DNA of 50,200 nucleotides, counting the filler, from Stramenopiles sp. TOSAG23-3 (taxonomy: Eukaryota), in the NCBI GenBank assembly GCA_900128585.1. It is 4 parts of 4 records of this genome, joined end to end, with 100 filler letters (N's around TTAATTAATTAA, not from the genome) between each part and the next. Parts side by side here need not be neighbours in the genome. Positions count along the whole stretch, not along the records: positions 1 to 22,987 come from LT642320.1; 3 more parts are not named here. The stretch is one strand, 5' to 3'. Positions 1-50,200 of this stretch are shown one piece after another (positions within the stretch are counted from its first letter, which is position 1; each line of letters opens with the position of its first letter). The translations under genes and the position numbers were made by a program. The notes under the pieces were generated by a model. The model was not told the origin of the DNA and did no database searches. It saw only the letters and a program-made list of their open reading frames with translations.

Positions 1-447
1 TCGCCTCGCCTCGCCTCGATCGTACTTGATGGTACTTCTTCTATTTATTTCATTTGTGCATGCATGATGAAATTGTGCATGCCGTCCGTCCATTCGTTAG
101 GATGGTTGTTTTTCTATACCACCAACCAGATGCTGTTGTGTGTTTATGTATATTAGTATAATAAAATAATTAATAAATAATTATAAAAAAATCGCGATGT
201 TTCGTCATCAATTTCTTCTTCTTCTCTACACAATTTATTCTACGATCAATACATTCATCTTTAGCATATATACGATGATAAAAACTTCAACTGAGAAACG
301 CTGCCACGAGAACCATCTACAGCTAAGAAAAAGATATTTGATTCAAACCGGGATCATTTACTTCTATAAATAAAATAGACTTAATAAAAAGTGCCGTACC
401 GTACCTACAATACGAGTTCTAGTAGTGTTGTCCGTTGAATAATAATA

Positions 448-939
448 ATGAGCGAACCACCAAGAAAGAAGCAGAAGAAGGAGAAGAAGGAGAAGAAATC
501 TAAGAAAGATAAGAGGAAGCGTGAGGATGACAGCGAGGATGGAGGCTCGAAGCGCTCGTCCCTTCCCCTTGTTATTTCTCCGATTGCTCAACCTCTCGCG
601 GGAGAGAAACTGACCAAAAAGTTGCTAAAACTTGTGAAGAAAGTAGCAAAGGCCGATAGTAAGAAGTTAAGGCGTGGTGTAAAGGAGTGTGTTAAATATA
701 TTAGAAAAGGAGAGACGGGCCTCTGTCTTATTGCGGGAGACATATCTCCCATTGACGTAATTACTCATCTTCCAATATTGTGCGAAGAAAGCGACATTTC
801 ATACTGTTACGTGCCTTCGAAAGCAGAGCTTGGCGGTGCCGCGCTGACCAAGAGGCCTACCAGTTGCGTTTTGATCAAGTCGAGCTCCGACGTCAAGGAC
901 CTGTTTGAAGAGTGTGTGGGCGAACTCCCAACATTGTAA
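448..939 (+). CDS. NHP2: H/ACA ribonucleoprotein subunit 2 (L7Ae/L30e family)
   Basis: Contains 'SPIAQPLAGEKLTKK', 'LRRGVKECVKYIRKGE', 'IAGDISPIDVITHLPILCEE' and 'YVPSKAELG...TKRPTSCV', all typical of NHP2; Lys-rich N-terminus. Confidence 0.93.
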   Translation: MSEPPRKKQKKEKKEKKSKKDKRKREDDSEDGGSKRSSLPLVISPIAQPLAGEKLTKKLLKLVKKVAKADSKKLRRGVKECVKYIRKGETGLCLIAGDISPIDVITHLPILCEESDISYCYVPSKAELGGAALTKRPTSCVLIKSSSDVKDLFEECVGELPTL

Positions 940-1376
940 GTCGGGCCAAGACTATTGCGGTGGCTGGTAGGGGGGGGAGCACCGCGGACCGACCGTGGAT
1001 CGACTGCCTCTGACGATGAGACCTGGTGCTGCCTAATCTGCCGTTTGAGAGAGTGAGCCTTGCCTGCCTCCCTGCCCTGCCCCCTTTGCCTTTTGAGTGT
1101 GTGTGTGTGTGCGCCAACGCCAGTATTATTTAAATATCATTTACCAGGAGAGGAGATGTGCAGTAGTTGTGTAGAAAACAAAAAAGCAAAATATACGTGA
1201 TAGGTTTTAATTTTATTAAATATGCTGTGTAAAAAATCAAAAAATCTCTCATCCATATTTCTTAAAATTGTACTTCGTACTCTTCTCGATCTTACGAATG
1301 TGTGCATTTAAAAAAAGAAAACATCAGTAATTTATCATTTTAATTTTAAAACAAATTTAGTTTTTCGACTCCCTGT

Positions 1377-2939
1377 CTAGGCCGAAGGCTCCACCTCTGG
1401 GGCGACGTCCTCTGCGCCCACGGCGTCCAGGGAGCTGCTGGGTTTAGAAGGCTCCATCAACACTAAAAATTCGTCAAAATCAATGACACCATTGTTTTTC
1501 AAATCTGCACTCTTTAAAAATTCTGTGATTGCTTCTTCGCTGTAGACCTTCCCTGCAATCTTCTTCAAATTTTCCACGGAAATGAACCCAGATTTGTCCT
1601 TGTCTAGGCGGTCGAAGGCCACCCGCAAGGAATTCTTCTCCAAAAACCCACTGGTGTCCGCCGCGGCCGCTAAGAATTCCCCGTAATGGATTTTTCCCGT
1701 TCTGTCGAAATCGAGAGAGTCAAAAATGTTTTCCATGTCCTCAGTTGACAAGTTCTCCTGCTCCTTCAAAAGGGTCATCAGTTCCTCCCGGTTCAGGGTC
1801 CCCGAGTTGTCCACGTCTATGTCCGCGAACGCCAGCTGCAACTTTTTCATCTGCGCCCCATCCAAGGTGTGGGCGACTGCCATCATGGCCATCTTCTTCA
1901 CTGGGGAAAACTTAGCGTACTCGTTGATGTTCTTCAGCACGTCGTGATGGATTATAGACATACGCTTGGCCCCTATCTTTGTTTTGTTGGTCGTGAACCA
2001 CGGGTGTTCCAACGCCTGCGAGGCCGACAGTCGCTTGGCCGGGATCGGCTCCAGCATCTGCTGGATGAAGTCCTTGGCTTCGGCGGAAATGCTTTTCCAG
2101 CAACTGGCGTGGAACGAGAGCTTGGTGTGCTGCTGGACCTTCTTCAGCGTCTCGGACTGGTTTCGCCCTTGAAAGGGGACGCGGCCGACTAAGTACAAGT
2201 GGGCCAACACGCCGATCGCCCAGACGTCCACTTTTTCCGTGTAGTTCCCCGTCAAAATTTCCGGCGCGACGTACACTGGCGTCCCGCACATCGTCTGCTT
2301 GGCGCGCGAACCCCACAGGCTCATGCTGCTGGTCGGCGTTATCTTTCCGATGCCAAAATCGATCAGCACTATGCTATCGCGTTCCCCCGTGCGAAAGCAG
2401 ACGTTTGCAGGCTTGATGTCCCGGTGAATAATGTCGAACTTGTGGCAGTACGAGACCGCCGAGACCAACTGCCGGATAAGCTCGCAAATTTTCTTCTCTG
2501 TGAACTCTTCCTTCCGACCCTTGTACGCGTCGTACAAATCCCCCCCTTCCAGAAGTTCCATCACTAAATCCATCGTCGTGTCGCTTTCAAACGTCTCATA
2601 GAGCCTCACGATGTGCGGGTGGTCGAGTTTCTTCAAAAGTGCTACCTCGTTGCGCAGCTCCTTCAGTTGCGCGGTGTCGAGCTTGTCCAAGTTAACGCTC
2701 TTCAACGCAAAGAGCTTTCCCTCCATGGTCTTGTGCTCGACTTTGTAGACCGCTCCAGTTATGCCCGCCCCAAGCTTCTTCACAACTTTGTACTTGTCCT
2801 CCCATATCTGATCACGAATAGTGCCGATCAACTCCCCAAATATTTCCGTGTCTGTCTCCGTCGATTTGCGCGAACGTGAATTTCTGTCCGCGGTGGAGGT
2901 GGAGGTGGTGGTGTCCCCGCCACAAAGTTTGTTCCCCAT
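1377..2939 (-). CDS. Calcium-dependent protein kinase (kinase + 4 EF-hands)
   Basis: GxGxxG (GAGITG), HRDIKPAN, DFG, APE motifs, a junction region and four DxDxxG EF-hands. Likely true start is MGNKLC at 2939 (N-myristoylation Gly2 plus Cys). Confidence 0.93.
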   Translation of the reverse strand: MGNKLCGGDTTTSTSTADRNSRSRKSTETDTEIFGELIGTIRDQIWEDKYKVVKKLGAGITGAVYKVEHKTMEGKLFALKSVNLDKLDTAQLKELRNEVALLKKLDHPHIVRLYETFESDTTMDLVMELLEGGDLYDAYKGRKEEFTEKKICELIRQLVSAVSYCHKFDIIHRDIKPANVCFRTGERDSIVLIDFGIGKITPTSSMSLWGSRAKQTMCGTPVYVAPEILTGNYTEKVDVWAIGVLAHLYLVGRVPFQGRNQSETLKKVQQHTKLSFHASCWKSISAEAKDFIQQMLEPIPAKRLSASQALEHPWFTTNKTKIGAKRMSIIHHDVLKNINEYAKFSPVKKMAMMAVAHTLDGAQMKKLQLAFADIDVDNSGTLNREELMTLLKEQENLSTEDMENIFDSLDFDRTGKIHYGEFLAAAADTSGFLEKNSLRVAFDRLDKDKSGFISVENLKKIAGKVYSEEAITEFLKSADLKNNGVIDFDEFLVLMEPSKPSSSLDAVGAEDVAPEVEPSA

Positions 2940-3715
2940 ATACGTTTGTATGTAGTGAGTGGTAGTAGTGGAGGACGTATGTAGGCGGTCAAGCAGCTCT
3001 CTCGTAGGCTCGTCGTTTGGCCGAAACAATATCTTCTTTAAAACCGTTCGCTGCACAGGAGGTGGCACATTTTCAATTAGCGGTCTGTTGGTCTGGTAAC
3101 AATGTATAGTTTTCAGATTTGGATATAATGTGAATAATACAAAATGTGATGATGATAATTATTTTTTATTATTATTATTATTATTTTTTTAATAATTATT
3201 TTTATATATAAAATTATAATTAATACTACTAGGGGTATTACAATAACACAGGTATTAAAAAACGGGTATTATTTATTATATATATTTTTTATTATACGAA
3301 TTAGCTCATCATGATGTAATTATTAGATTTTTTTTTTTTTTACCAAAAAAAAAAAATAAAAAAGAAGAGGAGAAGAAGAAGATTATTATTAGCCAATTAT
3401 TAGATAGACTATACAGTTTTAAATAGTCGTCTCCTCGTAGTATTGAGAGGAGGGGAGGGGAGGGAAGAAGTAAAATAACTAGAAGATAAAATATAGTTGC
3501 AATAGTACTATATATGGTATTGGTGTAATTATAATTAATACTATTATATAATATATGATAGGTAATTATACATTAGAAATAATAATAATATACAATATAA
3601 TTACTCATAATTAGTAATCTAGATATATATTAGTCCTAGTAAAGAAAAGAGCAAGGGAAGAAGAGACAATGAATCTGAAATCTGAAGAACGAGAAGAAGA
3701 AGTAAAGCTGAATGA

Positions 3716-3905
3716 ATGAAGAAGGACAGAAATAAAAAAAAAGAAAAGAAAAGAAGAAGAAGAAGAAGAAGAAAGAAGAAGAAGATTGAAAGAAGAAGAA
3801 GAAAGAAGAAGAAGAAGAGGAAGAAGAAAGAAGAAGAAGAAGAAAGAAAAGATGAAGAAGAAGAAGAAGAAGAAGAAGAAGAAGAAGAAGAAGAAGAAGA
3901 AGGAA
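3716..3905 (+). repeat. (GAA)n-dominated polypurine microsatellite
   Basis: Direct inspection; lies in the divergent CDPK/TTLL spacer. Confidence 0.95.
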
Positions 3906-4491
3906 GAGACGGGGCAGGGGGCGGCTGGCGGCCGAGGGTGGATTGATAGGACATGTTTCATACTTATCTTATAAATACCACCGTAGTAGTCTCATATACT
4001 GTTACCTATATAATATATATTTGCGAGCATTTTTTTTTCTTCTTTTTTTCTTCTTTTCTTATATTATTGGCCGTTATTCAATATTCAATCAATCCCATCA
4101 TATATCCATATTAAGAATTAAAAAAAAGGAAGAAGAATTACGTATTATTTTTTATTAATTAGAAGAAGAAGCTCGAATAAAGAATAATAAAATTACATTT
4201 CAACATACTACACAACAAGGACACACCATCAGCAAAAACAATAATATTTTTTCTTCCCATCATTCATCTTCTTTTTTCTTCTTCTTTTTCAAGAATAATA
4301 TAATTAATAAAATAGTGTGAAAAAAAATATTATATGTTACATTTTCGTGTTTTTCTTCAATCAATTCAAAATTAATTACTGCTCGGGAGAAAGAAAAAAT
4401 TCAGTTTTCACCACGCCAATTCAAATTTCCTTCTCTGTTGTCTTAATTGATCGAAAGAATTTCATCGCACCGTAAACGCCCACGTCTCACT

Positions 4492-6039
4492 ATGCAATAC
4501 GTCGGAGACGACGTCAAAGGTGAAGCGACGAAAAAGGAGGAACGCCAGGGGGGGGCGTGTCCCCTGGGGTCGCTGGTCCTGCGGATGGGGTCTGTTCCGA
4601 CCTCGTTGCGAACGGCGTGCTTGGCCAAGGGGTGGCGGGAGTACGATCAAAATACCTGCCGTGTGGACCAGTGGAATTTATGGTGGAAAAATGGGAGGTT
4701 TAAGCCCACAGAGTACAAAACGCCTCACGAACTGCAACGCATGAACCACTTTCCAAAGTCCAGCATTATCACAAAGAAAGATAGCATGCTGCGTGCGCTC
4801 AGAAAAGCTCAAAAAGTGTACGGGTCTGTATATAACTTTTTTCCCGAATCATTTATACTACCAAACGAGTATACAAAGTTCATGAAACGATACTCGGAGC
4901 AAGAAAAGCCAGAGCTCTGGATTTGCAAACCCGACGGCAGCAGCCGTGGGCGAGGCATATTCTTAATAAAAGACCCTTTCAGCGATCTGAAATACGACCA
5001 GCAATACATTGTACAGCACTACATACAGCGCCCACTGCTCGTGGGTGGGTACAAAATGGACCTGCGGATTTACGTGCTTGTTAGATCGTTTAAACCCCTT
5101 CGCGCCTACATTTACCGCGACGGCCTTGCGCGTTTCGGCACGGAAAAGTACGAAGCGAACGTTCAGGACATTAGCAACCAATACTCCCACTTGACCAACG
5201 CGTCCATCAACAAGCACTCCAAGACGTTCAGTGCGGAGAAGGACGTCATTGGGGCAGGGTGCAAGTGGACGTTCGGCGATCTCAAGGGCTGGTTTGTCGA
5301 GAATGGGCACGACTGGGAGAACATGTGGGGGCGCACCAGGAACTTAATATCGCTGACCCTCCTGACCGCGGTGAAGACCGTGCCCATCCGGCCCTGGTGC
5401 TTCGAACTGTTTGGCTTTGACGTTATGTTGGACGAGAAGCTCGAGCCTAGCCTCATTGAAGTCAACTGCTCGCCGGCGCTGGGGATCGACGAGCCCGCGG
5501 ACAAGACCGTCAAGATTCCCTTGCTCGATCAAATGATAGAATTGCTGGACATCAAACCCTTCGCGCCTGAAAACGTGAACAAAGTACTGAAGGAGAAAAT
5601 GAAACTGGGCAGAAACAAAAATAGGAACCGGAAGCGAGACGGCAGCAGCTTGAAACGGCGGAGGGAGAAGAAGCCTGCTGCTGCCGCAGTGCAAAATGCA
5701 TCGGAGCCCACGATCGTTGATTTAAACACCCTGGTCGTTCCGGGCACGAACTTCGAAAAGCTTTTCCCCTTTAACAAAGAATCGGAAGAGCTCTCGGCCC
5801 AGTTAGAGTTCGCCGCAGACGACATGCAAATGCAAAAAATAGAAAGGAGCATTGCCAAGATTCTTCGAACGGAACAGCGCCTGTACAAGCAGCAAAGGAA
5901 GACCCAGCGGCAACAGCAGCAGCAAGCCGGGACGGCTAGTGCCGCCGCAGCAGAGAGAAGGGAGGAAAAGAACAACATGCAACTGAAGCTAGACACTGCA
6001 AAGCAGATCGACACTTTTCTCAACGGAAGTTCCTCTTGA
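4492..6039 (+). CDS. Tubulin-tyrosine ligase-like polyglutamylase (TTLL1/2/9 group, TTLL2-like)
   Basis: Motifs 'MNHFP...ITKKD', 'WICKPDGSSRGRGIFL', 'QHYIQRPLLVGGYKMDLRIYV', 'HLTNASINK', 'FELFGFDVMLD', 'LIEVNCSPAL'. First ATG at 4492. Confidence 0.9.
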   Translation: MQYVGDDVKGEATKKEERQGGACPLGSLVLRMGSVPTSLRTACLAKGWREYDQNTCRVDQWNLWWKNGRFKPTEYKTPHELQRMNHFPKSSIITKKDSMLRALRKAQKVYGSVYNFFPESFILPNEYTKFMKRYSEQEKPELWICKPDGSSRGRGIFLIKDPFSDLKYDQQYIVQHYIQRPLLVGGYKMDLRIYVLVRSFKPLRAYIYRDGLARFGTEKYEANVQDISNQYSHLTNASINKHSKTFSAEKDVIGAGCKWTFGDLKGWFVENGHDWENMWGRTRNLISLTLLTAVKTVPIRPWCFELFGFDVMLDEKLEPSLIEVNCSPALGIDEPADKTVKIPLLDQMIELLDIKPFAPENVNKVLKEKMKLGRNKNRNRKRDGSSLKRRREKKPAAAAVQNASEPTIVDLNTLVVPGTNFEKLFPFNKESEELSAQLEFAADDMQMQKIERSIAKILRTEQRLYKQQRKTQRQQQQQAGTASAAAAERREEKNNMQLKLDTAKQIDTFLNGSSS

Positions 6040-6681
6040 TCGTTGGAAAGCGGAAGGCAGAGGAACAGGCGAAGTAGTAGAGGAGAAGAAAAGGATTGTT
6101 GTTGAAAATTGAAAAACATAAAATACTACCTACACCACACCAGTATAAATAATAAAAACAGTGAACAGGAGAGCATTACAAAAAGAAGAAGAGAGAAGAA
6201 GAAAGAATTGAAGAACCAAATCCAAAATCACACCACCACACCACACCGTTCACCGCTTTGATTTTGTAGTTATAGTTCATATAGTTCGTAGTACACATTA
6301 CATGAAAAACGTAGTCCTCGTATCGTAAATTATGCGTGTGATACACATACACACAACTGAATAAGACAATCCATTCCGATTATTTAATATTAAAGTACCT
6401 TGGTATTATATTTTATTAGATCACTCCTCGTATTATATTCTAATAAATAGGTTTTACTCTTCGTCCGTAGTAGTGTTTGTCTAGATATATAAACAAACTG
6501 TCACCTCACAATTTAAAGTTACATACTTCTACTACGTAGGACGACGGTCTCCTCGTAGTCCAAGTCAATCAATGAAACTTCCATTTAAAATTTAAGCTAC
6601 GAGGTCGTAACTAACTCAAACTCAAACTCTTGGTATTATTTATTTTAAAATGTTTCTAGTCCGTCTTGTTCTAGTTCTGTA

Positions 6682-6716
6682 TCTGGAACTGGAATCTGGA
6701 ATCTGGAATCTGGAAT
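6682..6716 (+). repeat. Short (CTGGAAT)n tandem repeat
   Basis: tctggaactggaatctggaatctggaatctggaat, about 5 units. Confidence 0.8.
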
Positions 6717-7394
6717 GGCAATACGGTACCATTCATTTAGAATGAATGATGACTACGAGGATTTGTAATGATGATAAAATACCTACCTATTATACCTATT
6801 ATTACATACCTACCTAGATTACCAATCTGCCTATAATTTCCCGTATTATCGTTGGTGGGATAAATATAAAATATTATTATATTCCAATAATACGAGGAGT
6901 CCTCGTATTCCAAGTCCTCTTCGAAAAATGAAAAAAAAATAATTTCATCTTCTTCTTCTATCGATCTTTTTTTTCTCTTCTTTTCTTTCTTTCTTTCTTC
7001 TTCTCTTTCTTCTTTTATTTGTTTTTGTTTGTTTGTGATATAATGACAATGGTGATGATGATGATGATGTTGTTGTTGTTGTGTTTGTTGGTTGGGGAAG
7101 AAGAAGAAGAAAAAGAATATTATGTTGTATTAATAGTCATTATTTATACTACTAGTTCATTCCTGGTTTGGTTTATTAACTAAAACAGATTACAAAAAGA
7201 ATGATGTTCACTTAAGACGTTCAAATTGGCATAAGAAACAGCCAACTAAACCAACTAGATTACTTTTTAGTTGATTAATCCGTTTGATCTGAGTTGTTTA
7301 GTTTCATTGCTCTGTTGCGTTTGAAAAAAAACAACACCCACCCCACTCGAGACATCTGCCTGATTGGCGTGCCCGAACGCGTCATCGTAATCCG

Positions 7395-10300
7395 ATGCAC
7401 CCTCACAATGAGTCGCGGGCAAATACCTACGAAGGCAGGCTTCCTGACCTCAAGCTGGAAAAAAGGTATGTCGAGCTCAAGGAAATGAGTTCCCTGACGT
7501 CTATCCTTGAAAATTCTTCAAGTGGGTCGACGATTGGCACAGAAACCTTGCGTTCGCCCCCCACGTCAGATGGCCCCGCGGACATCTTGCAGCCTCTGAA
7601 GAGTGCCTTTGCTATTACACCCGCAAGCACAACAGTTGATCCTGTCATGTGGCTGACAGAGTATGCGGACAGAATCGACCAGCACCAGGCTGCCATTGAG
7701 GCTGCGTCCGCGTTTGAGGAAATGTGGCGGGCGTCCAATACGAAGGTCCTAGAAGACTGCATCGAAATGAAGGAGAAAATTGAACAACACGTTGAAAAAT
7801 TTCAAGGAAATGTTCCCATAAACAGGCAAAAGGAGCACCTTGAGACGCTTAGGGCAGACTTTAAGGCGCAGCAAGAGGCCAAAAGGGTTGCCGCGGTAAA
7901 CGTGATAAAGGCCAAGGAAGAGCTGAGGCTGGCAGAAGAAAAGTACCGAAAGGCTACGATCCATGCCAGGCGTGTTCGACAGCAAAGTACCATTACGGAA
8001 GACGATCTGAAAGAGAGAGAGATATTGGTCGTGAAGCTGACCGAGGAACTGCCACGGGTGCTGGGCCATTGTGAATCCCTCGTGAGGGACGCCAGCCGGA
8101 AAGCCGAGCTTATCGATGCATTGAAGGAATACTGTGAACGGGCGACGCGGTTCTTGCAGAGTACCATGGACCCGCAAAGTGCGTTTTTGAGAATGGTAGA
8201 GCGGCTGCGTGCCCTCATTGTCCATTCCTCCGAGAACGGCGTCGTGTACAACAAGAACGCGCTGAACAGGGCCATTCACCTGGTCCGGTGCGTATGGGAT
8301 CAAGGCGCTCTGCCCCGTGAAGTTTCAACCCTGGGGAGCTGTATTGCCGCGCCCGATGGTGGAACGAGACGCAAGTTTGCCAACACGGGCAATGCCACTC
8401 ATGTTTATTTCCACGCTGGAGTAGAGCTGCACAATGTTCCCGAGCGGCACGTTGAGCAGGCGTTCAGGGTCACCAACTGTTTGAGGTACTTGAGGCAGCA
8501 CCACAACAGTTCGACTCCGTACTTTATTACTGAAATTACAAAGAGGAACGAAGTTTCGCCTAGTGCAACAATTCTCCGCCTTGTTCATTCCGGGGCCTAC
8601 TTGCAGCGTATCTTTCAAACAGCCGAGGAGGCCGCAACCTCGGCACCAGTCCCAATGGAGGGCTCCGATGACGAGCTGGTCGCCGTTGATATGGAATCGG
8701 AGGGAGAAAACGAGGAATACCACGTAGGCAAGACCTTGGTAAACACGTTTCTTGATGACGCCAGGTGGAAAAGAATTAAATGCGCTCACAAGCTGCACGA
8801 AATTGGGATTTCCTCGGACGCTGATAATGCGGCGCAAGGGCTTGAGGTCGAATACAGTGCTACTGGGGGCCTGGACGGTGCGCCGGCGCAGGAGGGCTCG
8901 CAGGGCTCACTCAAAAATAGTAGCGGCAGGGAAGGGTTGGGAACGTCCCCTGGCGGGAACGGTCGGCAGCATAATAGTGGGACGGCAAGCGCTCCCTCCA
9001 CCACCGATTTTAGCGCGTTAAGAAAGCTTTACGACAATGAGGTAATGAAGGCTATCCAAGGCGTCGATTTTTCCAGCATAAGAAGTTTGAGCCTGAAGCA
9101 AATGCTCGAGTACAGGCTAGTAAGACCGGGGCCGATCCACATTATGTACCGTGGTGTAGTGGTAACAGAAGGGGTGTTTCTTCCGAACGGCAACTTCAGA
9201 GCATTCGGGGAAGAGTACGAAACCCCGTCGGGCATGGCAATGCAGTGCATTCGAAGAAAGTTAAACCCTGATCTTCAATCGATCAGTGGCTACGTCGCTG
9301 TTCACCAAAACGGTTCAAGTCTTGCCTCGATCCGTAATAAATTTTTGAACGCTGTGAAAAAGTATTGCGGGGAAGACACACAGGGTTCGTACGAGGTCTA
9401 CGAGGATCCACCCGATTTTGAAAAAGTTCCTACCAACAATTTCAAATTTTCGCTTTTTGAAAAAGAAATTCAAAACAAAAACATAACGATAAAGCAGTTG
9501 ATCGACAGCGAATTGCTGACGCCTGGCCCAATCACGATATTTTATCACAAAAAATCCGTAGAGGCGGGAACGCTATTGAAGGACGGCACCTTCGAATATG
9601 CGGGGAACGTGTGGCAAACGCCGTCGTCTGTGGCTTTGTATGTAGCTCGAAAAGTGAATCCAGACATAAAAACACTAAATGGATACTCTGCTATAAGGCG
9701 TAAGGGGGTGAAATTAGAGACTTACCGAAAAGCATTCGTGAAAAAACTGAAGGAGGCCCATAGCAAGAAACGAACGGTGCAGGAAACGAGCGAGGAAATT
9801 GAGAAGGAAGAGACTGTGGGAACGGAAGGGCCGGCAGAAAATGTAAAAAACTCTGTCCTTAAGGCAGAGACGGAGACGATGCATCGGAGAAAGGGGGGCA
9901 AAGGGGGATCCCTCTCCCCGCGTGGCAAAGGCTCCCTCACCTCGCGTGGCAAAGGCTCCCTCACTCCGCGTAACAAAGCCCCACTGTCTCCGCGCGTGAA
10001 GGGGAAAGCCAGCACAGAGCCGGCGCGTGTTACCCGAAAAAAGACTAGGTCTCCTGGGAAAATGGAAAGCGGGTGTGGGAGCGGAGACAACGGGGCACTG
10101 CAGTACTGGCTGTTTTTAGGCGGAAAGCTAGCACTGGATCGCGAGTCTTTGATAGAAATTTGGATGAATGACGACAGAAGCGGCAAGACCCACAGTTGGC
10201 ATCGTGCCAAAATCAACCACCAGTGTGGAAAGTACGAGTACAAGTACCATTTTATTGCCGACTCGAACAAAAGATCGTACGTGCTGAATGTGTTGCATCA

Positions 10301-11462
10301 TTTATGGCGCCATGTGAAAGAAAGTGAGCTAGTGGTGAGCCGAACTGGCCGCGTCCGAAAACGTCCCCAGCGGTTTGAGAGTATGCCTAATTTGCCCCAA
10401 CTTGCCTCTAGCAAGCGAAAATTGAAGGACGAGCCAGGGCAACCGGTCGAAAAGAAGAGGCGGTTTGAAGCATATAGCAGACCAACCTACCTAATTGAGG
10501 ATCACGACGACGTCGGTGAAAGAGGCAGCAGCAACAGCAGCGATAGCGATGAAGAGTCAGGCGAGGGTGGGCTTGAGGACACGTTTGTGTCGAACAAGTC
10601 CCACGTTGCATGCATGCAGGCAGCCGGCGTTGTGTGCAAAGCTGTTGATGACATCATGTCGCTCGCTTCCCCCGTCGGCAAAGTGTTCTGCCTTGTCAGG
10701 CCCCCGGGGCATCATGTAGGCCGCTACGGTCGCACAAGTGGCTGCTGCTCGCATGGCTTTTGCTTGGTAAATAACGTGGCCATTGGTGTCATGAAAGCCA
10801 AGGTTGACCACGGGTGCAAGCGTGTTGCAGTCGTTGATTTTGATGTTCACTTTGGGAACGGAACCTATGAAATTTTTGAAGAAGACGACGATACACTGTT
10901 CATATCTGTGCACAAGGCAGACACTGGCGAAGGGGATGTCTTCTTTGGCTCAGACTTGCCAGGCGTCGATGACGTTAGCCGACAAAACATTTGCATATCT
11001 ATTGATGGGGGGATTCAGAAACCTAACCACCGTGGAGGTCGCCAGAACTTCACAGAAGCGTTTCAAAAGACTGTTTTTCCAGCCCTGGTTAACTTTGACC
11101 CCGAAATTATTTTTCTCTCCTCCGGTTTTGACGGTCACATGGATGACCCTTTAGGTGGGCACTTGGGGCTGCGCCAAAAAGATTTCAAGGAGCTGACGGA
11201 ACATATTGTTCGGATTGCGGAACGCCCAGGTGGATCTTGCAACGGTCGCATTGTGAGCGTGCTCGAAGGCGGTTACGATGCCAACAGAAAGAACGGGTCG
11301 TTGCAAAAATGCGTAAATGCCCACGTCAAAGCCCTGTGCATACCGTCCAGCAGAGAGGAGAATGCAGCAGGGGGTTCCGGGGGACAGGATGCCGGGACTT
11401 CAAAAGGCACGACCAGTGGAACAAGTGGTATTGAGAAAACGAGTTTTATTCGTTGTGTTTGA
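7395..11462 (+). CDS. Class II-like Zn-dependent histone deacetylase with N-terminal coiled coil and a large insertion (2 RAMA-like domains, Tudor-like module) splitting the HDAC domain
   Basis: C-terminal motifs RPPGHH, GFC..NNVAI, DFDVHFGNGT, SSGFDGH and LEGGY are intact. The N-terminal HDAC motifs 'HNVPERHVEQAFRV' and 'ILRLVHSGAYL' lie ~650 aa upstream. Confidence 0.88.
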   Translation: MHPHNESRANTYEGRLPDLKLEKRYVELKEMSSLTSILENSSSGSTIGTETLRSPPTSDGPADILQPLKSAFAITPASTTVDPVMWLTEYADRIDQHQAAIEAASAFEEMWRASNTKVLEDCIEMKEKIEQHVEKFQGNVPINRQKEHLETLRADFKAQQEAKRVAAVNVIKAKEELRLAEEKYRKATIHARRVRQQSTITEDDLKEREILVVKLTEELPRVLGHCESLVRDASRKAELIDALKEYCERATRFLQSTMDPQSAFLRMVERLRALIVHSSENGVVYNKNALNRAIHLVRCVWDQGALPREVSTLGSCIAAPDGGTRRKFANTGNATHVYFHAGVELHNVPERHVEQAFRVTNCLRYLRQHHNSSTPYFITEITKRNEVSPSATILRLVHSGAYLQRIFQTAEEAATSAPVPMEGSDDELVAVDMESEGENEEYHVGKTLVNTFLDDARWKRIKCAHKLHEIGISSDADNAAQGLEVEYSATGGLDGAPAQEGSQGSLKNSSGREGLGTSPGGNGRQHNSGTASAPSTTDFSALRKLYDNEVMKAIQGVDFSSIRSLSLKQMLEYRLVRPGPIHIMYRGVVVTEGVFLPNGNFRAFGEEYETPSGMAMQCIRRKLNPDLQSISGYVAVHQNGSSLASIRNKFLNAVKKYCGEDTQGSYEVYEDPPDFEKVPTNNFKFSLFEKEIQNKNITIKQLIDSELLTPGPITIFYHKKSVEAGTLLKDGTFEYAGNVWQTPSSVALYVARKVNPDIKTLNGYSAIRRKGVKLETYRKAFVKKLKEAHSKKRTVQETSEEIEKEETVGTEGPAENVKNSVLKAETETMHRRKGGKGGSLSPRGKGSLTSRGKGSLTPRNKAPLSPRVKGKASTEPARVTRKKTRSPGKMESGCGSGDNGALQYWLFLGGKLALDRESLIEIWMNDDRSGKTHSWHRAKINHQCGKYEYKYHFIADSNKRSYVLNVLHHLWRHVKESELVVSRTGRVRKRPQRFESMPNLPQLASSKRKLKDEPGQPVEKKRRFEAYSRPTYLIEDHDDVGERGSSNSSDSDEESGEGGLEDTFVSNKSHVACMQAAGVVCKAVDDIMSLASPVGKVFCLVRPPGHHVGRYGRTSGCCSHGFCLVNNVAIGVMKAKVDHGCKRVAVVDFDVHFGNGTYEIFEEDDDTLFISVHKADTGEGDVFFGSDLPGVDDVSRQNICISIDGGIQKPNHRGGRQNFTEAFQKTVFPALVNFDPEIIFLSSGFDGHMDDPLGGHLGLRQKDFKELTEHIVRIAERPGGSCNGRIVSVLEGGYDANRKNGSLQKCVNAHVKALCIPSSREENAAGGSGGQDAGTSKGTTSGTSGIEKTSFIRCV

Positions 11463-11617
11463 TGCAGCAGACGGCACGCGTGTTAATGTTTTGGTTTTAA
11501 TTTTTGTAAGTATGATATCATGGTCATACGGACTCTTATAAGAATAATGTCCCGTATGAATATGATATGATTTTTAAGTCTCGCACATTTATATTGGTAA
11601 ATTGGTCGCGTAACGCT

Positions 11618-12523
11618 TCAAAGTCTAGATTGGTGGTGAAAATACCCTTCGGCGTTTGATATAACTACTTTTCCCGTTTCCTTAACCTTCGTCTGTATGA
11701 TCACGCGTCCCGGGGTGGATGCATCTACCCACATATTGACCTGTAAAGTCTGGCCTGGCATGACGGGGGAAGCAAAGCGCAGGCCAATTGATTTGAAGTT
11801 CTTTCCAGTATTCCCGCAAAAGTTCTTCACAAAGGCCCTTGAGGTAAATCCTAAACTGCACAAGCCATGTAAGATTGGCCCTTTGGGGAACCCCATCATC
11901 TTGGCAGCCACAGGGTCAACGTGCAGTGGGTTGTAATCCCCGGAAAGTCTGTATATTTGCGCCTGGTTGTGCGGTACCTTCATTTCTTCCACCACGTCCG
12001 GCGCACGCTTTGGGGTCTTGATTTTCTTTGCAAAATTTTCGCCCGAGTCGGTAAACCCTTTCTTGGCTCCTACCAAAAAGGTTCCACTCCTCATGCGATA
12101 GTACAAGGTTCCACTCGCATCTTCCAGCAGCGCTTCCATCTGGACGGTAGCCCCCGACCCTTTCTTTTGTATGCCAGCAAGTCGTTGGCGCAGGACCAAC
12201 TTGGCTCCACTCTTCGGGATCTCGTTCACTTTTTCAATGTAGCGTTCGCCGTCCAACCCTGCAACAACCCCGGGCAGCATAGGCATTTTGGGCCCCTCCC
12301 CCATCGCTTTTGATGGGAATGTCACGACGTCTTGGTCCGTTCCTTTAAACGACAACACAATCGGAAACGTTGGAAAGGCTTCAAATTGTTTGTTGTTTTC
12401 GTAAACAAAGTTCAGTTCCTCGCAACCAATCCCTACCGCATACGTCAAGAGATCTCGCCGGAGGTAAGACACGTCTTGCGTGGTCCATTTGTTCAGGAAC
12501 TTGTTCGTATCAATGTCCGTCAT
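11618..12523 (-). CDS. Peroxisomal enoyl-CoA hydratase 2 (double hot-dog / MaoC-like)
   Basis: Hydratase-2 motif 'YRLSGDYNPLHVDP', 'PILHGLCSLG', 'FASPVMPGQTL'; C-terminal PTS1 'SRL'. ATG at 12523. Confidence 0.92.
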   Translation of the reverse strand: MTDIDTNKFLNKWTTQDVSYLRRDLLTYAVGIGCEELNFVYENNKQFEAFPTFPIVLSFKGTDQDVVTFPSKAMGEGPKMPMLPGVVAGLDGERYIEKVNEIPKSGAKLVLRQRLAGIQKKGSGATVQMEALLEDASGTLYYRMRSGTFLVGAKKGFTDSGENFAKKIKTPKRAPDVVEEMKVPHNQAQIYRLSGDYNPLHVDPVAAKMMGFPKGPILHGLCSLGFTSRAFVKNFCGNTGKNFKSIGLRFASPVMPGQTLQVNMWVDASTPGRVIIQTKVKETGKVVISNAEGYFHHQSRL

Positions 12524-12929
12524 GTTGCAGTAAAATGACAGTATAATCAATGCTGGTAGAGAGCCTGGTACGTTTCTTGCTTTTTAATTTTAGATGGACA
12601 ACTATCTGTTCGTTTGACCTGTTATTTGCGACTGTTGAGACAACAAAAAATGTGCAATTTTGTTTTTGACCTTCTTTTTTTGTTTTGCCACACGCCACCA
12701 CCAATACCTCCTCCTCCTCAACCTCTCCTCTTCTTCTCTCTGCCTCTCTCTCTGCTGATGCTGCGCTGCCCTAAGGATCTGATCCGACTTCGGTTCGTCG
12801 GGTTCGTTTTTTTAATATTTTAATCACAAAGAATAAAATCTTTTTCTTCTTTTTCCTTCTTGTGTTGATGTTTTTTTTTCATGTTTTATCAGTTCTTCCT
12901 CTGCTGTTACTGTATATTTTTTATTATTA

Positions 12930-13101
12930 TTTTTTCCTTCTTCTTCTTTTTTTTCTTCCTTCTCTTCTTCTTTTTTTTTTCGTTTTCTTCTTCTTCTTCT
13001 TCTACTTCTTCTTATCTTTTCTTTTTCTTCTTCTTCTTCTTTCTTGCTTTCATTTCTTCTTTTCTTCCTCTTCTTCCTCCTCTTCTTTCTTCTTCTTTCT
13101 T
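12930..13101 (+). repeat. (CTT)n / T-rich polypyrimidine tract
   Basis: Direct inspection; in the divergent spacer upstream of the GTPase. Confidence 0.9.
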
Positions 13102-13321
13102 CCGTCCGACCGTCGTTTGTTATCTAAATTTAAATGTGTCGTTAATATTTTTATTTTTTACCCTGAAAAAACAGAGAAGAAAATAAAAATCTTAATAACC
13201 AGCTTATGTCCGTTTATCATTGCATTGCATTAAACAAAAGAAAGAAACCTCTCCATTTATCGTTCATTCATTGACTCGGTAAGCACCACGGACAGTGTCA
13301 TCTTTCCTCGGTCGGGTGACC

Positions 13322-14788
13322 ATGCCAACTAAAAACAAAGGTCATCGGAAAAAACCGTTCAGTGGAAAGAAGAAGAAGGCGCAGTTACAGAACAAACGGG
13401 GTAAGCGTAGGGACCAACAGAATCAAGCGCAAGGGAGAGCGCAGGCTGGAGAGGCTCCGGGAAACGAAGACGCGGCCGGTGGTGATGCCACGTTGACAAC
13501 ATCTTTTGGGGCACCCCTGGACAGTGCAAGTGGCAACCGCTCAAAGACTAGGTTTGCAACTACTGTAATGAGAGAAAATGACGAAGTCGTTCGACAGCGC
13601 AAGGCACGCGGGAGCGAGCCAATTTCCCGCAATGAAACGTTTGAGAAACCAATTGCAACTCTAAAAAAACTCCACCCACACTTATTCCATCCACGGCGGC
13701 CAGCCTGGTCCTCGACGCTCAGTGCCGAGAGAATCGAGGAGAGTGAACAGGCTTACTTCAGTGCGTGGTTAGCCAACATCCATAATCATTTCTCGCCCTC
13801 CGCAGTTACACCGTTCGAACATAATCTAGAAGTATGGCGCCAACTTTGGAGAGTTGTTGAACAAAGCGATGTTCTACTAATCACTGCCGATTGCCGAAAT
13901 CCGCTCTTTCACATTTCGGAATCGCTGGTGAACGAACTCTTGATCTTGCGAAAACCGGTGGTGATTGTTATCACAAAAATAGATCTGGTCCCGCCGGAGC
14001 ACGTCATCGCGTGGAAAACTTACCTTCAGAGGCGCTTTCCGCTGGCTTCGGTGACAGAGTTTAGTGCTCGAGGGCCGCTGTCAGAGGCAGACAAGAATCG
14101 TCTGAAAGGTGGGCTGTCGTCTCGTCGAAAATTTTTGAAGAACAAGCCAAAATTTGAGTGGGCAAAACCGTACGTTGAGTACCTGGTAGGTGTGTGCGCA
14201 AAATTAGCCAATTTCACGTTTGGCGGGGAGGACGGCGGTACGAGTGCAGGCGGCGCGAAGAAACAGCTCACTATTGGATTGTGTGGACATCCGAACACGG
14301 GCAAAACGAGTTTACTAAACGCTCTTGCTGGAAAAAAAGTTGCTAGCGTTTCACGGACGGCCGGCCACACTAAGTATTTGCAGCACATCCCACTGGAGAG
14401 TGGTGTCGTGCTGATAGACTGCCCCGGCCTGATTTTTCCTTTAGAAAAGCCAAGGTTCATGGGCGAAGTGCTGGGTCTGTATCCAATTGCTCAAATAAGA
14501 GAACCTTTTACTGCTATTCGTTTTGCATTCGAACATTTGCCGCTGGAGAAGTTGTACATAGTAAAGAAGCCGGAATGGTACTTTGACGAAGACCTTGGTT
14601 TGGGGCCAGAAGACGTAGAATGGACACCCATAATGTTCTGCGAGGCGGTAGCGGAAAAACGCGGGTTCTTGCTTAGTCGTGGGGGGGCGCCCGATGTGCA
14701 GAGGGCTGGCCTGCAAGTTATGAAAGACCTGTGCGACGGTGTGCTATGCCTTGCATTTCAGCCACCGAACGAAAAGACCGGGCTTTAG
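13322..14788 (+). CDS. GNL1: Circularly permuted GTPase, GNL1/LSG1 family (GNL1-like)
   Basis: 'KKPFSGKKKKAQLQ' N-terminus and 'TPFEHNLEVWRQLWRVVEQSD'; G4 TKID precedes G1 GHPNTGKT; 'SVSRTAGHTK'; G3 DCPG; 'YPIAQIREPF'. Confidence 0.88.
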   Translation: MPTKNKGHRKKPFSGKKKKAQLQNKRGKRRDQQNQAQGRAQAGEAPGNEDAAGGDATLTTSFGAPLDSASGNRSKTRFATTVMRENDEVVRQRKARGSEPISRNETFEKPIATLKKLHPHLFHPRRPAWSSTLSAERIEESEQAYFSAWLANIHNHFSPSAVTPFEHNLEVWRQLWRVVEQSDVLLITADCRNPLFHISESLVNELLILRKPVVIVITKIDLVPPEHVIAWKTYLQRRFPLASVTEFSARGPLSEADKNRLKGGLSSRRKFLKNKPKFEWAKPYVEYLVGVCAKLANFTFGGEDGGTSAGGAKKQLTIGLCGHPNTGKTSLLNALAGKKVASVSRTAGHTKYLQHIPLESGVVLIDCPGLIFPLEKPRFMGEVLGLYPIAQIREPFTAIRFAFEHLPLEKLYIVKKPEWYFDEDLGLGPEDVEWTPIMFCEAVAEKRGFLLSRGGAPDVQRAGLQVMKDLCDGVLCLAFQPPNEKTGL

Positions 14789-14860
14789 TAAATGGCATAG
14801 ATGCGTCTTTAACATATATTTTGTTTTTTTAATTTCTTTTTTAATAAGAATATTTACATT

Positions 14861-15097
14861 TAAAAATAACAGCCAATTTTATTGTTTTTAAGAATTACCG
14901 CTAGCCAGCCGCTTGGAAAATCCCACAAGGATTGAGTCACCTATGAGTGAGATATCGGATGAGGAAGTTGATTACGGTTCATTTGCAAGCATTGCTAATC
15001 CATCCACTCTAGATTTCAGTTTTCAGTTTTCAGTTACCAGTACATTAATTTTAATTACTTAAAAATAACAGCCAATTTTCTTGTTTTAAGAATGACC
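14861..15097 (+). repeat. Dispersed repeat copy A, bounded by ~37-bp direct repeats (taaaaataacagccaatttt.ttgtttt..aagaat.acc)
   Basis: 14911-15004 matches the reverse complement of 47950-48043 at 86/94 ungapped positions; direct repeats at ~14861-14899 and ~15060-15097. Confidence 0.85.
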
Positions 15098-15125
15098 TTA
15101 CACCGTATGATTACCATTTCCGAAC

Positions 15126-17950
15126 TTACTCGGCTGGTTTACTTTCTTCCTTGGCTTCTTCTGCCGGTTTAGCGTGTGTATCTTCAGCTGAATTTTCTTC
15201 TGCAAGCTTAGCGGGTGTATCATCTGCTGGCTTTTCTTCCTTGTCCTGTTTCTTCGACTTCCTCCTCTTCTTCTTCTTTGCCCCATTCTTCTCCTTTTTT
15301 GCCCTCCTTGCTGCCCTTCGTTCTGCCAGACGACTTTTACTTTTTTTGTTTCGATTCGCTTGGAGAGTCTTTCTCAGCTCATTCGCATCCTCCATATTTT
15401 GCATGATGGCAGACGTCTCGTCCGTCGGAACGGGGCCCGTGTAAACAGGCTTCTTAATGTTTTTCGACAGGGAATCCGTCACGCGTGCGGCGCGGGCCTT
15501 TCTCAGTTTTCGTTTGAGCACTCGGCTGCTGTAGGTAACCACTGCGGCTCGAAGCATTTCCTTCATCAGTAGAAGCACGGCAAATAAGATGATAATTACT
15601 CCAATGTACTCCAGAGTGGCTAGCACAACACCCGCTGCGGGATAGTGCTCGTCGAACAATTCCTGATCAGACGGTTGGTCTACGGCAGAAATGGCCGTGG
15701 CGTTGGTGCTATTTCCAGCTTTTGGATTTGTGTCTACTGCAAAACTCAGTGCGAGTTCTTTCAGCACTGCATCATTACCAAGAGCAGCGATAGCGAGTAG
15801 TATCTCGCTGAAAAGAAGCGAGGCGTCCAACACGTTGTTTGACCCGCAGGATTTCCACGAGCATGATTTCTTTTTGCGAAGCTGAACAGCCGGATCACTG
15901 TGTATATGAAAACAATCATATTAATGCCAATCATCAAACTGTGCGACAGGATCTTCTTCGTGATGAAAAACAATTGAACCATGGCGATTGCCAATTTACG
16001 AAATAGCACTACTGATTCCCAAAAGTAGGACTCTGGGCGGTACTTCTCAAACATCCAGCCGTACCGTTGGCGTTTGTCGCAGTTTGGGCATTGCTGACAT
16101 GGGGACCCGTCGAATTGGAGTTTCTTACAGTTACGTTTGTCCACCCATTTCGGAAGTGTTGTGTCGGACCCGGTGCTACAACAGCGTCCATTCCATGCAA
16201 ACACTTTTCTGGCCGCAACAAAAACTGGTACTACGCAGTACACGATGAAGAGGAGTACACTGAATGCAAAAATTAGCGACCATTGCCCGCCGAGCGACAA
16301 GTCGCAGATTACCGAAGAGTCCATTACTAACCTTGGTGCCCCACCTTCCCCTTCGACGCAATTAATTCCGGATAGGACCTGTTGAAGAGTCAGTGCGTAC
16401 ACGAACACTGCCCACAAATAAAAGCCTACGGCAACAATGCGATTTTGAGAAGAGCGGCGTTGCCTCTTTAAGCCCCCGATGTTGAAATCGGAGCTCTCGA
16501 TAACCCACGAATAGTACAAGTACGAAGCAACGCTCCAGACGGCAAACACTACCAGGAGTAGTGCAGGGAAGGACATTTTCATCAAGTATGTATCCTGCGC
16601 ATCTAGCTCCCACGCACACTCCGGACTGGACGTCATTCCTGACAAATCAACGCTCAATATTTCAAGCATATCGGTAATTACCTTTTTCAGCCATGGTGGG
16701 AGGTGAACCAGGGTAAAGTCTGGCATCGCTATGCTCAACGTAATTGTGTGTGCACTCAAAACGTTGAAGGTTCTGGCGATCTGACGACTGACAACCGACG
16801 CTTGGGTGGCTGCCCCGGCCCTGACATTAACCTTTTTCACATCTGCGTCTGCCTGCTTCTTCTTCTTCTTCTCCAGCTTCTTTTTCATGGCTTTCAACTG
16901 TGCGTACACAGTATTATCGTCAAACGTTTTTTGCGCCTCCCGGTGAGCTTGGCAGGACGATAAAATAGCACCACACTGCTTGGCCTCGGACGCTCGTCCA
17001 AACGAAATTAACGTTTTGCCTTTTTGCGGAATTCTGTATTCTTTCCCCTTGTGCGGGCCTGAAACAACCAACAAGCGATCCCAAGATATAATTTTCATTA
17101 CACTTGTACCCATCCCAATTGCCATGCCGATGTCCAACGCCACAGCAGAGTCCTTCTTGATATCCTTTCCGTTTAACCTTGTCCCGTTGGTGGAGTCTAA
17201 ATCGATCAGAAACCACCGTCGGTGCTGTAGCCCTTGGCCGCCAGTGGCCTCCCCACTTCTTGCCTCCGATTCTTTCAAATAATCGTCGTCTGATGTCGTC
17301 CTTACGAACGTTACCATAACTTTCTTGTTAGTCTTTATTTTTTCCGCAAGCAGATGAATGACAGCGTTTGGCTTTGAGTCCAGCGGCACGTCGTCGTCGT
17401 CAATAGCTTCGATCCTGTCGCCCTTCTCGACGCCTTCTTTCTCTGCCGCCGATCCCGGAACCACGTCCTCGACAATCATGTTTTCTCCAACCTTGATGCC
17501 GATTCTCCCAGTAAACACGACGTCATAGTCGTCCATGTTCGTGTTAATCAGCTCCCCATCTTCGTTGAAAATCGCGTCTGAAATGTCAATGACGCAATGC
17601 AAGGCGGACATCTCCTCTTCTTGGTACAGGGACACGGCGACTTGGCTGGCCACCGTATGGTTCCTCGCAAAAAACTGGGATGCATCTACGGTGCTGTTGC
17701 TGTTATTCGCCTCTCCTAAAGTCTTGTACAGGCCGGCCGAGTCGTGCTTAACTTGCCCAACGAAGCATTCGCCGTAACTAATGTTGCAATTATTCCCGAT
17801 GTTGAAAATTCCTCGCCCTCTTGCAATCTGGCGCGATCGCTCTACCCTCTGAAGGAAGGACGACTTGTCCAGCGGCTTTCCCAGGGTTGGCACTGCCGTC
17901 GCGGCCAAGAGGGCAGCAACGAAGCAAACTATTTTAAAACGAATTGCCAT
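15126..17950 (-). CDS. Signal-peptide, PDZ + FHA-like, multi-pass membrane protein; one frameshift near 15840-15900
   Basis: ORF 15761-17950 has an SP, a PDZ ('VEDVVPGSAAEKEGVEKGDRI'), FHA motifs ('DLDSTNGT', 'FGR') and TMs with 'YGWMFEKYRPESYFWESVVLFRK'. It continues in another frame as 'NNVLDASLLFSEILL...' (ORF 15126-15833) with further TMs and a basic tail. Confidence 0.7.
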
Positions 17951-19308
17951 ATTTGTAAGGCGATAAGAGCGATGAACAGCAAATAGAACAGTTTAAAACG
18001 ATAAACTCGTACAGAATTCCAGTGGCTTTCTTTCTTTCCTTTCTTTCTGTCTCTCTTTCTTTCTTTCTCTCTCTCTTTACTTTTCCTTCTCTCTCTCAAT
18101 AACCTTGGTTAGTTTTTTATTTTGTTATTTTACGCGTTACTAACTTTTGAGTCCAATGAATGCGGAGTGCGGAGTGTGATAGTGTGATGTTGAGAGGTGT
18201 TGTTGTGTAATATGTGAATAGAATTAGATAAAGTATATAGGAATAAGGAGTGATTCCATTTTTTTTTTTACTGGTGGTTGGTTGTTATTTTATTATTATT
18301 ATTTATACAATATATAAGTATAACAAAAAGGTCAAATAAAACAACTAACTAATCCACTAATGATATTGCATTCTAAAAATATAACTGAAAATATACAAAT
18401 ATAAAAAGGCAAAAAAATGAATATATTAAATACAAAGCACAAAATATAAAATAACTATTAATATATAATAAAATGAATATGGAATATATCGTTATTCGTA
18501 TAAATTATTTTTTATGAGGAATTCACGGAAAGTTTAAAGTATATAAATGTTTCTAACAGAATTCCTTTTTTTAAATATACTTTTTATACTTGATTATAAT
18601 GGGATTGAATTTTATTTTAATTTGTATAAACTGTTATTATAGTTTTTAACCAATCTTTTGAGTCTAAATTATTCTTATTTTATTATATATTGTTATTTAA
18701 TAATAAATGGAGCGCAATAATTATATTATTAATATAGATTTTGGTTCGGAGTTTTCTATTTTTGAAAACAAAAAGTGAAACGAATATTGAGATCGAACCC
18801 TAAAACTAAAACTAAAACTCTTCGCGCGTCTTGTTCACCCTTAAATAATATTAATAATTTATTTGGTTTTATTAAGCTATTTTTTACGCGTATTTTATTT
18901 TTGATTATTATTATATATCGAGAAGATCATGAAGAAAGAAGAACAACACAACAACACAACACCAAAACAAATAAACAACAAAATTTCTCTCTTTTTCTCT
19001 CTCCTCTCCTCCTCTCCTCTTCTTTTTTCGTCTTTCTTCTCTTCGCGCAAAATAATATAGTCATTCTAGTATGTGGAATTAAAAACTGTAAGCTTGCTCT
19101 CGTTTTTATTCTTTCATTCTAGAGATTGAGTGTTTCAAGATTGTTTGATGACGATTTGACGCTTTCCAGGACACGGAACGCAGGAAAATAGCGTTGCAAG
19201 AAGCTTAAACATTTGAGCCGCACGTTTCCGGGGAAAGTAGTTGGTCCTGCATTGCGGGGTATGGTGGCGACACGGAGTCTGTAGCCGAAAAATACCAGCA
19301 CTGGCAAC

Positions 19309-22300
19309 ATGAAGCATGAACGTTTACATTGGAAAAAATGTCTCTCTGTGCCACAGTGGTTTGCTCTTTTAGCATTTTTGCTTTTCTGCGAGAATGCGGA
19401 TGGGCTAACATATAAAATAATTCACCCGAAAACTCTGGATGTAGTGGGGTCAGACATCTTTCTGCTGGTTCGTGCCGAGTGCTCGAAAGAGGAAGACAAA
19501 CATTCTGGGAAACGACTGTGCATTTCCATAAATAATGCCACGGAAAAACACAACGTGCGGTCGCGATCGCTTTTTTCCCATTGTATGCAATCTCCGCGCC
19601 TCCAATGTTCCAACGCCAAGGGGGATGAAAAAGAAGGGACAATGGTGCATTTGCACTTGAACGTGGGTTACACCCGGGGGGTGCTGTCTTTATTGCTCAC
19701 CGGGGACGTTTTGATCACGGCTTCAAATCCCAGAACCGATCCTTTTGTATACGACACGGTGATTATTCAAACAAAACCATCTGTTCAGGAAAATCATATT
19801 ATTGCTCTTCCGGGCACGAAACAAGTTGCACTTGCATTGCTGTCACCTTTGGATAAGATGAACGTTCAGCACGGAAGGCCTGTAGAAGTTGTTTTTTATC
19901 ACCACAATCCATCCCCGTCCACCGCGGTCTGTGTTCAAGTGGACGATGGCTTGTTCAAAAAATGCTTTTTGTCGAATTCCAGACAGCCTTTAAATTTGTA
20001 TGGGGTCCCCGTCGGCATCCATGTTTTGAAGATATGGGATGACCAGCTTATGAATCCGGCCAACTTCAGCGACAGGGGCAACAATTTGGACTTTGTTCCC
20101 ACCAGTATTTTTCGCGTGCAGAAAAGGTCGAAACTACCGGCTGTGCGGATTGCATCGCCGCTCCCCGACGATGTCCTGGGTACGCAAAACGTTTGGATTA
20201 AACTGGGCGTAGGGGGGGGATGGACTGCCAACGATATTGGCCTCGGGGAATTTTTGGTGTGTTTCAGACTGTTGCCAAGCAACTTATTTACCTGCAAGAA
20301 GCGCATCGAAGAGCCCTTCCATTTGACCGGGCTGAAAAGGGGAGAGTATGAACTCCACGCGTGGGTGGCAACGTCGAAGGAGGAAGAAGTTCCAAACACT
20401 ACAGTTTCGGTGAACTTTGCGGTGACGGGCTCTGTCAAACGGAGCGATCGCACAGGTTCACACGAGGCCGTTCCCGCGCCGGCGCAGGAGTGCTCGACGA
20501 ATAGCACCTTCATTCTATTTATATTTGCATACGAAAGACTCGACCATTTGCGGAAGCTGTGGAAAAGTGTGAAGGGTGCGCACTACTTTGATTGTTCGGT
20601 CGATGTAAAAATTTTTGTTGACAAGAGCCCCGTTGCAGATGTGCACGATCGGTTGGTACGGACTGCAAACTCTTTTTCATGGGAGCACGGGGAAATAGCA
20701 GTAATTTTGCGAGAAGAGAGGGTTGGGCTAGTTGAAAATATCTTGTCGGCCTGGGAAGCCCCTTTGGCAAATGAAAGGGCAATATTTTTGGAAGATGACG
20801 TTGTCGTTTCTCCGTGGTATTTTTACTATCTGCTGGCCGTTGAGCGACGAGGGGTTCGGCCGCGCGATACCCAGTTGAAGCCACGCTTCCTTGGGGTGTC
20901 GTTGTACAGACCCGATTGGAACGAAATAGAATGGCACCCCGTTGTCGACAACCCGTCAGAGGCCTCGGACAATGGGGATCATGTAGCCCTGATGCAACTT
21001 CCCTGTTCTTGGGGTGGAATGTTTTACCCAGGGCCTTGGAGTAGATTTTTGGAATGGCAACAGGCGATGGGCTTTCTGGACCAGCTCGGGGCGGGAGTGC
21101 AAGCGACAGGCAATGACCGATTCTGGTTGCCCGATTCAATGTCTAATTTCTGGCGCAAGTCGTGGAAACGACCGCTGCTGAGATTCATGGTAGAAACAAA
21201 CCTGTACATGACCTACCCTTCGAGGTCAAGTTTCAGCACAACATCATCTCCGCCGGGAGAAAACATTGAAGGAGACACGCTTTCTGCTCTTTATAACGTC
21301 AGCATCATTTTTGACTTCGACAAAAACCTGCGTGATCTGGGAGAGGGCGATACTCCGTTAAATGCAAAGGCCCGGGACATGTACAGCCGTGATCGGGCTC
21401 CGAAACGGATAAGTAGTGCAGCCAGCGTGGTTAAGGTTTCCGTCCGCCCGGAAGATGGAGCTGCTGCTGCACCACTTGCAACGTGCGCAGAGAAAGGCGA
21501 CGGTACCGTCTGTGAATTCCGCCATGTAGCCATCACTAGCAACGGAGAGATAAAAATATTCAACAGTCTTGCAGGGCAACGGCGCCTTTTTGGCGGGCCT
21601 TTGCTTGCCCCGAACTTTCGGCATCGATGCTGCATGGACAGCCAGCCCCTCGTTTCGGCAAAAGTGCTGCCGGGCACCTACGATAGCTCGGTATCATCTT
21701 ATTGTGATGCGCGTGTGGAAAAGGCGTACTTGTTCTCCCTTACTATGTTTCCTCAGCACGGGCACACATTTCACGATACACTGTTTTCCCTTTTTGTAAC
21801 GCTGGTGGAGCGTGGCGACTTTGCGAACGGGGAGGACGAGCGAACAGGCCTACATTTTATTCTTGCAAATAACAACGACGAAGCTTTGGAGACTGTGGAC
21901 GATTTGGGGCCGTACAAAATTGTACTGGAGACACTCCTTTCGGGCAGGGGAAAAATATGGTTGCTTTCAGACTTCACAAGAAGCAACAGAGTCACGTGCG
22001 TTGATAGTCTGGTCAGTGGGCTAAGCTCATCCGCGAGCTTTTACGCCAATTTTTCTTCAGCGATGCTGGTGCGCACGCGGCAACTTCGTATGCGTGAATT
22101 TATCGGTATTTACGAAACTGCACTTCAGGTGAGGAGAACAGCCAAGGCTTCAGTGGCGCGATCTTGCGCAGACAATTCATTCTGCTACTCTTCGGAACGA
22201 CTGTTGTTCGTGCACCGAACGAGCAGAAAAGTGTTAAACCGTTTGGAATTGTACAATGCCACAGTTGCCCGTGGCTATGACAGCAGCACCGTGTCCTTTG

Positions 22301-22695
22301 AGAATTTGTCGCTTCGAGAACAAGTAGAGTCAGTTCAAGGTATATCAGTCCTCGTCGGCGTGCTAGGCACCGGCCTGTTCAACTCCTTGTTTATGAAATC
22401 CGCAAGTAAAGTAGTAATCTTAATGCCGTTTGGTGTTAAGTCTTGGATGGGCGAGAATGTCATTAGAATGGCATCGCTAGAAAACCGGGAGGTTGTTCGT
22501 TTAGAATCAAAAAAACCCCGAAGAAACACTTACTTGAGATGGACAGATTTTGTTGGCCCAGGGAAGCCCTTTTCTCCCACTGATGTATACTCATCACCAG
22601 ATAAAGTTTGGTTGTTTGACTGGATGGTTGGATTTTCTTTGTTCATGAACCAGGATTTCTACATTGATAAAGATGAATTTGTCGACTCTCTTTGA
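19309..22695 (+). CDS. Secretory-pathway double glycosyltransferase: 3 Ig-like modules + GT-A-type domain + GT61/DUF563-like domain
   Basis: Signal peptide; 'IFAYERLDHLRKLWKS', 'IFLEDDVVVSP' (DxD-like), 'QLPCSWGGMFYP'; C-terminal 'RKVLN...FENLSLREQV...VLVGVLGTGLFNSLFM'. Confidence 0.78.
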   Translation: MKHERLHWKKCLSVPQWFALLAFLLFCENADGLTYKIIHPKTLDVVGSDIFLLVRAECSKEEDKHSGKRLCISINNATEKHNVRSRSLFSHCMQSPRLQCSNAKGDEKEGTMVHLHLNVGYTRGVLSLLLTGDVLITASNPRTDPFVYDTVIIQTKPSVQENHIIALPGTKQVALALLSPLDKMNVQHGRPVEVVFYHHNPSPSTAVCVQVDDGLFKKCFLSNSRQPLNLYGVPVGIHVLKIWDDQLMNPANFSDRGNNLDFVPTSIFRVQKRSKLPAVRIASPLPDDVLGTQNVWIKLGVGGGWTANDIGLGEFLVCFRLLPSNLFTCKKRIEEPFHLTGLKRGEYELHAWVATSKEEEVPNTTVSVNFAVTGSVKRSDRTGSHEAVPAPAQECSTNSTFILFIFAYERLDHLRKLWKSVKGAHYFDCSVDVKIFVDKSPVADVHDRLVRTANSFSWEHGEIAVILREERVGLVENILSAWEAPLANERAIFLEDDVVVSPWYFYYLLAVERRGVRPRDTQLKPRFLGVSLYRPDWNEIEWHPVVDNPSEASDNGDHVALMQLPCSWGGMFYPGPWSRFLEWQQAMGFLDQLGAGVQATGNDRFWLPDSMSNFWRKSWKRPLLRFMVETNLYMTYPSRSSFSTTSSPPGENIEGDTLSALYNVSIIFDFDKNLRDLGEGDTPLNAKARDMYSRDRAPKRISSAASVVKVSVRPEDGAAAAPLATCAEKGDGTVCEFRHVAITSNGEIKIFNSLAGQRRLFGGPLLAPNFRHRCCMDSQPLVSAKVLPGTYDSSVSSYCDARVEKAYLFSLTMFPQHGHTFHDTLFSLFVTLVERGDFANGEDERTGLHFILANNNDEALETVDDLGPYKIVLETLLSGRGKIWLLSDFTRSNRVTCVDSLVSGLSSSASFYANFSSAMLVRTRQLRMREFIGIYETALQVRRTAKASVARSCADNSFCYSSERLLFVHRTSRKVLNRLELYNATVARGYDSSTVSFENLSLREQVESVQGISVLVGVLGTGLFNSLFMKSASKVVILMPFGVKSWMGENVIRMASLENREVVRLESKKPRRNTYLRWTDFVGPGKPFSPTDVYSSPDKVWLFDWMVGFSLFMNQDFYIDKDEFVDSL

Positions 22696-22987
22696 GGGCT
22701 TTGTCGACTTGGTCGTGTTTTTATTTTTTTACGCCGTTAATCAAAATTTCCTAGGAATAGCATTAACACATTTTCTAAATTTAGTAAATATTTTGTCCTA
22801 AAACGTATCATCGTAATTTATATCGTATTAATATATAGTGTTGGAATCTTGACCAGAACACATACGAATATGTCCTGGAAATCGCTGACCGGCCTAGCCG
22901 TTTAGGAGTCCCAGAAGGTACACTTACATCTGTATGTGTATACGACCACGAAACGATCAAACTCAATACCGATCATTATTTCATTGA

Positions 22988-23087
22988 NNNNNNNNNNNNN
23001 NNNNNNNNNNNNNNNNNNNNNNNNNNNNNNNTTAATTAATTAANNNNNNNNNNNNNNNNNNNNNNNNNNNNNNNNNNNNNNNNNNNN
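22988..23087. other. Artificial contig linker (44N + TTAATTAATTAA + 44N)
   Basis: Exactly 100 bp; the core gives stops in all six frames; identical structure occurs three times. Confidence 0.97.
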
Positions 23088-23934
23088 CGTACGAGCCTGA
23101 GGTTGAGGACAGCGCTCGCTGTACGGATGGTTCAACAAACCGACAATCGACGAACGATGCATAGCTGTACATTTCAAAAATGTCATGCTGAATACTGCTT
23201 CGATTCCATTCAATACGGACGGTTTGACCAATTTCACAGTGAACCAAGGGCATCTCTGAAACATTAAACCATTTTTTTCCTGCTGGAACCATGTAGTCCC
23301 AATTAATAACGCGCACTGGCAACGAGCACGATCGTGACTGCGGCGAAGAGGGACACGGTGATCCCCCATTCGTCGCCTCTACCTCAACATTTAAAGAACG
23401 CGACTGTGTGTTGGCAGAGCACACAGTCCAATCCGACCACGACCCGTTGCAGTTCAAACAACTCTGTGATTCCGGCGAAGAGGGGCATTGGGTCCCACTG
23501 CTGCTCGCTGCCTGGGATACTGTGTACGATCTTGTTTTTACGTTGCCGTCGCCGCACGATGACCAGCTCGACCAAGACCCTTCGCAGTTTGTACAAGACC
23601 TTGTTTCGGGCGAAGGGCAAGCCGACCCCCCATTGCTCGCGCTCGTCGTAACAGAGTAAGTGCGGCTTTGGCTGCCACCCGTGCACGTGCCCCATGAATT
23701 CCACGTTCCTGCGCAGTTTACAGCTGGTGGAGGCGATGGGGATGGGGATGGAGGGCTTGGAGTTGGTGACGACTTTGGCCCCCCCAACTTTCGATTTCGG
23801 TCAAAACGAACACGGTTCAACAGGTTTCTTCCGTCGAAGTAGACGGTCTCGTCCACGTACTGCGCGCTCGTCCCGAGCACAAACAGAGTGTAACAAAGTA
23901 TGGAAAATATCGACATGGGCATATTTCTGGACAT
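23088..23934 (-). CDS. Secreted thrombospondin type-1 repeat protein with a phytocyanin/cupredoxin-like domain; 3' end lost at gap
   Basis: SP 'MSIFSILCYTLFVLGTSA', Pro/Ser linker, three 'NCxGxWxxWxxC...xSRxY.V...ASxGGxxCPSxPExRSC' repeats, then 'GQTVRIEW...HDIFEM...SFVDC'. Confidence 0.75.
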
Positions 23935-24324
23935 TAAAGGCGTGGCGTAACGCTTTTCTCTTTTTTCTTGGCGGGAAATGGGACCCATTCACTAAGCACA
24001 CTGGTGTTTTCTGCGCAACAATATGGTTACATATATTTGCACCGTTTTGTTGGAGAAGAAGAACAACAAGAAGAGAAAAAAATGGTGATGGATGAATGAT
24101 GAATTTTGCGACTTCTCCTTGCTTTGTTTTCTATTGTATTTCCCTGTTGTATTTTTTTAATTATTGTTCAGAGAGACAAGAACTCTTTTTTTTGTTCTTC
24201 GAATACAAGCTACGGTACCTGGGGCCTTTTTTGTTTTGTACCCAATACCAGGAACGGAAAAACCACAGGAGCACAGGAGGTCTTCTTCTTAATATTATTT
24301 TATTAGTGTATACTGTATAAGCCT

Positions 24325-24555
24325 AAAGAAAAAGAAAAGAAAAGAAAAGAAAAGAAGAAGAGAAGAAGAGAAGAAGAGAGAAAAAAAAAGAAAAAAAGAA
24401 AAAAAGAAAAGAAAAAAAGAAAAGAAAAGAAAAGAAAAGAAAAGAAAAGAAAAGAAAAGAAAAGAAAAGAAAAGAAAAGAAAAGAAGAGAAGAGAAGAGA
24501 AGAGAAGAGAAGAGAAGAGAAGAAGAGAAGAGAAGAAGAAGAGAGAAAAGAAAAG
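24325..24555 (+). repeat. (AAAAG)n/(AGAAG)n polypurine microsatellite
   Basis: Direct inspection. Confidence 0.95.
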
Positions 24556-24797
24556 ACGACACACTCATTTTTTAATGATGAGTCCTCTATCATATATAGT
24601 CTATATAATATCTTTCGTCTTTTTTTATTACCTTCTCGTCGTCCATTTTTTTTTATTAATATTAAATTATTATAATAAAAATTATTATTATTTGTTGAAG
24701 ATATTGATTGAATGTCATTGTTAATTAACTGGTTAAACAGCTGAAGTTAACCACATCGGACTATGTGCCACCTTTGTATAGATCCAAGCATGGTGAT

Positions 24798-25958
24798 ATG
24801 CTTTCACTTAGTACAATGTTGAAAAACGCGGCTCTACTTTCACTTCTTTCATTCTTCATTTCCATCAACGCGAATGCAGCCGAAAAGCGTGGACTCTTCA
24901 TCAGTGCTATCACTGCAGCAGAAGTTACTGCTTTACCAAGATATATTAACGCGGTGAAGAAAGCAACTTCACCCAGCTATTCGTCGACAATCAATAGCTA
25001 TGTATTTTCACCCATATCATCCAACAAAGGTTTTGCGCATCGTTCACTAGATTCACTTCTTCCAATTATCAAAGACTCTGATGAAATCTATATAGGTACT
25101 AATTGGATGTCAAACAGTGAGCTCCATCTTCAGGATACCTATTGCGGTCAACTGGTGTTCAACAAAACGTTCGCAGAAGCAGATGCACAAGCTTCGGCTC
25201 GAGTTGCCGAAGAGTTTGTTCAGCGATATCCGAATGTAAACTTCTCGTGGTATGTTACAGCTGAAAATTTTCTTAATCACTTGGCACTCGGTTGCCATGC
25301 TGGAGACGCTTGGAACAACACCTACGTAGATGGTCCCACGCTTTCCAAAGCCTTGGGGAAATATCTGAATACTTGGACACGAGCACTCAACGACGTAAAA
25401 TTATCAAATCATTTCTTGTGGTCACCTTCCTGCCCGGAGACTAGCTATCGCAATACCAGCAACATGAGCCGTGTTTACCGTGCAAAGCTACTTGAAGGTT
25501 TGGTTATACTTCTCAACGAAGTTCCATTGTTGGATACTTTGGTACTTCAAGATGCAATAGGAAAAGCGTCAAATGTATCGATTCAAGGTGATATTCAGTA
25601 TGGCGTTGTTGCAAACGATACAATATTACACGCTAACATGGCACAGGAGGCCATGGTACGAGTGGGAAGGGGCGAAAGAAGGGTAAGAATTAACATGGAA
25701 ATGTTTATTCGGTCTGGTCGACGTATTCCTGCCTCTGCTATTGTGGACATGGTCTCGGATCCAATAGAAAATAACGAACGAGTCAAGGAGTACAACAATG
25801 CTGGATTTCATCTCGGACCAAGTTGGGAAATACAGGATTGGTATAAACAAACAATTGTCGGAAAGAATTGGACAAGCAAATGTAGGCAGTGGTCGCCCTG
25901 TAAAATCAATAGATGGGCACCACCGTGTTGCAAACAATACTCAGACATGAATACATGA
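24798..25958 (+). CDS. Secreted protein, probable DUF4434-like glycoside-hydrolase-type TIM barrel
   Basis: Signal peptide; 'FSWYVTAE', 'LWSP', 'LVLQDAIG' and 'INMEMF' resemble DUF4434 motifs (GWY..xE, QDGVG, N.E.F). Confidence 0.55.
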   Translation: MLSLSTMLKNAALLSLLSFFISINANAAEKRGLFISAITAAEVTALPRYINAVKKATSPSYSSTINSYVFSPISSNKGFAHRSLDSLLPIIKDSDEIYIGTNWMSNSELHLQDTYCGQLVFNKTFAEADAQASARVAEEFVQRYPNVNFSWYVTAENFLNHLALGCHAGDAWNNTYVDGPTLSKALGKYLNTWTRALNDVKLSNHFLWSPSCPETSYRNTSNMSRVYRAKLLEGLVILLNEVPLLDTLVLQDAIGKASNVSIQGDIQYGVVANDTILHANMAQEAMVRVGRGERRVRINMEMFIRSGRRIPASAIVDMVSDPIENNERVKEYNNAGFHLGPSWEIQDWYKQTIVGKNWTSKCRQWSPCKINRWAPPCCKQYSDMNT

Positions 25959-26104
25959 TCAAATGAGACACACAACTAAAAGAATGAATAACTGTGGATA
26001 AAGACATCATCCACCGTTCAGATTTATTTTTTGGAAGAAAAACTTTTCGTCTATTAATTATATAGCTATAATATTATACCAAATATAGCAAAATGGGGGT
26101 AAAT

Positions 26105-26200
26105 ATAATAATTTATATTTTTTTATATTGAAGAAATAGCCAATAGTCCTCCATAATAATTTATATTTTTTTATATTGAAGAAATAGCTAATAGTCCTCC
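26105..26200 (+). repeat. 48-bp tandem duplication
   Basis: ataataatttatatttttttatattgaagaaatagc(c/t)aatagtcctcc twice, with 1 mismatch. Confidence 0.9.
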
Positions 26201-26699
26201 TCCTATTACTTGGTATTCCAATTATAATACCTTGGTAGGACTAAAAAATAATAATATTTTATAATAAAAAAAAAGGGATCATTTTTATTACAGATAGTAC
26301 TGTATTTAATACCACCAAGTAATAATACCAATATTTTCGAAATAATACAATAAAATTAATAAAAAATACTGACTGATATAGAAGAAGACGATGACATTTC
26401 TTTCCCTTCTTATTACTTGGTATAATACAAGCTAGACCAACGCGGGAACTGTGTATCATACGTGGTGGAAACTACCGGCAGCTTAACAAGTATGGTACGG
26501 GTACCTGTACAACCGAACCTGTACCTTCTTCTGCTTCTCTTGAGTTTGGGGCTCTGAGCAAATTCATTTCCCCTCCCAAACAGATACCGTTAAGACTTCA
26601 CCCGTTCGTTTTTGTTTGTAAAAGGCTGAAGGACAGCGCGTCTGTCCGTACGTTTAGTGTCTAGGATTCCCTTGGTGCCTGTTTACTTTTAGGCCAACA

Positions 26700-27905
26700 A
26701 TGGTGGACAGTCAGATAAGGGAACTGCTGAACCGCGGGAACACTGCGTTTTGCCGCCACGACTACGAAGAAGCGCAAGTGTTGTACGATAATGCTATTAG
26801 TGTGTACGGCAAGCGTGGTTCGGAAGCTGCGATAGACGATAAGCTGATGGCGATCGTGCATTCGAACTTATCTGGTGCTTTGCTTTTTTTGAACCAAAAT
26901 GAGAATGCCCTTAGCCACGCCGACAGAGCACTTCAGCTCTGGCCGGAGTATGTCAAGTCTCATGGCCGGCGGGGTGCTGCCCTCTTGGCTTTGGGGCAAA
27001 CTGCGGAGTCCGTTCAGTCGTACGAGAACGGCTTGAAACTGTCCTCTGCACACCAAGGAATACTTTCTGGGCTAGATTTTGCAAGGGCGCAGCACCGAAA
27101 GGTACGCCCTGGCGGCCCCGCGACTAACGTGGGAAGCGGGAGGATAGAAGAAGGTTGCACTGGCGGTTCGAAAGGCGGGGACGAAGGGGTCGACGTGGCG
27201 GCGTTCGTCAGGGAAATCGAAGACAGTGAGTTTGTAGCGAAAAGCACGGGCCTTGACGTGGAAGAAGTCGTTAAGGTTGGGGAGACTTCGGGAAAGGGTG
27301 GCAGGGATGAGATGTATACGCTTTCGAAAAAAGACTTTACGGTGGTGGGGACTGCCGGGGAGGAGCTGGACCGCTTGACTCAGAAGAATTTCAAATGGTT
27401 GAACTTGAACCCGTTCCTCGTTTTGAACTTGCCGACAACGGCCACTGGGGAAGACATTAAACAGCGCTACCGGCAACTGTCTACCCTGGTGCACCCTGAC
27501 AAGTGCCGAGACGACCGCAGCCGGGAAGCATTCGAAGAAGTTGACCGGGCATACCACGAGTTGAACGATGAAAAGCGCCGGGAAAACGTCGTGGAGCTGA
27601 TAAAGATGGTCCGGCAATCGGTCATCGATGACATGAAACGAACGTTCGGGAAATCGTACATGTCGCGACGGGAGGAGGTCGACGAAGCCATCCGCTTAGA
27701 AACCATCAAATGCTTCGCGGAGAACGAAAAAAAACGCAGGGATATACAGGACAAACGACAGTCCTATAGGAAACGAGAGGGGGATAAAAAAGCGGAAGAG
27801 AAGAAAAAATTACGAGAAGGTCGTCAAGTCGAACGTGCGTGGCAAAAAGGAATGGACAATCGAGTTGGAAATTGGCGGAATTATAAAAAACAAAAAACCT
27901 CCTAA
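26700..27905 (+). CDS. TPR + J-domain protein (DNAJC8/SPF31-like C-terminal half)
   Basis: Three N-terminal TPRs; 'LNLNPFLVLNL...DIKQRYRQLSTLVHPDK' (HPD); C-terminal 'RVGNWRNY' as in DNAJC8. Confidence 0.85.
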   Translation: MVDSQIRELLNRGNTAFCRHDYEEAQVLYDNAISVYGKRGSEAAIDDKLMAIVHSNLSGALLFLNQNENALSHADRALQLWPEYVKSHGRRGAALLALGQTAESVQSYENGLKLSSAHQGILSGLDFARAQHRKVRPGGPATNVGSGRIEEGCTGGSKGGDEGVDVAAFVREIEDSEFVAKSTGLDVEEVVKVGETSGKGGRDEMYTLSKKDFTVVGTAGEELDRLTQKNFKWLNLNPFLVLNLPTTATGEDIKQRYRQLSTLVHPDKCRDDRSREAFEEVDRAYHELNDEKRRENVVELIKMVRQSVIDDMKRTFGKSYMSRREEVDEAIRLETIKCFAENEKKRRDIQDKRQSYRKREGDKKAEEKKKLREGRQVERAWQKGMDNRVGNWRNYKKQKTS

Positions 27906-28679
27906 AATAATAATTAGTACGGTACGTAGACATCCTACCGGTGGTTAGTAGTCGTCAACTAATTCGCACAATCTATACACAGTGGTACCGTACCAAATTC
28001 TAGCTGGAAGAATACTCGTACCGGTAGTGTTGTCACATAACCATCTATTCCTCCTCGTAGCTCGTAGTCCACTTCTTATTTATATTAAGGTAATGAAATT
28101 AAGAATTGGAATGCCACGTGTTTCGTATACCTCGAATTCACTGTACATAATATACGTACTTTAGCTAACTTGGATTATATCACGATTTTAAATCCTACTA
28201 TGAAAAAAATCAGAAGCTTATTATAAGTATACTACGTCTGTCTCTCCTCTTCCTCTATAAAATATATAATTTAAGTAACAAGTATTATAGTCTATAAATA
28301 ATAGATAGGGGAAATAAACTTATTAGCTATACTTCCTATTATTATTATTATTATTATTATTCTTTTTTTATTTTTTAAAAAATAATTTATTAATAATAAT
28401 TATTCTTTATTCTTCTTCTTCTTCTTTTATATAATAAAAAAAAAGAAGAGTTGTTTTTAATGTTAAAATTATAAAAGCGATATAAAAAAAAGGGAAAGTG
28501 GGATAGATACTACTTGAAAAGAAAAAACACCGACCAACCGATTCTAAAAGAAGCTGAAAGACATGTTGTGAATCGTGGGTCTTTGTGCTTTCTGACCGGT
28601 TGCGTACTACGAGAAGAAGAGTGGGGAAGTTTCGAGCAGTACGTATAGTAGTTTTTGGATTTTTTTGGCCGTGGTCGTC

Positions 28680-31515
28680 ATGGAGGTGCTGAAACGGTGG
28701 CTGCTGCGGGGCATTTTTCTTGCACTTTTTTTGGACGCGGCGCGGGGAGCTTGGGGGGGTACTGGTGTAGTTAAGAATCCTTACAAGAGGTATGCGACGT
28801 CCTACGATGGCGTGGTTGATGCTCCGAAGGCAATAGAAGAGAGCCTGCCCCGGGACGACCTTACGACGAAAGGTCTCAACGGGAAAGTCCTGCAAGTGGG
28901 AACGATCGTCCGGGCCCAGTGGCGGCGGGGGGAGACGTGGTACACGGGGCATGTAGATTTAGTGAACCCTGATGGCACAGTAGATATTCAGTTCGATGAC
29001 GGCGACTACGAGTGGTTTGTTGAGCCCGAGTTCGTGAAGAAGCTGGAAGGGCGGAAGAAACGGGTGGTAAAGGCGGACAAACCCTTGGCCCGGCCGGAGC
29101 TGAAGCACTTTATGAGCAACGTAGACTATGCGCTGTACGGCGCAAAAAAAACTTTGCCGCGACGGGGAGAGCTGCGGTTTACTAGGGACAAGTCTGGGGT
29201 TGGGGGGGGCGCCGGTGCATCCCTTGAGGAGCTGGGCGCGAGCCTGGATGAGGAATATCTTCTTGAAATGTCGACCGACGACAAGGAAATGAAGTGGCTG
29301 GTCGCCGCGTCCCAGGCTAAGGCCAACAGCACTCAATGTGGGCGTGGGCACTACGGCCTCGGCGTTGTACATATGATGGAAGACCGCAAAGCCCAAGCCA
29401 TGAAACACTTCCAACGTGCTGCAGACTGCGGTAACCCCGCCGCCCAGAGGGTGCTTGGCCTATCCTTTGGCGGGCATCATAAGGCCATGACTGCGGACTG
29501 GACAGGCGACGGTGGGGAGACGGACACGGCCGCGTCGGGCCCGGCGAGTCCCGTCGACGGGGGGCTGACCGCGAAAGCAGTCTTGCACCTGTACTTTGCC
29601 GCCATGGGCGGGGATGCCCCTGCGCAGCTAGCCCTTGGAACGAAGCATCTCTACGGCCGAGGGGTTCCAAAAAAGTGTACCGCTGGAGTTGTGTACCTCC
29701 AGGCCGCCGCACAGGCCGCTGTGCAGAGCGTGGAAGACCGGGGGCAGGAGAACATTGTCGAATCGATCCTCCTGTCGGAGCAGATCAGCGACGGTCTGAG
29801 CGGGCGGCGGGCCCGGCGACGGAACGGCAATGGGGGGGGGGGACGGGGACGGGTTGCAGGATGATATCGTCCAGTACCTCAGCTACGCAGCTCGAAATGG
29901 GGACGACTCTGCCCAAACTTCTCTTGGAGAAATTTTTTATTTTGGCATTCGGGGAATACGGCGAGACGCAGTGAAGGCCCGCAAGTACTTTGAGCTGAGC
30001 GCGAAGCAAGGGAACGAGCGCGCGATGGCGATGCTGGGGCACATGTACACCAGGGGGCATGGGGTGGAGGCCGATAATGCAACGGCGCTGTCCTGGTTTG
30101 AGAAAAGCATTGAGAAGGACGGGAAGACCGCGCATGCCCACCTCGGCATGTTTTACCTGTTCGGGCTGGGCGTGAAGCGCAACGTGACAAAAGCCCGCGT
30201 CCATTTTCAGCACGCGGCCAACGGGGGGGAGGCAGGCGCCATGCACGGCCTTGGGGTAATGCGAATCAAGGGGCTGGGCGTGCGTCGCGACTACAAAAAA
30301 GCCCTTCAGCTGTTCCAGCGAGGGTCGCGCCAAGGCCACACCTTGGCCCAAAACAAACTTGCTCAAATGACGCTGTTCGGGGTTGGGACCTCGCCGTCGT
30401 GTGAGGACGCCGCCAAGTCCTTCAAGAGCGTTGCGGAGAAGGGCCCATGGTCCATCAAGCTTCAAAAAGCGTACCGCAAGTTCCAACAGGGCGATTCGCA
30501 TGCGTCCCTCTGGCTTTACCAAATGCTGGCGGGCGAAGGGTACAGTGTGGCAGAAAGTAACGTCGCGTTTTTGCTCGAGCAGGAGGTCGTGAAGTCTCTG
30601 GCGCCCCTAACACAATTAAAGCGCGCTATCTTGCGTTCTCAGACGTTAGGGAACGTTGGGAAAGCCGTGGGTTTGGTGGCAGACGAGGAGCTCCCCAAAG
30701 GGTACTTGGATCAAACTGCCGAGCACAGCGTTGCTTTTTACAGTCTCGCTGCTGAGCAAGGATCGTCCCAAGCTTACGTGAAAATGGGGGACATGTTCTA
30801 CTTTGGGTTTGTTGGAAAAGACGACAAGGGCCTGTTCGACTTCAAGAAGGCGGTCTCGCATTACACCATGGCCTCGAAGGCGCGAAACGGCCAAGGTCGG
30901 TTCAACCTGGGGTACATGTACGAGCATGGGCTAGGCGTGAAGCAAGACCTGCATTTGGCAAAACGATACTACGACGAAACAAAGAGTCTTGACCCAGAAG
31001 GGTTGATGCCGGTGTACCTGGTCCTGTTCCGCATGCGGTTGTGCAAGGCATGGCAAAGCCTGTCGAACAGAGTGTTTCGAACCGGCAGTTCAACGGACAA
31101 GGGGGGTTCAGAGAAGAAAAACGTCCAAAAGAAACTTTTCTCGAAGGACGAGGCCGGGCTCACCATCAAAGCAGGGTCGGTTGTCACTGCCCGATGGAAA
31201 GGGCGAAAGCACTATTACAGTGGCTACGTTGCGCAAGTAAACAATGATGAAACTGTAGACATACAGTACGACGACGGTGACTTTGAACACAACGTACAGT
31301 CCCGGTACATCAAACGGAAGCTTCCGGATGCGGTACACCCGTCGTACGGCAAAAGCCTGGAGTCAGACCCGGAAGGAAAGCAGGGTGGTACCGGAATGTT
31401 TCGCCTTCCTTTATTGTTAAACGGCGACGAGTCTGTGTTGGTTCTGGCCGTAACGTGCGCTTTCGCTTGGGTTGTGTACATGACGTGTGTGATGATTGCA
31501 ATTGCAGTCGATTAA
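28680..31515 (+). CDS. SEL1L: SEL1L/HRD3-like ERAD component with two Tudor-like modules; frameshift in G-homopolymer at 29832-29842
   Basis: SP; 'KAVLHLYFAAMGG..AQLALG', 'DDIVQYLSYAA', Sel1 repeats, 'FKSVAEKGPW', 'AESNVAFLLE', 'QDLHLAKRYYD'; C-terminal TM. ORFs 28665-29864 and 29830-31515 join if the 11-G run is 10 G. Confidence 0.85.
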
Positions 31516-31891
31516 ATACAATCATATTATGAATCTTGGGATTCCGCCTCTCCCACAAGTTGCGTGGACATTTTCTGTAACGGTACCGGTTGTAAGAAGA
31601 AGTACGAGGAGTACGACGAAGAAGAATTTTAATACCGGCACCCGTACCAAAAGGAGCATGAAAATTAATTAAAAGCAAAAAATTGGCTGTTATTTTACGA
31701 ATCAGTAAGTATGAAAAAACAAGAAAATTGGCTGTTATTTAAGTATGATTAATGAAAATTTATCTTCTGTCCAATATTATAACAAATTATATTATTACCA
31801 GATTTTAGTTAATCAATATGCTCTTGTCACCTCGTCTTGACTATCATTCTCTGGTATGTACTTAAATGCAAATAATTATGTGTGCAGTTTA

Positions 31892-33910
31892 TTATGTGTG
31901 CAGAAACACGATTTCCTGCTCGGCGCTGGTGCTCTCTTCGTTGCCCCCTTCCTCGGCCCCGGCACCGTCAGCCGAATCCCTGTGGTCGCCCGTCTCCCCC
32001 CTGCGCACCAACATACCCTCCGTAGCTGTCACAATAACTTCCCCTTGAGAATTCACTGATTGCCAGCCTAATTTCAAGACTTGCTTTATCGTAGACCGGC
32101 ACACAGGGCACTGTTTTTCTCCCTCCCTCCGGGCCAATTTGAGCCCGCACTGATAGCAGATTCCACCGTGGCCACAATCCATAATAACAGCATTGGCTTT
32201 TCGGTCCGCGCAAATAAAACACTCTGTGGTCGTTTCATAGGTGTTACTTGAAGGGGGCTTCTCGGAGGACGCGTTTCCATCGGTCTGGTCCAATCCAGCT
32301 TCGCTGCCTTCCTTCCCCTTCGCGTATTCTTCCAACATGTTATCGTCGTTTCTCTCGTCCACGGTCCCCAAACTCTCGATGGAAACCTTGTACTCGGACG
32401 GCTGGTCGTCGTTTTTACCGTCCTGGCTGCTCTTGCTGCTCTCGCTGTCGTCGCCCTTCACGACGATCACTTTCAGGGGGTGGACTGCAGCCGACCTCGC
32501 CCCGGCCAAGGCAGTTATTCCTTTAATGTTGAAGCTAAACTCCGCCTGCATGTCGAACGGCGACTTGCCTGCCCAATCGTTCTCGCCGCCACTGTCTTCG
32601 CTACCATCCAATTTACGAAACAAGGTAGTTGACTGTTGAAGCAACGTGACGGGCGTCGTTATCGTGGTAAAGAGACCCTCTGTGTTGTCCCCATAGCCGG
32701 CGGTGGTGCCTGCCTGGGTGTCCATGACCTCGTCTGGGAGCTCTTCGTTCCCCCGTCTAAACGTCGACATACGGGCCATGATGCACTTCGCAACTGGCGT
32801 AAACATCATCAAATTTGCATGCATGCATATCAACGGAATCATAAAGGGGGCGTTGGACCCAGTGCCGTCCGTGTCCAACCTCCTCGCCAAGAAGAGGAGA
32901 AACAAGAAGAAACATATTACCGTGCTGCCGATCCCATAGATAAAGATGCCAATTAAGATTCCCATTCGTCGCCTTTCCTCCCGTGCATGGTACACGCTTG
33001 CCGTCTCCCCAAACATGATGCTGCACATATACACCGGCAACAAAATGAACGCGACGACGGCCAGGTTGATGCAGAAAAACCACAAAGGGATAAAGCTCGT
33101 GGACCAGGAGTGCGGGTTGTACCCATCGACTTTGGAACATATAATTATTGGCATTAAAATCGATATGCCGGAGTACATGATTGCTTCGTACAAACGCTTG
33201 ATTCTTTTGTAGTAGATGCGCCTGGCGACGGCGGGGTCCAGCGGGGTAAAGAACTTTATCAACGCACCGCAGCAGATGGCGACCCAAAATGGCATAAAGG
33301 TAGCCGTCAACGATATGTGCACGGTTTTCTCCAACTTCAACACCAACAAAAATTTAGTCAACACGCTGCCCACGTCCCCAACAATGTTTAAAAGTGAAAC
33401 GCCCACGAGGTGGTGGGGGGACTCTATCGTAGGCTCTCGAATCTGCCTCATCAGTTCCTTCAATTTGTACACGTGGAATCCGATTTTCAACACGTTTGCT
33501 GCCCACAGGGGGGAAATGACGACGGCCCAGGGCAGGCCGGAAGGGTTGCTGTCCAGCTTCACCAGCAGCATAATACAAAACAACGTAAGGAAAAACATAC
33601 GGACTGGGATTACCCGGTCGACTATCTTGTTGTTGTTGCTTCTGTTTTGCTCCACCGCTCTCTCTTGGTCCCGGCGTCTTTGAAGCCTTACTAATTGGTC
33701 GGGGGGCAACCCCCTGAGCGCAGTCGGCATATCCCCCAGCGCCGCCGTTGCGGCTTCGCCGTCTTGTTCGAACGTTTCCTCCCGTGCCCTGTCCAAAGTT
33801 GGGGACGCGGGAACAACTCTCTCGCGCCCGGGAGACGTTACGGTCCCGGTGTGCGGCGGTGAAGACGATGGAGGCGGTGGCTGCGGTACGGGTAGCTGCT
33901 GCCCCTCCAT
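31892..33910 (-). CDS. Multi-pass membrane (TMEM185-like) RING E3 ligase, C3HC4_3-type
   Basis: Repeated 'LLVKLD...W..V..PLW' TM pairs; C-terminal 'CFICADRKANAVIMDCGHGGICYQC...CPVCR'. ATG MEGQQ at 33910. Confidence 0.85.
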   Translation of the reverse strand: MEGQQLPVPQPPPPSSSPPHTGTVTSPGRERVVPASPTLDRAREETFEQDGEAATAALGDMPTALRGLPPDQLVRLQRRRDQERAVEQNRSNNNKIVDRVIPVRMFFLTLFCIMLLVKLDSNPSGLPWAVVISPLWAANVLKIGFHVYKLKELMRQIREPTIESPHHLVGVSLLNIVGDVGSVLTKFLLVLKLEKTVHISLTATFMPFWVAICCGALIKFFTPLDPAVARRIYYKRIKRLYEAIMYSGISILMPIIICSKVDGYNPHSWSTSFIPLWFFCINLAVVAFILLPVYMCSIMFGETASVYHAREERRRMGILIGIFIYGIGSTVICFFLFLLFLARRLDTDGTGSNAPFMIPLICMHANLMMFTPVAKCIMARMSTFRRGNEELPDEVMDTQAGTTAGYGDNTEGLFTTITTPVTLLQQSTTLFRKLDGSEDSGGENDWAGKSPFDMQAEFSFNIKGITALAGARSAAVHPLKVIVVKGDDSESSKSSQDGKNDDQPSEYKVSIESLGTVDERNDDNMLEEYAKGKEGSEAGLDQTDGNASSEKPPSSNTYETTTECFICADRKANAVIMDCGHGGICYQCGLKLARREGEKQCPVCRSTIKQVLKLGWQSVNSQGEVIVTATEGMLVRRGETGDHRDSADGAGAEEGGNEESTSAEQEIVFLHT

Positions 33911-34653
33911 GTTTCTACAATAAGCAACCCAAAGAACGTGCGAGAAGAACGAGACACGAGGGTTTGTTCCCCTTGCCGTTATCACCTAGCGCGAGCACCT
34001 GTTGTGAGACGGAAGTACGAGCAGGGGAATAAAAAGACAAATGTCTTCACACACACGTACACTATGTATGTATGTGGGTGGTATATATTGGTTTCACGCC
34101 CTCTTTCATCAATTGCAGGGGTCGTTTTTAAACCTTCAAACAACAACATTTAAATTATATTTTGGTTTTATTACTTACTCATTACACGTACACTGCTATT
34201 ATATAATACCGAACATGAACAAGAAGAAGAAGAAGAAGAAAGACCAAGAAGTAAAAATTCAGCCTTTTTTTTTTTTAGTCTTGCTTGGTCTAATACGCCT
34301 CGTAAATAATAGAAGAATAGTTCTTTTTTTTTTATTTTATTATTTTTTTAAAAGAGAAGAAGAAGAAGTTTTTATTTTTTATTTTTAGTCGTTTTACTCG
34401 TAGTAGTAGTCCTTTTTGCTTAGTTCGTTAATTGGATTAATATATTAATACCAGGTATACGCGTACGTTACGAGTAGGAGGTCTAATCTAAATCAGAAAT
34501 TTGGTACCCGTATTATTATTACATTATTTCATTTATTTATACTAAAAAATTATGTATTTCAATAAAAATAGAAAGAAGACTTTAAAAGATTTATTAAAAA
34601 AATATTTATTAAACTTCAGTATTATTAGTTCAATAATACAATATTGAAACCTC

Positions 34654-34758
34654 TTTCCTTCCTTCCTTTCCTTCCTTTCCTTCCTTCCTTCCTTCCTTTC
34701 CTTCCTTCCTTCGTTTCCTTCCTTCCTTCCTTTCCTTCCTTTCCTTCCTTCCTTCCTT
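34654..34758 (+). repeat. (TTCC)n / (TTTCC)n microsatellite
   Basis: Direct inspection. Confidence 0.92.
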
Positions 34759-35024
34759 ATTTCGGGTACCGGTACTTCCTTCCTCACTTTTTCGCGCACT
34801 GTGTTTTTTTATTTGTTATTCTCTTATTATTACAAATTCATCCTATAATTAGACTATACAATAAAAATTACAATCGTTGAACTGTGTTATACGAGGAGTA
34901 GATACAGCATGTAAAGTAAAGTGACTGTGGGTGGTGAAGGTGAGAGTGAAGGTGAAGTTTATAATAATAATAGAAAAAAATAAATTAAAATTAAAAAAAA
35001 TGTGGTGGTTATACAGTAGTAAAA

Positions 35025-35025
<1 letters not shown>

Positions 35026-35055
<30 letters not shown>

Positions 35056-35157
35056 AAGAAGAAGAAGAAGAAGAAGAAGAAGAAGAAGAAGAAGAAGAAG
35101 AAGAAGAAAGAAGAAGAAGAAGAAGAAGAAGAAGAACAAGAAGAAGAAGAAGAAAAA
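35026..35157 (+). repeat. (GAA)n microsatellite
   Basis: Direct inspection. Confidence 0.95.
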
Positions 35158-35406
35158 AATAATAATAATTGGTACAGCAGTAATAATAATAATAATAAAA
35201 ATTATAATAAAAAAATTATTCTCTTTTGTTGGTAGTGTTTGGTTTGTTACAATGATTGATTCTTTCTTTCTTTCATTACATCATGATTTTGAAGAAATTT
35301 CTTTTTCGTGTAGAATATTCTTGGGTTTGATTGTGTTGTTTTCAAATTGTTCCGTCTTATTTGTATTTTCCCACTGCCTTTCTTTGCTTTTTAGTTTGAG
35401 GTCAAG

Positions 35407-36537
35407 ATGGTACGTCGGTCCTCTAGAATAGCGAAGATTCAAAGCGATAGTGAGAGCGACGAGCCTGCGCCGGTCAGGCGTGCTGCTGCGAGGGGGAAGG
35501 CAACTCCATCCCAGAAGAAGGCAACTCCATCCAAGAAGAAGTCGAATCCATCCAAGAAGAAGGCAACACCAAAAAAGAAGAAGGCTGCTGCCAAAAGCGG
35601 TAGAGCCGGCAAGAAGACTAGCAAATCCAAGGCACAAACCGGGAAAAGTCCGCGGGACGAAAGCGCCGCCAGGGGGGCCTGGGTACTGAACAAACCAGAG
35701 TTTCGGAGCACGGCAAAATTAAAGAAGAAGTCCTTGCTGTCTCCCATACCATCGTTTGAAGAGGTAGGGGGCAGTGACGAAGGGAGCAGTGGCGACAGTG
35801 GTGTAGAAGAGGAGCGTGTGGCGGCGGCAAACGGCGGTCCGACAACAAGGGAGGCTGACGAAGCACAGAGCTCGGACGACGACGTTTTTACCTTTAAAGA
35901 GTTCGACGAAAAGCAAGGAGAAGAAACTGCTAGCGTGCCCTCGGAGAACAGTGCAGAAAAGAAGGCTCGAAAAATGGGCCTGCTGTTTGGGCGTACGTCC
36001 TCGTCCGTGGCCACAGAACGAAATGGCTTGGTGGCCTTGGCGAAGAAAAATGGCCTCAACGCCTCCTTTTCGAGCGGCGTGGCGCCAGCGGCCAGTGCTC
36101 GGGCTGGCCACGGCACGGTTGGCCTTACGGACAGATTGATGAGAAAAAGTAACCTTTACAGTAGCAATGCAAGCGAAGCAAGTAGCAGCTCCGCACCGAA
36201 GCGTGGATTTCACGACTTTGTAACCCCGAAAATGACGCCAGAAATTCAGCGAGACTTAGAAATCTTAAAAATGAGAAGCTTTATTGACCCAAAACGTTTT
36301 TACAAGAAGAGCGACTCCAAACGGAAACTGCCTACTGAATTTCAAATGGGCACAATTATTGAAGGCGCAGCAGAGTTTAAGAGCAGCAGGCTCACCAAAA
36401 AACAACGGCATGGAACCATGTCTGAAGAGTTGTACCATGACAAACGTGCCCGCAAGTACACTCGCCGTGTTTTTAATGATGTTCAAGCAGCAAAACGTCT
36501 CAAGAAGAAGACGAAACAAAACAACCGCCGCTGGTGA
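35407..36537 (+). CDS. FCF2: rRNA-processing protein Fcf2 / DNTTIP2-like
   Basis: Fcf2 domain 'MTPEIQRDLEILKMRSFIDPKRFYKK...PTEFQMGTIIEGAAEFKSSRLTKKQR..T..EEL'; basic low-complexity N-terminus. Confidence 0.9.
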   Translation: MVRRSSRIAKIQSDSESDEPAPVRRAAARGKATPSQKKATPSKKKSNPSKKKATPKKKKAAAKSGRAGKKTSKSKAQTGKSPRDESAARGAWVLNKPEFRSTAKLKKKSLLSPIPSFEEVGGSDEGSSGDSGVEEERVAAANGGPTTREADEAQSSDDDVFTFKEFDEKQGEETASVPSENSAEKKARKMGLLFGRTSSSVATERNGLVALAKKNGLNASFSSGVAPAASARAGHGTVGLTDRLMRKSNLYSSNASEASSSSAPKRGFHDFVTPKMTPEIQRDLEILKMRSFIDPKRFYKKSDSKRKLPTEFQMGTIIEGAAEFKSSRLTKKQRHGTMSEELYHDKRARKYTRRVFNDVQAAKRLKKKTKQNNRRW

Positions 36538-37098
36538 GGATGATTTCAACTGTAATACATATTATTAAGGAATATAATAGATCTTGATAATGTACTACCC
36601 AGATACATGTTCCTCTTCTTGAATAATATTTTTATGTCTCTCGCTTCTTCCCTTAATATTAATTAATTCCTTCCACCAATAAAAAATTATTAATTATTTA
36701 TTTTGTGTAGTTGTTCGCTCTACTACTTAAATAATACCCGTAATACCTGGCCGGTACAACAGGGGAAAATTGTACAGGTACGGTACCTCCTCCTACCGGT
36801 TTTATTCCTGTACCATACCGGTACGGTACCTACCTGTACTTTGCACTTTTTGCATGGCAATTATTATTATTATATTGTTGGGTATATAAATATTATATTA
36901 TAATATAGCTAATAAAAATACTGCAGAAGATATACATCTAAAGTAGACAAGAAGACTCTCTATTTCATTGCCTTCTTTTTCTCAATATCAGCATTTTGTG
37001 AGTAGAACATCTACGTACTAACACCACAATTGTAGATAAGGATTGCCAGGACCATATTTTTTGACCTCACATCCGAAGAGCGATAGCGTGCATTAAAA

Positions 37099-38859
37099 AT
37101 GGGTAATGTGTTGGGTAGAGTGACGGGCCGCAATGGGGTGTACTTCATTGCGCTCTCAGCAGTGTTTGCCAAAGACTTGGCGTTCGTGTTTCGCAGGAAA
37201 CCTAATTCCAATTTGCTTTCCCTGTTCAATTCATTGCTTGTAGACGGTGGTTTTGTGCGCACCTGCCTCGCAGATGCTTGCGGGTTGATGATTTTGTGGC
37301 GGCTGATAAAAACGTTCGGTGCCCTGGACACGTTCTTTCGAAAGCTGAGTTGGACGGAGCAGAAAGACTATATTGTTGGCACAGTTTTTCACTACTTGCA
37401 GTACATTCCATACGTAGACAACAAGATCAGGCAAGAGAGGTTCGAGATGGAAGCTGGGCTTCGCACGTCGATGAAGAATGCCCCACACCTGCAGCAAGCC
37501 ACGAAATACTTTACGCTTCCCCAGGAGGGGCGTGCCACGGACGATATATTGGCAGAAATGAAAGGGTACGTAGACAAAGAGGACACGACGTGGAAAGATG
37601 GTTTTGTGTCCGGCGCAGTCTACCACGGTGAGCCGGATCACTTGGAGTGTCAAAACCAGGCGTTGACCATGTACAGTTTAAGCAACCCGCTGCACCCCGA
37701 GCTTTGGCCATCGCTGCGAAAATACGAAGCGGAAGTGGTGTCCATGACTGCCTCGTTCTTAAACGGCGGGGACCAAAACGTTGTTGGAGCGATTACGTCC
37801 GGCGGCACGGAGTCCATTTTCATGGCCGTGAAAAGTCACCGTGAGTATGGGTGGAGGTTCAAAGGCATTGCGGAGCCCGAAATAATCATCCCTGTCACGG
37901 CCCACGCTGCGTTCGAAAAGGCTTGCGAGGCATTGAAAATGAAGTGTATCAAGCTCCCGGTCGACCAGACGACGTTTCAGGTCGACCCCGCCCAGGTCAA
38001 CGACCGCATCTCTGGGAACACGGTCCTAATCGTTGGCAGTGCGCCGAACTACCCCCAGGGAACGATTGATCGCTTGTCGGAGCTGTCCGACGTTGCTGTG
38101 GCGCGAAACGTAGGAATGCACGTAGACATGTGCTTGGGCGGGTTCATCCTTCCCTTTGCAAATAACGTCGGTTTTGACCTTCCTCCGTTCGACTTTTCGC
38201 TTCCCGGCGTGACGTCCATCAGCTGCGATACGCACAAGTACGGGTACGCCGCCAAGGGGACGTCCGTCGTTCTTTACCGCAACAAACAATTGCGCGAGTG
38301 CATGTACTGGACGTACGCCGACTGGACTGGGGGGCTCTACTGCACCCCGACCATGGCCGGCAGCCGGGCGGGGGGGCTGAGCGCGGCGTGCTGGGCCTCG
38401 ATGGTGCGCATGGGCCGAAGCGGGTACGAATCGCACACGAAGAAGATTTTGCAGACCAGGCAGAAGCTTCAAAAGGGCATAGAGGGCATCCCGGAACTGC
38501 AGGTTCTCGGTAACCCGCAGGCCATGGTATTGGCGTGGCGGTCGACCAAGCTGAACGTGTACGAGCTGAGCGACAGGATGGGGAAGCGAAAGTGGAGCAT
38601 CAACAGTCTGCAGAAGCCAGCCAGCAGTCATATCTGTGTGACGTACCGGCAGACCCTGGACGGTGTAGCAGAAAGGTTTCTCGCCGATCTTACGGATTGC
38701 GTGAAAGAGTTGATGGACGAGAAGAAGGCCAACAAGGGGGCTGAGACAGTGGCAGAGACGGGTGGAAGTGCCCCTATCTACGGCAGCATAGCCAGCCTTC
38801 CGCCCGGGCCAGTGAACCAAATGATCTGCTCGTACATGGACATCGTGCTTGAGGTATAG
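37099..38859 (+). CDS. SGPL1: Sphingosine-1-phosphate lyase (PLP-dependent)
   Basis: 'GFVSGAVYHG', 'SNPLHP', 'TSGGTESI', 'HVDMCLGGF', PLP lysine in 'SCDTHKYG', 'PTMAGSRAG'. Confidence 0.95.
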   Translation: MGNVLGRVTGRNGVYFIALSAVFAKDLAFVFRRKPNSNLLSLFNSLLVDGGFVRTCLADACGLMILWRLIKTFGALDTFFRKLSWTEQKDYIVGTVFHYLQYIPYVDNKIRQERFEMEAGLRTSMKNAPHLQQATKYFTLPQEGRATDDILAEMKGYVDKEDTTWKDGFVSGAVYHGEPDHLECQNQALTMYSLSNPLHPELWPSLRKYEAEVVSMTASFLNGGDQNVVGAITSGGTESIFMAVKSHREYGWRFKGIAEPEIIIPVTAHAAFEKACEALKMKCIKLPVDQTTFQVDPAQVNDRISGNTVLIVGSAPNYPQGTIDRLSELSDVAVARNVGMHVDMCLGGFILPFANNVGFDLPPFDFSLPGVTSISCDTHKYGYAAKGTSVVLYRNKQLRECMYWTYADWTGGLYCTPTMAGSRAGGLSAACWASMVRMGRSGYESHTKKILQTRQKLQKGIEGIPELQVLGNPQAMVLAWRSTKLNVYELSDRMGKRKWSINSLQKPASSHICVTYRQTLDGVAERFLADLTDCVKELMDEKKANKGAETVAETGGSAPIYGSIASLPPGPVNQMICSYMDIVLEV

Positions 38860-39361
38860 GGGGGGTTAACTAAAATCTTGCCTATCTATAAAAACTGAGT
38901 TTTTTTTTTTTTTTAAACTGAGTTAAGAAAGTTTTTTTTTTAAAGAATATCTCAACTGGAAAGTGGATCGACTCGTGCCGCGCTGGGGAGATGGCGAGGG
39001 GTTTCTAAGATTGTTTAATGATGGTGTGTGGGTGTTATGCCGATAATCGTAAGAGAGGTAGAGTAGTATCACATGTAGAGTAATACACAGGCTTCGGGGG
39101 GAGGGTACGTGGTAGAAATGTATTTGTTTGAACATCAAAAGTACTCAAAGATATCTTCCTTACTTTAAATCACCGTCCTGACACTCAAGAGTCGCCTCCG
39201 TTCCAAACAGCCATTGAGAAGCACAGCGCTACAGAAGCGCCGTGTCCCTCGTGCGTCTGCGCGGTGAGGCACAACGCCGATCATGGTCTGAACCGCGGTG
39301 CCTCGGCACTGCCGTCTGCACAGACACAAGCTTTTCGAAACGGCAAAGGAAGCGAATGGAT

Positions 39362-39727
39362 TTAGTAGTCACCTCCTCCATCGTCATCGCCGAAGAGACC
39401 ACCGCCTCCTCCCAAGTCAAGCTCTTCTTCTTCCTCCTCTTCTTCTTCCTCTTCTTCTTCTTCAGCTGCGGCACCGCCGGCACCGCCGCCGCCGCCGCCA
39501 CCGCCGGCACCACCACTAAGAAGCATTTCTTCTACGGTGAAGGTAGACATAAGTTTGGCGAAAAGGGTTCCCCAGTATGGTTCAACTTCATTGCCAGATG
39601 CCGAAACAAGTGCGTTAAGGGCGTCAACAGTGATTTCCTTGCCAGCATCGTTCAAGATCAATGCGGCGTAGGAAACGACGAGTTCGTCGTGTTGTTCCTT
39701 GGTAACTTCTGCGATTTTAAAAGACAT
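39362..39727 (-). CDS. RPLP1: 60S acidic ribosomal protein P1
   Basis: 'ELVVSYAALILND...ITVD', 'VEPYWGTLFAK', Gly/Ala hinge, acidic tail and 'GGLFG'. Confidence 0.95.
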   Translation of the reverse strand: MSFKIAEVTKEQHDELVVSYAALILNDAGKEITVDALNALVSASGNEVEPYWGTLFAKLMSTFTVEEMLLSGGAGGGGGGGGAGGAAAEEEEEEEEEEEEEELDLGGGGGLFGDDDGGGDY

Positions 39728-40699
39728 ATTCGTAAATGTGTATAATACTCGGAGACTAAAACGTCAAGATGCGTGTTAATCCAATTTTAACCGTGTAAAT
39801 AATACGTTTCTTTGCCTCTTTCACGCTCACAAACGATTGTTCACGTTTTGGAACACGTCTATCTCCATGGATGTACACACACATCGATACCGAACCCCTT
39901 CCAAAGTAAATAAAAGTAAAGGATTAGTACACAAAGAAAGAACTAAATACTGCGGAGAAGAAGAAGAAGAAAAAATGAAGAAGATTATTTTTCATATTTA
40001 ATATAGGAATAGTATAGGGAAATAGTATTACATAGCAATTGAATACATATACTATTTAGTACACCTTTTCTTCTTTCTTTCTTTCTTTTAATACTTATTT
40101 CATTCCTTCCTTCTTTCTTTCTTTCTTCGTTATTATTATTATACTGTATACCTTTGCTTCTATACTTTGAGTAGTAAGCCAATGGTTTGCTTCTATATAT
40201 AATTTACATCATAATAACAATATTATAGAAGAAGAAGAAGAAGAAGAAGAAGAAGAAGAAGAAGAAGAAAGAAGAAAAGGCTTTTGAAAAGAAAACTAAA
40301 GAAATGATAGCCCTTCATTTATTCAATGCTATGTAGATGTTAAATGGATATAAACTTTCATTTTGATACTATGTTCCTGTTAGATTGATTGGTGGAGAAA
40401 AGACTAGGTAGAAATAAAATAAATGTACATAGGAATAATATATTCATAAGTATATAATAATCCACAATACAAGTACAAATAGAACAAGGGCATGGCCTGT
40501 TTTTTAGATGTAGGGTTCATTTATAGGGTTATTAAAACCACATTAAGACCACAAATAAATTCTTCTTTGCTATGAGGATAGGAATAGGGATGGACAAGAA
40601 TAGCTACCATTAAGGATATGTGTTATATGTGTTTATAGGTATATTTGGTAGAAGACCATTTGGTATGATAAGTCTTTTGTCCCTTCCTGGCACTTCGGA

Positions 40700-40761
40700 A
40701 GGTTTACTTTGTCGCTTAAATAGAATTAAAAACTAAATTCGCAAAGCGACAAAGTAAACCT
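40700..40761. repeat. Perfect 18-bp inverted repeat with 26-nt spacer
   Basis: aggtttactttgtcgctt (40700-40717) / aagcgacaaagtaaacct (40744-40761). Confidence 0.9.
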
Positions 40762-41319
40762 CATGAATGGACACAGCATATATAATCATATAGACATATA
40801 TCCTTAATTAATTAAGAATGGTTTCTTTTGTTCGAATTTTAGAACTATTATTTATCCATTGGCATAGTCTTGGATAGTTATAAATAATTGTTTTACTTTT
40901 TATTATTAGTGTATCTGCCCTAATTGATTACTACGTACCCTTCGTATACTCCTTCCTATTTTACATGGTTCTTTGGTATGTTCTTGTTAATTCTTAACCA
41001 TCCATCAATTCACTTTAGCAAAAAAAAAAGGAATCTTTTTTTTCTTCTTCTGCGCTGTGCTCGCAACTGTGCTCCACCCTGTGCAACTATTATATTAATA
41101 CTATGTTGGGTCATACAACTAACTCACAGTTCACAGTCGTCACAGAAACTTACTTTACTACCTCCATTGTGGTGTCTCTTCTACGAGTACCACTTCACTT
41201 TCCGAATTTTCCCCTCCCCCCGTAGTAGCGCTTTTTGATTAAGATCTCATATCTATAAAAAATATCAACTATTGCTTATCTGATTTAAACAACCCTCATC
41301 ATATTATTTGATTGCAAGA

Positions 41320-42057
41320 ATGTCACTACCAAAAGGATTCCCACCCTTGGACCAGCTGAACACCACTGGCGGCCAGAAACGCTTCAATGGTTGGTTGCAA
41401 AGCCGTGCCTACTGCATCGGTTTCGTCCCAACTGCTTTGGACAAGACTGTTTACGAAACCGTTGGTATCTTCACTGACAAAAGCTTGTCAAATTTGTACC
41501 GCTGGTCGAACCACATCGCGTCTTTTTCCCCAGACCAACGAGCCGCGTGGGGTGGCGAAGCCCCGGCCGCCGCCCCGGCCGCCCCTGCTGCCGCCAAGAA
41601 GTCGAAGAAGAAAGCCAAGAAAGAAGAGTCGGATGACGATTTGGACGATTTGTTTGGAGATGATGACGATGAAGAAGAAGACGACTTCGATACTATGCTT
41701 GCGAAAAAAATAGCTGCTGACAAAGACTTGCAAGCACGCATGAAAATGAAAGCCGAAAAGAACGCCAAGAAAGGCCCACAGAAGACTATGTTTATTTTCG
41801 ACATCAAGCCATTCGATACCGAAACTGACTTGCAAGCGCTTGCTGCGGAATTGAAAGGCACCGAAAAGGACGGTATCTGCTCGTGGGGTGAAGAACATAA
41901 ATTGGTCGAAATTGCATTCGGCGTAAAGAAGCTTCGCATTCAAATGATTGTTGAAGACGAAAAACTTTGCCAAGACGACTTGGAAGACCACATCAACGAC
42001 AACTGCCGTGACGACAAGATCCAAAGTGTCGATGTATTCACCATGTCCAAACTGTAA
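41320..42057 (+). CDS. EEF1B: Translation elongation factor 1-beta (eEF1B alpha/beta GEF)
   Basis: 'WLQSRAY..GF.PT..D', 'LYRWSNHI', 'DDLDDLFGDDD', 'FDIKPFDTETDL', 'LVEIAFGVKKL', 'IQSVDV...SKL'. Confidence 0.93.
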   Translation: MSLPKGFPPLDQLNTTGGQKRFNGWLQSRAYCIGFVPTALDKTVYETVGIFTDKSLSNLYRWSNHIASFSPDQRAAWGGEAPAAAPAAPAAAKKSKKKAKKEESDDDLDDLFGDDDDEEEDDFDTMLAKKIAADKDLQARMKMKAEKNAKKGPQKTMFIFDIKPFDTETDLQALAAELKGTEKDGICSWGEEHKLVEIAFGVKKLRIQMIVEDEKLCQDDLEDHINDNCRDDKIQSVDVFTMSKL

Positions 42058-42224
42058 AGAAAAGATTTAATAAAGAATTAAAAATATTTTTTATTTTTTG
42101 GCCTGTACACAAAGACGTATGACTCGAAAATAAGGTTACAATACAATACCGTCTACTCTACCGGGTACAGCGTGCCGTTACAGCCCCCTGTGTCCTCCCT
42201 CGTCATTCCCCTCCCCCCGTACAT

Positions 42225-45200
42225 TTACGAACTGTCGCAGCGCCGCTTCAAGGACACAAAGTTTGCAACGTTCGTGCTGAAAGTAAACAGGTCCGGACGG
42301 TCGTTGTCCGCGCAAAAGCTCTCTAACAGCAAAGAGACCTCCTCTGGCGTCACGCCACCCGCGTTGGCCCCACTGTGCGCCTTCGCCATCATTTCGTTCA
42401 ACAGTGCTGGTAGGATGTTGACTCTGAAGTATTTATAGTTTGCGGACGCCATGTTGTGCAACGTCTTCATCACTTCCGCCGAGAGCAGGTCTTGCCCTCC
42501 AGAGCACAGAACACTCAGCAGGTTGAAGTAGAAGTGCCGTGCCAGCACGGACTGAAACGCCGGGCTGTCGTACAGCCTGTTGTACTTGTTCGCCTCCTCC
42601 AAGGTGATCAAATTGTACTGAAAGGACTCCGGGGCCTGCCCTCCCCGCTCGAACGACTTGAGGACTATTTCGAACATGGACATGCAGACCGCCTTCTTGG
42701 CGTCGTTCCGAAATTCCCCCCCGTCCATGTTCGCGGAGACAAAAGTGCGCCAATGGTGCACCAGCGCAGTTCGGCAGAACTTGTAAATCGCAAGCTCCAG
42801 GTCCACGAAGTTCACGCTCGGGCCGTGCATGATCACCGGCGCCAACGTTCCCAACACCAAATCGTAGACCTTTCCGTGAAGGCGGTGGAAGGTTTTCTTT
42901 CGTTCGGTCATTACCACGCAAAGAAAGTTCATCAAATTCTGTATGAGAAGCGATCCCATCGTGCTCCCTTTCTGCAACGCGCTCATGAGCTCGCCCGTCA
43001 ACGAAGAACCGCCTTGGGGACTGTTTTGGGCATTCTGGGAGTTGACCATGAAAATGTCGACAAGGCCGCTTATCATTTGGTGGACGACGTCAACGCCGAA
43101 CTGGGCGCTGAGGGAGACCGTCGAACATTCAAACACTGCCAAAATGTCTTTCGCGGCGCTGATCCCGCTGACTGACCGGTGCACGCTGTTCCCGCCGCTG
43201 GCGCCGTGCCTACTCCTGTGCTCGACAGGCAACAGGCACAAGTTCAGCACAATCCCAAACTGGGCAATAAGTGGTGAAAAAAATTTGGACACGAACAGCT
43301 TTTCTTTCGTGACCCTCCTCGCGATAGCGACGCAAATGGCCTTAATTTGGCGAAGGCATTCCCGAAAGTTCGCCAGGCCGCCACGGTCCAGGCAGAACGG
43401 GGTCGCAGAGGGGTTGTTGTTCCGGTTGTAAATTGCCTGTTGGCATATTTGCTCGACGCGTCCGAAGACGGGGGCCATCCGTTGCTGGTACACGTTAAAA
43501 GCCGACTGGAGTCCGAGATCGTTGCAGTGGGCGACATCAAGGGCCAAGAGCATCTTGTCGGAGGCCATCACGGCCGTCTTCTCCTTGATCGTGCTCGGGA
43601 GCTTGGACGCGACGTCCCAGATGTTATCGAATGCTCGGTGCAAGGTCGGGGCGTCCATCTTGGTCGGCCCAACAACAAACACCATGGTGCGGAAAAAACT
43701 GACCGAGCAGTTCAAAATTTCTTCTGGGGGAGGGGATATGTCCGCGTTTAGGCCGGCCAAAACCAGCTGCCCGGCCTGCTCGCACAGTGTGCCCGCAAGC
43801 GGCACAAGCTTTTGGGGCAGGCCCCCAGCGTTCCTCGCCTCCAGGAAGGTTTGCAGCCACCCGCCGAAGGACACCAGGCACTCCACAATGCTCACGGACA
43901 GTTTTGTCAGGCAGTGCCCGATGGTGTACAGGCGGTTTTGGAGCAGCTCGTTTCCCAGCTGTATCAGTGCGGAGAACGCCTGAACGCTCGTCTCTAACAT
44001 TTGCGCAAACGAGGTGGTCAGGCAGTCCACCCCACAACTAAAACAAAACACTATGCTGGTCAGATCGTCTACGAGGGCGTTGATTTGGGGTGACATCACG
44101 AGCGCGCTCGCCAACTGGCCGTTGGGGAACACCGCGGCCCGGTACACGCTTATTGCGTTCGACAGCGTCGGCAGCAGCGATGACATCATGGACTGCGCCA
44201 GGGAGTCAACCTCCATTAATTTTTTGATCGAGTCGGCGCAGTGGGCTATGTACACTTCGACCTCACACCGGGCGTGAGGGAGCAACGACTTGCCATGGTT
44301 GCGCCTCACCTCTCCTCCGTCGAAAGCCTTTCCCGGCGAATCCCCTTGGTCCGCCCAGTCTTCCAGGTCCCCATACGATTCGCTGTCTAACTTCATCAGC
44401 GTTGCCCCGCTCTTTGCATACAGTATGTAGTCTACCAACCGCTTCCCAAACGAGTCGAGGCCGGCCATGTACAGGCTGATGAATCCGCCGGGGCCGGCCC
44501 CACCCGCGGCGCCCGGGCTCCCCGACGAGTTGTCCACGACGTGGTCCAGCACCATATTCCAAGGCTCCAGGGCCTCCAAGAGGGCCTCCGCGCTGGGCTG
44601 AGAAAACGTATACTCAAACATGAGGCCAAGAAACTGCTCCATCGGGAACGTCGCGTTCCCCTCAAAGCGGCGCAGGTGGTAGCGTATCAAAGCTTTCCAA
44701 AACTCGGTCATCTGCGGGAAAAAAATCTCGTTCTGTTCGTGAATCTTTGCAGCAGACCTGAGTTGCCAAATGTTGCCAACGGACGTCAGCATCTCCGTGG
44801 TGACCTTGAACACGAGGCCTTCCAGCTCCCCCGGGAAATACGTGTTGGAAACCAGTGTCGTGACGGCGCTGATGGCGTGCGCGCTGCACGGGTGCAGTGG
44901 GCACTCGGTTATTAACGATATGAGGTGGGTAGTCATGGTCCCGTCGAAGAGCAATTTGCGCTGCTCCAGGGACGTCGGCACGTTCACCAGCAGCTGGAAG
45001 GTTTCGATGAGCATTTCGTAGCATTTGAAAAGGTCCTGCATTTGTCCATTGTCGCTGTTGTTGCTGATTCTAACGTTTCGAAACTGAACGAACAGCTCGT
45101 TTATTTTCGTTATCATTGTCGGTATTTGCTGCAGTAGCAGCTGTTTCAGCTGCTTCTGCCGCTTCCCCGTGACGGAGACCGAGTTGCGCCCCACGGTCGA

Positions 45201-45683
45201 AAACTCTTCGACCATGACTTTGAAAAGGGACAAACCGAAGGTGTACATTCGAACGTCCGAGGCGGTGTGCATGACGTGGTTGAAAAAGTCAGGGTACCGC
45301 TCTGGCCAATCCACCTTTCCAATGTCCACTACGACTTTAACCATTTTATTCAGCACGAACCGGGGTATGGCGCTGTGGCGCGCCATCAAAAAATTTATCA
45401 AACCCCCGCGCACCCTGACCCGAGACGCTTCCGGGATCTGGCTCCACTTGGTCGCAATCGTGCCTTCAAACACCGAAGCTGCAAAAAACAAGACGTACGG
45501 GTCTTGGGTCTCCTTTATAAAGAAAAGGCATTGTTCCCACGCGTCTGGCCGCCTCTTAAATTCCTCTAACTGCCCCTCCACTTGTTGCTTCTCCGCGTCC
45601 GAAAGGCGCCCTGAGTTTGCGTAAAGGACGCCCAGGGCTTGCCGTAACGGCTCCAACAACACACCCCCTCCGGAACTGGCCAT
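42225..45683 (-). CDS. XPO6: Importin-beta family exportin, exportin-6-like
   Basis: N-terminus 'AWEQCLFF...YVLFFAASVFEGTI..KW', 'ARHSAIPRFVLNKMVKVVVDIGKVDWPERYPDFF', 'FLGLMFEYTFSQP', and C-terminal 'DLFTFSTNV' parallel XPO6. ATG MASSGG at 45683. Confidence 0.8.
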   Translation of the reverse strand: MASSGGGVLLEPLRQALGVLYANSGRLSDAEKQQVEGQLEEFKRRPDAWEQCLFFIKETQDPYVLFFAASVFEGTIATKWSQIPEASRVRVRGGLINFLMARHSAIPRFVLNKMVKVVVDIGKVDWPERYPDFFNHVMHTASDVRMYTFGLSLFKVMVEEFSTVGRNSVSVTGKRQKQLKQLLLQQIPTMITKINELFVQFRNVRISNNSDNGQMQDLFKCYEMLIETFQLLVNVPTSLEQRKLLFDGTMTTHLISLITECPLHPCSAHAISAVTTLVSNTYFPGELEGLVFKVTTEMLTSVGNIWQLRSAAKIHEQNEIFFPQMTEFWKALIRYHLRRFEGNATFPMEQFLGLMFEYTFSQPSAEALLEALEPWNMVLDHVVDNSSGSPGAAGGAGPGGFISLYMAGLDSFGKRLVDYILYAKSGATLMKLDSESYGDLEDWADQGDSPGKAFDGGEVRRNHGKSLLPHARCEVEVYIAHCADSIKKLMEVDSLAQSMMSSLLPTLSNAISVYRAAVFPNGQLASALVMSPQINALVDDLTSIVFCFSCGVDCLTTSFAQMLETSVQAFSALIQLGNELLQNRLYTIGHCLTKLSVSIVECLVSFGGWLQTFLEARNAGGLPQKLVPLAGTLCEQAGQLVLAGLNADISPPPEEILNCSVSFFRTMVFVVGPTKMDAPTLHRAFDNIWDVASKLPSTIKEKTAVMASDKMLLALDVAHCNDLGLQSAFNVYQQRMAPVFGRVEQICQQAIYNRNNNPSATPFCLDRGGLANFRECLRQIKAICVAIARRVTKEKLFVSKFFSPLIAQFGIVLNLCLLPVEHRSRHGASGGNSVHRSVSGISAAKDILAVFECSTVSLSAQFGVDVVHQMISGLVDIFMVNSQNAQNSPQGGSSLTGELMSALQKGSTMGSLLIQNLMNFLCVVMTERKKTFHRLHGKVYDLVLGTLAPVIMHGPSVNFVDLELAIYKFCRTALVHHWRTFVSANMDGGEFRNDAKKAVCMSMFEIVLKSFERGGQAPESFQYNLITLEEANKYNRLYDSPAFQSVLARHFYFNLLSVLCSGGQDLLSAEVMKTLHNMASANYKYFRVNILPALLNEMMAKAHSGANAGGVTPEEVSLLLESFCADNDRPDLFTFSTNVANFVSLKRRCDSS

Positions 45684-45716
45684 TCCAAGAACTATACAAA
45701 AACTATCAACCTCCTC

Positions 45717-45853
45717 CTGAAATGGAAAATAGAAGAGATCAAAACCAGCCAAAAAGAGAAAGAAGGGAGTACGTAAGGAAGGGAGGAAGAAAAACGATTT
45801 ATAGGTAAAGAGACTAGGAATATCATAAACAACCCCCATCATTACAAACATAC
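45717..45853 (-). other. Probable spliceosomal intron in the 5' UTR of the exportin gene
   Basis: Minus strand reads GTATGT ... long pyrimidine tract ... TTTCAG, ending ~33 nt before the ATG. Confidence 0.55.
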
Positions 45854-45994
45854 TTTTTTTATATATTATAAATGCATATATTAAATATTATTAATATTAC
45901 CCCACTGGAAAAGTTATTATTAGGAAATTATTTTAGGCATAATTATTATTAGGCAGAAGCGCAAAAAAAGAAGTACGGTACCTGACCAGGTATA

Positions 45995-46094
45995 NNNNNN
46001 NNNNNNNNNNNNNNNNNNNNNNNNNNNNNNNNNNNNNNTTAATTAATTAANNNNNNNNNNNNNNNNNNNNNNNNNNNNNNNNNNNNNNNNNNNN
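45995..46094. other. Artificial contig linker
   Basis: 44N-TTAATTAATTAA-44N. Confidence 0.97.
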
Positions 46095-46207
46095 GAAAGT
46101 ACGCACGACGTAAGAAGAAAAAGGGAAAATCAAACGTTTTAGGTGACATATCAAATAATTATGAAAACACGCCGCCGAATTCAAAAGACAGTAGGGGAAC
46201 ATTTCGC

Positions 46208-47722
46208 ATGCTCAAGCGCAGGACGAAAACGCTTGCGGACAGCCTGGTCTCTTCGGCAACAGCAACGCCGCGCGAACCCGTACATGCAGAAAAGGCTGTT
46301 GCTGAACCACAACCAGAACAGAAAAGCCATAAAATTAAGGTGAAAAACACAGTCGAGCCTGTTCATAAGAGTACTGCATCTACACAGACCCAGCAATTTT
46401 TGGAAGAACAGGACAAAATATGGGAAGAGTTCGAAATGGCAGTCGCGGAGGCAGAACGGGAACTGTCGTCACAGCAATTTTTTAAAACAGCTCGTGCTGG
46501 CTCGTCAGTATCAACACAGGTTAATACAAAGGGAGACGGTGCCAGCGGTAGCAATGGAACTTCATTTTCCATGACTCTTTCGAAAGATCTTAGAGTAGGA
46601 AGAGAAAAGACACGAGGACTTGGAGAATCAAAGAAGAAGATCGATTATGTTGATGTTTACGATGCGAGGATAAAGAAGGCGTATTATGAAAATGTAAAAG
46701 AGCGTATGCTTTCTGAATTTCCTCTTTGGGTGAATGTGTTTGAAAATAGGAAGGATAAAATCATTCATGAACCGCTTTCGGGTCAGAATTTACCCGTCTT
46801 TGATCGTTTTGGGGTGAAAATTAACTATATCGAGGTGTATGATTCATTGTGCAAAAAGGCATATTTTGAACAGGTTAGAGAAAGGATGTTGAAAACATTT
46901 CCTTCATGGAAAAACGTCTTCGAACCCACGACGGAGAAAGCGTGTAACGTCAAAGGAGAGGCAGAGAGCGGCAGCCGTAGCGACCCTTGTAAATACTCAG
47001 CGCCTAATCCATTGAGGTCAGAGGGTGCTATTCATATACCGTCTCCAAAAATACAGGGTGGAAAGATCGCCCGAAAAAAAGCTATGCTTCCGGAGCAACA
47101 AGCACATTCTAATGAGCCTATGGCCCGTCCTGCACACATCAACACAATGAGCAAAACAGCGCACAATGCTGTACAAAAAGCAAGGAGTACGGCACCCAGC
47201 TCTGGCATCCAGCTGCGTTGCCATCGAATGTTTTCCGTAAGGGTCACGCTATTGATCGCATTCTCGTTCTTAATTTCGCCCGCCGCCTTTGTCAACCAGC
47301 TTTCGGAAACGGAACGCCACGTGGGGGTTGCATCCCAGCCAAACCCAACGTACGATGGGCTGAAGACAACGAAGACCGCTTACATGGGAATGCCTCCTGT
47401 ACTGTTTGCTGATATTAAACACGGGGACACTATTGCACAAAACCCAAGAGGACTCTCAATCGTTGCGTATTTGAACGGGGTAATGGATCCATACACCCGT
47501 TTGTGTCTGCAAGTCTATCAATACCAGAAAGCACAAATGCTTAATACGAAATGCTTGACAGTACCAGTCCAGCTGGATGTAAAGAAACAAATGACAATGG
47601 GCTATCAGCTCGGCGTGTTGCCCGTAGGAACATATAAACTGCAACTAATTCTGGTTCACCCTCGGGGGAAATTGGGAAACACAGCGATTGACGTGAACAT
47701 GATAAGTAGTCCTAGAAAATAA
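46208..47722 (+). CDS. Hypothetical single-pass membrane protein with two WW-like repeats and a C-terminal Ig-like module
   Basis: 504-aa ORF; 60-aa-period internal repeat; TM 'VTLLIAFSFLISPAAFV'. Confidence 0.65.
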   Translation: MLKRRTKTLADSLVSSATATPREPVHAEKAVAEPQPEQKSHKIKVKNTVEPVHKSTASTQTQQFLEEQDKIWEEFEMAVAEAERELSSQQFFKTARAGSSVSTQVNTKGDGASGSNGTSFSMTLSKDLRVGREKTRGLGESKKKIDYVDVYDARIKKAYYENVKERMLSEFPLWVNVFENRKDKIIHEPLSGQNLPVFDRFGVKINYIEVYDSLCKKAYFEQVRERMLKTFPSWKNVFEPTTEKACNVKGEAESGSRSDPCKYSAPNPLRSEGAIHIPSPKIQGGKIARKKAMLPEQQAHSNEPMARPAHINTMSKTAHNAVQKARSTAPSSGIQLRCHRMFSVRVTLLIAFSFLISPAAFVNQLSETERHVGVASQPNPTYDGLKTTKTAYMGMPPVLFADIKHGDTIAQNPRGLSIVAYLNGVMDPYTRLCLQVYQYQKAQMLNTKCLTVPVQLDVKKQMTMGYQLGVLPVGTYKLQLILVHPRGKLGNTAIDVNMISSPRK

Positions 47723-47803
47723 CAGCACTGAAATTTTAATAAAAAGCACACATACGTAAGGAAGAAGCGCGACCAATAATATATTTTCTTGTGTTTAAAT
47801 ATC

Positions 47804-48049
47804 ATAACAGCCAATTTTCTTGTTTAAAAATGTACTGCGAACTGAAATCTAGATTTAGACATTCTATGATAGGTTTGCATTCCTTCATGAACTGCGAACT
47901 TAACTATCATTCTCAGATGTACTCCATTGATGATCTGAATCAGTAGTTAGATGGATTAAAATTGCTTTCAAATGAACCGTAATGAACTTCCTCATCCGAT
48001 ATCTCACTCATAGGTGACTCAATCCTTGTACAATTTTCCAAGCAGCGGC
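47804..48049 (-). repeat. Dispersed repeat copy B
   Basis: Reverse complement matches 14911-15004 (86/94) and 15008-15021; includes the ATAACAGCCAATTTTCTTGTTT motif at 47804-47825. Confidence 0.85.
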
Positions 48050-48098
48050 TTAATAGTTTTAGAGGTGCTCGTTGTCTGTCTTGTAAATCAGTCAAGGG

Positions 48099-48198
48099 NN
48101 NNNNNNNNNNNNNNNNNNNNNNNNNNNNNNNNNNNNNNNNNNTTAATTAATTAANNNNNNNNNNNNNNNNNNNNNNNNNNNNNNNNNNNNNNNNNNNN
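48099..48198. other. Artificial contig linker
   Basis: 44N-TTAATTAATTAA-44N. Confidence 0.97.
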
Positions 48199-48489
48199 AA
48201 ATTGAAATTTTTTTTTTTTTTTTTTATTTAAAAATAATCAAAAAAACCAACGACAGAAGACCACAAACAAAGCAACACCATACCAAACAAAAACCAACTC
48301 AACTTCATTCAATTCACGAAAAAGAATGTACAGTAAATACAATCCAATGTCCAAAGGAATGAAAAAAGTAATAAGAAATACCATCCTTTCTCTACGTTTG
48401 TTTTGATACTACTCACTGGTGTATTCTTATTTTGCGTCTTGCCTCGATTCTCTTTTCAACACAACACGCTTTTATCCTCGCCTCTTTCC

Positions 48490-49710
48490 ATGGAGAACAT
48501 CACCACGCTTCCCCACGATTCCCCCAAGCCGAGCACGCCGCGAACGTCCCGTGCGAGCACGCTTCAACCCTTTTCCTCCGCGGTCAACCGCCCGCCCTTC
48601 GTCGACCAGACCGCGCCGTTCCTGGGCAACACGCCCATGACGAAGAAAAAGCTGACCAAGTCCCCGGTCAAGCAGCAGAAGCACGTCAACGGGAAGTGGA
48701 GCAAGGCCGAGGACGACGCGCTCCGCACGGTCGTGAAAGACCTCGGCGGGAAGAACTGGAAGCGAATCAGCCAGCTGGCGTTTTCCGGCAGCCGGACGGA
48801 CGTTCAGTGCCTGCACCGGTGGCAAAAGGTCCTTCGGCCGGGCCTGCACAAGGGGCCGTGGAGCCAGGAAGAGGACGTGACGGTGCTGGAAATGGTGAAG
48901 AAGTACGGCGGCGTGGACGCGGTGAAGTGGAGCGTGATTGCCGCGGAGCTCCCTGGAAGGCTGGGGAAGCAGGTCCGGGAGCGGTGGTACAACCACCTGG
49001 ACCCGACGCTGAACAAGAGCGCGTGGACGGTAGATGAGGACAAGAAGCTCGCGCACTTGCAGAAGACGATAGGGAACAAGTGGTGCCAAATAGCAAAGCT
49101 TCTGCCCGGGCGGAGCGAGAACGCGGTGAAGAACCGGTGGAACTCGGCGCAGCGACGGCAGCGGCAGAGCGCCAAGCGAAAGTCGAACAGGGCGGCGGCT
49201 ACGGAGAGGGCGAAGCGGGACCCAGACGCGGCGAAGGGGGGGAAGGCCCGGGCGTCCAAGTCGAGGAAGCGCCTTGCGGGGAACGCGATCCCGAGCCTTT
49301 CGGCGTCGTCCTTGCCGTTGAAGAAGCGCCACCTGGGGGGTGGAAGCCAACAGAACAATAGAGGTAGCAGGAAGAAGCGGAAGCCGGCGTCCCCGTCGAC
49401 GATTTCGGCCCTCTCCGCGGTCGGGGAGATGGACGGGTCCATGGACCCTGCCCTCCAGCTGTGCATGCTTTTAGAACGAGACCAGTCCAAAGCCACGATG
49501 GCCAGGGAGACCACGCTCTCGACCCCCCCCGCACTGTCCACCGACACCATGCCGTTTCTCATGATGGGGTCCATGAACCCGAGCAAGATGACCGCCTTGA
49601 CCGCCCCGAAGAAAATCACACGACGACCATCCCTAAGCGACGATGCCGTCATGGAAGCGTGCCTTAGCATCGTCACGTTGCAACAGGTCGATTCCGAACG
49701 GCACATTTGA
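48490..49710 (+). CDS. Three-repeat MYB (R1R2R3) transcription factor
   Basis: 'KWSKAEDDAL...RTDVQCLHRWQKVLRPGLHKGPWSQEED...GRLGKQVRERWYNHLDP...WTVDED...GNKWCQIAKLLPGRSENAVKNRWNS'. ATG MENIT at 48490. Confidence 0.93.
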   Translation: MENITTLPHDSPKPSTPRTSRASTLQPFSSAVNRPPFVDQTAPFLGNTPMTKKKLTKSPVKQQKHVNGKWSKAEDDALRTVVKDLGGKNWKRISQLAFSGSRTDVQCLHRWQKVLRPGLHKGPWSQEEDVTVLEMVKKYGGVDAVKWSVIAAELPGRLGKQVRERWYNHLDPTLNKSAWTVDEDKKLAHLQKTIGNKWCQIAKLLPGRSENAVKNRWNSAQRRQRQSAKRKSNRAAATERAKRDPDAAKGGKARASKSRKRLAGNAIPSLSASSLPLKKRHLGGGSQQNNRGSRKKRKPASPSTISALSAVGEMDGSMDPALQLCMLLERDQSKATMARETTLSTPPALSTDTMPFLMMGSMNPSKMTALTAPKKITRRPSLSDDAVMEACLSIVTLQQVDSERHI

Positions 49711-50075
49711 TGGCGAGGAAGAGAGAAGGGTGGGTGGATGGATGGATAGATAGATAGAAGGGGGGAGAAGAAAATTGAGAGAGAGAGAGTGAGAGCACCA
49801 ATCTTGTTTCTCTTCTCTAAAAAAAATAGAAAGAAAGAAAGAAGTGCAACAATATGTACAAATAGAATAAGGATTTAAAATAATAATGTAATTTGAAATA
49901 AAGGAGAAATGAAATAAATATATTGCATCATCACTTGTCCTCTTATCCTTAACAACAAATTAATGGTTCTAATTCAACGAGGAAGGGGGAAGGGGCGGCG
50001 ATGACACAATTTAGAAACATAATAGACTACAATATAAAAGTACTTATAATATTTATAAGCCTATCATATAGTTAT

Positions 50076-50200
50076 TCTTTCTTCTTTTTCTTTCTTCTTT
50101 CTTCTTTCTTCTTCTCTCTTCTTCTTCTTCTTTCTTCTTCTTTCTTCTTTCTTCTTTCTTCTTTCTTCTTTCTTCTTTCTTCTTTCTTCTTTCTTCTTTC
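50076..50200 (+). repeat. (CTT/CTTT)n polypyrimidine microsatellite
   Basis: Direct inspection; runs off the window end. Confidence 0.93.

Follow-up and report, generated by a model that had tools for sequence, protein, structure and literature searches.

The protein encoded at positions 7395 to 11462 of the window (the whole 50,200-nucleotide stretch analysed) is a histone deacetylase (HDAC) whose catalytic domain is interrupted by an insert of about 650 residues carrying two RAMA domains and a third, possibly Tudor-like module. Our comparisons establish this anatomy and show that it is conserved and that the catalytic residues are intact, and the HDAC pieces are predicted to reassemble. Taken as a whole, we consider it fairly probable that this is a real, expressed, intron-less gene from an uncultured marine protist for a catalytically competent class II zinc deacetylase with a loop expanded by ~650 residues to hold two RAMA and Tudor-like readers for chromatin, one cargo variant of a clade-wide design, function being the part that we infer. 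Such an arrangement would be a seemingly undescribed means of equipping an eraser enzyme with chromatin readers; the sequence-only reading knew of no RAMA-in-HDAC architecture, and our literature search likewise found no paper describing RAMA within an HDAC. The layout is as follows.

7395..11462, + strand: whole gene, one open reading frame (ORF) of 1355 aa, stop codon within the coordinates
7395..8390, + strand: N-terminal region, aa 1-332, aligned in P0003 and P0004, family-conserved
8397..8627, + strand: HDAC N-piece, aa 335-411, first strand-helix elements of the deacetylase fold (family HMM and AF2)
8628..9089, + strand: linker 1, aa 412-565, acidic and Ser/Gly-rich by composition, predicted disordered (pLDDT <50)
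9090..9365, + strand: RAMA module 1, aa 566-657 (Pfam, BLASTP, AF2)
9486..9758, + strand: RAMA module 2, aa 698-788 (Pfam, phmmer, VIA)
9759..10094, + strand: linker 2, aa 789-900, Lys/Gly/Ser-rich by composition, predicted disordered (pLDDT <50)
10098..10331, + strand: third insert module, aa 902-979, conserved, modelled as a helix plus five-stranded, Tudor-like barrel
10338..10403, + strand: basic motif after the barrel, aa 982-1003, kept in all four family sequences
10404..10574, + strand: linker 3, aa 1004-1060, charged and Ser-rich, predicted disordered
10575..11339, + strand: HDAC C-piece, aa 1061-1315, catalytic core with His dyad, Zn ligands and catalytic Tyr (Pfam and phmmer)
11340..11459, + strand: C-terminal tail, aa 1316-1355, Gly/Ser/Thr-rich, pLDDT <50, not conserved

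The ORF of 4068 nt is open throughout, with no intron detected within it and no stop across its 1355 residues, which agrees with the uninterrupted frame between the HDAC halves described in the sequence-only reading. The motif positions quoted there also hold: the first motif of the N-piece falls at 8397 and the 'LVHS' helix at 8571-8612; the C-piece starts at 10575 and the final core helix runs to 11336. The choice of start codon is backed by conservation from residue one onward against P0003 and P0004. No known domain was found in aa 1-332, where all Pfam matches were sub-threshold, and an ESM Atlas query with aa 60-330 gave no usable match. Linker 1 opens with an acidic motif (aa 420-429) that is kept across the family, and linker 2 contains short basic Ser/Thr-Pro-Arg repeats at 9894-10007 that P0003 lacks.

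The proposed split of the HDAC domain by an insert of ~650 residues was borne out by profile search. The Pfam Hist_deacetyl match covers aa 1053-1311 and profile positions 62-295 of 298 (E 5.2e-55), and the missing N-terminal HDAC elements sit 654 residues upstream of this core, which, lacking the first ~60 profile positions, would be incomplete absent the upstream piece. The identity of the N-piece comes from a family HMM and the fold model, both of which uphold the earlier assignment, and not from Pfam, which returned no match to the N-piece scanned alone. Searched against 116 non-family proteins, the N-piece HMM gave 28 domain rows at E<=10 and 11 proteins at E<0.01; of these, contiguous HDACs (including P0072 and P0105) make up five, with the N-piece 49-115 aa upstream of the core, and in the remaining six the gap between N-piece and core is 799-1312 aa. 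As a control, the Pfam match begins at profile position 1 in four of five contiguous relatives, against position 46-69 in ten of ten split relatives. The AlphaFold2 (AF2) model brings the halves together as one HDAC fold, aligning with 5ji5 (VIA: Z 35.2, rmsd 2.7, 287/305 residues) such that model residues 5..987 map onto chain residues 2..306, an extent that exceeds what the C-piece alone could supply. Fold matches at Z 33-35 are 5ji5, 8szt, 5li3 and HDAC6 CD2. Model pLDDT is 55-88 in the N-piece and 79-95 in the C-piece outside three loops; with an input alignment of 18 sequences, mean pLDDT 57 and pTM 0.42, relative domain positions are unreliable. The N-piece and C-piece are predicted by this model to form one complete HDAC fold.

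The C-piece matches HDAC6 chains with a phmmer E of about 1e-56. H1106/H1107 (the His dyad), D1150, H1152, D1246 and Y1294 align with identical HDAC6 residues and do not vary among the four aligned family members, as expected from the claim that the Zn ligands, His dyad and catalytic Tyr are intact; we take their catalytic roles to be those of their HDAC6 counterparts. Class IIa enzymes have lost the catalytic Tyr. An invariant E-D-T motif marks the point where the insert rejoins the core, and it aligns with an HDAC6 segment that presumably contacts the substrate backbone, which would place the readers at the rim of the active site. Separately, the stretch from the His dyad to the GFC motif includes a 13-residue, clade-specific loop of low pLDDT in which two Cys are invariant.

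Within the insert, the two modules are supported as RAMA domains of the MPND type. Pfam RAMA (PF18755) matches two stretches jointly at E 9.3e-22 and 77.4 bits (cut-off 35.2); alone, module 2 scores 54.7 bits (E 1e-14) and module 1 scores 34.5 bits (E 2e-8), just below the cut-off. The two ~85-aa modules are homologous to each other as proposed (BLASTP E 1e-23, 34% identity over 93 aa), and module 1, modelled at pLDDT 96-98, has the strand and helix order of module 2. Module 2 matches MPND chain 7ydt_A in sequence (phmmer E 6.9e-8) and 7ydw_A in fold (VIA: Z 14.1, rmsd 1.7, 87/92 residues, 33% identity), and CcrM 6pbd_B at Z 11.2, rmsd 2.5 and 13% identity over 86 aligned residues (VIA). The DNA-contact residues of MPND are given as S113/S115/W135 in the available part of the structural report (PMC9963953); T742/S744/Y764 of module 2 align with these, T610/S612/Y633 of module 1 are invariant in all four sequences, and the three columns hold S/T in 42, S/T in 45 and an aromatic in 47 of 48 aligned RAMA sequences. 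The nearest RAMA relatives are eukaryote-type, and among the 54 matches RAMA was found in 50, JAB in 11 and an HDAC domain in none.

The third module, at aa 902-979, was absent from the sequence-only list. It is modelled at pLDDT 73-86, and its model residues 344-418 align with the Tudor domains of Spindlin1, FMRP, SETDB1, SGF29 and RDM15 at Z 6.2-7.3 (VIA), in the tool's 'middling' range. Foldseek gave E 0.05-0.2, ESM features gave 0.75-0.84 to Spin-Ssty and Tudor clusters as a lead only, and Pfam gave no match. All four family members keep W935, Y949 and W971, and the module may tentatively be described as a Tudor-like barrel.

It is highly improbable that the insert is an in-frame intron or mobile insertion, or that separate HDAC and RAMA genes were fused by misassembly. 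The blindness of Pfam to the N-piece alone, a source assembly that seems to draw on very limited data (runs of 7-12 million letters) and fragmentary RNA cover would allow such an artefact; however, the 4068 nt frame is open, the core is short of its start without the upstream piece, and the same architecture recurs elsewhere. P0003 (43%), P0004 (36%) and P0005/P0132 (41%) show N-piece, RAMA, RAMA, barrel and core in colinear order, such that three other lineages at 36-43% identity keep the order of all five conserved blocks, and the insert modules rank among the best-conserved parts of the family alignment. An independent metagenome DNA contig of 4829 nt from another study is colinear over 7947-11900 with 7 differences. 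RNA-library contigs from three runs (two studies) lie within the insert and span its junction with the core (10448-10781, 10501-10671), with no splice joints or indels seen in those covering the gene; they end at 11471-11499, just beyond the stop codon, where the DNA contig continues. This RNA evidence consists of assembled metatranscriptome contigs at depth 2-7 from libraries of a kind that can contain DNA, and it begins after the first ~750 nt of the ORF. As far as the contigs and colinear homologues show, the insert is neither spliced out nor fused. The sole taxon label among the relatives is MAST-4 stramenopile.

The same loop is the site of the split in at least ten other metagenomic protist HDACs (P0104, P0076, P0081, P0120, P0109, P0083, P0028, P0115, P0056 and P0035), with the N-piece 504-1373 aa upstream of the core. 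Between the pieces they carry PHD (P0104, P0076), BRK (P0081) or zf-CW plus HMG box (P0120) cargo; RAMA was found in none of the ten. The six of them that were aligned (P0109, P0028, P0115, P0081, P0056, P0035) have the N-piece motifs in common. The N-piece assignments of P0081, P0056, P0035 and P0120, weak by HMM (E 0.39-3.4), rest mainly on the MAFFT alignment, which left out P0120. A second insertion inside the core is present in P0109, P0083, P0115, P0104, P0076 and P0120, and the RAMA family has none. In a quick FastTree of 257 core columns, for which rooting on HDAC6 was assumed, the 14 split proteins form a group together with P0078 and P0036 (support 0.863) and the RAMA family has support 0.999. 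Since PHD, BRK and zf-CW plus HMG cargo occupy the same loop, it looks like a general insertion site for reader modules rather than a 6mA-specific invention, and the RAMA version would be one cargo variant of a clade-wide design.

In the mechanism we propose, a loop on the protein surface, lying after the first ~80 residues of the fold and ahead of the catalytic core, has grown by about 650 residues and holds three folded modules on disordered linkers, namely two MPND-type RAMA domains and a putative Tudor-like barrel. The [S/T]-P-S and G-aromatic motifs of the RAMA pair could contact the DNA backbone and so hold the enzyme on double-stranded (linker) DNA; the barrel might bind a histone tail, possibly methylated, and the tethered core would then deacetylate the same or a neighbouring nucleosome. 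Hanging at the active-site rim, the readers could gate the active site as well. Since class II deacetylases have non-histone substrates too, among them tubulin and polyamines, chromatin as the target is something that we infer. It is conceivable, but we think rather unlikely, that the protein serves as a scaffold or pseudo-enzyme, or deacetylates non-histone substrates or small molecules such as acetylpolyamines, with the RAMA and Tudor-like modules there only to localise or regulate, for example through autoinhibition relieved by DNA binding. The PDB matches to HDAC6, HDAC10 and bacterial acetylpolyamine amidohydrolases, class II relatives that deacetylate tubulin and polyamines, the entry of the insert beside the active-site rim, where gating is plausible, and the low-confidence two-Cys loop after the His dyad would all suit such a role. 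Against this, every catalytic residue including the Tyr is invariant, and three modules of nucleic-acid or histone type, together with the PHD, BRK, zf-CW and HMG cargo of relatives, point to chromatin, as does the reported binding of the MPND RAMA domain to both dsDNA and histones (PMC9963953).

A narrower version of the chromatin-reader model would make the RAMA pair a specific reader of N6-methyladenine (6mA at ApT, deposited by an AMT1-type methylase), so that the protein couples 6mA directly to local histone deacetylation; this appears possible but doubtful. The modules are MPND-type, and the available part of one study reports that the RAMA domain of MPND selectively binds duplex DNA carrying 6mA (PMC6591016). 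The accessible text of PMC4738411 describes RAMA as defined by its link to adenine methylases and as occurring in stramenopiles. AMT1-dependent 6mA is described in stramenopiles such as Aurantiochytrium, in linker DNA flanking nucleosomes with H3K4me3, and the available part of that report names the readers of 6mA as a key unknown (PMC12695648); a tandem reader beside a Tudor-like barrel would suit this landscape. However, selectivity of the MPND RAMA domain for 6mA is contested: the structural study, in its available part, describes sequence-independent dsDNA binding that is unaffected by 6mA, with backbone contacts only and no base contacts (PMC9963953), and the excerpted results of PMC6591016 give no sign of 6mA selectivity for the RAMA domain of MYSM1. 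Moreover, 6mA is reported to mark active, acetylated 5' regions (PMC12695648, available part), so that recruitment of a deacetylase there needs additional rationale, and sister proteins carry PHD, BRK or HMG modules at the same site.

Among known systems, MPND (PDB 7ydt, 7ydw) is alike in RAMA fold and sequence, in its conserved DNA-contact positions and in the logic of joining RAMA to an eraser-type catalytic domain; RAMA-JAB proteins were related by Iyer et al. to MYSM1 enzymes, which deubiquitinate histone H2A (PMC4738411, available part). The catalytic partner in MPND is JAB/MPN rather than HDAC, with no JAB match by Pfam in the 1355-aa protein, and MPND has one terminal RAMA domain whereas two are nested inside the catalytic domain here. 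The CcrM C-terminal domain (PDB 6pbd) shares the RAMA-like fold but is bacterial, attached to a methyltransferase and only 13% identical. Set3C and Rpd3S direct a deacetylase to nearby nucleosomes through a reader of a transcription-linked chromatin mark; they are multi-subunit assemblies with class I or Hos2-type enzymes and readers on separate subunits, whereas we propose that a similar reader-guided logic is nested in the catalytic domain of a single chain. HDAC6, HDAC10 and bacterial HDAH/Kdac-type enzymes share the catalytic core, His dyad, Zn ligands and catalytic Tyr, but their catalytic domains are contiguous, in contrast to the 654-residue insert after the first ~80 residues here; in HDAC6 the accessory ZnF-UBP lies outside the catalytic domain (precomputed Pfam), and our protein has a longer, Cys-containing loop after the His dyad. 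The split protist HDACs share the loop and the core-tree clade (0.863) and differ in cargo. The nearest named proteins in the core tree are the oomycete class II HDACs P0072 of Peronospora effusa (PHD + AP2 + HDAC + Med27) and P0105 of Aphanomyces astaci, in which an HDAC is likewise found together with readers of chromatin or DNA; the HDAC domain of these proteins is contiguous, matching Pfam from profile position 1, with readers outside the catalytic domain and no RAMA, and they share with the RAMA family the loop motif after the His dyad.

The protein under study is encoded by a single open frame (7395..11462, plus strand) that runs uninterrupted for 1355 residues. Every motif quoted in the sequence-only reading of this gene, which described an HDAC catalytic domain split by an insert with tandem RAMA-like modules, was found where that reading had placed it, and the resulting layout is as follows.

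Features of the split-HDAC gene (window positions unless residues are given)
8397-8612, plus strand: N-terminal HDAC elements (N-piece), located by the quoted motifs
9090-9365, plus strand: RAMA module 1, from motif location and Pfam RAMA
9486-9758, plus strand: RAMA module 2, from motif location, Pfam RAMA and fold match
10098-10331 (residues 902-979), plus strand: third module, Tudor-like, from conservation and predicted fold
Residues 982-1003, plus strand: conserved basic motif after the third module, from family conservation
10575 to about 11339, plus strand: remaining HDAC domain (core), from Pfam Hist_deacetyl and the quoted motifs

Pfam Hist_deacetyl (PF00850) matches residues 1053-1311 with 187.3 bits against a cut-off of 27.9 (E 5.2e-55), and over the whole protein Pfam RAMA (PF18755) matches two stretches with 77.4 bits against a cut-off of 35.2 (E 9.3e-22). 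Scanned singly, module 2 reaches 54.7 bits and module 1 34.5 bits, slightly below the cut-off of 35.2, and the two modules match one another at E 1e-23. From these domain scores and the module-module match, the observation is real and far beyond chance. The earlier interpretation is partly supported: its architectural part holds, and the proposed link from 6mA to histone acetylation within one polypeptide is hypothetical.

The Hist_deacetyl match spans only positions 62-295 of the 298 in the profile, so that the first ~60 positions are missing beside the core. The N-piece, taken alone (residues 330-435, window 8382-8700), matched no Pfam family at E<=10, and it was identified instead through a family HMM and a fold model. 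The HMM, built from four family members and run against 116 non-family HDAC proteins, returned 28 domain rows at E<=10, and 11 of these proteins were matched at E<0.01. Five of the 11 are contiguous HDACs (P0036, P0072 from Peronospora, P0103, P0105 from Aphanomyces, and P0113) in which the match lies 49-115 residues upstream of the start of the core HMM, the position of the normal domain N-terminus; as a control, the Pfam match begins at profile position 1 in four of these five and at position 30 in P0036. AlphaFold2 modelling of residues 330-1355 from an 18-sequence alignment (mean pLDDT 57.2, pTM 0.42) gave pLDDT values of 55-88 for the N-piece and 79-95 for the core. The N-termini of contiguous HDACs are misaligned in the underlying MAFFT alignment, so that the modelling of the N-piece gains nothing from these rows. 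Superposition with VIA-align placed model residues 5..987 onto residues 2..306 of 5ji5 (Z 35.2, rmsd 2.7, 287 of 305 residues aligned), and HDAC6 CD2 and HDAH superpose on the model much as 5ji5 does. Because the core comprises ~256 residues, including three low-confidence loops, an alignment of 287 residues is possible only if the N-piece takes part. The two pieces are thus predicted to assemble into one complete arginase/deacetylase fold.

The catalytic residues are intact, as had been claimed. H1106/H1107, D1150, H1152, D1246 and Y1294 all align to identical HDAC6 residues and are invariant in the four family sequences; from the HDAC6 literature we take these to be the His dyad, the zinc ligands (D1150, H1152, D1246) and the catalytic Tyr, respectively. 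The protein is a candidate lysine deacetylase. Within the zinc-ligand motif (window 10836-10865, residues 1148-1157) the ligand His is followed by F1153, which is invariant in the family and occupies the position of a second His in HDAC6. A 13-residue loop between the His dyad and the GFC motif (window 10710-10763, residues 1106-1123) carries two adjacent invariant Cys and a His. This loop is longer than that of HDAC6 in the alignment, is kept in all four family members and has a related motif in split and oomycete relatives; its pLDDT in the model is low. It could form a second metal or redox site adjoining the active site.

Splicing of the insert, or fusion of two genes by misassembly, would each produce an apparent split domain of this kind, and both are opposed by relatives, DNA and RNA. 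A search for the same architecture elsewhere recovered the colinear block order in only three other lineages, represented by P0003 (1368 aa, 43% identity), P0004 (1618 aa, 36%) and P0005 (41%), the last with full-length cluster mates P0132 and P0145. The shared order is a conserved N-terminal region, N-piece, RAMA, RAMA, third module, basic motif and core. In a full HMMER scan of 1.84 billion representative proteins with residues 330-1060 as query, 56 matches were obtained at E<=1e-3, of which P0003 and P0004 alone were full-architecture relatives and nearly all others matched the RAMA modules. The insert modules rank among the best-conserved parts of the family alignment, which is unlike an intron or a chimera. 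According to the run index the gene occurs in data sets of marine and seawater origin, with nine studies besides the possible source, and contigs from four runs in three studies were placed on it. An independent DNA run yielded a contig of 4829 nt that follows the window colinearly from 7947 to 11900, with seven differences. RNA contigs (three libraries, two studies overall) lie within the insert (8620-8934, 8962-9128, 9183-9354, 9286-9538, 9632-9791, 9764-9994, 9986-10180, 10088-10418, 10249-10533) and across the insert/core boundary (10448-10781, 10501-10671), and no joints or indels were seen in them over these regions. This RNA evidence consists of low-depth assembled contigs with patchy cover and none over 7000-8147, gaps that do not argue against transcription there, from a type of library that can contain DNA. 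Together, the RNA contigs, the colinear DNA contig and the conserved relatives argue that the insert is neither spliced out nor a product of misassembly. The RNA contigs stop at 11471-11499, just past the stop codon, and the next ones begin at 11551-11595, within the convergent neighbour. Across this gap the DNA contig is continuous, which is a weak hint that the contig ends are real transcript ends. A prokaryotic or contaminant origin was rejected because the neighbouring genes are eukaryotic. Another match of the HMMER scan, the 221-residue P0153, covers the N-piece region only (query residues 6-112, 43% identity); it is possibly the partial sequence of an additional member of the family, or it represents a fourth lineage.

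The insert is predicted to consist of three folded modules with disordered linkers between them. Module 2 matches the MPND RAMA chain 7ydt_A by phmmer (E 6.9e-8) and the solved MPND RAMA by Foldseek (E 1.8e-6, TM 0.84-0.86), and it superposes on 7ydw_A with a VIA Z of 14.1 (rmsd 1.7, 87 of 92 residues, 33% identity) and on the CcrM C-terminal domain 6pbd_B with a Z of 11.2. Module 1 shows the same order of secondary-structure elements at pLDDT 96-98; the fold-search matches are those of module 2. With PF18755 above its cut-off on the whole protein and this superposition, the assignment of two RAMA modules stands. The linker between module 2 and the barrel carries, at window 9894-10007 (residues 834-871), short basic repeats with Ser/Thr-Pro-Arg units, of the form Gly-Lys-Gly-Ser-Leu-Ser/Thr-Pro/Ser-Arg; these repeats are absent from P0003 and resemble minor-groove-binding or kinase-site motifs.

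Passages of the MPND structural study assign DNA-backbone contacts to S113, S115 and W135 (PMC9963953). These correspond to T742, S744 and Y764 of module 2 in the phmmer alignment and to T610, S612 and Y633 of module 1, substitutions that are conservative. Over 48 aligned RAMA sequences the three columns hold S/T in 42, S/T in 45 and an aromatic residue in 47, and within the family the T/S and Y contact positions are either invariant or aromatic. Among RAMA relatives, the nearest 54 are of eukaryote type (RAMA in 50, JAB in 11, Prok-JAB in nine, zf-CW in two and ankyrin repeats in one), with no HDAC domain among them. The RAMA deubiquitinases of the MPND/MYSM1 type have a JAB/MPN catalytic domain, whereas the split-HDAC protein has no Pfam match to JAB/MPN at E<=1.

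The third module, which the sequence-only reading had not listed, is conserved in all four family sequences, with W935, Y949 and W971 invariant and position 953 occupied by F or Y; these aromatic residues may form a cage for methyl-lysine or methyl-arginine. Modelled within residues 330-1355, the module is predicted as a helix and a five-stranded barrel (pLDDT 73-86). Nearly all structural neighbours ranked 4-50 belong to the Royal family (Z 6.2-7.3 over model residues 344-418), including Spindlin1, FMRP, SETDB1, SGF29, RDM15 Tudor, SAWADEE, PWWP and a chromo-barrel, and Foldseek gave E 0.05-0.2 against Tudor-type structures. Pfam returned no family at E<=10 over window 10050-10400, hence no Tudor, Agenet, chromo, MBT or PWWP match, and ESM Atlas features over residues 895-1005 scored 0.75-0.84, below 0.9, and are leads only. 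Given the middling Z, the empty Pfam result and these ESM scores, we treat the Tudor-like assignment as a fold-level lead rather than as family membership. For the N-terminal region (residues 60-330), ESM Atlas gave no usable match.

The same N-piece HMM revealed that a split HDAC domain may extend beyond the RAMA family. In six proteins (P0109, P0083, P0028, P0115, P0104 and P0076) the match is followed by a core 799-1312 residues downstream, and weaker matches were found in P0081, P0056, P0035 and P0120; in all ten of these split relatives the Pfam Hist_deacetyl match starts at profile position 46-69. N-piece motifs are common to the six split relatives included in the MAFFT alignment (P0109, P0028, P0115, P0081, P0056 and P0035). 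The cargo between the two HDAC pieces includes PHD (P0104, P0076), BRK (P0081) and zf-CW with an HMG box (P0120). In a quick FastTree core tree (26 sequences, 257 columns, rooted on four HDAC6 domains), the 14 split proteins grouped with P0036 and with P0078, which may be split or contiguous, at support 0.863; the RAMA family formed a subclade at support 0.999, and the contiguous oomycete enzymes were sister. Because split relatives carry different readers at this loop and group together in the core tree, this loop appears to serve the whole clade as an insertion site for exchangeable chromatin-reader cargo, the RAMA-RAMA-barrel cassette being one version. Seven relatives (P0109, P0083, P0115, P0104, P0076, P0120 and P0078) have a second insertion of ~70-245 residues within the core (core-HMM ~120 to 150-157), whereas the RAMA family, including the protein under study, does not.

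These analyses show how the protein is built, that this anatomy is conserved, that the catalytic residues are intact and that a single fold is predicted. In what is probably its mode of action, the RAMA pair would bind double-stranded DNA through backbone contacts, by analogy with MPND, the barrel would bind a histone tail, and the tethered core would deacetylate nucleosomes close by. At the invariant E1061-D1062-T1063 the insert leads back into the core, in alignment with the start of an HDAC6 segment that presumably holds a residue contacting the substrate backbone; this would place the reader modules at the rim of the active site, where they could also gate access. In passages of the MPND structural study, the RAMA domain binds double-stranded DNA sequence-independently with a KD of 1.5 uM, and binding is unaffected by 6mA (PMC9963953). 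The literature disagrees on this last point, as passages of PMC6591016 describe selective binding of 6mA duplex DNA by the MPND RAMA and none by that of MYSM1. RAMA domains occur in stramenopiles with many chromatin partners, deacetylases not being among those in the main text of PMC4738411, and passages of PMC12695648 describe AMT1-dependent 6mA in some stramenopiles adjoining H3K4me3 nucleosomes, with 6mA readers a key unknown and an acknowledged gap in eukaryotes. We consider it unlikely that the RAMA pair reads 6mA specifically. Still less probable is the fuller scheme of a one-chain reader-eraser of the AMT1 6mA pathway, in which the RAMA modules would read linker methyl-ApT and the barrel H3K4 methylation, the core being active or positioned only with both marks and trimming 5'-end acetylation of transcribed genes. 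If true, this would make the protein the first effector to be identified for eukaryotic 6mA and an example of allosteric readers placed inside an HDAC catalytic domain, an arrangement that a protist clade has reused with PHD, BRK or HMG cargo.

The sequence-only reading knew of no described RAMA-in-HDAC architecture. Literature searches likewise found neither a RAMA-HDAC fusion nor reader cassettes nested in an HDAC domain, in the searched literature or in passages of PMC4738411 and of the preprint 10.1101/2021.11.30.470311, sources whose figures and supplements with architectures might hold such a case. For RAMA-family proteins, PF18755 and PF00850 already occur together among the precomputed Pfam labels of the protein collection, so that automatic databases contain the co-occurrence. 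Reader-fused HDACs and RAMA-eraser fusions are already known, and the architecture described here is probably best regarded as a variant rather than as categorically new. Nesting is a way of coupling reading and erasing different from that of the terminal fusions and multi-subunit complexes of model organisms. The RAMA-RAMA-Tudor-like-HDAC chain is a concrete, expressible candidate for testing RAMA 6mA discrimination and its downstream output. Apart from 6mA, a reader cassette of 500-1300 residues in an HDAC catalytic loop is found repeatedly within a protist clade, its cargo being exchangeable, and this nested-reader design may inform engineered, targeted deacetylases. With its architecture shared by only two other clusters among the 1.84 billion representative proteins of the HMMER scan, the gene also illustrates the extent of chromatin-enzyme diversity in uncultured marine protists.

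Among the relatives, a taxon label is carried only by a EukProt fragment ('Stramenopile-MAST_4') that belongs to the 90% cluster of P0003; an exportin-like neighbour, with two metagenome proteins and one distant mollusc match as relatives, was uninformative for placement. The window is gene-dense and very compact, with long intron-less ORFs and AT-rich spacers. Its genes include a CDPK-type kinase, a tubulin-tyrosine ligase, an MFE-2-type hydratase, a GTPase, Fcf2, EF-1 beta, Myb and an importin-beta family protein, and none of the genes identified in the window is DNA-methylation-related.

Other genes in the window
1377-3068, minus strand: calcium-dependent protein-kinase-type gene, a kinase domain then four EF hands
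11618-12550, minus strand: MFE-2-type hydratase 2, convergent neighbour, with MaoC dehydratase and MFE-2 hydratase N domain
29830-31515, plus strand: ORF in which five Sel1 repeats occur together with a Tudor_3 (Crb2-type) match below threshold (23.2 bits; cut-off 25.8)

In total the window holds 28 ORFs of 200 aa or more, some overlapping on opposite strands, and appears intron-poor; GC content is 0.25-0.34 in spacers and 0.45-0.60 in coding stretches across the whole window. The stop codon of the MFE-2-type neighbour lies ~155 nt from that of the HDAC gene, and the RNA contigs of both genes end within this spacer.
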